NCBI RefSeq assembly: GCF_964204865.1 | Contig: NC_135255.1 | Coordinates: 13,702,001-13,766,000 of the forward strand | Source of the DNA: Styela clava | Taxonomy: Eukaryota | Direction of reading: 5' to 3' | DNA: 64,000 nt | In this document: positions 1 to 64,000 of the stretch, piece after piece | Layout: the number at the start of each line of letters is the position of its first letter | Numbering within the stretch: the first letter of the stretch is position 1 | The notes under the pieces: generated by a model | Seen by the model: only the letters and a program-made list of their open reading frames with translations | Told to the model about the DNA's origin: nothing | Database searches by the model: none | Position numbers and translations under genes: made by a program

Positions 1-1061
1 TACGATTCGTAAGCATTAAAACAAAATACAGACACCCAACTGCCTAACGCTAACTCTACAATATAACAACCAGCAGGAATCGCTGGAAAAACATCCGAAA
101 ACTATCCCGCCAATTTAACGCGTCACGTGATGTAGCGATCGAAGTCGACTCCGTGTTAATTCGTTGGAGTCGACATACCGTATGTAGGATATTATGAATT
201 CCGAGATCAGCCGAGGACAATTAGAAAAAAATGTTATCAATTATCATTTGGTAAACCACCTACCTGTACAATGTATTGTAATAGCATTTTTTGCACATTG
301 CCCCGTTCAGAAAGCTCCCAAGCTTTTCAAATTAGGAAGGGGTGAAATTTGGGGGCTGGTAAATATTTTACTATTATCGATAAAACTATTTGTAACTTGA
401 CCTATAAAAATAAATTATGTATTTGACTGACCATCTACACTGGTATATAAACCACTTTATGGATTTTCAGACACAAATATATTTAAGCTAGAAACTAATG
501 TGTGGTGTTACATCTCAAAATAAAAGGGTGGATTTGGATTTTTAGTGAGAGTGTTCACCCCGTATAGGAAGGTATAGAGAAATCACTGCTTCGGTTACTT
601 ATTTAAAACATTTAAATGGTACTAAAATATTTTCACAATTCAAAACACTATTCTCGACTAAAAAGAAATCCCATGGAAATTATTCTTAGTGTTACGGTTG
701 AACATCTTTTTATTTTAATTAAATTCGTCGTTACGCGAGTACATTAGAGTTTCAAAATTCACATGCTTTACAAACAGAGCATAAATAAAGCATGCAATAA
801 TGGTAGGCTATAGTAAAATCAAGGGTCTCATTATGACGGTTTGCAGCTGATATTATCAACAACAAACCACGACATCGCGTGAATCTATTGAACATATAAA
901 TAATTGACAGCACATTAATGCAACAGCATATAAATCTGGTAACTTTCCATTAATTTTCAGAATGCACATATACTATTTACCGAACAAGTTTGACAGGTCA
1001 ATTCAAATATAAATATTCCAGTGTTAAAAGAAGGTACATTTGTTTGCTTTAGATTCTGCTT

Positions 1062-1104
1062 AGTCATGACCAAAGTAACTATAACAGCCACTTTGGTCAT
1101 GACT
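1062..1104. repeat. Perfect 15-bp inverted repeat (hairpin) upstream of the GH16 gene
   Basis: agtcatgaccaaagt (1062-1076) and actttggtcatgact (1090-1104), with a 13-nt loop. Confidence 0.8.
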
Positions 1105-1722
1105 GCTCGATAACGCTAGCATTTTTATATTTTATAGGTGGGAAAGTGACGTAATAAATTTAGTATGATTTTGTAATTGAAACAGTCCACTATTTCCCGA
1201 ACCCGGCTTTATTCAAAAACCAGTTGTTTTGCAAAAAACTGACTTTTTCATTTTCAATTGCTAAAACAAAAGGACAATGCGATCGAATATTATGAATTAT
1301 GATGTAATTGACAGCATATCAGATGAAGATCTATTTGATATTTATCGAAGGAGGCGTTGGTTATGTGCAAATGTTGTCTTATACTTAATTACCCCCTAAA
1401 GACCCATATTGTTGCCATGGAACGGGATGGTGACGTCAAAGCTCCCTGTGCAAATCAAAATTGTGCAATAAACTTTGAATGAACTTATGCTTTAAGTGTT
1501 TTGGCTCTCGATACCGATAGATGAAGAGAGAAAGAGAGATAACAACTTCCGACTGCACCGTGACAGGCAAGAATGAAATTTTATGATTGTTCAATGATTA
1601 ACTTTAACGTTATATGATTTTGATAGAATTTAAAGGGCACGAGGCAGCTCAAAATGCACATTTCGCACCTGGCGTTTGACGAATACACAGTTTTAGTTGC
1701 TAAGCTATCCCAACCTTGAGTA

Positions 1723-4700
1723 ATGCAGTCTAGCGTTGTCTACAGTCTGACAATATGTGCTATTCTACTAACAGCGATTTTAATAACCATCATCGTCGTG
1801 CTGGTGCCTGAATCGGATACACGTATGTTATTTGTATTTTTATTATAATGTAAACATTTGATGTGTCGTGAGTGTTAGCGCTCGCTTTTAAATGTAGTAA
1901 TATGCAAGCCCTTACCGGCGTGGTATTCGAAATCTCGAATACATTTATATTTTTGAGATTTGCTCACATATTTGAAGAATTATCTCAGATACTTCCGAAC
2001 GATAATTCCACGAAAAGTAGCGTGCGATTTTCTTCTGTCATACTGTACCGCCAATTGTTCTAGTTAGTTATAAACTGACTTTATTTTAGTTGCGGCTCCT
2101 CCGTCATGCTCTGCTTATCCTTGCGACGCAACGTGTGACATGAAGGTATCGCCATGCAATGGTCTCGTATTTGAAGAAAACTTTGATACATTCGACTTGC
2201 AAAGATGGCAACACGAAATCACAATGTCTGGAGGAGGAAACTGGGAATTTCAATTTTACACCAACAATAGGACAAACAGTTACGTCCGTGACAACACGCT
2301 CTTCATCAAACCGGTAAAATTTTCAAACAACGACCATACTTGTCGTATTTTGAATAGATTTCGTAACGGTTCGCTGTAATTCAGTCGTAACGTAGAAAAC
2401 AAATGTATAAATCGAACTGAACATCCATTGTCATAGTAATTTAGGGCGAAAGTATTACATTCATAAGACTGCTCTTTATTTTTTATTTACTTTGAAGTTT
2501 TAAATATTTTTCAATTCTGACATTGTTCTAATATTCACTACTATTGTTTTTACAAATTCATTCGACTCATTTTTTTATTATATTTTCGATTCTCTGTAGA
2601 TTTAGGTTCTATAGATATAGACAGATCGTAGACACTATTGCAACCTTCAATACAAACAAAAATGTTTAGACACTGACCGCAGATCACTACGGAGAATCGT
2701 TTTTGTCGTCTGGCGTTCTTGATCTATGGGGAGGAAGTCCTGCCGATTTCTGCACTGGAAATGCATTTTGGGGTTGTCAACGTACCGGAACTCCAGATAA
2801 CTACATCAACCCTGTACAATCAGCCAGGTAAAATATAGAATACATTTTTCAAATTCTGATTGGACGATACATGATCCGCGACGACGTCTAACCCTCTGAT
2901 GTCACGTATTTTGATGATTACTAGTGATAGCATGGGGTGTGAAATTCAATAAAGCAACCTCGTTTTTTGTTCGCTATCTACCCCATGGGGTGGGATAAAT
3001 TTCGCATGTGCCATATTTGACCCTCCATGCATTCACGGAAGAACGTCACTATAGCTTTTTTTAGGAAGCAATTACAGGCAAAACGAGTATAAAGTATGAA
3101 AATAAACAATTATGACTTTTAGTAACCACTTTTGTATATTTTGTCTAGCCTGAGATGTCCAAATCAGATTCAAATTGTTTGAAATTATATTTTCAGCAAT
3201 ATGTTGATCGAAAATAATCTAAAATTAGCAAATCTGAACAATTTGAATATATATTAGAAATTAAAAAGAATTTATTCAAGTGAATGCTATCGATGAAATT
3301 CCCCCAAAACAGTTTTGAGATTGTCTCATGCAAAGATATACACCACATTTTGCACAGTTCATGTTGCTTTTCATCGGACATCCCCTCTTTCTGCAATGGA
3401 TTCTATCACCAATGCCCTTCTTCATCGAAACGCGCATCCATTGGTGGAAGAATACTACTTGCAGCTTTTTTTGGTGTTGATGGGAGATCACTATCAATAC
3501 TTGGTCGACCACGGCAAAGTCCTAACTTGGCACTATGTACTGACATGTAGAGATTTCAGTGCGGAAATCTTTTATTGGAAGCGGATTACAAGAGTTGTAC
3601 TCTATTGTAAAAAAAGCCATGAATTGACAATAATTAATAGGTACCGAGATCTAAATCTAAAAACAGTGTTTCTTCACGCCTATGCACTTATTTCAGTATT
3701 CAAGTACATTTTAATTTGCGTTCAAACTATCATGTCATAACCAAAATGACTTAATAATATTAAAAAACTAACAACAACCAACTACTAAACCTTGGTTTAA
3801 CCTCGCAGGTGACAATTTAGCAGCTAGTCTACTGGCTTAGAAGTCAAATGGGGTTTAAAAATTTTACTTATCAAAATGTCGAAACTAATTGCCAAGGGCT
3901 ACAGGAAACAACCCAGATTTTTTTGATGGCTGGATTTGAGAATAACCGAGTAATTAAATACTAATATCTAAATAAATACTTATATAAACGGTATTCCGAA
4001 CTAAAAATACTCAATTACTGAACATATGAAAACCTTCACGCCAGTGAATCAAGAAAACACAGCCTGAGCACTTAAAATTTTATTCCCCCAAATGCATGAT
4101 GTGCCAAATTTGTCACACGCATTACCACCTAAATATTTCGAAATGCTGAAGAAATAGTTAAAAACTGCTAAGCTAGGCCTCTTCCTTGCTAATACCCCCA
4201 CTATTACGAATTATCTCCTATTATCTCCTCCGTTTATTGCACAATAGAGAGAATGCGTTCCAGATGCAAAGAATCTACGTTACTCAATAGCATAACCAAG
4301 TGGACCAATATAAAAAACAACACGTGACCCAAAAGAGATGTTTTGAATTTGACCCGCCATGCATTAAAGCGCTAATAATATGCGGGAGTATTGACACGGA
4401 ATAATAGCGTGTTAAATTAGTCAAATTCATTTGTTCTCATATATGGGCGCGATTGATATGTGCATTTTTTTACTCAAAATGTCATTTTACTTGCAATCGC
4501 ACGAATCTTATATATTCAGTAGCGTAATAGACATTTCATATTCAGAATACGTTCTGTGAATTCATTTGCGATCCAATACGGACGAATTGAAGTTGTGGCT
4601 AAGATGCCTAGTGGGGACTGGTTGTGGCCTGCGATATGGATGTTACCCAGGTGAGAATTTAAAACATTTATATATGTTATTTTAACACTTGAGGAGAGTG

Positions 4701-7455
4701 CTCGTGTTTGAACTTTGAACTTTTTGAAAGTCTTTATATCTACTTCGACAACCATTACAAAATCGATGGTCATATGAGCATGCTTGAGACGTATGCCTGT
4801 AGACGCTCAATGCGAGACTGAGATGGGTTTTAAAATATGACCCAAGTATCAACGTCACACTGGCAGATATTAGAAATCTTGAATTTGTCACCAAAGGTGC
4901 ATCAACTTTGGATTTGGAGCTGGAGCAGTAATGGCTCAGGATTTGGTGCTGTAGTAATTTTTTTCCCCCACTTCACAGTCTCGATGGAAAATATGGAGGT
5001 TAAACTATGAATATATATAATTGTATATCCTCAATTTTTGAGGACTACTGGCATGATAAGTAGAAAATCAAAATTCACACTTCAATTTGAAATGAAATTT
5101 TCCAATTGACGTTGGCCCTATATATTCGCGTAGTTATTGACTGTTTTTCATAAAGTTCAACCTTGTATGAATAATGCAATTACCTAACCACTCACGTTTT
5201 CATTGCCAAAAGTCAATAGGCATGCAATTCAACGTTGAAATGTTTTATCTATATCCACACTAATCTAAGTCTAAATAAATAAATACAAGAGAGTTATGAA
5301 TACATAAAAACAAATACCCTCTATATCGGTGCATAAATTGCGGACCATAATTAAAAAACATTCTAGAACTCAAGAAAGGTTTTCTAAATAGAAATATAGT
5401 AAAGTAACACACAATATCATTATGTAATTTTAATAAACCCTATAACGAGTTAACCAAATTAAAAATGAGGCCTGTTGCTTTGGAACGACCTGATGTCAAA
5501 TTTGAATTTACTTTAACAGAGACAATAGGTACGGAGGATGGCCAGCATCTGGAGAGATAGACATTATAGAATCAAGAGGTGAGTGAGTCCAAGCTTTTAC
5601 GTTATAATCCCAAATACGTTTTTCAATTTATTCGATTGCCATCTCACTATTTTGATATTATTGTTCGTTAATATTTAGTCATTCAAACAGGGGTTGCATT
5701 TTCTCTTACTTGGAAATACACGTCACATGATAATCCGAATGAAAGATACATATCATGAGGTACATAACGGGCGTTCATTTCACACTTATGTTACACTAAT
5801 GATTCTAATTTTGTCATCATTCTTTGTTTTTTAGGAAATATAAATCTCACAGATGCTGAAGGCGTTTCTAAAGGTCGTGACAATATGGGTATGACTCTAC
5901 ATTGGGGACCTTACTTTCCACTGAACGGATATCCAAAGACAACAATCGAAAGGTCTGTCATAAGCAGGAATATAAATTTTCGATAATGATTCGGTTTCTG
6001 TGGGACTAACTACTCATCCTTCTAAACGAAACGTTACAGAAATATATTTTAGCGTGCAGCAAGACTCTTGAATCACTTAGAATAAATTTTCGATTTATCG
6101 TTCTTTATTAGACGAAATCCTAATCTATAGACACACAGTTTAAGCATTCCACATTAGCTTCTTTCTTCTTTTCGTACTCAATGGCGTCCAATAATTTAAT
6201 TAATGTTCGAAATTCGAATCTGGTTGCGTTATAAATTTGCACCTAAATTATACATCAAAGAGCTTACAGAGTTTAATTGAATCTTCTCATCTTCGTGATA
6301 TTTTATTCCAAGTTTTCTTAACGTTATGTAAAGACGAGCAAAATTAAAAAATATAGAGAAAATATGAGCTGAATCATTAATTCCATTTCATTTATATACT
6401 ACAATAATATATATCTGGCACAGTCATCCGGCTTCGGGAACGTACGCATCGGCCTTTCACACATGGGTTGTTGATTGGACAGCAGAATATATAGATTTGT
6501 TTGTGGATGGTAAATTGCTGCGAAGAGTTGATCCGGGACCTGGAGGATTTTTCGATTATGGTGAATTTGAAAAAGAAGCACCGGGTATCGATAATCCATG
6601 GGCGAATTCTAACAACAAAATGACACCATTTGATCAAGAAGTAAGTTTTGGAAGTAATTTAACATGATAATAAAACATTCAGTTATTGCTCGTTTGTTTA
6701 GATTGTTTAATTATGGTTTATTCAGTATTTTCAACAATTATTTCTAGTTCTATATTCTCATAAATGTGGCTGTCGGCGGCACCAATGGATTTTTCCCAGA
6801 TTCTTGGATAAATGCACCTCGCGAAAAGCCATGGAAAAATGATTCACCAACGGCAATGAAAGATTTTTGGTTGAAAAAAGACGAATGGTGAGTAATTAAG
6901 TCATTCCCAATAATACCAAAATGTTGAAGAGCCTCAATGAATGTAATTTTCCTACCCGGAAACAATGAAGCGTGGGAGTATTCAGTTGTTAGTTATTAAT
7001 TAATAAAAAAAAACAGAGATGTAGAAAAGTTAGAAAGAAGTGAGTTAAATAGATATGAAACAGCGATAGTTCGCGGGACCAATTCCTCTACGCGAATGTC
7101 ATCGAAAAAGTCAGAGACAATTGAGATAAAAAAGAAATTTTTCGGAATCTATCTTTAGGTCTCAAATGCACAATATTTTTTCTGGTTTCCCGTATAGTGA
7201 ATATCGAGAATTCCAATATTTTTGGCTCATCGTGATCGTGACGAGTATATATATAAGTGTAGTAATTGTCAAAAGCTTGATGTTTAGTAAAAACTAAAAA
7301 AAAAATTAATTTGTCTATTAAAGTTAAATCAAAATGTATCGCCCCTATTAAATTTGTTTTTCTTTTACTATAGGTATCCATCATGGCAGCCAGACGTTGA
7401 CAATGGTGAGAACGCTGCTATGCAAGTCAGAAGTATTAAAGTTTGGGCTAAATAA
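1723..7455 (+). CDS. GH16 endo-beta-1,3-glucanase / beta-1,3-glucan-binding protein (LGBP/GNBP-like), 9 coding exons: 1723-1822, 2090-2313, 2670-2827, 4546-4650, 5520-5578, 5835-5952, 6424-6640, 6748-6887, 7374-7455
   Basis: Phase-consistent GT-AG exons give FEENFDTFDLQRWQHEITMSGGGNWEFQFY, YGRIEVVAKMPSGDWLWPAIWMLP, GGWPASGEIDIIESRG (intact ExDxxE catalytic motif), FHTWVVDW, PFDQEFYILINVAVGG and the end MQVRSIKVWAK*. Exon 1 encodes a hydrophobic N-terminus, MQSSVVYSLTICAILLTAILITIIVVLVP. Confidence 0.93.
2890..4375 (-). mobile_element. Degenerate piggyBac (PGBD-like) transposon remnant in GH16 intron 3; ends approximate
   Basis: Minus-strand fragments IVNSWLF, RGRPS...PPMDARFDEEGHW, then after a frameshift the C-terminal Cys-rich domain RIHCRKRGCPMKSNMNCAKCGVYLCMRQSQNCF (in ORF 3276-3512). 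Stops and frameshifts throughout. Terminal-like motif tttgacccgccatgcattaaagc near 4348-4370. Confidence 0.75.
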
Positions 7456-8196
7456 ATATGAAGTCGCTCCACCAGATAATTCATTTGTAAGTAATAATTG
7501 ATGTAAATGTCAACAACAACACACTAGTCGGGGATCGAAGACTACGCTGTTTCGGACGTCTCAACTTCATTTCACTGTAATCTTGGAAATCAACAAATGT
7601 TGTTGTAAATTACCTCAGAAACTTTTTCCCGATTATACATATTTACAAATGTATATAAATGGTAATAAATTATAAGTAAATACAGCATTCAATTTTTTTT
7701 CATATTTTTGTTGTTAAAAGTTTCCAGTGCAGCATTACAATTAGTCTTAATGATTTCTGGATATTTGATATCTGGATTTCTGATATCCAATAAAAGAATC
7801 AGTCAACTAGAAAACTTGAGAAGTTGTATTAGACACTGAAGCGAAAGGTACATAAAATGTCTATTTTAGAACCGTTGAAAATGTATGTACGGAGACTCGG
7901 GGAGTGCATTCTTATTCGTAAACCTTGTGTTGGGCTTCCATGATTCGTTAAGGCGGAAGTATATATATCATCATTCTATGAACAGTGTCAGTCAATAATC
8001 CTCATTTAGTCTATAATCAACCATGATGAAATAAATCAAACAATATTTAGTGGATAATTTCGATTAATAATTGACAGAAATTATGCAACTTATCCGTAAT
8101 GTTTCATTACACATAGCGATAAAAATTAAAACATGATGAGTACGTGATAGGAAGACGATATTTTAGTGTGGAGTTCAACGATAATAGAAGCGAAGA

Positions 8197-11100
8197 ATGA
8201 AGTCAGTCGTGGGATATAGCTTAATATTGAGCAGCATTGTGATTGCAGGAGTTGTTTCGTTGCTGCTTGTATTGTTGATGCCTTCATCTATTCCACGTAT
8301 GTTATTTTGTATGGTAATTTTTTTGAATATTTGTGAAATAATGTTCGATACATATTTCGGTGGGGAAAGTCACGTAGGCTATTTATGACAAGTCATATCA
8401 TTCGTTTTATCGGAAGCATATATATATTTTCTACAATAAGTCAAAGAAGAAATTTAAACCATGCCAACCCCAAATTTAGATGAATGTGGTTGGCGATAAT
8501 CACCTGAAGCTCTCTTCATTGGCATCGCCAGCAATAGAATGAAAATAGCATTGAAGGTACACTGGAAGTAACCGTACACAAAAATTAATATTTTGGAATA
8601 TTTATTTTTAAATGGGAAATTCACAAGCTGGAAACCCAATTTTTTCGATAATTTCCAACATTCCGAGAAATAGTTTAGAGGTTCAGTCTGAGCATCATAA
8701 TGAAAGGTCTTAAAATCAAGAATAGCCCACGAGAGTGGCAATGTTATCTGCTTAAGTCATTGCTTACGCCGAATTGCCTTCGCTTGCTTTTAGAACAACG
8801 TCGAACATGTGAGCCGAAATATTTTGATCAAGATCGTATGGTTTGTGTATGTAACTCAACATATTGCGATACACTCGATCCGCTTCCAGATTCATATCCT
8901 GAAGGATATATAATTATTTATACATCGAGTCAGAGTGGACTTCGTTTCAACGAGACATCGAATCAATTTCGCTCTCTATCGCAAAGTGATGTAGGTAAGG
9001 AATTAAATATTATTTGAATTGTTCATTTCCTAACATAGTCTATATATATGAGAGATGCACACAAATGTGGACACAAGGTCAAATGACTTAACCAGGGATG
9101 TGCAACAAGCGACCCGCGGGCCACAACTGACCCGACAGGCCCTTTAGTGTAGCCCGTATGAACACCTAAATTTTTTCTCATCTAGCATAAAATCGTAATC
9201 CGACAGTTTATGTTAAGAACTGTTATTAACAAGCTATGCGAAAACTTGAAATTTCAATTGTTTCGCTAAAATGTTAAATAACTAAAATTTTGCATTGTGA
9301 GAATATTTCAATTCATTCAACAAGACCCCGAACAACAACAATTAATCAAGTGCTCTTTTCCAGCCGCAGAACATTCGGCGTTTGTGTTTTATGAAGAGTT
9401 TTATCCTGGTTTTATCCCTTTTTGTGTAAATATGTATGTTATTGTTTCATTCAGCTACAATAACAGTCAATTCTGGTAAACGGTTGCAGACAATTAAAGG
9501 CTTCGGCGGTGCATTCACGGATGCTGCTGGAATAAATATTGCAAGCTTACCTCAACAGGCTCAAGAGAATTTATTGAGGTCATATTTTTCACCAGAGGGT
9601 AAGTTTATTGATATTTATGTACACCATAGGCTACGATCCTTTTGTGTGGTTAGAATTCAAAAGCTCGCAAACAGTATATGTATATAAATCATTTTGAACG
9701 GTTTAAAAAACGTGTATTGCTTGTTGATTTCAATTATAAATGTCAGTTTTCATAATTTTATGTATTATCTCTTGGTATTATAACATTTCTGTAACAAGGT
9801 CACTTCAACTTTTCCAGGTATCGAATATAACATGGGTCGAATTCCTATAGCAAGTTGTGATTTTTCAACTCGAGGATACACGTACAATGATTTCGAGAAT
9901 GATTTCGCCCTAACAAATTTTTCGTTAGCAAGTGAAGATTTTGTTTACAAAGTAATTTCATTTAAATAAGTTGATGTTAAATTTATAATCGACTGCTGTT
10001 GAAAATCTTTCGTTTCTTTACATCTTCGAAGATACCATACATAAAGAAGGCCGTGGCAATGAATAAAAGAAAGATGTCTTTTTATGCCAGCCCTTGGACA
10101 GCACCCGCTTGGATGAAAACAAACAATGACCTTATCGGAAAGGGAAGTTTGAAAGGGGAACCAGGTGGACCATACTATCACACTTGGGCTCTGTATTTTG
10201 CAAGGTATTGGGACCTCCTGAAGTATGCGCACCGAGATGGCGCACAACCTGAACTCAGGTTGTGTACCAGGTTAGGGTTCAGGTTGTGCGACATTTTAGT
10301 GCGCATACTTCAGGAGTACCAGGTATTGTTCATTTTAGTCAGTCGAGAATGGGGATAAGCTTACACTTCTTTCAAACTAATAGATCCTATTTATGAAAAA
10401 CTAACATTTCGATCCACGTGTTTATTATTATATTTCAAGTGTACAGTAATTGAAATCGCTACAATAACTTCTTTCTGTAATTATGTAATAGATTCATCGA
10501 ACACGTTCTGTCTTGATTTTATGTATTATATAGATTTATAGAAGAATATACAAAGAACGGTGTAGACATCTGGGGATTAACAGCGCAAAATGAACCAAGT
10601 GCTGGGAATATTCAGAATTTTCCATTTCAGTGCATGGGATTCAGTGATATTCAGCAGAGAGACTTCATAAAACTAGATTTGGTAATAAATTAGTTCGTAT
10701 TCTTTTGTATACTGTTAATAAAACTATAAAAGAAAATACTGACATACAATTTCTCCCATTTTATTGAGTAGGGTCCAACACTAGAAAACCGAGGTCACGG
10801 CGACGTAACACTGATGATAATGGATGATCAAAGATTGTTGTTACCGGAATGGCCAAAGGTTGTCCTGAATGATTCAGTCGTGAACGACTATGTTGACGGA
10901 ATAGCAATTCATTGGTAAACTTAGTTTATAAATATCTGTATTTAATAAATACAGTTTTATTTGAATTAAAAGAATTCTATCTTGATCGACCGATTTTCGG
11001 AAGAATAGACCTCGCAAACAATTTTTCGCGTTGTGGAAGCCACTTTATCTTGCGTGTTATAGGCAAGCTTGACTTATTTCGAAGCACGTGTTACTAATTA

Positions 11101-12494
11101 CTAGTGACTTCACATTAGTTGTAGCTTGCAACTCTTTTAGTGATATGTTTTTCACTTATAATTCTTTGGAACTTCTTTCGAGAAACTAGTATAGCATATA
11201 GCAGTATGTATATATATAATCATTCCAACAATATAAAATTCATTTGTCACGACACCACTTTACGTTTAATTAATAAATGGCAGTGAAATTTTCCTTTTTT
11301 TTCATCCCCAGGTATATGGATTTCATGGTGCCACCACAACGACTAACGGAAACCCATGAATTGTTTCCTGATAAATTTATGCTTGCATCGGAGGCATGTG
11401 CAGGGGCAAATCCTTTAGCAAATAAAGGAGTGGTGATGGGCAGTTGGGAACGTGGCGAACGCTACAGTGACGATATTATTGAGGCAAGTTCATATTTCTA
11501 TTATTACTTATCGATCTTTAGATCGGTAAGTATGTTGATAGGTATTTGTCTGTTAGATGCACGCGATATCTCAAGAAGGCGTGGTTGAATCTGCTCCAAA
11601 TTTTGCATGTGCAATCATCATATCCCGGACCAGAAGCCTATGTCGTATATATATTAGCGAGTTATTACTTAATTAGGGATGGGACACGTGGTGTCACTAT
11701 AGAGTCATGAATCGAAACCGCAGTTTCGATCGATAAGTCTTCGGTCTCCGACCGATATTCTCGTTTATATTTTGAAAAGATTTCTGACTCTATAATAATT
11801 TTAAGTGTGAATTTGCAATCAGAATCAAGGTTTATATATGTGGAGCGCCAAATAAAGTATGTGGGAATGAGGACATCGCAAAACAATATTACAAATTTAC
11901 AGGATATAACAAACTACGTGAGTGGTTGGGTGGACTGGAACATTGCTCTTGATATGAGAGGGGGACCAAACTGGGTGAGAAACTTCGTTGATTCTCCAAT
12001 CATCGTCAACAAAGAATCCTACGAGTTTTACAAACAGCCCATGTTTTATCACATGGGTCATTTCAGGTTGTATATATATATATATTTATTTTCGTTGTAA
12101 TTTATATTCCAATATTCAACATGAAACTTGGCGAAAATTAGTCGAACTATACGCTATATATGAATAATATAACAACAAATCCTATGCAATTGAAACATTT
12201 TCCCCATATGACATTTCTTGTGTATTTTGAGTTGCGTCATAATTGATTATTTTTAATTTTAGCAAATTCGTCCCCGAAGGCTCAGTAAGGATTGAAAGCT
12301 TGGCGAATCAACTTCCATTTAATGTCAAACATGTTGCGTTTTTGAATCCAAATACTAACCAAATATCGTTAGTCGTTTTAAACAAGTCAGAGAACGATAT
12401 CATCATTACAGTTCGAGACTCGGCTTCTGGAGAAGTAGAAGACGTTTTGGAGAAAAGATCTATCAAAACATATGTTTGGTCACTTTATGTATGA
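8197..12494 (+). CDS. GBA1: Glucosylceramidase (glucocerebrosidase)-like GH30 hydrolase, 10 exons: 8197-8296, 8794-8994, 9455-9598, 9818-9951, 10032-10204, 10534-10681, 10772-10914, 11312-11483, 11903-12066, 12263-12494
   Basis: Motifs [54 protein letters not shown] (acid/base Glu), [13 protein letters not shown] (nucleophile Glu), [25 protein letters not shown] and [16 protein letters not shown]. Intron 8 has a GC donor. Orthology to GBA1 rather than a paralog is unproven. Confidence 0.93.
9093..9160 (+). mobile_element. Fragment of a hAT/Charlie-type MITE end in GBA intron 2
   Basis: cagggatgtgcaac...cgacccgcgggccaca...ggccc resembles the termini of the copies at 43981 and 45091-45355. Confidence 0.5.
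10211..10320. mobile_element. 110-bp palindromic MITE with an 8-bp TSD (aggtattg) that duplicates the GBA intron-5 donor
   Basis: Long imperfect inverted arms ctcctgaagtatgcgcac...cacaacctgaac and gttcaggttgtg...gtgcgcatacttcaggag. aggtattg occurs at 10203-10210 and 10321-10328. Internal ggttagggtt motif. Confidence 0.85.
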
Positions 12495-12627
12495 ATTCAA
12501 TAATAAAAAATACTTGGAAAGGTACATATTTACATCCAAACTGTATCTATTTAGTGTAAAATATTGTTTAGTCTACTCAGAAACGTTAAACAAGTATCAT
12601 TTCCTGGCTACGACAGATCGTTGTGAA

Positions 12628-12660
12628 CGGAGGGGATAGGATTTACATATTTATCTCGGT
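12628..12660 (-). repeat. SINE-like 3' end fragment; related copies at about 13000-13040 (+) and 16530-16630 (+)
   Basis: Shared motif tctccccc(g)-gataaat(a/g)tg(t)aaat(t)c in three places, one inverted. Confidence 0.5.
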
Positions 12661-15600
12661 CATCTTCATGCCCAGATTTCAACGCCAAAAAAGATTTGTA
12701 TCCTCGAGCATCGATTCGTAATATTAGGCAGTCAAGATGTTAAGACGACGATCAGCTGTCAATTAAAAGTTTAGTAGATGCTCAGGCCAGCCCTATCTCT
12801 TTTGAGTTGTTTTTCCCTCATTTTAAAACGATGTGTATAATAAATGCGACTTGTACGAGCTATACGCTGGGTTTGCTAATATAGGCGATATGGTTGGTAA
12901 CGTCATACACATATAAAATAGCGCCAATGCCATATGCATATACAGCCAATTAATTCTATGTATTTCTGGTAGCCTACAGTTGGTTATTCATCCAGGTTTA
13001 TCGCCTTTCATCTCCCCCGAGATAAATATGAAATTCCATTGGTGACATGGCAGGCTTATTCATTTTGGTAGGAGTACATAGGCTTGCTTGGTTAAAAGGA
13101 CTAACCGTACCGCTCCATCTTATTATTAGTAGTGTCGAAGCACAAAATCAGAACATACGGTATAGCATAAACAACCCAGTTTAACATGCTATAACGGTAC
13201 GTTACCTGGTGTTGCAGTATTCTGACATCGGACACGCGGGCATGGGACATCAGGCCACTGTCTGACTTTAGTAGACACCAATTAGGGTTAGTTCGGATAC
13301 CTATAATTTTTAATATCCAGATAACGGATATATCCGAGTATTCTGTATTTTAACTATCCGGCGAAACAGATAAGACAATGCGAAAAATCTAAAGGGGCAG
13401 GGGCGGGGGGAGGAAAATTATATTAAAATCGCCGATCGTTTTCTTCATCATGGCGTTGGTATTTAGGATGTGAAAATAATAGGTATTATGTCGGCAAAAT
13501 ATATTTCGGCGAATTATAGCCTAACTCTCTCTCGCAGTTCACATCAGATCATGCTGCCTGCATGGAGTTTATCATGGAGAACGAAGCTGGGAATACGGTA
13601 CTGGAATAACACGAACAGTCAAACGTCAAATGTAACGGATATTTGATGATGGATTCTATAAAAAAGACTAGTCTACTTATACAAAGCACATGAATTTTGA
13701 TTAAAACTAAAGTTAGAACGCCAGGGCGTGGAATGCTCTTGTCATATTTTACTTGGTTTGTTGTTGTTTACTTTTACGCTGCTTTTATTATTGTTGTTTA
13801 TCGTCCGGTACGGTAGACTATTAGTTGAGTGCATTTGTAATCAAATTAATTTTATCACATATTGCGCACCGCTTGTTTGTTTGTTGTGTTCTACAATTCA
13901 CGCTAGTCCCTTGTACAGATATAGTAGAAATTACACTCCATGTTGAAACTCCACATCCACAGTCAAGTATTTACGCCCGGATTATTTTTCGTGTCTCTCT
14001 TTTTTTTCCTTTAAATTTACTTCAATGTGTTGTTTGCTGTGTGGGGTAAGTGGGCACGTGCACCAGCACGTCTTAAATCTTTTTTAGATTTTGCCCACTT
14101 TCATGATTTTCCGTACATTGGTTTGTTTTGCCCTGTATTGCCTATTTGTTTTGTTGTAACGGAAAATCGAAATAAACACTTACACTTACTTACAAGTATT
14201 CCACTGGACATGTGCCACAAGGTCCTCGGAAAAGGTTTTTCCCCGGAACTGTGCGTAAAGTGTAAAAAAAAAACTCCTTATTATGTGATCATCTGAGACG
14301 AGACGTTAATACAAACTAAGGATTGAATCCGCAAATCCAATTTTCAAATGAAGATGAGGAGGTGAATATTGTAAGTATGTTTGGGTGTCTCGACTCTCGA
14401 GACAAACCGGTAAAATATATCGGAAAACACCATGAATATTGTTTTAGGAGTGCCTTGACAGATTTAAAAACTCATTTTTAGACGTGGTAAATCGCAAAAA
14501 TTCCGGAATTTTTAATCGGAAACATATTATATGATTTTATGGCCGAATTTTGGATTTTGCAAATGGCGTCGTGGTGACGTAATTTTTGGATGACGCAGCC
14601 AGGTCCAGCTGGGCCTGGGGGTTAGGATTGACATACTGGCATATGCAAAAATTGTTATGCTACGCCCACTAGAAGTACTTTATTAAGTATGAAACTACAC
14701 CAGACCCAGCGTCCAGCGATTCTAGGAATTTTAGTGGCAACATAGACCTGTCAGTCATAGATTTTACATAACGTTGTTCTGTTGTTATGCATTGTCTGTA
14801 TCAGTAGATAGAAGGCATTAACGGAGTGCAGAGGTAGGCTATGGCCTACATAAGAAATATAGGGGCATTTATTATTATTTGTTACAATATTCCATGCATG
14901 ACGAAATAAAATATCTGAATCTAGTACAATAACACATATTCAAGAAACACATTGTGGCAGTGAAACAAATGCAAAAATGGGATACTGTTATCAAATAAAA
15001 TAGACCTAAATTTTGATGATATACAGAAAGATGATTTTGTTCAATATATTTTATTGTGATGGAAGTTTTTTCCACAAACAATTTATTCTACATTATGGTC
15101 TGACGGTACTGAATACTGAAATATATGTGCCCCAAATAGATGTGGGGAAAGAAGTGAATTCTTTTAGACATTGCAAGACAAAATAGAAACTGGGATAAAC
15201 CGAAATTAAAAAAATGGCATTTTGAAATCAAAAATCTAAATGGACCTGAAAGATGATATTACTGGGATAATTGCGAAAGGAAAATAAAAAAATAATTGTT
15301 CTGAACTAAAAAAAGATGAAGAAAAAAAGAAATATTGTTACTGTATTGATGAATTCTTATAGGAAGGGAATGAATAGAACTACACATTTTCAGATTTTGG
15401 TATGAATGTGATGCAGTAACAGAGTAATGAGTATCTTATAGCCCTTTTAGTAAAGACTCAACGTTTCAACCCTAGGCCACAGTACTTATACCAGTATACA
15501 GCTTTCAGGCTTTGATGTTTCAGTGTTTGGTTGTGTAGAGACAATAATATCAAGTTGATTGAGTTTCGGTAATTCGGGCAAAACTAGTATTATTACCTGT

Positions 15601-16128
15601 AAATCGTGTTTAACTCAGATTCGTTGAATTAGGACAAAAACTGTTCATCTTATTGTAGAGAGTCAAGACAGAAAGTAACAGTATTTATTCGCAAGATATT
15701 GTATAATTGCTGAATTGTGTCGATCGAGTGGACAATAAAATATCAATTGTGTGCTGGTAAAGGCTACAGTAGTACGCAGAGCTATTCTAATTCACTTTCT
15801 CTATATGTCAGTACCGTATGTCTCGTGTGAAAAACTCATTCAAGGTTTTGGCAACATTCTTGAACCCAGTTTCTTGCGGTTTGTCAGGTACGATACCATG
15901 TGTTGTTAGCCAGATAACAGAGTTTAAAATATTGAAATATATCATCTCATCCATTACAACATTATTTCTTTTCAGATCTTTAATCAAATCTCCAAATATT
16001 TTTCTTTGTGTATTTGAAAGTTAAATACTGAAATAGTTTTTGAGTTCATGCAATAATTTTTACTCATCCATGACTAGTTGATGTTACTCAATCACTGATG
16101 TAACACACAGACACAGATACCACATGCT

Positions 16129-19100
16129 ATGCATTTTTCAATACCTGATACTCAAGAACTGAAAGACGAGAATGCGACCCCATATCAGGTATATTATTAC
16201 TGTATTAGATCATAATAAATCCTATAGATATCGGTTGTGCACTTTATTATTATGTCTGTATGTACCGATCCATGTATGGTGAGTATTGTAAATTGAATTT
16301 GAGATTGAGATTGCTAAATAATTGACAGCAATTTGTCTGGAGGAGGCTGCAATCCGAAAATATAAGACCTTTGTTTTTGTTGGGAATGTATAAGTTGAAC
16401 TTACATAGGCTACTATTTTTTCACTCAGCCAAATTTCCAAGCATGGTTAATGGTTACGAACATTGAAATTGTCGATTATTATGATTGTTCCTAAAATCTG
16501 ATTTCATTTTGCTAACTATTCCCATACCTGACATGAACTGGCAACCGGACGATAGGCGTGGTTCGCTATATGATTAAGCCATCTCATTTACTTTTCTCTC
16601 CCCCGTGATAAATGTGTAAATTCTGTCCTATTACTATGGAGTCTTCATTACAATTTTACTGAGTTCAAGATATTAAACTTGCAACAAAGGTGGTACATTT
16701 TTAAGACCGGACTACATTTTTTTCAGAAACTTTTTTACATTTATGCTTAGAACAGGTCTACCCAAGCATTCACTAATATAAGTTTTGCTTACTGGAAGAT
16801 TTTTCATGTACAAATTTATTTATTTTCCAGGCATTCAACATTCACATCAACGGTGTTCTACATTGCACCCTTCGATACAGTCAGCTAAGAGATTTAAATG
16901 ATCAGGTAATTCTTCTGTATATTTTATTCTGTATCCATATCTTTAATCAAAATTTCTCTGAGTCATATCTGTTATGGTTATGATAACAGTTATTCTATTT
17001 TGAAATGTTTGGAAATGCTTTTGTTTGCTAACACTTATAATGCATACCTGACCCAAGGTATATTCAACAGCTTTAAGCTAACTTAAGAACCTCTGTGCGA
17101 ATGTGATCTATTTAATTCTCTATTCAAAAATTAATACTTGTATCATGTGTACTCAGATGCTTATTGCTTTCTTAACAGATTAGAGATCAGTTTCCAACAT
17201 CGGAATTAGCTGATTTTCCCCCGAAGAAAGTTTTTTCACTAAGGGGTGAAAGTTTGAATGAGAGAAGAGTACAACTTGAAAAATACATTCAAAGTGGTAA
17301 ATAGACAAAATTCAGTCTTGGTCATTTTGTTTCTTACTCTTTATTCTGGGTGTCTCTTTCCTGCTTGTGCTGTTAATATGGTAGCGGAACACAGAAACAC
17401 ACCATACAGTTTAATACATTTTTAACACATTCAAGTATATCTGTTATGTTGAAATTCTTAGTTTTTATCTAGTACACACTTGTATAATCTGGTGCATCAC
17501 TGCTCTCTTTTAAGGGTTAGACAAATGAGCAGGGATTTGATTCTTATTGCATGTTATCCTCTTATAGGATTCACATTTATTTTTTCTTGTCTTTTTTATT
17601 AATTTTTATTTGAATGTCGAATTCCTAGCACTTTTAGCAATACTATATGTCCTGGTTAAGGTTTCTTTTGAATATGATTGGCTAGGGAGAAACAATTATA
17701 TATAAATATGTAGGGTTACCATATTTTTTGCGACTTCAAAGTGGGACGCCTCCAAAGACAACGACCCCTTAGCTGTGATTTTGTAACTTTACATTTTCCG
17801 TTTTTACTATACATTGGCCTACACATAAAGCTATCCCGACTGTCTTCATTGACCATTTTGTCATCGAGAATTCATGCGCATATTCTCTGTCCAAATATCG
17901 GGTTCAGTTCGAGAAAATGGAAAGGAATTGACGTTAACGATACCGATACAAATAATTCGAATTTAGACTAATTAGTATTGGTTTTACATGCGATATGTTT
18001 TCTAACAATGTTAGCGGGAAACAACAAAGTAAACGCATTCACCCACAGTAAGTAGGCTAGCGCTGCGCTACACAGAAAAACAGTAATGAGAACATGTTCG
18101 TGTACTATGCTGGATGGCTCAACGCCAAAGGGGGACTTTTGGCCGACTCGGGGGGACAGGGTGCTGAAAAGCGGGACTGTCCCGCCTAAAGCGGGACGTA
18201 TGGTAAGCCTATAAATATGCAACAAGTTTATTATCAAATTCTATATTTTTTTTTTGCAGTCGGTCAGAATCAAGAAATATGTGCATGTGGAACTTTCAGC
18301 TCATTTTTACATAAGGCTCAACAGGTAAATATCAGAATACAGAATATCAATTTTCAAAAAATTTCCTGGTATCAAGATAGAGCCGAGTTTAATCCAGAGA
18401 GTAAAATAAAGCTTCTTTTGCCGGCGTTCCGTTTTTGATTGTCAATATGTCTAAGAGTACCGGTTGACTGGTTAGGATTTATGTAAGGCTAGGTATTATC
18501 GTATCTTTTACTTCCTATTATGGCACAGTGAGCTCAGGGATATCCAGAGCAATTTGTTCAGAGCGTGAAATCAAGCAAAGCCATCTTCAAATGTGAATGA
18601 ATAGACTGATAATTTAAGGATTTTCGTAATACCAAATTTGTATGCTGGTTCTAAATTTGACATACCAGTGGAATATGGTTAACTACAAAAGTCAATGAAC
18701 TTTTTTTTCACAAGAATAGGTCTATTTACAAGCATTTATTTGAATATATTTCAATATATAGTTACTGCATGTTCGGTATCATTATCTTTAGTCAATGCTC
18801 AAAACAGGCTTAATTTGGAATGCGTTGTTGAAGAATAACTCTCCTCCAATAATAACTGAAGTACATTATTTCAAACACTGAAATTTTTATCCGAGATGTA
18901 TATTTAACATGGGCCTTTTTGCATTCAGGAAACACGGAGAGAAGAAACAATACCAGTTTCGTTAGATATATTTTTGATGAATGGAGCAAAAGTCACAATT
19001 GATATTAATAGCACAGATCAAACGAATGATGTTATAGAAGTAACTTTTTTTTAGTTTGACTTATTCAGGGAGAAAATGCACAGAATGCAACCCTCATATG

Positions 19101-22100
19101 AATGCACCATTGCATAAATATGCCTTTCTCAAATTCGATTTGTTCACTTAGCTAGTTGAATTGTGATGCAGAATAGTGGCAAAAGCCAAAAACCTCTTAT
19201 CAAGAAATACGAATACTGTATAATTTGAATTCCCGTGATATATATTTAGTTCATTATATCTACTTCAATGTTCACTACATTAACTTGCTATAAATAGAGA
19301 TCTATTTCTGTGAAAGTTAGCATCTGAAATGGTATTTTCAGAATGTTGCTGCATGTATCGGTATACCTGATGACTTCACATATTATTTTGGTCTTTATTT
19401 AATGAAATCTGAAAAAGATGGAAAGTTTTCGAGTAAGTATAGTCATATCCTGTTGATCATGTGTAATAATTATAATAGTTTATACTTTTTCGCAGCTTTA
19501 CTCCGATTACTAATATGTAAAAACCAACTATTTTTGAAGTTTCGAAATCTTTTCGTTTCGGTATTGCCTACCCAATGAGGTTTGGGAATCAAATCCAAGA
19601 TTTTCAATATGTGATGCTGATACCTGTCCCTTTAACAACAACTGTTCCATTGTGTCTACAAAAATGGTTGTGAATCACACATCTCGGGTTCAAATTCAAG
19701 CCTCTCCACGTCTCCCAGAGCAGAGTGTAGAAAAATGGGTAGTCAATGCCAACTTGGAATGATTCCTGCCTTCCCAAATAATAGCATCTTCTTTTATATC
19801 ATTAGATATCAGTGCTTGCTTGTACTGGGCCTTGTGCAGAGCGAAAGGCATGATTTAACATCGCATAAAATATTTGGCTGCCCTAATAGTTACTTCGAGG
19901 AGAAAAAAAGATTTCTGGTCACTTTCCAATCTGAGCTATTGGTCACTGAGAGGTCAATAATGGCAGCATCGTTGACTAATTTGTCTATAAAGTAGTCATC
20001 ATTGCAGTGAGCTTGCCTTGTCTTATGAATTTCAATTTAAGCTTTAAAGAAATCATTGCTAATGAGTTAGATCTGATTGATTATTGCTTGTTTGTTTATC
20101 CGGTATTCTTCAACATATCAGTGAGAAATTTATATCGACTCGTATTTACTTTTGGCAGTTGTACGAAAACTACAAGACTTTGAATCTCCCTATATATCCA
20201 TGAAAGCATTGACAGAACGGAGATCATATAAAATAACAATCAGAAAAGCATACTGGGATCAAGCATTTGATGACGATATTTTATCAGATACAACAACATT
20301 TAATCTTCTGCATGTACAGGTGAGAAAATTACAATTTGTGATCTTGTAGTTCTGATTCCGAAAGATTTGACATTGATATTTTTTTGTGATGTTTTGTACC
20401 TAAGCTTTAAAGAGAATGAGGCTGGTCATTTCGTTTTTATCCTGTTCATTCTGGTTTCTGTTTTTTCATTACTACGCTCCTTTGCCTAAATGGATCTAAT
20501 TACTCATATTTTTTTAGAAATACCTGTATTGCCTATAACAGTATACCGGAAGCCTACATTATATATAGCCCACAATAAGGCTGATGTCTGTAAATATTAT
20601 TTTGGTTAGATAATTATTTGTATTTCTATTTGAAGTAAAGTTGTGAAAACATTTTTAAATTGTGAAAAATAACCAGGGCTTAATGTGATATTGTAGACTA
20701 TAAATATTTGGTTGATGAGAGGAAAATTTTCAAAAAACTATTTTGTTTATAACATTTTTATTTCCCCTGTAGGCTCTCAGCGATGTTGAAATGGGCTGGA
20801 CAATATGTCCGAAAGATAATTTACAGAGATTAGAAAGTTTGCAAAATAGAGGATCAAAGAGAGAGGTGGGTTTTTTGATTTGTGAACTTTTTATACTTTT
20901 TTGGCCTTTTTAAATCCTATTCAGTATATCAGATTTCGCACTTCCTTGTTGAAAACATTCTTTAGATTAACTTTCTATGGTGTCAGCAACTTGTTCTCCC
21001 TGACAGCTCATTAATTACATTCAGAGTAAGAGGTTCTTTCTATTAACATTATGATTAATAACCTCTTTTAAAAGCCTATTTTTCCTCTAACTTCTTCAAA
21101 CTTTTTTTATCATGCACAGCCAAATATTTTTGCGACATCCAGAAACTAAAGTAAAAATTATTAAGTGAAATTTAACAATACAGCAAGAATTAAAAAATTT
21201 AATAAAATACCTTTAATGAGACCTGTGTGCTCACATATTCTCGTGCAAAAGCTCGAATCTCGGCTTTATTTAGGTGATGTTGGGTGATTTAGGTGATGTT
21301 TAGGTGATAATTTGTTTTAACACAATCAGTGTCGAAAAGGATTTACAGCAACCCACATTGAGACCCAAAGGGGTGCCGGGATCCTCGGTTTGAAGTGCCC
21401 TGTTTTAGATAATTATGAAATCAAGTCACTAAAAGTAGGTCCATACAATAGAGAAAAGAATGTTTATTATTTTTCTTGATATTGTTTTGTTATAAACAAT
21501 AGAAAATTTCATGGCTAGTTTATGTATTGTTTTTGCTTTAACATTTTAATATCATTTTCTAATAAATGTTCAATTATGTGAAAAGTAAATATATTTAATT
21601 TATTTTAATTTTATGATAACAAAAAGTCTTCATTTCTATTCATACTAATTTCATGCTGTGTCTTTATCTAACTTATGATTTTTTAATGATATTAGTTACG
21701 GATGTTTTGTGAATGATTATCAGGTGGTGAGACTGAGAGTGATTGTTTGTAAGTGGATCATGTTCCACTGTAACTAATTTGGGAAACAATGATGATAATG
21801 ATATTAATTTATATGGCTGTTAGTGCAATAACATTGTTTTTATAGTATTGACTAAATTAATTTAGTTTTACGATGCTGCATATTTATCTAATATTGTAAT
21901 TGTGATAGTTTTTTCTTAAGTAATAAATCCTATATTATTGCGCTGTTCCATAATAAAATATCATTTTTATTCACTTTACTCATTTTTTTCTTTTCTAATT
22001 CGGTTATTTGCTGGATTTTAAATAATATCATATTCTTATACCGGTATTGAAAGAGGTAATAGATGTTCAAATTTACCTTAAATTGTAAGTTTGAAATGAA

Positions 22101-25100
22101 TTTATATTTTAATTTCTTCATTTAATTATTAATATTCAGCATTCTATGTATTAGGTGATTTATGTCTAAGTATATTTTTGTTATCATTTTTCATTTTTAA
22201 ACTAAAAAACGAAAACTGTAGAAAATATTTTCCTGTTGTGAAATAATAAAAATTGGATTGGATGTGATTTTTCAAATATAATTATAAAATAACTGGATAA
22301 CTTTTAGGTTCATTTAAACATGTTTTTTCGCAAGTGTATTCATAATGAAACACATTTTATATCAGAATCCAACTTTAGACAAACACTTTGAAATACATCC
22401 TGCTGTGCTTTTGAGGCTCCATTAAATATATTTGATTCAATTATATTTGTTATGGTTCATTGTAGGAATGATTGGCAGGTGGTGAGAGAAATCATTATTA
22501 TGTAATTAGTTTTCCACTAACTAATTAGGAAGTTTATCATACTTCTATTTGCAAACATAACGCAACTGGTATTGTTTAATATAGTCAGTTAATGTGTAAT
22601 CAGATGTTAATTTTTTTTTATATCAAAACCTTGGACATCTGATCTTTGTCATATTGATATATTTTCTGTATTATTAAGCTTACTATTCAATAATAAAATA
22701 AGAAAAAATGCTTTTAGTGAAATGTAATGTATTATACTCGTTTGCATATTTTTATCTGTTTACGTGGATAATATTTTACTTAACAAAAAGGACCTAGAAG
22801 TCAATGTTTACTCAATGAGTTTAAATTTGGCATTGCAAGAAATTGACTTGATTGGCTGGTTCTCTAATTTCACATTTTCCATAAATTAAATAAGGGATTT
22901 TCAAGTCACACTTCAATTTCTCAAAATGCTAATTTTTCAAATATTTCTGTTTTAAACTATTCCTAGGATTAGAAGTTAAATAGATCAATTTTTGACTCAA
23001 TTCAAGTATTCGTTTCGGACTCTCCTGATTTAAACTTATTATATATAGTCTCTCTCTATGAATAGCAAGTACATTTGTGAGATTTTGTTAAATCATAGTC
23101 GAACTTCTTCAGACTGAACAAGATACAGAAAGTGATTTACTTGCTTATGTTACTTGCTGGTATACTGAGTCATGAATTACGTCATTCTTACCTTGTCCAA
23201 GCATCCTTGTGGCAACTGCCATATAAATACAAAGTAGGGAATAAACAAGGTGAAAGGACTTGTAGTCCGATACACAATATCCTTGTACTGGTCATCCCAT
23301 GTTGAATGTTTTATAAAGTTGATAGTTTCAATATAATGATTCAATTAATATAATTATAATATAATTTTAATAATAGGGTATAAAATTGCATTTCATTTTG
23401 CGCTTTTTTTTACCCAATAATTCTATTTACACAAATCGCCATACATACCTCTGAATTTTATAACACTATTCAATCCATTATTAATATCACTTGCTAGTCA
23501 TAAAATATTTACTTACCAAAATACATATATAAATTATAATGTGACAATCCTATGGGCCATAGATTCTAACATGTGTTGAGGCAGGCACATTTATTCAGTG
23601 CAATGTTTGTTTGTCTAGGCAAACATTTTATCATGTATTAGGCTGTAATGATGTTGAGTAATGCACTGACGTGTAAAGAATTGTTGCGTAATCAAATACC
23701 AAGGTCAATCTCGTGCAAAATAACTGTTTCAATTTTCAGTAAATAACTGAAGATATCATAATCAGCATGTTTTCTTTTCTTGCAGAGTTTGAAATTGTGT
23801 CGAACTCTTCGTCATTACGGTTATGTGCAATTTAAGCCATGCATCACTGATTTTCCAAGTGATAAAAGACGAGTTATTGTCAGCATGGGAAATTATGAAA
23901 TACATTTCAGGTGATACTAACTTTATTTTGTTTTATCATGTTATTTTGTATTATCCTTCATATTCATGTATGGATCAAAAGCTGGAAGCCTGCTGAAATA
24001 GTTTTTTGCACTTATATTATATGTCACAAGCTGAGATTGTATATGTAACTTGCATGCACATGTTTTATATCTCATTTAAAGTTTTGACAACTTTCCCGGT
24101 TATTTGTTCTGTGTATTGTAATTTTCAAACCAAGTTATCTATTTATCTGAAACATTTTCGTTCTAAAATTGTTTATTGTTGAGATAAAATAAAACATACG
24201 AGCAATAATGGTCATTATCAATGATTCTGCCTATTTTTTAATATACTCATGAACTTCAAAGCAAGTTAATTTCTTATGCAACATTAAAAGAAAAGAAATA
24301 TTGTTTCTATGTACGGTGTTTGATGAATGAATATTGCTTGAAATTTGAAATGAACAAAACATTTTATTTAAAACAGGGTTCAACTAGACAAATCTGAAGT
24401 AAAGGAAGCTGCATTTTCTGTAACAAGGATAAGATGCTGGCGGGTGAGTCGAGTTCGTTGGCTTAGTCAATTAGCTACCTGCTATTTCAAGCCATCCGTA
24501 ATTTCCCAAATGTTCTATTCTCACCATAATTCAATTTTGTTTTTAGGCATCATCGCAATTCAAGGAAAGTGTAGAGTTGAACCAAAATAGTCAAGTTGAA
24601 CAAGAACATCCAGTTCTTCAATTAAGTTTTGAATATCTTGTCAGTAAAGGAAATATGAAATGGATTTCTTTGATTAGTGATCAGGTACCGACACAGTGAT
24701 AGCATTTTTGTGGGTTTGAAAATAGTAAAAAAATTTGGTACTCCCTATGTGAACCGAGATGGCGGACATCGTAACATAGTACGTGTACCAGGTTAGGGTT
24801 AGGCTATAATTGTATTCAAATTTTCCTTATTTTAGTTTCAATATGAGTTCAGGGACTAGACAAGTGACTCCCGTGGTATTTGTACCTGAACTTATGGCCT
24901 AACCCTAACCTGGAAGCTACCATTTATATGGAAGGGCTGAAATGTTTTCAGTCCGGTATTGCTTACCCTGTTTATTACTTCCTGGGTAAATTGAAAGAAA
25001 TGGGATTTGAACTCGACATATAATCTGCGAGGCCAACACAGCAAAGTACAATACTTTAGCAGATAGGCCATTGTGCTATAGCCACACATTGAACCAATTT

Positions 25101-26939
25101 GGCATATTGAGAGTTACGGTAAGTGAATGATACCAAGTCTTCTAGAATTTAGAGACTGTTTTCATATTCCTATGATTTTTGAAGCTGATCTAGTTTTCTA
25201 TATTCAGGCGATAATGATGAGCATGTGTATAAAAGATATGGTTGATGAATTACTCAGAAAAAGAAAAGGAGGGAGAATTAAAAAGGTATGAATTTGTATG
25301 ATTTCAGGTACATTTTCCCCCTTCTTTCCCCACATTCTATCATTAGCCTATACTTGGCATTATACGGAAGGTAACACTAATTCACTTCCTCGAAAGATAT
25401 GCTACATTTTTCTATTCCATACCTGCTCCAAACAAACAATGCATGACTACCATTGACCTCCCTGTTTGCTGTCTTTATTTTATTATTTTTAATGCGTTTG
25501 TGAGTGATGTAGTAATCACTTGATGATTAATCGAGGGTCATATCGAAGATTTTTGATATATTATGCATCCGGTACGATGAACAAAAAGCCAGCAACCTAT
25601 TCAGCTAGAGATAAAAACATATGAACTCTGTAGTTTTTATTGTGATCCTCGGAAATGAAAACTATCAATGTTAATGCGCTTTAACTTAGTCACTCAATTT
25701 AATAATGTTGTCGACAAAGTCATCAGTCAATAACCAAACTTATTCATCATTTTTATTATATCATTTTGCAGCCTTCTGACAGATCAAAGAGCAAAATTCG
25801 ATTCAAACCTCGAGATAAAAGCACTGAAGCATTGTTTGGTCCAGAGGTGAAATCTATTTTTTCTTGATTTGATTATAATGTATTGTATAGCCTACTATTC
25901 TAAAATTGTTTATTTTGAAATGGTTATTTCAGATAAGTGAAACCAGAGATTCGACAACAAAGAAAATATCGGTAGGTTGATTTCATTTTTTTAACAAGCA
26001 AACATGCAGTGATGTTAAATGTGTTTCATTATTCTGCACTGGTTTGCAAGAACCAGAATTAATTTGGCAAGTTTATGTCCCGAACAAACCTGTACCTGTT
26101 TCGTGAAATTTATCGTAAAATTTAGCAACTTAATCCAATCTCCATCCTTCACACCTGAACCTAGGACATGTACTTGCCATAAACTGACTATTTTACATAT
26201 TGTCGTTGTACCGTATCTTCTGCCCTGTGTATTGTACTGGAGTTTTATTTGTATAGCCTATTTCATGTATATTGTCCTAATATAACGCAGCAGTCCTAAA
26301 CTGCTGTTATACTTGTTAGGGGTTCATGTCACACATCTGTGTCCTAGGCCAGTAAGGTCTTGATCATGTATCCCGTCTCTTTTACACTGTTTAATTATTA
26401 TGCAGATACTGGTACATTTGAGGCAAACAAACATACATACATGTGAAATAATGAACACTGGTCAGTGGTCAGCACTTGCACCCAATACCTCCAGCCCCCA
26501 AAGTCAACTTTTTAAACAATCCTCTGTCCAAGTGTCTCATCAATTGTCGGTCTAATAAAGATGACCTATCAAGCCATGCTTTCCACAGAATTATATTGAC
26601 TTTCAAAAAAATTGTTGGCAAGGCCTTTCTAAATCATATGTGTATATTTAAGGTTATCTGTCCATATCTCTGCAGTGCACTATCGTAATTTTATATCCTT
26701 GTACCGTTTGAACATCCGTCTCGTTATTTGCCCTAAAAATTAACATTTCTCTTCTGGGTATCTTCGCTTCTTTATCCCAATTTCCAACCTCCAACGTTGT
26801 TTTTTGTATTTCTCAACAGGAAAAAATATCTTCAGTCAAATCCTCGACAGGCAATTCAAATTCAAGCTCAAAAGACGACATATCACCGTTTTTATCAAAC
26901 AGCTCAGCTTTTGAAGGAATAGGAGATGATGATTTATGA
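16129..26939 (+). CDS. SNX17: Sorting nexin-17 (PX-FERM), 15 exons: 16129-16188, 16831-16905, 17179-17296, 18260-18324, 18929-19039, 19342-19432, 20159-20319, 20773-20865, 23786-23910, 24377-24443, 24547-24684, 25208-25285, 25772-25846, 25933-25971, 26820-26939
   Basis: MHFSIPDT start, AFNIHINGVLHCTLRYSQL, FPPKKVFSL...ERRVQLEKYIQ (PX), VRKLQDFESPYIS, IRKAYWD, TLRHYGY, VTRIRCWR, LSFEYL, AIMMSMCIKDMVDEL and the C-terminal AFEGIGDDDL* (Retriever-binding tail). Exon phases are consistent. Confidence 0.95.
17711..18211. mobile_element. 501-bp non-autonomous hAT-like element in SNX17 intron 3
   Basis: TIRs tagggttaccata and tatggtaagccta, perfect 8-bp TSD taaatatg (17703-17710, 18212-18219), and subterminal gggac motifs. 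Confidence 0.88.
24737..24921. mobile_element. MITE of the same family as 10211-10320, with ggttagggttagg / cctaaccctaacc arms
   Basis: ggtactcc...accgagatggcg...gtgtaccaggttagggttagg...ggcctaaccctaacctgg. Shares accgagatggcg and gtgtaccaggttagggtt with the GBA-intron element. No clean TSD. Confidence 0.7.
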
Positions 26940-29900
26940 TTTAATAAAATCATAGTAGCAAATTTTCCACAATATGTTCAGTATTCTAAAAGCTGTTACA
27001 ACGATCACAGTCCAAGAAATGCTCAAATCTAGTGTAATGGTTATTTCTTCAAAAATAATCAAGTCATATCAATTACCGTAGGTGCTTCTTCCTCCTCCGT
27101 TATGCCATACTTCACACAAATAATAGTTTAGAATTGGAAAATCAGACCAACAAAATACTAACAACTCAATCCTGTTTTTTCATCATAATTCCAAAATATA
27201 GTATATATTATATTCATTGTCAAGTCATCTATTCCGCTTTTTATTTTTATTTTGCTGAAAATTTACTCATTTTATTACTTGTTTGAGTGTGTAGAGAGCA
27301 AAGCTTGTTATTATTTAGGTTTCAGCTTTTCTATTTTACATAGTGCAAAGTTGAGAGCTCTTTCTGCTCAGGTGCTCGAATCACTCGGTTTCCATAGAGG
27401 TCAATTTGACATATTGAAATTACCAGTTGGTTCCAGTAATAACCAACTCATTGATCAATCAAATTATATTCACTCCATTACCATATATGTGATCAATACT
27501 TATACGTTCAGAACATTGACTGCATTGTTCTTTTTCTTAGTGCCTGGGTATATCGTATATACACTATGCATTTCTGTAACATCTACCTTTTTGGCCTTAG
27601 GTGCAGACATCACGAGACTAATAAGTCAAGGTGTTTGTTTCTTATCATACAACGAAAAGTAGCAAACAAAAATCCATATTGAAAAAAATGCTATCCGATG
27701 CATTCAGTTATATGAAAATTGAAAACAATGTCTTATTCCAACTGTATTTTTGAGTGACATAGTGACAATCTATTATTTATTGCCTTTGAAATATGCTCCC
27801 ATCGGGGTTGAAATTCAAATATCGCTTTCTTATGTAAAAATGTATGATAAAACTCTTATCGCGAAATTCGTAGTCGCTCTTGATATTTATTGATCTGTTT
27901 GTATCCATGTAGACATCCTCATAAAAGTGTCTTGTATGTTATGCAGAGCATTTATGATTACATAACCGATGCCTTTTATTGCTAATATATGAATATACCT
28001 GTAATGCTTTTGGTTGCCAATTCTTCATTGATTACTAATGAATATCTCTCATTTTGGACAAAATATGTGTTACTTCTCATTTTTGATTGATAAACAGTAT
28101 TTTTGCAGAAAAGTTGGAAAAAAAATTGCCAATTTTCCCATTTTCTTATTAGGATATATTATTCTGTCCATGAAATTATATAAGTTGTACTTCATGCAAC
28201 AGAAAATACTTGAATATGAAAATGGAATAATAACAAAGAGCAAACCTCGTTTAGAAATAATTATACTTTATGAACACCAGGGAATTTTAAAGCTTTTCAC
28301 TTTTCAGTATTATCTCAAAATTTGGATGAATTTTTTCACCCAGTGTAACCCCCCTATTTTTACTAACCCGTATAGACGTCACCAAGTGCAATTACTTTGC
28401 TATAAATTTTCATAACATATTCTATCATTCAGTTATCAACCATGCTTTAAAAACATTGTGATGTTGATTATGAACATTGAAATGCTCAATCCGTCTTCCA
28501 AGTGCCTATTACGAGTTTTTTTTTTTTAATTTTATTGATAATATATTTTAATCACTGATTCCGTAATAAAATTTTGTTAAAAATTATACACCACAAAAGT
28601 ATTTTCATACAAATTTGAATAGAAAATATTTTTGTTTAAATGTATTTTACGCAATTTTTTATAGTGTTATGCCCTGGCAACCCTGGCCGTTACTAAACCA
28701 GGCTTTGATCTACGTAAAATCACATAGCGTTCATACATGGACTTATATTTATGTTATTATTTACTTCACTCGAATGATCAACTTTTGCGATCATTGAAAT
28801 ATATACGAAATTAAACTTGGCTTTGGTTTCATATCCGTCGACATTGAGAAGTTGGGCACCTGCTGAAATAGGGTAAATTATTATATGTATTATGTTCTCG
28901 TAAAATTGTTTACTCGACCTAGAAATGCATATTTGCGTAAAATTTATGTATATGCGGAAGTTTTGGAAATTACTAATAATATGTGTTAATTGGAGGAAGA
29001 AGCTGAAAGCTCTTTGTATAATGAGTGACTAATGAGAAATTAATAAACTCCCGAGGTGTCTCAGCCTGAGTATTCAACTTCAATGGTGTTAGGGGTGCTT
29101 GGGGCGAAGCTGATATGTAGCCCATGGTCACGTAACCAGAGACGATACAACAGACAGCTATACAAGTATCATACGCGAACATTATACATCAAGTGACTTG
29201 AAATTTCGGAGCTACTACTAATCCTTCGTTAACACGACACGCATCTTCAAGGCGTTAAAATATTTTCTCCTGGCATATGAATAAATTTCAACAAGATCGT
29301 TCAGACTATCGGACCATGCTAATCATGGAGGGCGCTGTTTGTTCACCAAACGCACCTATTATTTATCAGTACTCTTCGGTTGGATTCCTTAAGGGTTGTA
29401 TTATCATAATCTTCCAAGTGTTCATCTGATCTTTAGTAGGATCGAGACCTTAGCGGGAATGACTGGAGCACTTCGGCTGATCTTTCTCTGTGGGATTTTA
29501 TTACGCGTAATAATCAGGTGGGCTCTGTCGTGTTCATTTCATAGAACGCTCTTTAAAGATTATTTTACGATTGCGTGAACATTTATGATTTCTCGGTGAT
29601 AAATACAATGAGTGTGCGGCAAGAATGCACAAAACTTGAAAATTTTTCGTTTTTGAATATATATATATATACGATTTTAGCGTTTCATCGAACTATTTTA
29701 TGAAGAAATCTTAAATTGTCAAGATCTACAGCTACATCTCTGCGCTTATCTTTTAAAACTGAATATATGAAAAAGTTGTTGAAATCAACAATCGATACCT
29801 GCTAATTTTCCGCCCATACCGATTGAGATATTAATTCGATGAAACCACCCAAATTACAGAGCAATATCAAGAATTTCCAGATGCTTTTCAGTTATACAAC

Positions 29901-32900
29901 TATGAAAACACACTCGAGACATATATATATATCAATATCGAAATTTTTATTGAATCACTAATACATTTTGCATTAGAAATAGAAAAATTGGAATTTCAAA
30001 ATAAATTAAAATTCAATTTTAGGACTCCTTCAGAAGTTTCAAATTCATGACGTTAGGTATGGAAGCCTTTTGATGTCAACATATTCCCATATTTTATCTC
30101 CGTTTGATGGAAGTTATTCGCAAGCATATCTGCATGACAGCTCAAACATATCAATGACAATCGCGGTTCCATTGTTCTGCGTTGTTTTATCAGCGTGATT
30201 GTTAACACCTTGAATGTTTTCGCTGCGTGCGTGACTGGAACCGACATGCGTAGGATTGAACGTGGATGAGAAATCATATCACGCACGCACGTTCACTATT
30301 ATTGGTCTTATCTTCAACAGACAAACAATGTTATTCTTAATGGAAATTATTCAATAAATCACTCAAAATCGGGCAAAATAACGCAAAACTCATATATTTA
30401 CATTGAATTCTATTATGTACCCCACGAAAAGTTACCGTCCACATGTCAAATGCTTTTATGCAACTCAAAATAATCACATATTTCAGAAATATCACATGAA
30501 TTAATCTATGTGTAATTTGTTCTCTCAGTTGATAGGGCATCCATTCGCATTTATTATATATATCTGAAAATGACAGTAAATGTGTTCAATAAAATTACCC
30601 CAGCATTTCTCTTGCATTTCCAACAGCTGGTCTGAATATGTATACTCAATATGTCAACTGCAGATACGGTGAAATTAAATAGAATGCCTTTCATGGAAAA
30701 TAAAGATTGTACCACGGATTGCATAATACAAAATTGAGCTACGTATTATACATAATAGTAATGTGGTTTTCGTACACAAAAATCGATTCACAATAATACT
30801 AAATTCTCTAACTAAATAGGATGTAGTACGAAAGTTAAATACTCGCAGAATGTCGGCCCTGTACGTTTTGTGCCAATTTCTGCCTCTAATTGGATCCTTC
30901 ATAATTACCATTCCTCCACATTTAACACCTTAGACGTGTCACAGAACGGCAACTAACTCTCTGGCTCTAAACTAGTCGGTGGCTATAGGACCTCCTTCAA
31001 CTATATGTTGCTTACTAGTACTATCCTAATAGTATGTAATGTATATATCAATTTATGAGAAACACTTCAAAACTATGGAATTATTTAACTTTAAATATTC
31101 CACTGTACTGATTCGCTAAAACACTGGTTTAAGTTCTTTAAAAAAGTAGCTATTGGACAACTGTTTATAAACCTTCCAAATTAGGGGATCATATTGTAAT
31201 AACAGCTAGACCTAGTTATAATGTTACTGCGTCTCTTATATTTCACGTAGGCCTACATACAATCTTTCTAAATCTAGATTCTAGAACATCCATCTTTTAC
31301 TTTAATAATTGTAGAACACACTTTCGGCATTGTCTAACTGGTTGTAGTATCTATCAGCTAAAACTAATGACAAAATCTTTGAAATTGCTTAATTTTATCT
31401 TATTCACAAATACGCATTTGTTATTGGAAGGTTTTCTCATTTTTTCTATGTTTTAAAAATTACTGCGTACCTGTACAACACCAGACTATGTTTGTAAACT
31501 TAAGGTAAAAGCAAATTTAAACACAGACTTGGTTACAATGGCAGGTTCAGCAGAGTTTACGTCTGAAAACCCGAATAAACATAGTCCATTGTTTATCTAT
31601 GCGGGAGACCTGTTTTGCCGTAGACCTGTAACCAAACAAAAGTGTTTTAGTAGTTGAACAAACGGCTCACAAAAACAAATAAACGATTTCTGTACAGTCA
31701 CGAGTCGATATTTATTTATTTATAGATATAAATGTAAATACGCGGACATGTTGACTGCACCTTGCTACAGATCGAAAAATAATATAATATAATATGATAT
31801 AATGTGCTAATGTCATATTTGTTATTACCAGTTTAAAGTAGGTCAGTCAAGGCCTAAGCTAAAGCCAATTATAATAAAGCAGATTAATACGCAGAAAAGT
31901 TTGATTTAGTTCTTATACTATTTGAGTTGTAGTCTAGGTAAATTAGGTACTGACCTGTATTTAATCAAATGTAATATATATTAGTATTTGGATTTCGACT
32001 TACGACTCGAGAGATATTGGGATATACAACCGAAATGCATTCAGACCACTTGTGTATAATTAATTTTTGAATTTACCCAGGTACGTTGAATTGCTTCGAG
32101 CAAACAGTATTAGCTAGAGATGAAATTCGGTGCATTTTACTATTTATTGTCAATAGCTTTTGTTTTACTTGAATAGGTTCGCTTGAAATACAATTATAAC
32201 TCCACGCTTTGTTGACAATTTTTGTTTTCCATTTGCTCAAATTTGAGTAAATTGTTACTAATTCTGTGCTATGATTTACTAATCAATAGACGTCCGCTGA
32301 ACTATCTTATCATACTAACATCGAATCTTTTTTTATCTAAATTAACTTTAACTGGAAGGAAAGCGGCAATCAACTGTATAACATTACATGATAACGTATA
32401 ATGACATGCCTAGCATTAGATACCCTATCTCAAACATCCTAATTAAAATATTTCAATATCAGTTTATGATTAGATGCGATTTTACGTGAGCGATATTTTT
32501 AACCATTAATGTAAATAGCACCTATGTGTGAAATATTGTTCAAATAATTTTACGAGGTTGTTTCTCATTTATTTAATTATTTGTTGATATCATAGAATAT
32601 TTTAATCATATTGATAGCCTTACACAACAAGCCTGAAACATATATGGCATGTTCTTATGTTTGATAAGAAACAGGGGCACACACATGGCCAGTTTAATTT
32701 GAAAATTGGAAGTACAATTTAGTAAATATATCAGCGACATGTTAAAATATAACAGTCGCTAAACTTTGATTAGCACTTTATAAACAATATAAGAGGTGTT
32801 TGTTTTCTCACAGAAATGAGGGCGATAATACGAAAGGTGTCATTTTACCAAATTAGCGCGCTTTCTGGATTAAATTTGCTATCGATTTACCTCTTCGGAC

Positions 32901-34914
32901 AATTAACAATAATGTATTTGGAGGACCAGAATTTACTTTTCAATTTCTAATATAGTCAATTAAGTTAAGACGAAATCATGACTGGCCACGGCGTATTAAC
33001 CAAAATGGTTACCGGCGCCACATTCTCATCTATCGCCCAAACTTGTTCAACTCTAAGGTAATTTACGTTGACGATAGGGAATGGGAATATTACCTGTAAG
33101 AAATTACGTATTCTGTTTCAAGTGGGATTTTGGAATTACCCTGCTTTTCTAAGTACTGTAATTGTTTCAGAATTACTATATGTTGTAATAAGCAAGGATT
33201 ACTTCTTTTTAATTTTATGTGAATAAAGGGGCGTTGGAGTAAAATGAGTTGGTCGATTTCTGCTCCGGTGGGATTATAACACCGGTCAATTATCTTTACA
33301 GATAGGTTATTGTGATTATTGTATTGCATATTAAACGACCTTGATGTTGCGCATGACATATCGCCCATTTCCTTTGATTGCAACATTAAAGGCGAATGAA
33401 TATACGATAATCTCAGCATCAGATTGCATGTGGATGGCATATTCATGCTTATACTCCGGAAATTGGTCCACCTTGTCCGCTTGCTTCCGCTGCAATATGC
33501 GATTTGCATTAAACGATATTGTTGCGATATTACCGCCATTTGATCGTACCGCGGTTCATGGATTAGTCTCCACTGCAGTGGAACGTTTAGTCTCCACCCT
33601 TGGGTAGCGACGTGCTATAATCCCGCGGTCGGAATTTTAACACCGCGGTAAAGGTACAGAAACCGTCAGGTATGAACAGATGAATTTTATGAAATGTCAC
33701 ATTGCTATATCCACAAATCCGCCAATTACACCCGTCTGGCTGCGAAAATGAATCATCGTTTTTATTTGAGTGTTAAATTTTCCTTTTATGGAAATCACGT
33801 TGTAATTACGTCATTGAATATTCCACCCGCGTAGTAAGGTTCATACCGGGTGTTCCCAGTTTTGTGTTATTCTCAACTTGCTTGCCTACCGAGATAAAAA
33901 CTTTAAGCATGGACTATTCGAGTTTCGCGAAATATATTATTCCAGGGTAGGGAATTTTACTAGCCATGCTCAAGAGCCCTCGAATTAACTCTGTCATACA
34001 AGGTTACGGAAACCTAAAAGTTTGATTATTTCAATTTGGAACATCAATCGAAAGGTTATTTCCGCACTTATTCCAACTATAGTACCGAAATATCTTTTGA
34101 TAATATCGCTATTAGTTACATCAATGTAATCCCGGACCTTCATTGAAAGCACATTAAAGATAACATCACCGATCGGTAAACAGGGTTTGTTTGCGCATGC
34201 ACCCTATCGGCCAGACCAATAAAAATATATCAAGAACCTGTTCCTGTACGCATGGCCCAACGGAGATATGTCTTGTAGCAAGTTATCTTATGTTATTTTA
34301 AGAAATCGTCCTTTTAGTATTTATTAGCAGGTATAATGTAGTTAAATTATATTCACTGTGGTCCGTTGAGTGACAAGTTATACCCTCTCATAGCTCAATT
34401 GTAATGAGTTCATTAAGTTAGGAAGTTCGTTGAATATATTAGATAGTAATAATTACATTAGCAAAAGATATATACTGTATAGAATTGCAAAGGAGTGATA
34501 TGAATTTTGTATAATGAAAATTGATAAGGTTTGACTTCCTACAAGAATTTGGTTTATGCGTACAATGACACAAATTTGCAAAATTAGAGTTGCATATCCG
34601 ACAATGATACAATCTATTTAGTGATAGATTGTACCTGCTCATTAGCAAGTGCACGAGCCATGAAGTCTGATCGAAGCATAATTTAAGAACAATAAAGGCT
34701 AAAGACTCGTGTCTTCAGTTAATTAAGGGGCACATATTGAATAAAATATGTTGCTTTAAAAATACAGGAAGCACAGCAAAACTATTGAGATAGTGTCGCG
34801 CTGCGGGAAACGTAGCGATAACGAACAGACGTTCGCCTTGCCTCATTATGCGACGCTAAGTTACAAAGCGCCAGAGGGAAAAAAGCATCGATATAATGGT
34901 TAATGAAAGAATTA

Positions 34915-35110
34915 ATGACGTCGCGTTTTTCTTTCTCTCGTTTTGCGTCATATGACGAGTGATATGATTGGTTGAGAGCGTTAGACTCCCGCCATTCTAC
35001 ACGCCGTGCACGCGGCGCGATTGTTCAAATGGTGTTCACGCTTATTCCAGTCGACTAGCGGCATGTTTTCATGGGTTTATTACGTGTTGGTGACGTCAGA
35101 TTCAATCATT
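34915..35110 (+). promoter_or_regulatory. Probable Wee1 promoter with cell-cycle elements
   Basis: CpG-rich island about 600-750 bp upstream of the ATG. Contains a reverse CCAAT (gattggtt ~34966), E2F-like ctcccgcc (~34986), GGCGCG-attg-TTCAAA (CDE/CHR-like, 35014-35029) and a CRE TGACGTCA (35091-35098). Confidence 0.55.
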
Positions 35111-35690
35111 CGTGCTAAAATGACGTATGGTGTCACATTGTACATTACTTAGATCAGAGGAATGTTGCTAACAGTTTATGAAGATTAGAATTATGAGACA
35201 AAAAGACCAGTCCTAGCGTATAATTTAAAATCAAATCAAGCAGTTTTCAGATACCACAACCGTCGACTCTAACGGCCAGGTTTTCGTACATTCTGGATTA
35301 TTAAAATGTACAGATAGGACGGGCTCAGTGAAAACTAGCCTACAGTTTTATGAGAATGGGTTGCGGTATTAATATGAAAACACAATCGTCTGAAATATAG
35401 TCCAGTAGCCAGTGTCTATAGTAACGGTACCGTACAACTTTGACTTACGGACTTCAGGACTTATCTCTTTATCATATACTTTTGATAAAGTTTTAAATAA
35501 GGTGATATCTAAATGTACATCAATATATTTCAGTTTAATAATGTTTATTTATATTGTTTAGATCTTATATTACCGTGATATCAGTAAAATCAACTCTTGC
35601 GTTACATTTGAACTTTACACACTCTGAGACAAGGGCAAAAGAATCAAATATCATCGGAATTACTTGCATCGGATTTATAGAACTGCCGTT

Positions 35691-38456
35691 ATGTCTTTTG
35701 CACTGCCATGTGCCAGTCCATCAAAGGATTTACCTGGATCAAATAGTATCAGAATGGCATTGGATTTTAGTGATGATGGATTCATGGATGACGATTCAGG
35801 TAATTTGCTATTTCCATATTAGTAGACCAGATTTATTGCAAATAACTCTGTATTCAGGTATTTCATAAAAAGCAATTCATTGATCTGTTTGGGAATTTTT
35901 TGTTAGTTAGGCCTAACGTTATTACCTACGGTACGGTATTCATGTCACAGCAGCTCAGTTCTGCTGTCCACTTTTCAATAATTGGCTATATGATATTACC
36001 TCATTGACTAACCCCACGCTTTTTTATTAGGTATGCAATTGTCTTTGACACCATCACCTGACTCAATGAAAAATAGCCGCTCAAGAATCAGTTCACCTTC
36101 CCCAGCAAAACGTTCTCTTTTCTCTCCTCCTAAATCTAAAGTTAGTCGTTGTGAAGGAACACCAATCAGCTCAACAACACATTCTCGAGTTTTACGAAGA
36201 ATGTTACACAATAATAATGAAGATGATTTGAGGAAAATTTGTGCTTTGAATGCCATGGAATCAGCCTCTGAAGATGAAGAATTTCATTCACCAGCTTTGA
36301 GAAAGCTTCCATTTTCAAGTTATTGCGATCGTAGAGATTCTGGAAATGTTTCATACGATGAAAATACACCAGCGAGTTCATCCAGCATTCGCACATCAAA
36401 TGTTCTAGAATTTAACTCTTGTAGTAGTGGTGATGATAACAGTGACAGCAGTTTCTCTTCTCCAACCAGACCCAGCAGCAAGCCGCTATGTATTCCATCA
36501 CCAAAACAATCACCAGCATCATCATCGGGCGTTTCTGGTTGCTCACCAGGTCGGTCACCTCCAGACACTCCACCACACACAAGAAAACTTCGAGAGCTCA
36601 CACTCTTTGATTCTCCTTCCACACCAAAAACTCTTTTACGCAAAATGCGTTCCCGAAAACCAGCTTTACCTAAACCAATAGAATTTTCTTATTCTGAAAA
36701 CTGTCCCACACCAGTTCCACCACCAAGTCCAACCAGTGCTTTCAAGTCGAGAAGTCGTCTTCGTATGTTGCGAATGGATGCCGCACATTCAACACCCTCA
36801 ATGCCAAGAACTTTTAGAATAAGCGCAGATGGAACAGACACAACAGATGAAGAATGTGAGATAATTCGGGGTTCAAAGAGCTTACCCAGGTTTAACAAGT
36901 TCAAAGAACCCACTACTCCATCTGTAAATGTGAACCCATTTACACCCGATAACAGACCAAAAAATTCAAAACGTTCAAGAACTGGAAAACAAAGGAAACA
37001 TTCTTTTTGTTTGGATGACATAGATGAGGAAGATGAAATGAGGCCTGCCAAGGTAAATAGAACATTTTTTCTGTATTTTATATTCATCATGAGTCTCCAG
37101 AGTTTAAATAGTTATGTCTAATTGTTGCTGGTACTTTTCCATTCCTAAATTGACTTTTTCTATTTTCAGAGAATTCATTTACGTGAAAACAACATCTCTC
37201 GTTACCAACAAGAATTTCACGAAATTGGAAAAATTGGAGATGGCGAGTTTGGTTCCGTTTTTAAATGTGTCAATCGTCTTGATGGGTGTGTTTACGCAGT
37301 AAAAAGATCAAAGAAACCTCTTGCTGGATCTGTTGACGAGTAAGTTCATCAATGATATTAAAACATCGTATTAGTTTATCTTTTGGTTTACTTTATTAAA
37401 CATTTGAATTAACTCGAGCAAATACCATACACTGAGATCTTTTAATTTTGCAATTGCTAACCTTGTGTTTTTTTTACTTGCAGAGCAAATGCTATTCGTG
37501 AAGTCTGCGCTCATGCTGTCCTTGGAAAACACAGACACGTTGTTCGTTATTATTCAGCTTGGGCAGAAAATGATCATATGCTCATTCAAAATGAATATTG
37601 TAATGGCGGAAGCCTGGCTGATGTAGCAGCAAAGAATCAACAAGAAGGCGAAAAATTCTCTGAAGAAGAAGCAAAAAATCTTTTGCTGCAAGTTTCTAAA
37701 GGACTTAAATATATACATTCACAAAATTTGGTTCATATGGACATTAAACCAGGAAATATCTTCATTTGTAATGAAAAGCAGAATATTTCACTGGACTCTC
37801 ATCAGAGTGAATTAGATAGCGAAGACGAAGAAGAAAAGGTGACAACAACCAAGGAATGCTCTGTTTATAAAATCGGAGATCTTGGTCATGTTACTTCAAT
37901 TGAAGACCCACAAGTTGAAGAAGGCGATTGTCGTTACCTGGCTAATGAAGTTCTCCAGGAAGAATATTCACATTTACAGAAAGCTGATGTCTTTGCACTT
38001 GGTGTTGCTGTTCATGAACTTGCTAGTGGAAGAACGCCTCCCAAAAATGGCAGTTCATGGCACAAAATTCGTAACCAAGGCCTCGAGACACTCACTCACT
38101 GCTCAGATGAGTTCAATAAACTTTTGCAAAGCATGGTTCACCCCATCGTTGCTCATAGACCAACCGCAGCAAGCCTCACACAACACCCTCTCCTATGCCC
38201 TGGTTCTTCAAAATCAAAAGACCAATTGAGAAAAGAGCTTAACCAAGAAAAATTCAAAAATGAAATACTCGCAAGAGAGTTGGAGGAAGCAAGACAAAGT
38301 CAGCAAGAATCACAATTTAACAAAACTCCATTTGGAGGCCGAAGGGGAATGTCAACTGGATTACGCAAAAATTTCAGCAGTATGCGAGGCGGAAAAACTA
38401 ATAGACTTTTAGGTAAAAAGACTTGTCGCAGTATGAGCATGACTTCAATTTATTAA
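35691..38456 (+). CDS. WEE1: Wee1-like protein kinase, 4 exons: 35691-35799, 36031-37052, 37170-37339, 37484-38456
   Basis: SP/TP-rich N-terminus with Wee-box-like [14 protein letters not shown] and VNVNPFTPD. Kinase domain has [53 protein letters not shown] and [13 protein letters not shown]-terminal coiled coil and RSMSMTSIY*. Confidence 0.97.
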
Positions 38457-39797
38457 TTTGTTTCCTATTTCAATTAATTATGTTCTTTCATTTCTGCCCT
38501 GCCTAATGTTCTCAAAATTATGTAAATATCCAGTATTGCCTTATTTTTTTCTAAAACTTACGTCCTTTATTTTTGTTTAGTTAATGTTTTACATGTCGCG
38601 CGGTGTGGTAGATCTATTTTTGTTTTGTTTATTTTGTGCAGTTGTGACCACCGCCAGGCGACACTATATTGTTTTTTTGTTTCGTTTCTGTTTTCTTTTT
38701 TTTTAAATACTAAGTTTCATTATTTACTAACAGATAAATGTGTTTTATTTATTTTATACTATCATCATGGTTATGCTGCATGTGCTTTTCCATTTTAGTG
38801 CCTCTAGTAAATGTTTTGCTGCCTATTTGAACTTAATTTGATTTATTTTCATTTCATCTTCATTCATACGATACAATCCTGCCCAATAAAAGTAATAAAA
38901 CCAATCATAAAAAATTGAGGTGACTTTTTTCTTTTATTTTTCCAAATGTTCCTGAACTTTGTTGTAATGAAGTTTTGCATACGAGCTCTACTGTTTTTAG
39001 AGCTTCTGCGCTTCTCCTACTCTCTCATTGTGAATGCCCGAATTTGATGCTCCAATCAAAAACTAGCCAACAAAAATAGCTATTGAATGTGCCTATGATT
39101 AATCATTGACGATTTTTATATCATTGGCACTGATAAAAAAATTTTGATTTTCCGAAATGGTTGAACTAAATCATTGGAAAACGATTTTTATAAACTGATT
39201 TTTTTCAATTATGCTTCCTTGTTGTTTCAAATTAAGCAAAATAACATTTGCAACTTTGCTTAACACAGTGAAAAAAGCGATTTTGTATGAAAATAATGAT
39301 AAATGTGAGTTTTAAGGTAACTTACTGTTTTATCAGGTTATCTAAAAATCTTTTAGCAACAGTTTTATTGAAAATGAAGTTATTTAATAATGCTTTTATT
39401 AACTATCATTTTCGATATATAGGAACAATATTCATGCAATAAAATCAAGTGTTCGGCACTTTCTGAGATTGTTCGTCTTTTATATACTTAGTTATGTGCA
39501 GGTATATTCTTATTAGATCTTTACCCCGCCCGACCTGTCGCTCATGTATATATACGCATATAGCCGTGCATTGATGATGCGCATGACCAGGTCGGCCGGC
39601 TCTGTATGCAATATTTGGCTAATTTGTCCTGCGAGAACACCAAGTAGCGTATTTGACGTAAATTCCACCTGGCGTATATAATACAGAAATGGCATTACCC
39701 CATTTTTCGAAAACAGCCTGTTGCCCTGCCCAAAGGATAATTTTACGCAGATGGACTTCCGAGAGTATTATTTTATAGAGTTAGCTTTTGCTAGAGC

Positions 39798-39865
39798 AGT
39801 GTTTCTTAATCTGAGTTCGACCGAACCTCTGAAGTTCGGTGGGGCTGTACCAGGGGTTCGACGAA
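39798..39865 (+). mobile_element. hAT-type MITE left-end fragment
   Basis: cagtgtttcttaat start with internal gttcg...cgaac inverted motifs. No matching right end identified. Confidence 0.45.
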
Positions 39866-40279
39866 TGTCCTGTAAAATTGTTGTGTATTATGAAGTATTT
39901 CTATTTCCAAGCAAATTAAATATGTAAAAATGACTAATTTAAAGCAGATTTCAACATTCAGACCAGTCGCAGAATAGCTTATTTATGTGTAGTATTACGC
40001 AGATAAATGTTTTATAGGGGATAGAGAGGACAATGAGAGACGTCACGCGCTCGGATGTATGGCCTCATTTTTAGATGCTTTCTGACTTCTAAATATATAT
40101 CTAAGGTTGTTATTACAAACCACGCGGTTTTGAACCTGAATATTTGCGTAAACGACATGTTATTTATAACCTACTAATAAAACGTAGCTCAATCTTACGA
40201 ACAAGTTGAATATAATAAGAGCGCATGAATGAATGAACGAACAAGTCACTACTGGTATCGTCGATGAGTCTGTATAGAC

Positions 40280-41676
40280 CAGTGGTTCCCAACCTTTCTG
40301 CACCGGCGGACCGGTAAAACTAAATTAAATGTACTCGCGGATCGGCGGACCGGTAAAAAATTGAAATGACTGGAACAGAAAAGAATAACATATATTTGCG
40401 TAATACAATACATTGTCGGGCACTCAATATGCATCTAGACAAAAACTTAACCTAACACTTAAAAACAGCTCACACGAAGAAAAACTATCAAATGTGGCGG
40501 CCAAAAATTGAAATGGGTGAAACATAACATAATACCATATTATATTTGCGTAATGAAATGCAGTGATGGGCACTCATTATGCGTAAGAAAGGCACATATA
40601 TATAAAACATCTCACATAAAAAACATGTACATGCCAAATCATGTACAAACGCAATTAACTCTAGTGAGAATTTTGCTTCTATTTAGTTTCCAATATAGGA
40701 TTTCAGACGATGCCTCAAGGAAGTTTCTGCAACACGTTTAGCTCTGCAGCGGCGGGCAGCCAATTTCCTCGCTTCGCTTTAATTAAAGCCAGTGATGAAA
40801 ATATTTTTATATATAATTATTGAAAATATGATTAACTCGTTGAAAATACGGACAACAGTTTGATTGCTCGATTACTTAGCGATGGGTATTTGTTATCGAG
40901 AGATATATATCCAAAATTGTGACAGTGATTCTTTTTTTAAATTTGGACTGTAAAGTGGAATCACATTTGAATCAAGCTTTTTCTTTTTCATCTGGTTTAT
41001 CATATTAATCCCTCTGCAGTTGATCGATACTTCAAACGAAATGAATTTACATTACAATGGAAAAGTCGTCGGTAACTTGGCACCAGGCTCAAAATCCTAC
41101 TTTGTCTGCTCAAGATACTGGAAAAGATGTCAGCGGCTCATGCGTTTTTGCGCGCCTCGTGACCACCTGCCGTATTTTACTGGAGTATTATACTTTTCTT
41201 GACTGTTTTCTGGTTTGAACAAAGAAATATGCATAACGTTTTATTTGGATGGTCATATTAATCAGGAAAAGCATGCAGAACAGAAAGAGCACGCGTGCCA
41301 ATTTTCAGGTTTCTGAATCTTGCGAGAATTGATGGAGCGCATTCACGATTAATCGGAGCCGAAAAATCAAAAAGTGTGATTTCTCGGCGCCAAGATGTCA
41401 AGGAAGACGTCGCAATATGACGGCGGAAGAGAAATTGCGTAATACACCAAGGCAACCTCGTCTTCGGTAAAGAGATCGGGGCGCATTCGAGATGAATCGG
41501 TGCCGAAAAAGCGAAAAGTATGATTACTCGGCGCCAAGTTGTCGCAATATGACGGCGGAAGAGAAATTGCGTAATAAACCAACGCAACCTCGCCTTCGGT
41601 ACAGCGATTTAGACGGCATAAAACAACAAAACACCGAAATTTCCCGCGGACCGGCACCGGCGGTTGGGAACCAATG
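40280..41676. mobile_element. About 1.4-kb non-autonomous hAT element with an internal tandem repeat
   Basis: TIRs cagtggttcccaacc and ggttgggaaccaatg. 8-bp TSD gtatagac (40272-40279) / gtatagag (41677-41684). Subterminal gcggaccgg motifs at both ends. Confidence 0.88.
41330..41605 (+). repeat. Two-copy tandem repeat (roughly 135-145 bp unit) inside the hAT element
   Basis: gcgcattc...aatcgg.gccgaaaaa...ctcggcgccaag...gtcgcaatatgacggcggaagagaaattgcgtaata...gcaacctcg.cttcggta occurs twice. It explains the repetitive spurious ORFs at 41258-41845. Confidence 0.85.
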
Positions 41677-42363
41677 GTATAGAGTAGACAACCGAGTTAT
41701 ATCCCAAACCTTCAAAAAACGTAAATCCAAATCAGCCTGGTTCTGTGTCGGCGGCATATTAGAGGTTAGCGAAGATTTCATGAACAAAACGGGAGAACGT
41801 GGGCTACATTACTTCAGTGAACGTCGGTCCAAATTGAGCGGTTGAACTCTTACAGTTCATTTTGTCATTTTCATTTTCTATAAGCCCCACTGTGTTATTC
41901 GGAACACAACATTACCGTTTGTTATTTTATTGTGAGGGTATCCACCAGATTCCTTTATATCAGTAATGGTAGGCCACGTTAGTTAGTCATTTGAGGATCT
42001 CCTATGTTATGCGTGTATTTTTGCGCACGGCTACCTATATCTGTCGCAACGTATCTTTTACTATACTATTTGTCATGTTTATCTTCCCTTGTATATTCTG
42101 CAGAAACTAAAGAAAGAGGTTAACAGGCACATTAATTGTAAATACAGATTGTTGACTGTGCGCTTTACGCGAAACACCACGCTGCTCATACACTGTTGTT
42201 CGTCAAGTGAAGTAATCGGCAACACGCTGTACGACTATTGCTAGGTATATGTCGCAATACCTCGTCGGGGTTATACTCAGACCTGACTAATTTAGTCCGC
42301 TGTTGAAGTGATTTGACAGACATCTTTTGGTCGCTGATAAACTGATACTTAACAGGCTGCAAC

Positions 42364-44971
42364 ATGAAGGTGATTGTGGCTGGTTACCCCAAAACGGGAA
42401 CAAAATCTATGAACTGGGCTCTCACCAGATTGGGTTACAAAGTCTATGATTATCCCGAGAACGTGTACTTGCTGCAGAAGGAATACAAAAAGATATTTAC
42501 ACAAGGCTGGACGACGGAGGATTTCCGAAGAATGTACGAAAATGTTGACGCAGTCGTTGATATACCAGCGTTCTATTTTTGGGAAGAAATTCATAAAGCT
42601 TTTCCCGACGCAAAGGTAGGCCTGGCGATTCGATTTATTGAATGCAATTTTTTAAACTAATTTTTGAACTCCTGGAAATCAAAATTGGCAACTGACCTAT
42701 TCGATTCATACCTAAATTTCGAAATTAAAAACTGATAAATAGCTAGCAAACAACGAAAACGAGCTGATTCTCTGCACACCTGCATGGCTGAAAAGTGAAA
42801 ACCTGTCTAAGTGAACAGTGTCTGAGCGACTGCTAAATTTTCAGTCGTTGCGTCCTTGTCAACAGTGAATTAAGCAAGAGAGTAGATGCTCAGGTAAACG
42901 TTTATTGATAATTCGTCTGGCTAATTTTATTGTTCTTTGAAGCTGCGGCCTTTATCCAAATCGATTTTCCATTTAGTCAACGGCTGTGAAAGTCCGAACG
43001 TTGGCTTTGCATACCAAAATTAATCATTTTCCAAATGTATTTATGCTTTCAATACTTGTTTAGATAATCCTGACCCTGAGAGACAGCGAGGAAGAATGGT
43101 TTCAAAGCATGAAGAATCTCGTTGACGTTGGGGAATCTAATATTGCACTCAGAGCACTTGAGATTTTGTCTCCCACACAAAGAAAGACAATGAGAGATGT
43201 TACCAATTATATGGGCAAGTTTGATTCTTTATTATTAAGTTTTCATTGCATTATATTCAGAGATTCGCAGGTTTCAGTTGATATAATTGATTCCCAACTA
43301 TCATTAAAGAGAGTAATATTCACTATTCAAAAACATCTGTTGATGACCTACCAGGAGATAGTAATTCATTATATATTGCTTAACATAACGGGATCTAGCT
43401 GAAATCAACTACAGTTGAGCGAGTTTGTCAAAATACTCTTAAAGTTTTTTTTTATCATCAAACTATAGGAATAAATCCCCCCCCCCCATACCCATGCTTT
43501 TAATGACAAAGAAGACAATTCAAAATCAATCTGCAGTGAAAATGCACTATCAGTTTCATTCTTTATCGTAAAGGTCCTACAATAATGGGAATTCAGAATC
43601 AGTCAAGTTTGAGACGAAAAGCTCATTTAAATGGATCCATGTTGAAATTAAAGTACCGGAACCATAATTCATCCGTACTTCAGGTTGGTGCTATATAATT
43701 ATTTTGTTTATAGCACAATTTCTTACAATAATAATTCTCGTTTTCCCGTGCCCTTTTTGTATTGACATTTGCTGCAAATTTATTTCATATTTTACATTGG
43801 TATGATTTTGCTAAAAGTACATTCAAGACCAAATAACATTTATAGGACTTGGAATAGAGTAATTAAGTCATCATTTAATACGTACTCATTTTCTATACCT
43901 GTGTGGACTGGGGTATGTAATAAACTGGGCACGTCGATACTACTAAATGATCATTTCAGACCAAGTGAATCCGTCTAGTCTAGGGGTGGGCAAATTACGG
44001 CCAGCGGGCCAGATTCGGGTCGCCGAGGTGTTTCATCCGGCCCACTTGTGCCTGCTGAAATTACGTATTTATGTTTATTTAGGACCTTCAAAGACTTATT
44101 TTGTGTGGCCGCGAAGGCTGCAGCTCATTTCTTTCTTTCTGCCAGTTCATTAATTTCACTTTCATCCAATTATTCTGTCTATACTCACGACACTTGCTAA
44201 ATTTTCAATGCTATTCAATACATCTCCTGCGACATGTAACTATTTCATTACATCAGTGAAACCAACATGCAGGCAATTGTTTATTCATGTTAGTTACTTG
44301 CAAATAAACCGTTTTTCATGCATCTTGAGTTTTGAACGACCAGCCCAGTAACCAATATTATTATTTGTGAGTGGCCCACTTAGGAAGGTAATTGCCCACC
44401 CCCGATCTATGCCGGTACGTTTACCAGCCAATGTTGGAGCAAATTTGAATCATTGTTTCCTAATTTCAATCTAAATACCAAAATGCCACAAACGTATTTA
44501 TTTTTGACTTCTGAATTACAATGCATGTTTGTAAACTCAATTTTAGGGAATTATTTCGAATCAGGCATTAGGTATAATCTGTAAATGCCCCAATGTTATC
44601 TCCATGCCCTGACTGTTTGATTTTCAATGACAATGGTGTATCTGTCTGTATTTTAGAGAGCGCCGAAGGATAAACTACTAGTTTACAAGTGTTCCGAAGG
44701 CTGGGAGCCTCTGTGTAAATTTCTTGGTGTTCCAGTTCCAAAAGAACCATTCCCACACAAAAATAAAGCAGGGAATATTGTCGGCGAGGTTTTGGAAACA
44801 AACGAAATTTTTTTGCGCATGCAAAGGGAATTACTTTTTTCTTCAATAGCTATAATCGCTGGATCCATAACATTAGGGTATTATACATACAAACTTGGGC
44901 CTCTTGGTGTCTGTAAAGGGTTGGTAGAATCAGTCACTGATATGTATGAAAAATTTCCAACATTTTGGTGA
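42364..44971 (+). CDS. P-loop sulfotransferase (Sulfotransfer_4-like) with a C-terminal hydrophobic anchor, 4 exons: 42364-42615, 43064-43214, 43574-43683, 44657-44971
   Basis: MKVIVAGYPKTGTKSM (PAPS-binding loop), DAVVDIPAFYFWEEIHKAFPDAKIILTLRDSEEEWFQS, APKDKLLVYKCSEGWEPLCKFLGVPVPKEPFPHKN, then LLFSSIAIIAGSITLGYYTY. Intron 2 has a GC donor. Confidence 0.9.
43981..44404. mobile_element. hAT/Charlie-type MITE in sulfotransferase intron 3
   Basis: Termini taggggtgggcaaatt and aattgcccaccccc, with cggcc.gcgggcc subterminal motifs. Confidence 0.7.
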
Positions 44972-45090
44972 GATTAATAGCATCACCCCGTAGTAAATGA
45001 ACAAATGTTATTTAAACTTTCATTTTTAATTTGTGGGTAAATCTGATTTGTGAATAAAGTTAATAAAACTCACATTATGGTGCTATATTG

Positions 45091-45355
45091 CAGGGGTGAG
45101 CAAGGTTTTTAGACCACGGTCGCCAAGTAGATTGGCGGACCATGTAAGTGTGACATTTTATGAACAATATTTACAGTGTCACAAAAGAAAAAGTAGAAAA
45201 CAATGAACCTCGTGCCAAAACTAAATGTAATCGCAATCCTAACATATTCCTTGAGCTATTTTTCAAATTTGGTTGTGGCAGCATCAGGCGGGCCAAATTG
45301 AATTGCCCAACGGGCCTGATTTGGCCCGCGGGCCGTAGTTTGCCCATGTCAGTAC
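45091..45355. mobile_element. hAT/Charlie-type MITE downstream of the sulfotransferase
   Basis: caggggtgagcaa at the left end and tttggcccgcgggccgtagtttgcccatg at the right. Its minus-strand spurious ORF GKLRPAGQIR matches the 43981 copy. Confidence 0.65.
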
Positions 45356-46934
45356 TAGAACCACTACAGTTTATTTTTTGTGCCAAGTTTTTGTACAGGA
45401 CCACAACCGGTTCAAAATAGTGACTATAATACGCGAATCTGATGGTGGCCCATAAAGTAGAGGATGTAACAGAAAGCAGCAGAAGGGGACCAGTTTAACT
45501 GAAAGGTGAATGTTTATGTGAGCAATGTTTATTATAAACTAAAAAGCGAATTAGGATCTAACAAAATATTATGAATTTGAACATTTTTCATCAACGTCGA
45601 TTTGCTGCCCGACGGGATGCAGTCGGAATCAATCATACTTGAGTAAGAACAATGACCGGACTGGTTCGTTTCTGATCCGTTTACTTGGACCACAATAAGT
45701 AAATTTACACCTACACTAAATATTTCATTAATATATAAGCAGATACTACTCGGGAATGTTTACGTATTTCTTTATTGAATTTCGATAAGTGGGGCTTTTC
45801 AACTCATCGAATCCACCTATGCTACTGGAATTAGAAATATCCAAAGATCATGAATGATACTTCAATCCAAAATACGTTATGTAGCAACTATTTTTCCAAG
45901 AATCTTAAACTTCAAACTACTCTCATTCTGAATTTTGGTATTCATGGTTCGATAACAATAAATAAATGTCACTAAATTTTTACACAAATATCACATCGCA
46001 ATATCCCACTGTGTGTAGTTGTATTTTTATAATTAATTGGAGCTGAAACATATACTGTTGAGCTATAAAAGCCAGACGTGTATTAATTTTAAATATTACT
46101 AAATGGTAATGATGACATTTATCACAGACGGACTGCTAAGCATAAACTTTTCTTTACTTAATCTTCTAATCTATTACCTCTACTGTCGCATGGAAAATTG
46201 TTCGGAAATTTGAAAGACTTCGTTTTATCTGGAAAGCGCTTTCAGCATCTGAAGTTTGTTAGACATCGTAATTTAAACATGAGACAAATAGTGTATATGT
46301 CTCGAATATTATCGTTGTGCTGTATTTGAATACGATTTATTGGACACGAAATGGACCTATGGAGCTACTTCTAACCTAATCCATTATGATAATGTGTGTG
46401 GTGACATCAGAATTAAAAATAGCGTGTCGTGGTTCCGTGATCACATCTTAGTGATCTGGTGGTAGGACTGGAACAGATTTGATACTACCTTGTTTTGGCT
46501 TTCGTGTCCTTATATTTGAGCATTGATCTTTTGTATTCTTCTTGTGCTATTTTCTATTGATTTTAAAATCCAACATCTGTCAGTATTCGGTAGATGTGTG
46601 CTGCTTAAGGTTGCGTTTTTTTGCGGTTTGTAATAAGCTCTGCTGCACTTACTATGTTATTCACCGCAATCACAAAAATTTTCTTTCAATTTGTGATTTC
46701 GACATATATCTAGTTTATTTTCAATCAAAACCAAAAAACATTGCAATCTTGTCGAACTAAATTAGGGAAACATATGTAATCTAAAAAGAAAACGCATTGG
46801 CACTTTATTTACACAGATACCGGGCTTTCAAGGAACATTAGTTTACACGCAATCATGCATAAAAGGGTTAAAATTCCTATTCATGAGCGTGAAACGAATA
46901 TGCCTTGAATGTCTGGTGACATTGCCAAAGGTAT

Positions 46935-48713
46935 TTAAATATCAGGCATGTCGTAGCCATTTTGGAAGCCCTCGTTTTCCGCATCTTTTACAATCGATTC
47001 TGTTGCCGTGGTTGTGGATTCTTCTGCCTCGGAGACATCCGTTGTGGCATCTGCAGTGGTGAAATCTTCGTCAACTGATGTAGTTGCTTCCGCTTCTGTT
47101 GTACCGCCGGTGGTTTCTTCTGATAAAGTAGTGGCCTCCACCCATTCCTCTGTAGAAGTGGTGGTCTCGCCACCTTCAACTCCCTCAGATGTCGTAGTTT
47201 CATCATCTACAAAAGTCGTGTCTTCTGTTGCAGTAGACTCTGTAGTGAAGTCCATTGCCGTGGTCTCTTCGCTTTGTGTCGTTACTTCTTCTTCCTCATA
47301 TCCATCGGTTTTGCTGCTGCTCACTTCATCGAGAAATTCTTCCAATGTAGCTTTCAGGTTCTGAAATGTATATTTTATGTCATTCATCACTTAAGTAGGT
47401 ATTTGCCGTATAGTTTCGCAATTTTGAACGTTTGAATCAATGTCCACCATTAGGAATCTTTATTATGTCTTGTAAAGCATAGTCATCGATGAGAATTTGA
47501 TGAGAGTGAAACCTAAACCTTTAAATATTTATTAAGGCTATTTGGGATTGCGATTTCAATTTGAATTACCTCAAATAAATAGTTTTACGCATGCGCAATA
47601 ATATGTTTCAGCATAGCTTACAGAAATGTTTAAATTACAGATTGAATCGTTCCAGCGTTTAAAATAGCTGGGCTGATGGCCAAGCAAATTTATTGTTTGG
47701 TTGAAATAGCAATGGGCGGAAACTTATTATAACAAAATGGCAGCGTAAATATGATTCAGTGTTTGACTTGTTTATAGTAAATTGAGTTATAGTTAATTGA
47801 ATAACAAACTCAAATTGAAAACTATCAGACTGTTATTGCCAAAATATCGTAAACTTAGTGTTGGCGTTCTTACTCGCAATCTTGGCGATGCCCTGGGGCG
47901 TATTATTGGTATTTTTGTGCTGATTGTGTGATATGCGTCAGAGGAAATAGACAGCAGTGTTATCATCTTTTCTAGAGAAAGTTTTCTTGGTGTTTTGATT
48001 TGATTGTATTTATTGATAGACATTTATAAAGATATCTATACGATGACTTCATATTGAAAATGCGGTTTGCTCTAATTGCAAATCCAACGCACATTCAAAC
48101 TTTATTACAGATGGAAAACATCAAAGAGAATATACCAGGAATCTCTAAATACTAAAGTAAACGAAGGAAATTAAAATAATTTCACAAAAACTAATTCAAA
48201 TATTAACCAATTTAATTCAAATATTCCCCATGCGAGGATTTTATATATTAACGATACGAATTCAGTATCACAGCAATTTAAATACCGAAACATAATTAAA
48301 ACCTTAATTAATTTCAATTACTAAACCTAGAAATTTTAGCTTACTTCAAACGCCGCAGTTCCATATTGTTCTTCAAAAGCTTTGAAAACCGCGGCCTCAT
48401 TCTAGAGGAAAAGAAGCAAGAATATGATTCATTCATCTGCAACACTAAGCAAAAAATTTAACAATAACAATATACTTGAAGTCCTTAATACAATTCACTC
48501 AGAATATAACATAATTGGAACTATCGCGGTGTTTACATATTAAAGTAAATTATTAATGAAAAATCATAAGCACATAACATTCATTATGAACAAAAGATGT
48601 TGACCGTGGATGTAATCTGAAAATTGTAGTTCAAAACTTACCCCTTCGAGAAATCGTATTGCTTTTCCGTAGACAGTGGCAATGCATAGAGCAACGATGA
48701 TGAAGGTCTTCAT
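46935..48713 (-). CDS. Secreted acidic Thr/Glu-rich (mucin-like) protein, 184 aa, 3 exons: 48713-48642, 48401-48345, 47360-46935
   Basis: Signal peptide MKTFIIVALCIATVYG|KAIRFLEG, two phase-0 GT-AG introns, NEAAVFKAFEEQYGTAAFE-NLKATLEEFLDE, then (E/D)xTT repeats. AATAAA on the minus strand at about 46804-46809. Confidence 0.85.
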
Positions 48714-50304
48714 GTTTACTTGTAAGATTTTTTATTTCTTTTTTGAAAAAACACAATATTTGTTTAACTAAATATAGTTTTTATATTCTTTTCAACGTCT
48801 GAAATCATAACAAATATTGTTAAAGAAAAATTAAGATTAAGAAACCAATCGTTCCTCTGTGGAAATTCAAAACTAAAACGACTGAATCATATTTCTTGCC
48901 CGTGGAACTCTCTTGAACAATGTCGCCACACTGTGAATAACCCAAACGCTGCATCTTTCTACCACCCTAAAAATCGTATGACCCGAGAAAAAATGATGAA
49001 ATATCATATTTTTATTACATGCGTGGGCGATCGTTGGCGATATCACGTCATATATATGTAAGAAAAAATAATCTTGATGTTCTTTCAAACTTATTTTTAA
49101 ATTGGTAACTAGACTCTCAAATTATTATAAAAGTTTTTTGTTTTTCAAAGCATGTTAAAATTCGTCAAAGTATTATTTGCATTTTAAATCCCGTATTATT
49201 CGAAATTATGAAGCCGGCCGCCTGAACGTTGAAGTAACCTAATCTATACCTTGCGTTTAATATCTTTGCGGTGTGTCACTTTACAAAGCTGATAGATAAC
49301 GGCATGACAAAAGTTATTTGATGAAATAAAATCTAAGCCCAAATATAGTTGGACGGACACACAAATCTGTGACGGATTTATTGAAAATTTAGTGATTGCT
49401 TCATCACTATCTTATCACTATCTCCATCAATAAAACACTCTTTCACATCAGTTTTTGATTGTTTCTGTTGGCTTATTCTTCACTTAATTATTTCACGACA
49501 TTTCTTCAATTTCAGCTGTTCGAATATTTCTAGAGCAAAATTACTTTAATCTCTATATATACAAGTAATAAACTTATCTTATATTCTCAAAGTTTCTTTC
49601 CATGTGACGAAAATCATGCGCGTCATCGTCTTAAGATCAATAACAAAAACAGGAAAAGAAGAAGAAAAGTGGTCATGGGATTTTTCATCCTGGAGGAGTA
49701 ATTTTAGACCAGAATTCCACACGTTTTTGCTATATGAAGTCCAATAAATCCCACGGAAAAGATTTCAAATTCTATGTAATTAAACGCCCCGGGCTGGTCA
49801 TGTGTTTATGACAGCATATCTCGCCTCCTCCGTTTTTGCGTGTAAAAGTTGAATCATTTACTCACAGGCACTTGAAATGGGTTTGACAATTAGCCATTAT
49901 AATATAGACAACTTTGAATTTGAATAGTGTAACTGCAAGTTGAATATAATTTAAACAAAAAGACAAATGGAACAAGGTGCTGGGACTAAAATAGATTTCG
50001 TTACTGAACGTAAATAACAATTTACGCTCAATCTTCAGAAATTTCAAACATGCTAAATTTACTCGAACAAGCAAGTTAGTTTATAATTAAATGAACTCTA
50101 AAATAGAAACGCGTCATTTGTACAACGTAATTGATTACGTAATCGTTAAATTTATCTCAAAGGTACATCAGTGCGATATGGTTTCATTCGGGAAAAAGTT
50201 GAAGAAAACTAACAATTCTTTATACCACTTCATCAAGCAAAAGCATATTAAGCATTACGTTATAAAGTATATATATTATTTCATTTTTCATCAATTATTT
50301 ATTT

Positions 50305-50565
50305 CGAATGATTGTGATGAATACTCTTTCCACACATTATTTTTTCTTAACACAAGAATTTTTTCTCACCTTGATATGCAGTGCCAAAAGTACTCCATAG
50401 ATAGCAAAAGCATATTAAGCATTATGTTATGAAGTATATATATATTTTTTCATAAACTGAATACTTGAAATAATCGTGATGAATACGCATGTTTATTTTC
50501 TACACATCATTCTATTTTTCTTAACACGAGAATTTTTTGTCGCCTTGATATGCAGTGCCGAATGT
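50305..50565 (+). repeat. Diverged local duplication (spacing about 165-175 bp)
   Basis: gtgatgaatac...acacat...tttttcttaacac.agaattttt...ccttgatatgcagtgcc occurs twice. Confidence 0.7.
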
Positions 50566-53538
50566 AGACCATAAATGGTAGCTTGCTTCGAATTGTTAAA
50601 TATTTCGTGTTGTTACATCTCTCGTTGAATAAGCACGTAGACACTTTTAAATAACGCCATCAAGTTGACGCCATGCAAGACCATGAACTAAAATTTAGTG
50701 AAACTACTGAAAAGTTAGTAGTTGTTGTTGTTCATGTAGCTTATTTAATTTACAACATAAATTATCTCAATTGAATATTGTTCATTTTTCATGAAAATAA
50801 AACGGTGGTAAAATGTAATAATTTTGGGGAATTTTCCGCTATTGCACTCATATCGTCAATTAGACCTTGCTAATTGTAGAAATTAGGAACTTGAAAAACA
50901 TTCTATGATCCTGATTACATTTTATCTTTGCTTGATGAAATGCCAATTTTACATCGATGACACGCTCCAAAGTACTAAATTAATTTAATTGGTTTCCGTT
51001 TGGAGCCTAAACGCCGCGGGATAAAAAATCACAGTTCAGTCATCATGATCAACATTCTTCGATGATGATTCTTATATATTCAAAGAATTGCCAACAGAAA
51101 AACAAAATTATCAAATGATAAAAGTTATTGTAATTTGTATACTTTATTGTACAAGAAATGGACATATTGGTTGAGTTGTTGGATTGTTGTAATTTTTTCT
51201 TAATTGTCGCGAAAAATCACATTACTATATATGAGTAATCAACCAATCCAATCAATTTTAAATTTCCAATACTTAATTAAAGCTAGAAGACTATTACTTT
51301 CATTTTCAAATTTCTGTGAGTCATATATATATACTTCATCCTGAATTCTGTCGTGTTTTATTTCAGGGGCACACCTTAGGGTGGCATTCGGTACAGTTTA
51401 TTTTAAGATCTGGATGTAATTTGCTGATATTGTGACGGATATCATATTCGTCAATTGACTTCCGGTTCCATATATTGCTCTTGAGCACAGATTGGTATTA
51501 CAATATACTATTTTTATAATCCACGAGCACACCTCAATACAGCTTTCATTACATTTCGTTCATATTTGGCAAGAGTTTGCGGATATTGCGGCGGTCATAT
51601 TCGTATTTTGGTGTCTGTATATTATTCTTAGTCATTAATTGGTGTTATACCGAATTCATCAACCCATTTCGTCCTACTTAATGTAAAAGGTAAATATATA
51701 ACAAAAACTTTCTTACATTTGGTAGTTTCCAAATTTTTTATTGTCTGTGATCTTTTGTGTGTGACTAACGTAATTTCGTTCTTATAAGACATATAAAAAT
51801 GGAAATCCCGTGATTAGAAATATTACTTCCTAAATATTGTTGTCGCGTTTAATCATTGGTTTGAAGAAACTGGCCGACTGAATTGAAAATTAACTTGAGT
51901 ATATTGTCATAGCAATGGCCTTTCTTTTGATATTCATAATACAAATTGAGTGCGAAAATGAAGCATGGCAAACTTAAAACCAAAAATGTTTCAGAGTATA
52001 AATCGGTGTTTTTAATTTTAAAATAAAATAACATGAGCTCAATTATTTAGAAACGAAGGTCAAAAGGCTACCACAATGCCCGTAAAATTGCAGCCAAATG
52101 TTAAAATAAGTAACAAATGTCATATGAAGATGTATAAGACGAAGATATATAAGCTGGCGTAGAATTAATGCAAAATTTGAAAAATAAATACCCTCTAGCG
52201 ACATCTTCCGTCCGTATTTACTCAAAATTTGATATAGATAGATGGCTATAGCAAAGCAACACGAATATTTTTATAACACAAACAATTGCGCCAACGAAGG
52301 CAATAGCTTCAATTTTGCAAAACGATTCAAAAAATTTTGTCTCACAGTGCCGAAAAAAATTGTCGGCCGCTTTTCTCTACTCTGAAATTTCCAGTGGTTA
52401 AAGATTGTAGTTGTCGCTCGAAAGGTATTACTTTATATAATATATTTCAAAAATTTCATGAGGGCTCTATAGGATTAGTTTTTCAATTTGAAGTTTTGTG
52501 TGATGACGTCATCTCTTGTTTCATAAAACGTTGCAACAGAGTTGCAGTAACAGTTATCGGATCATTTATGTTGGACTAGAAAAATTGAACTCATAGATAG
52601 CGTATTGGCGCAAGATGATCCAAATGGCTCATAGAGCCGTGTGCAGCTCTAGCGGTTGACATTTGTGTTGCAATACGATGTAATAAAAATAAAACAATGT
52701 ACATAGTTTATTTCTCATTGCCTATGTTTCAGGTAATTCGGTCTTTTATGCTGTTCTTCGGAAGTGTATTGTCTTTCAGGTTTCAATAGATAAATGACAC
52801 GTAGTCAACACAAGACAAAACTTTTGATAAAGTTTTATTGTCTTCACTCTTCCATTTCATCTTTGTTCTTTGGTATGTCATGGTATTTATAGATATTCTT
52901 CTTCAATGATTTTTTCCAATCACCCTGTGTTATCCTTTGTTCATTTTCATTATATTTTATTTATGACAGAATGGTTTGCGTAGCAGAGGAAAGGGTGGGT
53001 GGGTTTATGGCGGTAGGAAGTAGAAGACTTGATTAAGCCCCAGGTTGAATTATTGCTAAGTAGTAAACTAATGATCCTATTTTAGTAGTGTTAGTGCAAG
53101 CAAGTTGGCCCGTGCGCCGTACTCACATTGCTAGACAATAGTATTTTTTTTTAACTCTATCCTTTTTAATTGAAGAAAAGTGGTAGCATATTTTGAATCC
53201 AATTCCTAGTCGATTTACGCACCTGTTACCGGATTCGGCAAATGTTATAGCGTGTATCAAACACTCAATGCGCTGTCTTTGAATGTATGTATCATAATTT
53301 ACACTTTTCTTTTGAGTAAAGAACTGAGATTGATGAGAAAAAACCTGTGAAAAATGTATATATATATTTCTTTACTCACCCGAGTCAGTATTTGCACTAT
53401 AACTATTACGGTGAACCCAATAGTACTACCATATCGCTCAAATGGAATTGGGAATACTTACTCTGTCAAGATTTATAACATCAGAATAAAAAATATATAT
53501 TTCAGTTTTTATCGAAAAATTTATTAACATAACAAAAA

Positions 53539-55095
53539 ATGGCAAATACTATAAATGCAGCGGGAACTGTCGGATTTATTATTGCCCTCTGTGGTAGCGG
53601 AATTCTCGGAACAAGTATAGCAACAATGTATTGGCGAACTCCAGAATTTCTTACGGGACAGATACTAGCCACTGTCGTAGAAGTGAACTCTGGCTTATTT
53701 CAAACGTGTACGGTTCTTGGATGCACGGACATAAGTAAGTATATATTCACGAGTACTTGGTTGACAACATGAGCGGAGCCTCACTATTGACGAAATTGAA
53801 ATTGGCATTCATATATTTTCAGGTTGGAGTACAGATTCTGGTTTAACATTGCTTGTGACGAGGTCTATCCTGTTGATTGCATGCTTGCTGATTGCAATTG
53901 GATTGATTATCGGTATCGTAGCAATATGCGGGAAAACCGATATTACCTCTAAAGGAGCTTTGGATATTGTTTCAGGTAAGAGTAGCAATACCATTATTCA
54001 ACTCCAAAATATATTCTCTCAAGCAAACATAATAGGAAACCCACAGCACCAACCATCACACGAAACAGAGTTATAAAAATACTCACATTTCTGAACAAAA
54101 ACACCGCCTGGGTATTTATTCTCTTCGAAACCTAAAGTCTATTCTCCAATTCTCCTTCAATAAAATTTGCGTTTGCTTCAATCTAACGATTTAATTTGTC
54201 GTAGAGTTCTAAGGGATTCAGTTTGTACGACAGTTATGTTAACGACAAATAGGTTATTTGTTCTGTCTTGTTGCCAGGTTTGTTTATTCTTGCTGCGTGT
54301 GGGGCATACACCGGATTGACGATTGGGTTTGATGAATACCTTCTCGGAGACGTAGGATTCAACGATTTCGGCTGGAGTTTTTATTTATGTTGGGCAGCAT
54401 CTGCAGTTTTCATTATTGCCGGGGCCTTTGAAGTGAACGGGAAGCAAAAAGCAACTGGACAAAGACAGGTACAAATAGTATTTAAAAACTGCACACCACT
54501 TGGTTGAACAATAATAAACATTTTGACATTTTAATCTTACGTTCTTTTATATATATTCTTATTTCATTCAGTAAACAAAAGTTTTGTCAATTGAGTCTAT
54601 CTCATCCTGAAAATATAAAGCGCCCATATTATAACCATAAATTTTATCAGTGTCTCATTCTATTATTTCAATATTACGTATTTGACTTTACAGTATTTAA
54701 AGCAACTGTAATATGATTTATTGCATCACAACCAGAAAATCCGCTGGAGATTGCAAATTATCATACACGTTGTTGTTCCCGAATTTGGATTTTCGTATTT
54801 CTAAGTTTGACGAGCGCACATTAAAAAAATTGAATTCGTAACCTAAGTGTATTGTTTATAATTTGCTTCTGATAAATTTGTCAATAAAATAATATATGAG
54901 CGAAGAAGAAAAACTCCCGACGAACCTCAATGAAATATTTTGCTAATAATGTCTAACATTTCACGTAATTTTTTATTTTAGATTCATCCAGCAGCGGACA
55001 TGCAACAACAAATGATATGGGCAACGAATATGCAGCACCGTAACGGTACAGTTGTTCAACAAGTTCCCAGGCACCAAGTAGTCCAACTTCAATAA
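53539..55095 (+). CDS. Claudin/PMP22/EMP-like tetraspan protein, copy A, 4 exons: 53539-53734, 53823-53975, 54278-54468, 54982-55095
   Basis: TM1, then YW...GLFQTC...C (W-GLW-C-C-like signature), three more TM segments, FGWSFYLCW motif and a Gln-rich tail. Consistent phases. Confidence 0.9.
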
Positions 55096-56826
55096 CAGTT
55101 GACGACCGCATACATGTCTTGAAAGATTCATTTCATTGTGAAGTGATATTTCAATAAGCCAATACTATTTAACACCATAGTTACAAACAATTAGCCTGAG
55201 CTTTTTTCTGTGTAGATATCGATATTTCAGATGAAAGTTTGATGATCGATACTTTCATTTTCATAAAATGGTAATAACGGTGTCAACTAACGGTCTAAAG
55301 GCGGTATATTTATCTGATGACGTTTAACTACTCAAGATGATGCCGAGCTCTCCACAACAATATACCTAATCAAAGGTAAATGTGAACTGCAAGGTATTAA
55401 TTCTTTTTAAAACAGTTGTGTAAATTGCTTATTGGACACAAAATGGACCTAAGGATCGCTTTGTTATTATGTTGTTAGAATTCTTTTGCTTTGGAATTTA
55501 CAGCGGTGAAAGATTGTATTTTCTGCTAGAAGGCTATAACTTTAATTTTTTCAAAAATTTCTGTGGGCTCTCTGGGTTCGTTTTGAATGTACGATGGCGT
55601 CATAAAAATTCAAAATTGTGCACTTTGTGGCGTTAATTTAAAGATCTGATATAATTTAAATTGCTATGATTATTTTATTATGTTTGTTTATACAGTTCTT
55701 ATGAAGTTTCTCCGCGTTTTTTCAAACGTTCATTTAAACTTACGGAATATGTTTTTGTATTTCACTAATATCCTATATTAGTTTGAGTTGAATATTTTTC
55801 TTTTATTTTTTTTACTTTACTTTATTATATTATTTGTTAATAAAGGAAAATTGTACATATCAATACTACGTATTGGGAGTGTTTTTGCAGATAGCTCCAA
55901 AATGCCCTCTCGCCGCACCTATATGTATTGCGTTTGTTATAAAACAACATGTCGGAGCTAGTCAACATAGAATGAGTCTACGTTATGAATGTGGCTGTGG
56001 AACATGTTTTTTACGATATTCTCACTTGGTTGATACTTAAATGTGACTCAATAAACGAGTGATTAAAATCTGACGTGAATAGAAGTGAAAACAATATCAT
56101 TTTCAAATGATAGAAAATATTCGTGAATGCGTTTGAAAAGAATTAGGGGTGAGTGTGTATGATAGTAACTCTTCTTTAAGCACTTACTTTTTAAAACTCG
56201 GTTTCTTTGTTCTTATTGAACATCCTAGGTTTTTTTTTTCTCGCTGCAGGGGTCATATCGAACATTCAATTCATTTTCTATTTTATTGTTTCAGTCTGAA
56301 GCCTTTATTTCGATATGTACATATGTAGCACGTAGCCAATACAACATGAAATTCGACTCCAACACTTTTGTTGTACCTCAGTCGTACTATTTGTTATATC
56401 ACGTTGGGATTATCAAGCAAGTAAAACTGTAAAGAAATTGTCAACTCATTCTCGCATTATATATTGATCATGGTTGTATATAATCTTGAAATGTTTTCAA
56501 TTAAATATGATTAAATATTGCGTAACCTGATATAAAAGAGAAGTAAGATCAACTAAACATTCCGAGTATCATCATAAGATATTGATTTTTGTACATAACC
56601 TTCAATCATGGTTTTCTCATATTCAAGACAAATAATACAATCAACAGTTCATAGGCACGGCTCCATATAACCGACTCAAAAAATTTTTGCAATTACAATC
56701 GGATTGCACCAATATTCAAAAGACTGACTTATACTAGGATGTCATGTCGAATTACCGTAGCCTATTGTAAGGAACATTCTTGAACTATTTTGAAATCATT
56801 GTCCAGTTTCGTTGAAGTAATTATAT

Positions 56827-57013
56827 GGTTCCATTACATTTGAACCCACGTACATTTGAACCCATGGCTATTGCACCTGCATACTATTGCACCTATGGGA
56901 ATTTTTTTGTTGTACGGATAGTTGAACCCATACTAACCCTAACCCATGGGTTTCAGCACCCGCATATTGATTGAACCCGCGGATATAGACATGGGTTCAA
57001 ATGTACGGTCACC
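56827..57013. mobile_element. Mutator-like MITE with a 9-bp TSD
   Basis: Termini ggttccattacatttgaaccc and gggttcaaatgtacggtcacc. taattatat at 56818-56826 and 57014-57022. Internal ttgaaccc/ttgcacc repeats and ctaaccctaaccc. Confidence 0.75.
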
Positions 57014-57670
57014 TAATTATATATATCCATCACCTTTCGCACCACAACACGGAATTTAAAATCTGGTAGCGTCATAAGTTACATTTTGGTTGAAGAAGTG
57101 GTCCTGAAGCGTTATTATTATTAAAGTTCCGACGAGAATCCGACTTCCGGCGAATCCGACGAAAGTGTTGACGAGAATCTATCATCTGCGTTATCGGTTA
57201 CTGTTTTCGAGATACATTTGTCTAAGATCATGATATTCAACGGTAGATTTTGGCCATGCCTGTAAATCTAGTATTAGTTTGTATTTGTATTAATTTTAAT
57301 GTAGAACGTGCAAGATTATTTGTGCTTTCTGATAAGACAACTATTGGTCAACTACTTATCCGTCTTCGATGCTTTTGCAACGTTGAATCCGTATGCATAT
57401 TGTACAAGGGTGCTGTGGCAAGAGTAAAGATGACTGTTCATAGTGATTCAAGAGTCTTGCTGCACAGTAACACGATAGCGTATTGCGTTAGTGTGCAACA
57501 AGAATCTTGAATCAATTTGAATAATGACTCGTAGCACTATCTAATATAAACTCAAATGTGTCTGAAATCTGGTTATAAAGTAAATAAATTTCAGTTCGAA
57601 TAGGAATTAATTTATATCAATGTACTTTATAGGTTTTAAATACTTTGGTTAGATTTAGAATCGGAATATA

Positions 57671-58566
57671 ATGGGCAGTACAATAAATCCAGCAGGAATT
57701 TTCGGAATCCCATTTCGATTTTGGCTACTGGAATGTTGGCAGCAGGTATGGCAGCTGTTTATTGGAAATCCCCTGTATTTCCCCTCTCGTTCAATAAAAC
57801 TGACCACACTATAGTGAATGCAGGATTGTTTCAAACTTGCACGAATGCACGAATGTTGGTAAGTATCGTTACTTATTTCAGCTTTTTTCTCAGTTACGTC
57901 TCTTTGATCGCCAAATCATTATTGAGATATTCTGTTACCTAATATCGTACCATTTCAATATGTGTTTACTGTTGTGGTTCTTCGGGGAATTGTAATTAGA
58001 TCTCACATTAACCATCCCATATACTGACAAAATGGCACTGCTGGAATATATGGGCACTAAGTGGGCTGGAACGAAATAGTATGAAATCTCTTACAGTACT
58101 GGTGCCCACCCGATCACCCAGATGTGATCAAGGAACCACGGCACGCAATTATAATTTTATTTACTTCATTAAACAAAATTTCGAGATGGAAATAGAATCT
58201 ATTTTTAAAATAAATAAAGCTTTCTAGCGACAAAAACAAACTTTAACAACTGGTAATTTCGAAGCAATTGGTCAAGTAGTTGAAGAGAGACGAAAAAGAA
58301 AAAAAAGAGAATTTTTTTCCACCAGCAATAACAACAAGAATTCTAACAAAAACAACAATAACAACAGCATAATAAGAAAACGATTTGTATGTCTACCTCG
58401 TGTTCAAAAATAATATCCGTATTTTATTAATTAGTGTTTATTATTGTCTCGTTAAATAAGATACTTATATACATATATACAGGATATACATACATCAGGC
58501 ACTGTCTTCCTTATTGCTGAATCTTTCGAAGTATGCGGGGAACGTGAAGCTTCTCAACAAAGACAG
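57671..58566 (+). pseudogene. Claudin-like copy B, pseudogene
   Basis: Exon-1 homolog MGSTINPAGIFG / LATGMLAAGMAAVYWKSP...NAGLFQTC / ECTNV with two frameshifts (57671-57858). Exon 2 not found. Only the 3' end of exon 3 remains (SGTVFLIAESFEVCGEREASQQRQ|gt, about 58495-58566). Confidence 0.8.
58200..58415. repeat. Interspersed repeat with an (aac)n tract; related inverted fragments at about 46335-46365 and 55428-55490
   Basis: ttattggacac.aaatggaccta.gga at 46338 and 55429. Reverse-complement-like gtctacctcgtgttcaaaaa with aacaacaat repeats at 58330-58410. Confidence 0.5.
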
Positions 58567-60406
58567 GTGGGAAAGAGTTAAACATCGAATGTTCGAATAC
58601 GTTAATATTTTCGTTCGTGTGAATCCGAGGAAAGCTTCCACGAATTTATGACCAATACTCCTAAAAATCTGAACTAGCGCAATATACACGAGGATCTCAC
58701 ATAGAATATGGGACCCACAAACATTTACACACTCAACACTATTTGTATGATCTCTCGAAATATATGTTTTATTTTTTCTAGGAAATTGAGGATTGGATCC
58801 ACCACCCGTCGTATCATTTAGACACAAGAATAAGCGGAGGAGAGACTGATTTTGAATACCATCAACTTCAAACTATTTAAGGACACTAATATCGAGTACG
58901 AAAAACAAACGAAACGAAAAAAAATGGCTTGTCTATAATTTGCATGATGACGTTTTGTATTCAGCTTCTAATCTTTTAACAATTCTGACATCACGATTTC
59001 AAATATTTATTTAATTTTTGTTTACTCCATTTTCATTTCACTCAAGTTTGTCGGAATAGTCGGATGCTGTCAATCTCTGATTTCTAGATGCAGATGTTTT
59101 TAGTTTGGATTCGAAGTTAATTTTCTATAATCTATCTATACGACACCACAGCATCCAACAGTCTCACTGATGAGCACGCAATATCTAAAGACCTCAGAGG
59201 ATCGTTTCAAGTCGACAATGATGACGAATTAAAACCGATATTATAATTTACGGAACAGATACCTCGTAGAGTGGGCCTTTTTTCATTATTGCGCAATGCA
59301 AATAGACTACCAGCACAAATATCAACGATCACGGCCAAACGATCCAACTTTCATCGGCGCCTTCGGATCTAGGATGAAGTATGTTCAGCTATTTTTTTTA
59401 TTTACTCGTTCTAGTTTGTCTTGATGATTGGGATTATAATAATTAAGCCTTGCTTATGTCTAGGATTAACTAATGCTGCCAATATTTGTGACGCGTAATT
59501 GAAGCTTTGAATTAGGCAAGCATTTAAAACAGAAGGAGTTCTGTCAATATGAATGATGACAGATTAATTTTCTTTTATTGAGCTGTCGATATAGTATGTA
59601 ACGTGACTCTAAACGCTTTGTTTGGGTATCTTTCTGTCGGACATCCTACCTTTTCTTCATCTTGTGCTCATCAAACTTGGTACACAGATAAAACAAACAC
59701 GCTAGATTCCTTCCAACCATAGGTCATGTTTAATAGTTTTAGGGATACCAGATTTTTCGTCAATAGAACAATTAGAAAGATGTAATCTAATAATACCGTA
59801 TTAAATAAGTCATGCTTGGAAGATATAGTTGTACAATTGGGTTAAGTCACACCTGGCACCAAACATCATATATCTGCTACAAAGTAGTAGTAAGTATGTT
59901 CAATCAAGAATTTTTGCTTAATATTTAAAAATATCAAAATACAAAAGATGTGATCGATTTGGAAAATCAGCAAATGTCTGATTAAGTTAAAAAGGTTAGA
60001 TACCTGCAATTGAGAAGTAAAGAATGATTGCTTTAACAATAACAAAAGTGGTTTAAGAAGTGGAAGCCTTTCTACATAGCTGATTAGGCTCTCAAATTTC
60101 GTTTTGTGTGGAAAACGTTTGTTTATTGTTTCTCTGAGGCATACCTGGAATCAATCACAAACAAAAGACGATTTCGGCAAATTAGTTGTAGCATTTTGTG
60201 CCTTGAGAATGTTGCCTATTTCGATTTGAATGTCGAAAGATATTGTTTTGATAGTATGATGGTTTAAATGTTATGCACATCTGCGAATATTTATGATTTT
60301 GGAAACATTACTGTGCATTTTCTACATCTTTCGGTCAACTGTTCATTACCTTTTATTTTAGAAAAAGTAAAATTTCAGTATCAAAGTTCATTAGGCAAAA
60401 CCAAAT

Positions 60407-62227
60407 ATGGCAAATAAGGTAAACTATGCTGGGATAGCGGGATTTGTCGTTGCTCTTTGTGGAACTGTTCTGTTGGCTCTGAGCATGTCAACGATTTATT
60501 GGAGATCTCCGAAGTTTGAATCGGACCGGATATCTGATGAAACTGAAGTAAATACCGGACTATTTGTTACCTGTACTGTCGAGTCATGCACCAATATCGG
60601 TAAGTTCTGGTACAATATCTTCCGCTTCATTGTATGCTTATCGATTATAGAAATACTGTATATAAAAAGACTGCGAGAAGCTTGAAAATACGACTCCGGC
60701 TCCAAGGAGAACATGCTGAACTCTGGCTCTCGACAACACACTTTAGGTCTAAAAACCTTGTTGGGCTGCGGTGAAACTTCAGCTCATTGTCAGTATTGAT
60801 GCTAAGTACGTTTGAATCTTTTCATACTTGGCAGAATTCGTATTCTATGGGATTATGGGAAAGTGAATTAAAATTACTTATTCAAATTTGTGAATAAATG
60901 CTAGTTAAGGGTTTTGCACACAGAAATGAAACGTGCTTATCACTTTTCAGGATGGTTAACAAATGCAGGAGCAACTTTAACAACCACACGTGTTCTTCTT
61001 TTGGTTGCATGTGTTCTTATCATCATCAGTCTCATCATTGGCGTAATAGCTTTGTGTGGACACGCTGACATAGTAACAAAGGGCGCAATGGACATTGTTA
61101 TTGGTACGTTAACTCTGAATTCATAATAAAAAAATCGGGTTATTTGGTTATGTGGGTTCAACTAATACTCCCATTCTTTTATCAGTTGCTAAGCATTATC
61201 CATAAACTGAAGGTTGTCGATCAGTATAACGTTCTCAGTGAACTAATCGAGAGTTACAACTAAATTCCAACTGATAACACACTTTCTCTGCTAGTTAGTG
61301 CTAAGAATAACTCGTTTGATTGTGACTACTCTGCCAGTAACGACATTTATATATTCTATTTTTTCTTGCATGCTATACGATTTTTATTTCTTCGAAAATG
61401 TGTTCATATAGACAGCATAGATCAGCATGGATTTCCTCTGATACGTTTGTTTTTAGGAATCATCATCCTTTCTGCCTGTAGTGCATACACTGGACTGACG
61501 ATTACACTTGATAGATATCAGGATGGAAAACCATCAGCTCGTGACTTTAACTGGGGGTTCTATCTATGCTGGATATCTTGCGCCGTTTTCATCATAGCCG
61601 GTGTTTTCGAAGTGAAAGGAGAACAAGAGATTGGAAAGAAGTCTAAGGTAAATCAAAGGAAAAACAAACTAAATGATGAGGTATTGTGAGAATGTGAAAC
61701 ATTGCAGCATTAAAGATATTCGAAATTATTTGATTTTTTTGACAAAAAGGTTTCGTTTATATTGAAAGTTGTTAAATCGGACAATTTAAAACTCACTTGA
61801 TTTATTTTCCATACGCGATTCTATATTTATCGGATGCAATTTCACAGAGAATAAAAATTAAAAAGTAAACAAATATCTAATACTTGATACAATACAAGTA
61901 ACCATGATTCGATAAACAACAACCTTGAGCCATTATATTTGTTGGCATCTGATATTTATATATATATTTAGATGTATTTATCAACATCGAAAAATTCAAG
62001 CCTGCAAATTTTATGTATATATATATATATATTAAAAAGATATATAAATGGCAGGAGTTAATGTTATAAAAGTTAAAAAATTGACATTTTGACAGATTCA
62101 TCCGGCATCGATTCAGCAACAATTGAAGTGGACAAGGACAAACCAGCCTTCAAATATTTCAGGCAGCAGTGCATCAGCAGAGCAAACTAGATCAATCCAA
62201 GATGACCAAATAATATCAGCGGCTTAA
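60407..62227 (+). CDS. Claudin/PMP22/EMP-like tetraspan protein, copy C, 4 exons: 60407-60599, 60951-61103, 61457-61647, 62096-62227
   Basis: Paralog of copy A with the same intron positions and phases: YWRSP...NTGLFVTCTVESC, KGAMDIV, FNWGFYLCW, last exon IHPASIQQQLKW...*. Confidence 0.9.
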
Positions 62228-63122
62228 CAAATATATTTTTTTAATTACCATTTGCTTATTTCTGTTTTGAAGAACACATGCCCGTGACCTCCCGCTCTAT
62301 CCTCTCGTCTGTGAGCCCGGAGAAGTTTTTGATTAAATATGCTATGTAGATAAATAATGAGGAGAATAAATGTACGTCGAAAAAGAATGAAATTTGATTT
62401 CTGAAGTTCTTGCTTTGGACTATGACGATTGATATTGTTTGAGGTGGCATGGTACATATTTATGATTCTTTTGAAACAGCGAGTAAACGAGGGGGGGGGG
62501 GGGTAAATATAGCATCGTTTATACTCTACTAAATATGCCTATTGTGAATGACATTTTATTCAACTTATGTTGTCGTGGTTGAGAGCTATTTTAGTCTGAT
62601 AAATTGAGATTTTACTCTGAAATTACTACGATTGCTTTAATTCGTGAAGGACTCGAGTCTGCACTACATGTCCTGGGCTCAAATTGTTTTAAAAATTGCC
62701 ATCTATTATTATGTTATCTTTTCCTGAGTAAGATTTATTATGGTGAATCAATTGCGACAGCAATATAATAATAACAAGAGAGCTATGCTACGGTACCGGT
62801 AACGGTACAGGGACTGTCCTAGCTTTTACAGGACCCGTTACGATGATTCATTCTTCATGCATCAGTTTAAATGTGAATTGAAATACCAACGGATCCGAGT
62901 CACTTCTATATTACCAGATCAGGTAACGCAGTCTACAGGAGGATTTTGATCATACTCATATGCTATTTTTTGAACATCGAGAAGTTACCATGTAACTGTC
63001 TTTAACTACAGCATGGGTGGTAAATATATATATTGCTTCCGGCAAATTTTCTCCGGCATTCATATTTATTTATAAACAAGGTGAAACTTATGTATATTTT
63101 GTTATTTATATCCAGAAAGTCG

Positions 63123-63402
63123 ATTGAAATTTGCTGATACTGCAAAATGTGCGCGCGACAGTCGATCTTTTTGTATAGTCAGCAATTTTATAATATTGTT
63201 TTATTTAGAAGCATTGCACCATCATCACTTCTTCGTTACAAGGTTGGATGTGTTGCTGAAATTCTTATGTTTATTATCTTACTCATATCTAGAAAATCCA
63301 TAAAAACTTTCACAGTTGAAATTTGTCAACACTGCAAAATGTACGCACGACAGTTAATCTCCTTGTTATCAATATTCTAATCTTGTTTCACCTAGAAGCA
63401 TT
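63123..63402 (+). repeat. Diverged tandem duplication (spacing about 190 bp)
   Basis: ttgaaatttg...actgcaaaatgt.cgc.cgacagt..atct...tagaagcatt occurs twice. Confidence 0.7.
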
Positions 63403-63633
63403 TAAATAGAGCTAACCTTTGTGTGTCAACTTCACTTGATTTAAATAACGTTCAGGTGCCGTACATTTCCTTCTCCTCTTCATGTGTGTTCTCTCCTCTT
63501 CAATGTACAATAACCCATCATTTATTTTGGTAGTTTTTTGAAATATGAATGGCATTTTTTTCTATATATGTTTTTAACAATATCTTATAGGCACTATAAA
63601 ATCTTTTTAATACAATATACAACTTTGAAATTA

Positions 63634-63956
63634 ATGGTCAAAAGAGTAAAAAAAATCATAATAAATTTATTGATTGTGACATTTTTTATTGCTGCGGTCG
63701 CTACATTTGCAATTAACGCTGCTCCTTCAGCAGGTAATTACATATTTTTTTTTGTTTATTTTGTTTTGTTTATAAAGTTTTGAAAAATGTTTAGAGTTTC
63801 AATAGAACACCGTTTATAAGCGTGAACATGCATTTTTAGTTTTTAGAACAAATTTTAGTTTTGTAATTAGTCTTTCACAATTAAATGTCATTTTCATAAT
63901 TTTACATTTTAGTGAAAAATTCCGAAAAAGGCGCGGCAGCAGAAGAAGCAGCTTAA
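63634..63956 (+). CDS. Candidate 47-aa secreted or membrane micropeptide, 2 exons: 63634-63733 and 63913-63956
   Basis: MVKRVKKIIINLLIVTFFIAAVATFAINAAPSA-V-KNSEKGAAAEEAA*. Phase-1 GT-AG intron (cag|gtaatt...ttttag|tg). TATAAAA about 40 nt upstream of the ATG. Confidence 0.5.
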
Positions 63957-64000
63957 GTCATACTTTACATGTATTATTATATAATGTCACAATGTGGAAC

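What the first reader, a model, noticed from the sequence alone, without database searches (positions are those of the whole stretch)
1723..8310. Two unrelated glycoside hydrolases (GH16 and GH30) share an apparently homologous signal-anchor first exon
Seen: the first coding exons of GH16 (1723-1822) and GBA (8197-8296) are both exactly 100 nt (33 codons plus C, phase 1). They align without gaps, MQSSVVYSLTICAILLTAILITIIVVLVPESDT versus [33 protein letters not shown], with 11/33 identities including M.S.V.YSL and V.L.P.S. They end in near-identical donors (AC|gtatgttatttgtat versus AC|gtatgttattttgtat), and both ATGs have ttttag 26-30 nt upstream. Known: GH16 (beta-jelly roll) and GH30 (TIM barrel) share no ancestry, and human GBA1 has a cleaved signal peptide. 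Inference: a 5' exon, perhaps with its promoter, was locally duplicated and captured by the neighbouring gene. The ~21-residue hydrophobic stretch lacks an obvious AxA cleavage site and resembles a type II membrane anchor like those of gut brush-border glycosidases.
Basis: partly seen in the sequence, partly recalled or inferred. Interest (0 to 1): 0.88.

Follow-up and report, generated by a model that had tools for sequence, protein, structure and literature searches.

The report
Shared signal-anchor exon, two sea-squirt glycosidases
Two neighbouring, unrelated sugar-cleaving enzyme genes of the sea squirt Styela clava start with look-alike 100-base exons coding a membrane anchor. The likeness is real but old and patchy, so it is a modest example of exon sharing, not a recent copy of exon plus promoter.

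Summary
The window is Styela clava chromosome DNA. Both first coding exons (1723-1822 and 8197-8296) are 100 nt and phase 1. They are the first exons of XP_039254431.2 (GH16) and XP_039254646.2 (GH30, a glucocerebrosidase paralogue I call GBA-B). An RNA contig confirms the GH16 exon 1 to exon 2 joint.

The likeness exceeds chance but is uneven.
- Coding identity is 50/99 nt (P=2e-4 under codon shuffles kept within the n, h and c regions).
- Amino-acid identity is 11/33 (P=0.02).
- The only strong DNA signal is a 62-nt patch across the exon 1/intron 1 boundary. It matches 27/36 in register, against a best of 20 among 6,816 other GT sites in the window.
- There is no likeness upstream, in the first 75 nt of the exon at DNA level, or in the rest of intron 1.

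The GBA-B anchor is shared with Clavelina and Ciona. A second tunicate GH16 isoform has a 33-residue anchor even closer to the Styela GBA-B anchor (14/33).

Best reading (about 0.55): one signal-anchor exon was copied between the two genes through compatible phase-1 introns, without a promoter, and a junction patch was later homogenised. Chance plus shared constraint keeps about 0.2.

This is a new member of a known kind, of moderate interest.

The parts
1723..1822 (+). GH16 gene, first coding exon. It is 100 nt and phase 1, and codes a 33-residue N-terminal hydrophobic signal-anchor.
   Evidence: Sequence. It is the first exon of XP_039254431.2. The RNA contig of run X1 covers 1674-1822 and joins to 2090. 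The 19-residue hydropathy is 3.09.
8197..8296 (+). GH30 (GBA-B) gene, first coding exon. It is 100 nt and phase 1, and codes a 33-residue N-terminal hydrophobic signal-anchor.
   Evidence: Sequence. It is the first exon of XP_039254646.2. Hydropathy is 2.94. No RNA was laid on it.
1799..1860 (+). Junction patch, GH16 copy: the last 24 nt of exon 1 plus the first 38 nt of intron 1. This is the only stretch with strong DNA likeness to the GBA copy.
   Evidence: The local alignment scores 23, against 9.7 (sd 1.8) for shuffles. It is the best non-self hit in the whole window on both strands. It matches 27/36 in register at the GT.
8273..8333 (+). Junction patch, GBA-B copy.
   Evidence: It includes the 14-mer CACGTATGTTATTT, which occurs 8 times in the genome.
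2090..2313 (+). GH16 exon 2, with a phase-1 acceptor. It codes the Cys-rich linker and the start of the GH16 domain.
   Evidence: RNA joints in 4 runs. It matches a solved GH16 laminarinase, 4bow, at E=2.5e-5. The paralogue P0297 also has a phase-1 intron at the equivalent place.
8794..8994 (+). GBA-B exon 2, with a phase-1 acceptor. It codes the start of the mature glucocerebrosidase-like sequence.
   Evidence: The spliced model reproduces XP_039254646.2. tblastn result.
1723..7455 (+). GH16 gene coding span, 9 exons: 1723-1822, 2090-2313, 2670-2827, 4546-4650, 5520-5578, 5835-5952, 6424-6640, 6748-6887, 7374-7455.
   Evidence: All 8 introns are seen as GT..AG joints in RNA contigs. The translation equals XP_039254431.2, and the catalytic motif EIDIIE lies at residue 208.
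8197..12494 (+). GBA-B (GH30) gene coding span, 10 exons: 8197-8296, 8794-8994, 9455-9598, 9818-9951, 10032-10204, 10534-10681, 10772-10914, 11312-11483, 11903-12066, 12263-12494.
   Evidence: Pfam PF02055 and PF17189 match the exons. The translation equals XP_039254646.2.
1691..1696 (+). ttttag, 26 nt before the GH16 ATG. It may be an acceptor; its use is not shown.
   Evidence: Sequence. RNA contig X1 starts at 1674, upstream of it, and carries no loose leader.
8161..8166 (+). ttttag, 30 nt before the GBA-B ATG. It may be an acceptor; not tested.
   Evidence: Sequence.

Best explanation
The two first exons are copies of one signal-anchor exon that passed between two neighbouring, otherwise unrelated glycosidase genes. 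Each gene keeps a phase-1 intron directly in front of its catalytic part. Any 5' exon that ends in phase 1 can therefore be spliced on in frame.

Only the exon and its donor region were transferred, not a promoter. The anchor is present in the GBA-B orthologues of Clavelina and Ciona, and a same-sized anchor heads a GH16 isoform of another tunicate.

Since the transfer the hydrophobic core has drifted, constrained only to stay hydrophobic. The N-terminal motif (M-x-S-x-V-x-Y-S-L) and the Pro-x-Ser end were kept at protein level. A patch of about 62 nt across the exon/intron boundary either stayed alike or was made alike again by a short gene conversion between the neighbours.

Functionally, the exon supplies ER targeting. 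It probably also supplies an uncleaved N-terminal (type II) membrane anchor, which would hold an active GH16 beta-1,3-glucanase and an active GH30 beta-glucosidase-type enzyme on a membrane.

Shown: the exon structure, the likeness and where it lies, the conservation of the anchors, and the intact catalytic motifs. Inferred: the transfer itself, its direction and date, the conversion, and the membrane topology.
For: - Both exons are the annotated first exons, with equal length and phase. The GH16 joint is seen in RNA.
- In-register identity exceeds region-structured codon shuffles: 50/99 nt, P=2e-4; 11/33 aa, P=0.021.
- BLASTP of the pair gives E=6e-4 for the single comparison.
- The junction context matches 27/36. 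The best of 6,816 other GT sites is 20, and the best of the 32 other GTATGT sites is 19.
- The local alignment scores 23, against 9.7 (sd 1.8) for shuffles, and is the top non-self hit in the window.
- The shared 14-mer occurs 8 times in 377 Mb. The 6 other copies do not follow an anchor ORF.
- None of the 15 other donors in the two genes is GTATGT or ends in CAC.
- Among 38 anchor-like N-termini of GH16 and GH30 proteins from many animals, five tunicate anchors rank each other at or near the top. They are Styela GH16, GH16 isoform P0272, and the Styela, Clavelina and Ciona GBA-B anchors. The top four hits of the Styela GH16 anchor are three GBA-B anchors plus P0272.
- P0272 matches the Styela GBA-B anchor at 14/33 in register (P=0.0015). 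It departs from its CBM39-bearing isoform P0122 at about residue 32-33, beside the Styela exon boundary.
- The paralogue gene P0297 also has a phase-1 intron before the linker exon.
Against: - Neither exon finds the other in genome-wide DNA or protein searches at E<=10.
- The first 75 nt of the exon give no DNA signal (score 7 against 6.9). Neither do the 600 nt upstream or the rest of intron 1.
- Much of the nucleotide identity is the second-position T of hydrophobic codons.
- True orthologous anchors are no more alike than the cross-family pair (Styela and Clavelina GBA-B, 9/33, P=0.12). The protein signal therefore sits near the noise floor.
- Each exon has a plausible vertical origin. GBA-B exon 1 appears to sit where the ancestral signal-peptide exon of GBA lies; that placement rests on my memory of human GBA1 exon structure, not on a test here. 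Anchored GH16 isoforms exist in sea urchins and acorn worms.
- The Clavelina short GH16 has an unrelated N-terminus that looks cleavable.
- The finding was picked post hoc from a very large scan.
Confidence: 0.55

Rival explanations
1. Independent exons, alike by shared constraint and chance. GBA-B exon 1 is the ancestral GBA signal-peptide exon whose hydrophobic core grew longer. GH16 exon 1 is an old GH16 anchor exon. Equal length, phase 1, hydrophobic codons, a helix-breaking proline and a small-residue tail follow from the common job. The donor match is coincidence.
For: - Phase 1 after signal sequences is a general bias (PMC1626468).
- 24 of the 51 identical bases are second codon positions.
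- Orthologous anchors are no more alike than the cross-family pair.
- No likeness upstream, in the first 75 nt at DNA level, or deeper in the intron.
- Genome-wide searches find only self.
- Anchored GH16 proteins occur in echinoderms and hemichordates.
Against: - The junction match of 27/36 stands 6 sd above all other GT sites. It is far above the other GTATGT sites.
- The 14-mer occurs only 8 times in the genome, and two of those copies sit at these two donors 6.5 kb apart.
- Structured shuffles still give P=2e-4 for nucleotides.
- The tunicate anchors of both families rank each other at or near the top among 38 anchors.
Confidence: 0.2
2. Exons of separate origin that were only partly homogenised. 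A short ectopic gene conversion between the neighbouring genes overwrote about 60 nt at the exon 1/intron 1 boundary of one with the sequence of the other. The rest of the two exons is unrelated.
For: - The DNA likeness is confined to 1799-1860 and 8273-8333. It includes intron bases that should be free to drift.
- A 14-nt exact run sits in a pair that is otherwise about 45% identical.
- The genes lie 6.5 kb apart on the same strand.
Against: - Conversion normally needs prior homology to start.
- Six of the first 9 residues are identical although their codons differ at synonymous sites. That points to an older protein-level relation outside the patch.
- The patch itself is only about 74% identical, so it is not very recent.
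Confidence: 0.15
3. The junction patch is a shared functional element, not a trace of descent. It could be a splicing signal that compensates for the weak exon end (CAC instead of AG). It could also be an intronic control element that co-regulates the two neighbouring genes.
For: - Both exons end in a non-consensus CAC. Both use GTATGT plus a T-rich stretch, unlike the 15 other donors of the two genes.
Against: - Nothing tested here shows such an element.
- The other 6 genomic copies of the 14-mer are not at comparable exons.
- It would not explain the in-register protein likeness.
Confidence: 0.05

Closest known systems
Exon shuffling of secretory signal-sequence exons through phase-1 introns (Tordai and Patthy; Vibranovski et al., as reviewed in PMC1626468)
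   Same: A first exon that codes only the targeting sequence ends in phase 1. It is joined to unrelated mature-protein exons that start in phase 1.
   Different: Here the exon codes a long hydrophobic stretch that looks like an uncleaved anchor. The two recipient genes are direct neighbours. The strongest likeness lies at the donor junction, not along the whole exon.
Human 20q13 locus of WFDC, semenogelin and Kunitz (SPINT3-5) genes, judged homologous by gene organisation and location although their products are unalike (PMC3209443)
   Same: Neighbouring genes code unrelated mature proteins behind a separate signal-sequence exon. Relatedness is argued from gene structure and position.
   Different: That locus holds many small, rapidly evolving secreted proteins. 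Here there are two large, conserved enzymes of different folds (GH16 and GH30), each with clear orthologues elsewhere. Only exon 1 is in question.
Membrane-anchored GH16 'beta-1,3-glucan-binding protein-like' isoforms of sea urchins and acorn worms (for example P0278 Lytechinus, P0477 Glandiceps)
   Same: An N-terminal hydrophobic anchor is followed by the same Cys-rich linker and an active-looking GH16 domain. The alternative forms carry a signal peptide plus a CBM39 domain.
   Different: Those anchors follow a cytoplasmic tail of 26-60 residues. The Styela anchor starts 5 to 7 residues after the Met. Its closest look-alikes are GBA-B anchors, not these GH16 anchors.
Type II anchored brush-border glycosidases such as sucrase-isomaltase (own knowledge)
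   Same: An uncleaved N-terminal signal anchor would hold a digestive glycosidase on the luminal face of a membrane.
   Different: No homology. Topology and tissue of expression are untested for the Styela proteins.

Membership tests
GH16 (beta-1,3-glucanase / beta-glucan-binding protein group) | Match to the GH16 domain profile | tested here: met
   The window protein P0296 carries PF00722 and PF26113 in the precomputed table. Exon 2 matches the solved GH16 endo-1,3-beta-glucanase 4bow at E=2.5e-5. Single exons were too short for Pfam and for the six-frame genome scan.
GH16 (beta-1,3-glucanase / beta-glucan-binding protein group) | Catalytic E-x-D-x-x-E motif | tested here: met
   EIDIIE lies at residues 208-213, coded in exon 5. 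That this motif is the catalytic one is established GH16 knowledge.
GH30 (glucosylceramidase family) | TIM-barrel and C-terminal beta-sandwich domain profiles | tested here: met
   PF02055 matches five of the window exons tested and PF17189 matches the last exon. The genome scan gives the same result.
GH30 (glucosylceramidase family) | Acid/base and nucleophile glutamates | tested here: met
   The NEP motif lies at about residue 270 and the SEAC motif at about residue 374. Their equivalence to human E235 and E340 is from my own knowledge, not aligned here.
Shared 5' exon by exon duplication or shuffling | Compatible intron phase at the junction in both genes | tested here: met
   Both exons end in phase 1 and both second exons begin in phase 1. 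The GH16 paralogue P0297 has a phase-1 intron at the same place.
Shared 5' exon by exon duplication or shuffling | Sequence likeness of the exons beyond composition | tested here: inconclusive
   Structured shuffles give P=2e-4 for nucleotides and 0.021 for amino acids. The tunicate anchors rank each other at or near the top among 38 anchors. However, there is no DNA signal in the first 75 nt, and orthologous anchors score no better.
Shared 5' exon by exon duplication or shuffling | Likeness extending into flanking non-coding DNA | tested here: inconclusive
   Met for the first 38 nt or so of intron 1. Not met for the 600 nt upstream or the rest of the intron.
   The upstream 600 nt score 15, against 13.7 (sd 1.8) for shuffles. 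In-register identity upstream is 15-40% per 20-nt block, averaging about 25%.
Type II signal anchor | N-terminal hydrophobic segment of about 20 or more residues | tested here: met
   The 19-residue Kyte-Doolittle means are 3.09 and 2.94. These are the two strongest ATG-led hydrophobic ORFs in the window.
Type II signal anchor | No signal-peptidase cleavage; N-terminus in the cytosol | not testable with these tools
   No signal-peptide or topology predictor was available. By eye, the GBA tail (P-S-S-I-P) lacks a good -3/-1 pair. The GH16 tail (S-D-T, then L-A-A) could be cleaved.
Spliced-leader trans-splice acceptor (ttttag before each ATG) | RNA that starts with a leader joined at the AG | tested here: inconclusive
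   The only contig reaching GH16 exon 1 begins at 1674, upstream of the ttttag, with no loose leader. Contigs cannot show RNA ends.

The most novel reading that the evidence does not exclude
In tunicates a 33-codon signal-anchor exon acts as a portable cassette. Passing through phase-1 introns, it has turned a secreted or lysosomal-type glycosidase into a membrane-bound one more than once. The cases would be the GH16 short forms and the conserved GBA paralogue. Where the two recipient genes stay neighbours, as in Styela, the cassette is kept alike by gene conversion. The result would be a co-anchored two-enzyme unit for beta-glucan digestion.
Probability: 0.2. Interest if true: 0.6.

Novelty: new member of a known kind. 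Interest (0 to 1): 0.42.

Why it matters
If the exon was truly shared, this is a clean, datable animal example of how a targeting module moves between genes of unrelated folds and changes where an enzyme works. The example has both partners intact and adjacent. The same architecture is visible in other tunicates.

It also flags a tunicate glucocerebrosidase paralogue, the one that keeps the ancestral introns. That paralogue carries a membrane anchor in place of the usual cleaved signal peptide, which bears on what this enzyme does outside lysosomes.

If the likeness is mostly constraint, the case is a useful caution. Hydrophobic first exons can look homologous.

Tried and rejected
1. A dispersed family of this exon. 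Genome-wide DNA and protein searches with each exon found only the exon itself. The 6 other genomic copies of the shared 14-mer do not follow an anchor ORF. No other ATG-led ORF in the window resembles either exon; identities are 2-7 of 33.

2. A transposon origin of the patch. The same searches found no repeat family.

3. A copied promoter or 5'UTR. No likeness.

4. A third copy of the anchor exon inside the Styela CBM39-form GH16 gene on C5. The 360-nt intron before its linker exon holds no such ORF.

5. Decayed CBM39 exons upstream of the window gene, which would mark it as the parental locus. There are none in the 15.7 kb upstream.

From contig lengths alone, Clavelina GH16 and GBA-B share a 26.5 Mb record in one assembly but lie on different contigs in another. 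They are therefore probably linked but not adjacent.

7. RNA support for GBA exon 1.

8. Spliced-leader use of the ttttag sites. This stays undecided. A paper search gave nothing on Styela.

Exons were joined only inside a script, to check that they translate to database proteins. Whole-protein searches used database entries by id.


Full report
WHAT IS THERE

The window is Styela clava chromosome DNA (G000 contig C6, 24,297,679 nt). The two genes are RefSeq models on that same record.

The upstream gene has 9 exons over 1723-7455 and translates exactly to XP_039254431.2, a 400-aa GH16 protein annotated 'beta-1,3-glucan-binding protein-like'. It has an intact EIDIIE catalytic motif. The downstream gene has 10 exons over 8197-12494 and translates exactly to XP_039254646.2, a 536-aa GH30 glucosylceramidase-like protein. 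Pfam PF02055 and PF17189 match its exons.

RNA contigs from four runs in two studies show all eight GH16 introns as GT..AG joints. One contig (run X1) covers 1674-1822 and joins 1822 to 2090, so GH16 exon 1 is transcribed and spliced as proposed. GBA exon 1 rests on the RefSeq model only. The single read-laying run of 6,000 nt could not span both genes.

THE OBSERVATION

Every stated fact is correct.
- Both exons are 100 nt, that is 33 codons plus C, so phase 1.
- Ungapped peptide identity is 11/33.
- Both end CAC|GTATGTTATTT.
- ttttag lies 26 and 30 nt before the ATGs.

IS IT MORE THAN CHANCE?

The exon body gives a moderate signal.
- Of the 51 identical bases, 24 are second codon positions, largely the T of hydrophobic codons. 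First positions match at 12/33 and third positions at 14/33.
- Shuffling codons freely gives P=1e-5 for 50/99 identical bases. Shuffling only within the n, h and c regions gives P=2e-4. For the 11 identical residues the values are 0.0017 and 0.021.
- BLASTP of the two peptides gives E=6e-4 for the single comparison.

Genome-wide the likeness is invisible. Each exon, as DNA or protein, finds only itself at E<=10.

At DNA level the signal is concentrated in one place.
- A local alignment of 1799-1860 with 8273-8333 covers the last 24 nt of the exon and about 38 nt of the intron, at about 74% identity. It scores 23, against 9.7 (sd 1.8) for shuffled sequence.
- It is the best non-self hit of the GH16 exon region in the whole window on both strands. 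The next best scores 19.
- Aligned in register at the GT, the two donor contexts (-25..+11) agree at 27 of 36 places. The best of the 6,816 other GT sites in the window reaches 20 (mean 10.8, sd 2.6). The best of the 32 other GTATGT sites reaches 19.
- The shared 14-mer occurs 8 times in 377 Mb, the same count as its reversed control. The other six copies do not follow an anchor ORF.
- None of the 15 other donors of the two genes is GTATGT or follows CAC.

By contrast, three regions show nothing. They are the first 75 nt of the exon, the 600 nt upstream, and the rest of intron 1.

In the first nine residues six are identical (M, S, V, Y, S, L), while their codons differ at synonymous sites.

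The picture is therefore a mosaic. There is a weak relation at protein level along the exon and a sharp DNA patch at the junction.

COMPARATIVE EVIDENCE

Glucocerebrosidase. Tunicates have two clades.
- A fast-evolving clade has cleaved signal peptides. Its Styela member on C3 is almost intronless.
- A conservative clade, here called GBA-B, holds the window gene together with Clavelina and Ciona proteins (SH-aLRT 88).
- All three full-length GBA-B proteins start with a long hydrophobic anchor ending in a proline. Clavelina and Ciona share the run LLVVFLP. The GBA-B anchor therefore predates the split of these ascidians.

GH16.
- The window gene is sister to a Styela paralogue on C5 (P0297; signal peptide plus CBM39 domain; 78% identical). 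The pair sits inside a tunicate clade.
- That clade also holds proteins from an unnamed organism. In it a 398-aa form (P0272) and a 527-aa CBM39 form (P0122) are 98.9% identical from about residue 32-33 of the short form onward. That point lies beside the Styela exon 1 boundary, so they look like alternative first exons of one gene.
- The 33-residue anchor of P0272 matches the Styela GBA-B anchor at 14/33 in register (P=0.0015) and the Styela GH16 anchor at 8/33.

Across families.
- Among 38 anchor-like N-termini collected from GH16 and GH30 proteins of many animals, five tunicate anchors rank each other at or near the top: two from GH16 and three from GBA-B. The top four hits of the Styela GH16 anchor are the three GBA-B anchors and P0272.
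- Against this, true orthologous anchors are no more alike than the cross-family pair (Styela and Clavelina GBA-B, 9/33, P=0.12). The protein signal is therefore close to the noise floor.
- The Clavelina short GH16 has an unrelated N-terminus that looks cleavable.
- Anchored GH16 isoforms also exist in sea urchins and acorn worms. GH16 therefore has its own long history of N-terminal anchors.

The paralogue P0297 has a phase-1 intron just before its linker exon, and that intron holds no anchor ORF. No CBM39 remnants lie in the 15.7 kb upstream of the window gene.

INTERPRETATION

The junction patch is very unlikely to be coincidence. With the in-register protein likeness and the cross-species clustering, the best reading is that one signal-anchor exon was copied between these two genes through compatible phase-1 introns (about 0.55).

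The direction is open.
- The age of the GBA-B anchor and the young GH16 paralogue favour GBA-B to GH16.
- The old GH16 anchors of other deuterostomes, and the resemblance of P0272 to both, favour GH16 to GBA-B in an early tunicate.

Either way the event is old. Neutral intron bases should then have drifted. The patch therefore needs a later short conversion between the neighbours, or local constraint on an unusually weak donor.

The rivals are:
- independent exons made alike by common constraint plus chance (about 0.2);
- unrelated exons with only a conversion patch (about 0.15);
- a shared splicing or regulatory element (about 0.05).

Phase 1 is expected after signal-sequence exons (PMC1626468) and counts for little. 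The ttttag motifs are not evidence of homology. Tunicates use spliced-leader trans-splicing (own knowledge), but the one contig that reaches the GH16 motif runs through it.

FUNCTION

Both exons code about 22-24 hydrophobic residues straight after a 5-7 residue N-terminus (hydropathy 3.09 and 2.94). That length fits an uncleaved type II anchor. The GBA tail has no good cleavage pair. The GH16 tail might be cleaved. No predictor was available, so topology is inferred.

An older RefSeq version of the GBA protein starts three residues earlier (M-R-R). That would add positive charge on the cytosolic side.

COMPARISON WITH WHAT IS KNOWN

Exon shuffling of signal-sequence exons through phase-1 introns is an established idea (PMC1626468). 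Loci where neighbouring genes are judged homologous from gene organisation and location, although their products are unalike, are described (PMC3209443). This case is a new member of that kind. It involves two large conserved enzymes of different folds and an anchor in place of a cleaved signal.

VERDICT

Interest is moderate.

Noticed in passing
L001 (G000:C3:7117828-7121865), minus strand: The second Styela glucocerebrosidase (XP_039266841.1, with a cleaved signal peptide) is almost intronless. Residues 71-515 lie in one open frame. Residues 1-83 lie just upstream in another frame, so there is either a very short intron or a frame slip near residue 70. It looks like a retrogene that became the fast-evolving tunicate clade.
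   Followed up: partly
window 11484-11902: GBA-B intron 8 has a GC donor (GAG|gcaagt), so it is a GC-AG intron. It is needed for the model to translate to the RefSeq protein.
   Followed up: yes
window about 6040-6090 (GH16 intron 6): A short stretch collects very high summed contig depth (144-211) in all four RNA runs, with many different loose ends. It looks like a piece of a repeated, widely transcribed element inside the intron.
   Followed up: no
window 8188-8196: The earlier RefSeq protein version (XP_039254646.1, 539 aa) starts M-R-R before the Met at 8197. In this assembly the codon at 8188-8190 is AAG, so the upstream start seems to be polymorphic.
   Followed up: partly
window 1720, 1731, 1770: The RNA contig of run X1 differs from the window at three places in or next to GH16 exon 1. 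The two inside the exon are synonymous third positions (codons 3 and 16).
   Followed up: yes
G000:C10:9619147-9631887 (L030-L034), G000:C5:24075001-24080495, and L009 on C17: Further GH16 genes in the genome: two tandem copies on C10, the CBM39-bearing paralogue on C5, and a weaker match on C17.
   Followed up: partly
window 3297-3740 (GH16 intron 3): A 141-aa open frame lies inside the long intron 3. A small contig of run X4 lies on 3308-3374. It may be a mobile-element remnant.
   Followed up: no

What the first reader, a model, noticed from the sequence alone, without database searches (positions are those of the whole stretch)
1723..12494. Possible animal laminarin-digestion module: GH16 endo-glucanase next to a GH30 beta-glucosidase
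Seen: the genes are head-to-tail, 741 bp from stop to start, both catalytically intact (EIDIIE; NEP and ASEAC), with matching N-terminal targeting exons. Known: algal laminarin is a beta-1,3-glucan with beta-1,6 branches. Marine Bacteroidetes laminarin utilisation loci combine GH16 endo-glucanases with GH30 debranching enzymes, and glucocerebrosidases belong to GH30. Inference: in a phytoplankton filter feeder this GBA copy may be repurposed as a gut-surface exo-beta-glucosidase or debrancher working with the GH16. This would be convergent, since both genes are intron-rich animal-type genes rather than recent transfers.
Basis: inference. Interest (0 to 1): 0.75.

Follow-up and report, generated by a model that had tools for sequence, protein, structure and literature searches.

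The report
Membrane-anchored glucanase beside sea-squirt GBA
In the sea squirt Styela clava, a beta-1,3-glucanase gene and a glucocerebrosidase gene sit side by side and start with look-alike membrane-anchor exons, which probably records an exon duplication; nothing yet shows that they digest algal laminarin together.

Summary
Window 1723-7455 is a nine-exon GH16 gene and 8197-12494 a ten-exon GH30 (GBA) gene, both on the + strand and 741 bp apart, with EIDIIE, NEP and ASEAC intact. The exon translations equal the Styela clava database proteins P0279 (392 of 394 codons) and P0032 (530 of 530). Spliced RNA-like contigs confirm two GH16 junctions and eight of the nine GBA junctions.

Four results are new.
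- The genome has a second GBA, intronless, with an ordinary signal peptide.
- Ascidians carry two GBA paralogues. The window copy is the anchored "type B", shared with Ciona and Clavelina. It is closer to human GBA than type A and keeps most of the hydrophobic aglycone pocket.
- The neighbouring GH16 is a Styela-lineage duplicate of a secreted CBM39-GH16 gene. Its 5' exons were replaced by a 100-nt, phase-1 anchor exon resembling GBA exon 1.
- Two RNA-like runs hold GH16 with little or no GBA.

My reading is that the adjacency records an exon-1 duplication or capture. A selected laminarin module remains possible but is untested. Tissue expression and synteny in other tunicates could not be checked. 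The scan had already noted the shared first exon on this same stretch (s1-819804).

The parts
1723..7455 (+). GH16 endo-beta-1,3-glucanase-type gene. Nine exons, 400 codons plus stop. It equals the Styela clava database protein P0279.
   Evidence: Model read. Splice sites and phases checked. 392 of 394 whole codons match P0279. Joints 6640>6748 and 6887>7374 appear in contigs of X1, X2 and X4.
1723..1822 (+). GH16 exon 1: 100 nt, phase 1. It encodes a 33-residue N-terminus with an uncharged run of 29 residues (a predicted signal anchor).
   Evidence: (Kyte-Doolittle mean 3.09).
2090..2313 (+). GH16 exon 2. It begins in phase 1 and is homologous to an exon of the C5 CBM39-GH16 paralogue that also begins in phase 1 and ends at the same K-P codon pair.
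2670..2827 (+). GH16 exon 3
4546..4650 (+). GH16 exon 4
   Evidence: (weak PF00722 match)
5520..5578 (+). GH16 exon 5, carrying the catalytic E-I-D-I-I-E motif (starts at 5554)
5835..5952 (+). GH16 exon 6
6424..6640 (+). GH16 exon 7
   Evidence: PF00722 at 23.2 bits. GH16 chains in the PDB. Contigs.
6748..6887 (+). GH16 exon 8
7374..7455 (+). GH16 exon 9, with stop codon at 7453-7455. Contigs run on to 7616-7669 (3' UTR).
7456..8196 (.). The 741-bp stretch between the GH16 stop and the GBA start. It holds the GH16 3' UTR. A TTTTAG acceptor-like site lies 30 nt before the GBA ATG; a like site lies 26 nt before the GH16 ATG.
   Evidence: The acceptor reading is inference.
8197..12494 (+). GH30 (GBA, glucosylceramidase-type) gene. 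Ten exons, 536 codons plus stop. It equals the Styela clava database protein P0032 and is the ascidian 'type B' paralogue.
   Evidence: 530 of 530 codons. Eight of the nine joints appear in an X1 contig.
8197..8296 (+). GBA exon 1: 100 nt, phase 1, a predicted signal anchor. Its splice to exon 2 is confirmed.
   Evidence: joint 8296>8794; Kyte-Doolittle mean 2.94
8794..8994 (+). GBA exon 2
9455..9598 (+). GBA exon 3
9818..9951 (+). GBA exon 4
10032..10204 (+). GBA exon 5
10534..10681 (+). GBA exon 6, with the acid/base Glu in N-E-P (QNEP starts at 10586)
10772..10914 (+). GBA exon 7
11312..11483 (+). GBA exon 8, with the nucleophile Glu in A-S-E-A-C (starts at 11385). It is followed by a GC..AG intron.
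   Evidence: (joint 11481>11901 with 3 shared letters, which fits 11483>11903)
11903..12066 (+). GBA exon 9
12263..12494 (+). GBA exon 10 (GH30 C-terminal beta-sandwich), with stop codon at 12492-12494
   Evidence: (PF17189)

Best explanation
These are two real, expressed Styela clava genes in tandem.

The upstream gene is a catalytically intact, metazoan-type GH16 beta-1,3-glucanase. It arose in the Styela lineage by duplication of a secreted CBM39-GH16 gene now on piece C5. It lost the exons for the signal peptide, the CBM39 module and the linker. In their place it has one 100-nt, phase-1 exon that encodes an uncleaved signal anchor.

The downstream gene is the ascidian 'type B' GBA (GH30). 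This is the intron-retaining, human-like paralogue, and its anchor exon of the same size and phase is shared with Ciona and Clavelina.

I infer that GH16 exon 1 is a diverged copy of GBA exon 1, and that the adjacency is the footprint of that local duplication or capture. I do not read it as an anciently selected digestive cluster.

Both products are predicted type II membrane proteins with their catalytic domains outside the cytosol. The GH16 most likely cleaves beta-1,3-glucan at a membrane surface. The GBA most likely still removes glucose from a hydrophobic aglycone such as glucosylceramide.

Shown here: gene structures, splicing, catalytic motifs, the paralogue history, and the second GBA. 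Inferred: the direction and mechanism of the exon duplication, the membrane topology, and the substrates.
For: Gene models and identity to P0279 and P0032.

Splicing.

GH16 history:
- The window GH16 is sister to S. clava P0284 (C5, with CBM39) with support 100/99. Ciona P0267 and Clavelina P0272 fall outside. The window copy has the longer branch, 0.40 against 0.17.
- No protein closer than P0284 (78% identity) was listed in a search of 5.8 billion clusters.
- P0279 lacks PF15886 (CBM39), which P0284 and P0267 carry.
- The C5 exon homologous to window exon 2 also starts in phase 1 and ends at the same codon pair.

Age of the GBA anchor: the type B proteins of Ciona (P0066) and Clavelina (P0070) have the same N-terminal hydrophobic segment. 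Of 117 Met-starting GBA hits, 4 have such a segment: the three ascidian type B proteins and one bird poly-Leu signal.

Similarity of the two first exons:
- 51 of 100 nt identical. None of 20,000 codon shuffles reached this (shuffle mean 32.0).
- 11 of 33 residues identical. 38 of 20,000 shuffles reached this.
- Nine other hydrophobic N-termini reached at most 9 of 33, even when every offset was tried.
- An identical 14-mer spans both donor sites and occurs nowhere else in the window. 0.09 matches were expected, and 2 of 100 shuffles gave two or more matches.

GBA conservatism: 563.5 bits against human GBA for the window copy, against 511-515 for the intronless copy. The alignments show the catalytic residues and most aglycone-side residues kept.
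Against: - The exon-1 similarity is modest, and much of it sits at second codon positions (24 of 33), where hydrophobic codons share a T. Third positions match at only 14 of 33. Convergence of two anchors is therefore not excluded.
- Upstream DNA shows no clear similarity beyond a short TTTTAG motif.
- Two of 100 shuffles gave two 14-mer matches somewhere in the window.
'Young adjacency' rests on the GH16 tree alone, and that tree contains few named tunicates.
- The A+B sister grouping of the GBA paralogues is weakly supported (85/49).
- Topology was judged from hydropathy only. No signal-peptide or membrane predictor was available.
Confidence: 0.55

Rival explanations
1. The anchored GH16 and the anchored GBA sit together on the gut epithelial surface. 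The GH16 cuts laminarin into oligosaccharides. The GBA paralogue, freed from lysosomal duty by the second GBA, removes beta-1,6 branches or terminal glucose.
For: - The two genes are adjacent, on the same strand, with the same kind of N-terminal anchor.
- A second GBA with an ordinary signal peptide exists.
- Both genes give spliced contigs in run X1.
- Passages of PMC12079659 report the sea-urchin beta-1,3-glucanase candidate gene (LOC373274) in larval pancreatic-like and midgut cells, and high laminarinase activity. P0239 is the S. purpuratus database protein named 'beta 1,3-glucanase'. I assume it is the product of that gene, but no call linked it to LOC373274.
- A table in PMC7560691 lists hepatopancreas as the main expression site of mollusc GH16 and GH30.
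- Passages of PMC6298971 describe flavobacterial laminarin loci that hold GH16 together with a GH30 exo-beta-1,6-glucanase.
Against: - Type B GBA is the more human-like copy and keeps most hydrophobic aglycone-site residues.
- It predates the neighbouring GH16.
- Runs X2 and X4 hold GH16 with no GBA or a trace of it, and X10 holds neither.
- The nearest solved beta-1,6-glucanase-type chain (5ngk) scores 148 bits, against 563 for human GBA.
- No tissue data were available.
Confidence: 0.15
2. Chance neighbours. The two genes lie side by side by accident, and their first exons are independent signal anchors that look alike only because hydrophobic segments use similar codons.
For: - Second codon positions carry most of the identity, and third positions match at 14 of 33.
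- Unrelated anchors reach 9 of 33 residues.
- No upstream similarity is visible.
Against: The two exons share the same length (100 nt) and the same phase. They share the M-x-S-x-V-x-Y-S-L start and an identical 14-mer across the donor. None of 20,000 codon shuffles reached the nucleotide identity. All of this occurs in two genes only 741 bp apart.
Confidence: 0.15
3. Immune rather than digestive. The anchored GH16 is a cell-surface beta-glucan sensor or hydrolase of haemocytes or epithelia, like the LGBP/GNBP relatives. The GBA next door is unrelated housekeeping.
For: - The database names for P0279 and its relatives are 'beta-1,3-glucan-binding protein-like'.
- The parent paralogue carries CBM39.
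- PMC13390645 (conclusion passage) considers protection from pathogens as a role for another tunicate glucanase.
Against: - The catalytic motif is intact.
- CBM39 has been lost.
- There are no expression data by tissue.
Confidence: 0.1

Closest known systems
Metazoan GH16 beta-1,3-glucanases and LGBP/GNBP proteins, for example the sea-urchin protein P0239 ('beta 1,3-glucanase') and S. clava P0284
   Same: Same family and clade. 57-78% identity to deuterostome members. Catalytic E-x-D-x-x-E kept. PMC12079659 (passages) reports a digestive role for the sea-urchin beta-1,3-glucanase gene LOC373274; I assume P0239 is its product, which no call checked.
   Different: It has no CBM39 and no ordinary signal peptide. 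Instead it has a single-exon signal anchor resembling that of the neighbouring GBA. It has a longer branch than its paralogue.
Human lysosomal acid glucosylceramidase (GBA1, GH30; PDB 1ogs, 6t13)
   Same: 563.5 bits over nearly the full length. Both catalytic Glu residues and most active-site residues are kept. Several exon lengths equal the human ones as I recall them (134, 173 and 164 nt); that is recall and was not checked with any tool here.
   Different: The N-terminus is a transmembrane-length hydrophobic segment rather than a short cleavable signal. The loop after the nucleophile differs. It is one of two ascidian paralogues.
Flavobacterial laminarin utilisation loci with GH16 plus a GH30 exo-beta-1,6-glucanase (PMC6298971, passages)
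   Same: A GH16 next to a GH30 on one strand, in an organism that eats phytoplankton.
   Different: The GH30 here is of the animal GBA type. The solved beta-1,6-glucanase-type chain 5ngk scores only 148 bits. There is no transporter or regulator. The genes are separately spliced and are not always found together in RNA-like runs.
Tunicate GH16 subfamily-3 glucanases proposed as horizontal transfers (Ciona KY21.Chr9.350; PMC13390645, section 11 read)
   Same: A tunicate beta-1,3-glucanase, expressed only in the stomach in Ciona and proposed to digest plankton glucans. S. clava has such a gene on C17.
   Different: The window gene belongs to the animal-wide clade, not to that bacterial-like subfamily.

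Membership tests
GH16 | Catalytic motif E-x-D-x-x-E | tested here: met
   E-I-D-I-I-E starts at 5554. The motif definition is recalled.
GH16 | Match to the family profile PF00722 | tested here: met
   Exon 7 scores 23.2 bits against a cut-off of 22, and exon 4 scores 13.4, among 7 exons given. P0279 carries PF00722 and PF26113 in the precomputed list.
Metazoan GH16 beta-1,3-glucanase / LGBP clade | Groups with animal members in a tree | tested here: met
   Sister to S. clava P0284 with support 100/99, inside a tunicate group at 100/99.
Metazoan GH16 beta-1,3-glucanase / LGBP clade | N-terminal CBM39 glucan-binding module (present in many members, not all) | tested here: not met
   PF15886 is absent from P0279 and present in P0284 and P0267.
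Metazoan GH16 beta-1,3-glucanase / LGBP clade | Hydrolysis of laminarin | not testable with these tools
   This needs a recombinant enzyme assay.
GH30 glucosylceramidase (GBA1 type) | GH30 TIM barrel plus C-terminal beta-sandwich | tested here: met
   PF02055 positions 1-344 are matched collinearly over 8 exons, and PF17189 in the last exon.
GH30 glucosylceramidase (GBA1 type) | Acid/base Glu (N-E-P) and nucleophile Glu (A-S-E-A-C) | tested here: met
   Both are aligned to the same residues of human GBA.
GH30 glucosylceramidase (GBA1 type) | Hydrophobic aglycone-side residues (human F128, Y244, F246, Y313, F316, F397, V398; this list is recalled) | tested here: met
   In the alignment all are kept, or conservatively changed (Y244 to F). 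The 345-348 loop differs. In type A several are changed.
GH30 glucosylceramidase (GBA1 type) | Soluble lysosomal protein with a cleaved signal peptide | tested here: inconclusive
   The N-terminal uncharged run is 33 residues with a Kyte-Doolittle mean of 2.94, which suggests an anchor. No cleavage or localisation predictor or experiment was available.
Laminarin utilisation locus (functional gene cluster) | A GH30 of the beta-1,6-glucanase kind | tested here: not met
   563.5 bits against human GBA, 148 bits against 5ngk.
Laminarin utilisation locus (functional gene cluster) | Co-expression of the members | tested here: inconclusive
   Both are in X1. GH16 alone is in X2, GH16 plus a depth-2.3 GBA contig is in X4, and neither is in X10. 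Contigs do not measure expression level, and the tissues are unknown.
Laminarin utilisation locus (functional gene cluster) | Conserved linkage across species | not testable with these tools
The GH16 tree suggests a young neighbour.

The most novel reading that the evidence does not exclude
A local duplication of the GBA anchor exon gave a beta-1,3-glucanase the same membrane address as an ancient, ascidian-wide, membrane-tethered GBA paralogue. An endo-glucanase and a beta-glucosidase would then sit side by side on the gut surface and turn laminarin into glucose. That would be an animal counterpart of the bacterial GH16+GH30 laminarin loci, built by exon shuffling.
Probability: 0.12. Interest if true: 0.7.

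Novelty: new variant of a known kind. Interest (0 to 1): 0.4.

Why it matters
Laminarin is a major carbon store of marine phytoplankton, so how filter feeders use it matters for carbon flow in the sea. If the two enzymes worked together on the gut surface, this would be a rare animal case of a locally assembled two-enzyme pathway.

Two points are new even without that. First, ascidians keep a membrane-tethered, human-like GBA alongside a second GBA that is intronless in Styela. My three literature searches for tunicate GBA turned up no paper on this. Second, one gene may have obtained its membrane anchor by copying the first exon of its neighbour. The anchored GBA may interest people who study how GBA reaches and works at membranes.

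Tried and rejected
Synteny in Ciona and Clavelina was planned through the look-up of encoding contigs. No other eukaryote genome source was on hand, and I judged a metagenome scan unlikely to hold styelid genomic contigs.

A genome-wide Pfam PF00722 scan found only the bacterial-type GH16 on C17 and missed the window gene. A scan with the protein P0279 was needed instead.

The large representative search with GH16 exon 7 gave 115 hits at E <= 0.001, most of them short fragments, and not the S. clava protein itself. It did supply P0123, which led to P0279.

A search for a family of such first exons found only the GBA site plus one chance-level hit, with controls giving 1-4. The protein scans of the genome did not link the two first exons at their thresholds.

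I considered an operon reading. GH16 contigs end at 7616-7669 and the GBA ATG is at 8197, and X2 and X4 hold GH16 without GBA. I rejected co-transcription as the main mode, but the 5' end of the GBA mRNA was not seen.

Literature: searches found no paper on tunicate GBA. One search listed 4 papers, which I judged unrelated from their titles and abstract openings. All 15 rows listed had zero occurrences of the enzyme name. PMC12212465, PMC9953650 and PMC7540406 were searched by term only and held nothing on these enzymes.

I ran no structure prediction, because both proteins are more than 50% identical to well-known folds.


Full report
What is there

The window is AT-rich (GC 0.28-0.40) and has no N. 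Reading 1600-12700 gives two + strand genes with consistent phases.

The first is a nine-exon gene at 1723-7455. It has 1203 coding nt, and all eight introns are GT..AG. The second is a ten-exon gene at 8197-12494. It has 1611 nt, with eight GT..AG introns and one GC..AG intron.

- For GBA I gave 9 of the 10 exons. Eight match PF02055 in order across profile positions 1-344, and the last matches PF17189.
- For GH16 I gave 7 of the 9 exons. Only two touch PF00722, and only exon 7 passes the cut-off (23.2 against 22 bits). Exon 7 also finds GH16 chains in the PDB (best E 8.3e-05).

Whose genome it is, and the database proteins

I confirmed this. A search with the single-exon GBA copy found elsewhere in the genome returned a 99%-identical S. 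clava protein (P0001). It also returned a second S. clava GBA, P0032.

Compared exon by exon, the window's GBA translation equals P0032 at 530 of 530 whole codons. The GH16 translation equals S. clava P0279 ('beta-1,3-glucan-binding protein-like', 400 aa) at 392 of 394. P0279 was reached by way of the representative search with exon 7, the sea-urchin hit P0123, and a word search with that protein's GH16 part.

Expression and splicing

The look-up of sequencing runs listed nine runs holding part or all of the stretch. Five were guessed to be RNA and none is on record as RNA. Names and tissues are coded. I laid X1, X2, X4 and X10 on 6420-12419. All four are stored as contigs, so expression levels cannot be ranked.

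- Spliced contigs carry GH16 joints 6640>6748 and 6887>7374 in X1, X2 and X4.
- In X1 only, contigs carry eight of the nine GBA joints. These include exon 1>exon 2 (8296>8794) and the GC-AG intron (listed as 11481>11901 with three shared letters, which fits 11483>11903). Joint 8994>9455 is not among the 15 rows shown; six more rows were not shown.
- X4 has one weak GBA contig (depth 2.3, last intron). X2 has none. X10 has neither gene.

Both genes are therefore transcribed and spliced as modelled, but the GH16 can be present without the GBA.

The X1 GH16 contig is 1413 nt long. That length fits a full coding sequence plus short UTRs. I did not see its 5' part, so this is an inference.

Other copies in the genome

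- GBA has exactly two loci. One is in the window, on piece C6. The other is on C3 in a single open frame of 450 codons without introns.
- In this assembly the signal-peptide part of the C3 copy is in another frame, shifted near a T run. The database protein P0001 reads straight through. This is either a one-base assembly or allele difference, or a very recent break.
- Metazoan-type GH16 has four loci: C6 (the window), C5, and two in tandem on C10. A bacterial-type GH16 lies on C17.
- No other GH16 lies next to a GH30.

The GBA is the old, conservative paralogue

Ciona and Clavelina each have two GBAs that pair up with the two Styela ones.
- Type A has a short signal-peptide-like N-terminus. 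Best 19-residue Kyte-Doolittle means are 1.2-1.7.
- Type B, the window copy's type, has an uncharged run of 25-33 residues, with means of 2.6-3.1.
- Of 117 Met-starting proteins among the 120 listed GBA hits, four have such a segment. They are the three ascidian type B proteins and one bird protein with a poly-Leu signal.

In a 36-row tree, type A (14 rows, nine of them unnamed) is a clade at 100/100 on a stem of 0.40. Type B is a clade at 97/95 on a stem of 0.16. The two join with weak support, 85/49.

Against human GBA the window copy scores 563.5 bits and the intronless copy 511-515. The residue list below is recalled from the GBA literature, and the residues were read off the two alignments.
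- Both copies keep the residues around the glucose.
- Type B also keeps, or conservatively changes, the hydrophobic aglycone-side residues: F128, Y244 to F, F246, Y313, F316, F397 and V398. It differs in the 345-348 loop.
- Type A changes several of these residues.

Several type B exon lengths (134, 173 and 164 nt) equal human GBA exon lengths as I recall them. This is recall and was not tested.

Type B thus looks like the direct, intron-retaining descendant of the chordate GBA, and type A looks like a faster-evolving, possibly retrocopied gene. That is the opposite of what a 'repurposed copy' would predict on sequence grounds. It does not exclude a new location or role for type B.

The GH16 is a young duplicate with a swapped 5' end

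In a 35-row tree the window GH16 is sister to S. clava P0284 (C5) at 100/99, with branches of 0.40 and 0.17. Ciona P0267 and Clavelina P0272 fall outside. A word search with P0279 listed nothing closer than P0284, at 78% identity.

P0284 and P0267 have a signal peptide, CBM39 (PF15886) and a Ser/Thr-rich linker. P0279 has none of these. The C5 exon homologous to window exon 2 also starts in phase 1 and ends at the same K-P codons. A phase-1 first exon could therefore replace the upstream exons without breaking the frame.

Are the two first exons related?

Both are 100 nt and phase 1.
- Without gaps they share 51 of 100 nt. None of 20,000 codon shuffles reached that (mean 32.0, sd 4.2).
- They share 11 of 33 residues. 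38 of 20,000 shuffles reached that.
- Against this, most of the identity is at second codon positions (24 of 33), and third positions match at 14 of 33.
- The last three exon bases and the first eleven intron bases are identical in the two genes. That 14-mer occurs only at these two places in the window. 0.09 matches were expected with up to one mismatch, and 2 of 100 shuffles gave two or more. By my reading, none of the other 15 donor sites of the two genes resembles it.
- A longer pattern found no further such exon in the genome beyond chance.

I take the two exons to be diverged copies. Because the GBA anchor is shared across ascidian orders and the GH16 is young, the GBA exon is the likely source. 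This direction is an inference.

What the pair most likely does

The GH16 is very likely an active beta-1,3-glucanase tethered to a membrane. Anchored GH16s recur in animals: 11 of 162 GH16-type proteins held here have such N-termini.

Digestive use of related enzymes is documented.
- PMC12079659 (passages read) places the sea-urchin beta-1,3-glucanase candidate gene LOC373274 in larval gut cell types and reports dominant laminarinase activity. I assume the database protein P0239 is that gene's product; no call linked the two.
- PMC13390645 (section 11 and passages) reports stomach-only expression of a different, bacterial-like Ciona GH16.
- PMC7560691 (table passage) lists hepatopancreas as the main expression site of mollusc GH16 and GH30.

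The GH30 here, however, is of the animal GBA type, scoring 148 bits to the solved chain 5ngk against 563 to human GBA.

The neighbours downstream hold no further glycosidase among the long ORFs. By eye these look like a kinase and a sulfotransferase-like gene, which I did not test.

Verdict

The functional module is neither shown nor refuted. The pre-condition, a second GBA, is met. The age mismatch, the conservative GBA active site and the uncoupled presence in RNA-like runs lean against a dedicated, co-evolved pair.

The best-supported account is structural. A Styela-lineage GH16 duplicate acquired a copy of its neighbour's anchor exon, and the adjacency records that event.

Limits
- No tissue labels were available.
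- No membrane or signal-peptide predictor was available.

Noticed in passing
L001 (G000:C3:7117828-7121865), minus strand, about 2490-2834 in locus coordinates: The second GBA (type A) is intronless. In this assembly its signal-peptide part is one frame off from the 450-codon body, shifted near a short T run. The database protein P0001 (99% identical) reads straight through. This is an assembly or allele difference, or a very recent break.
   Followed up: partly
L009 (G000:C17:12338675-12341791), minus strand: A bacterial-type GH16 gene with an intact G-E-I-D-I-C-E motif and few introns. It looks like the Styela counterpart of the Ciona subfamily-3 glucanases that PMC13390645 proposes as horizontally acquired and stomach-expressed.
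   Followed up: partly
window 10203-10328 and about 11500-11770: Stretches inside GBA introns 5 and 8 reach summed contig depths in the thousands to tens of thousands in all four runs, with many contigs running on into unlike sequence. They are dispersed repeats.
   Followed up: partly
window 11484-11902: GBA intron 8 is a GC..AG intron. A spliced contig in X1 confirms its use.
   Followed up: yes
window about 1690-1696 and 8160-8166: Both genes have a TTTTAG|T acceptor-like site, 26 and 30 nt before the ATG. These may be spliced-leader acceptors, copied along with the first exon. No read evidence for the 5' ends was seen.
   Followed up: no
G000:C10:9619147-9622697 and 9629222-9632613: Two tandem copies of a third, more divergent metazoan-type GH16 (like P0306, which has a signal peptide and an intact catalytic motif).
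   Followed up: no
window 36033-38456 and 42364-42660, + strand: Long ORFs that by eye look like a Wee1-type protein kinase and a sulfotransferase-like protein. Neither was scanned against any library.
   Followed up: no
P0022 and P0023: Two type A-like GBA proteins from one unnamed ENA contig of 890,704 bases. This suggests a tandem duplication of type A in some other tunicate.
   Followed up: no
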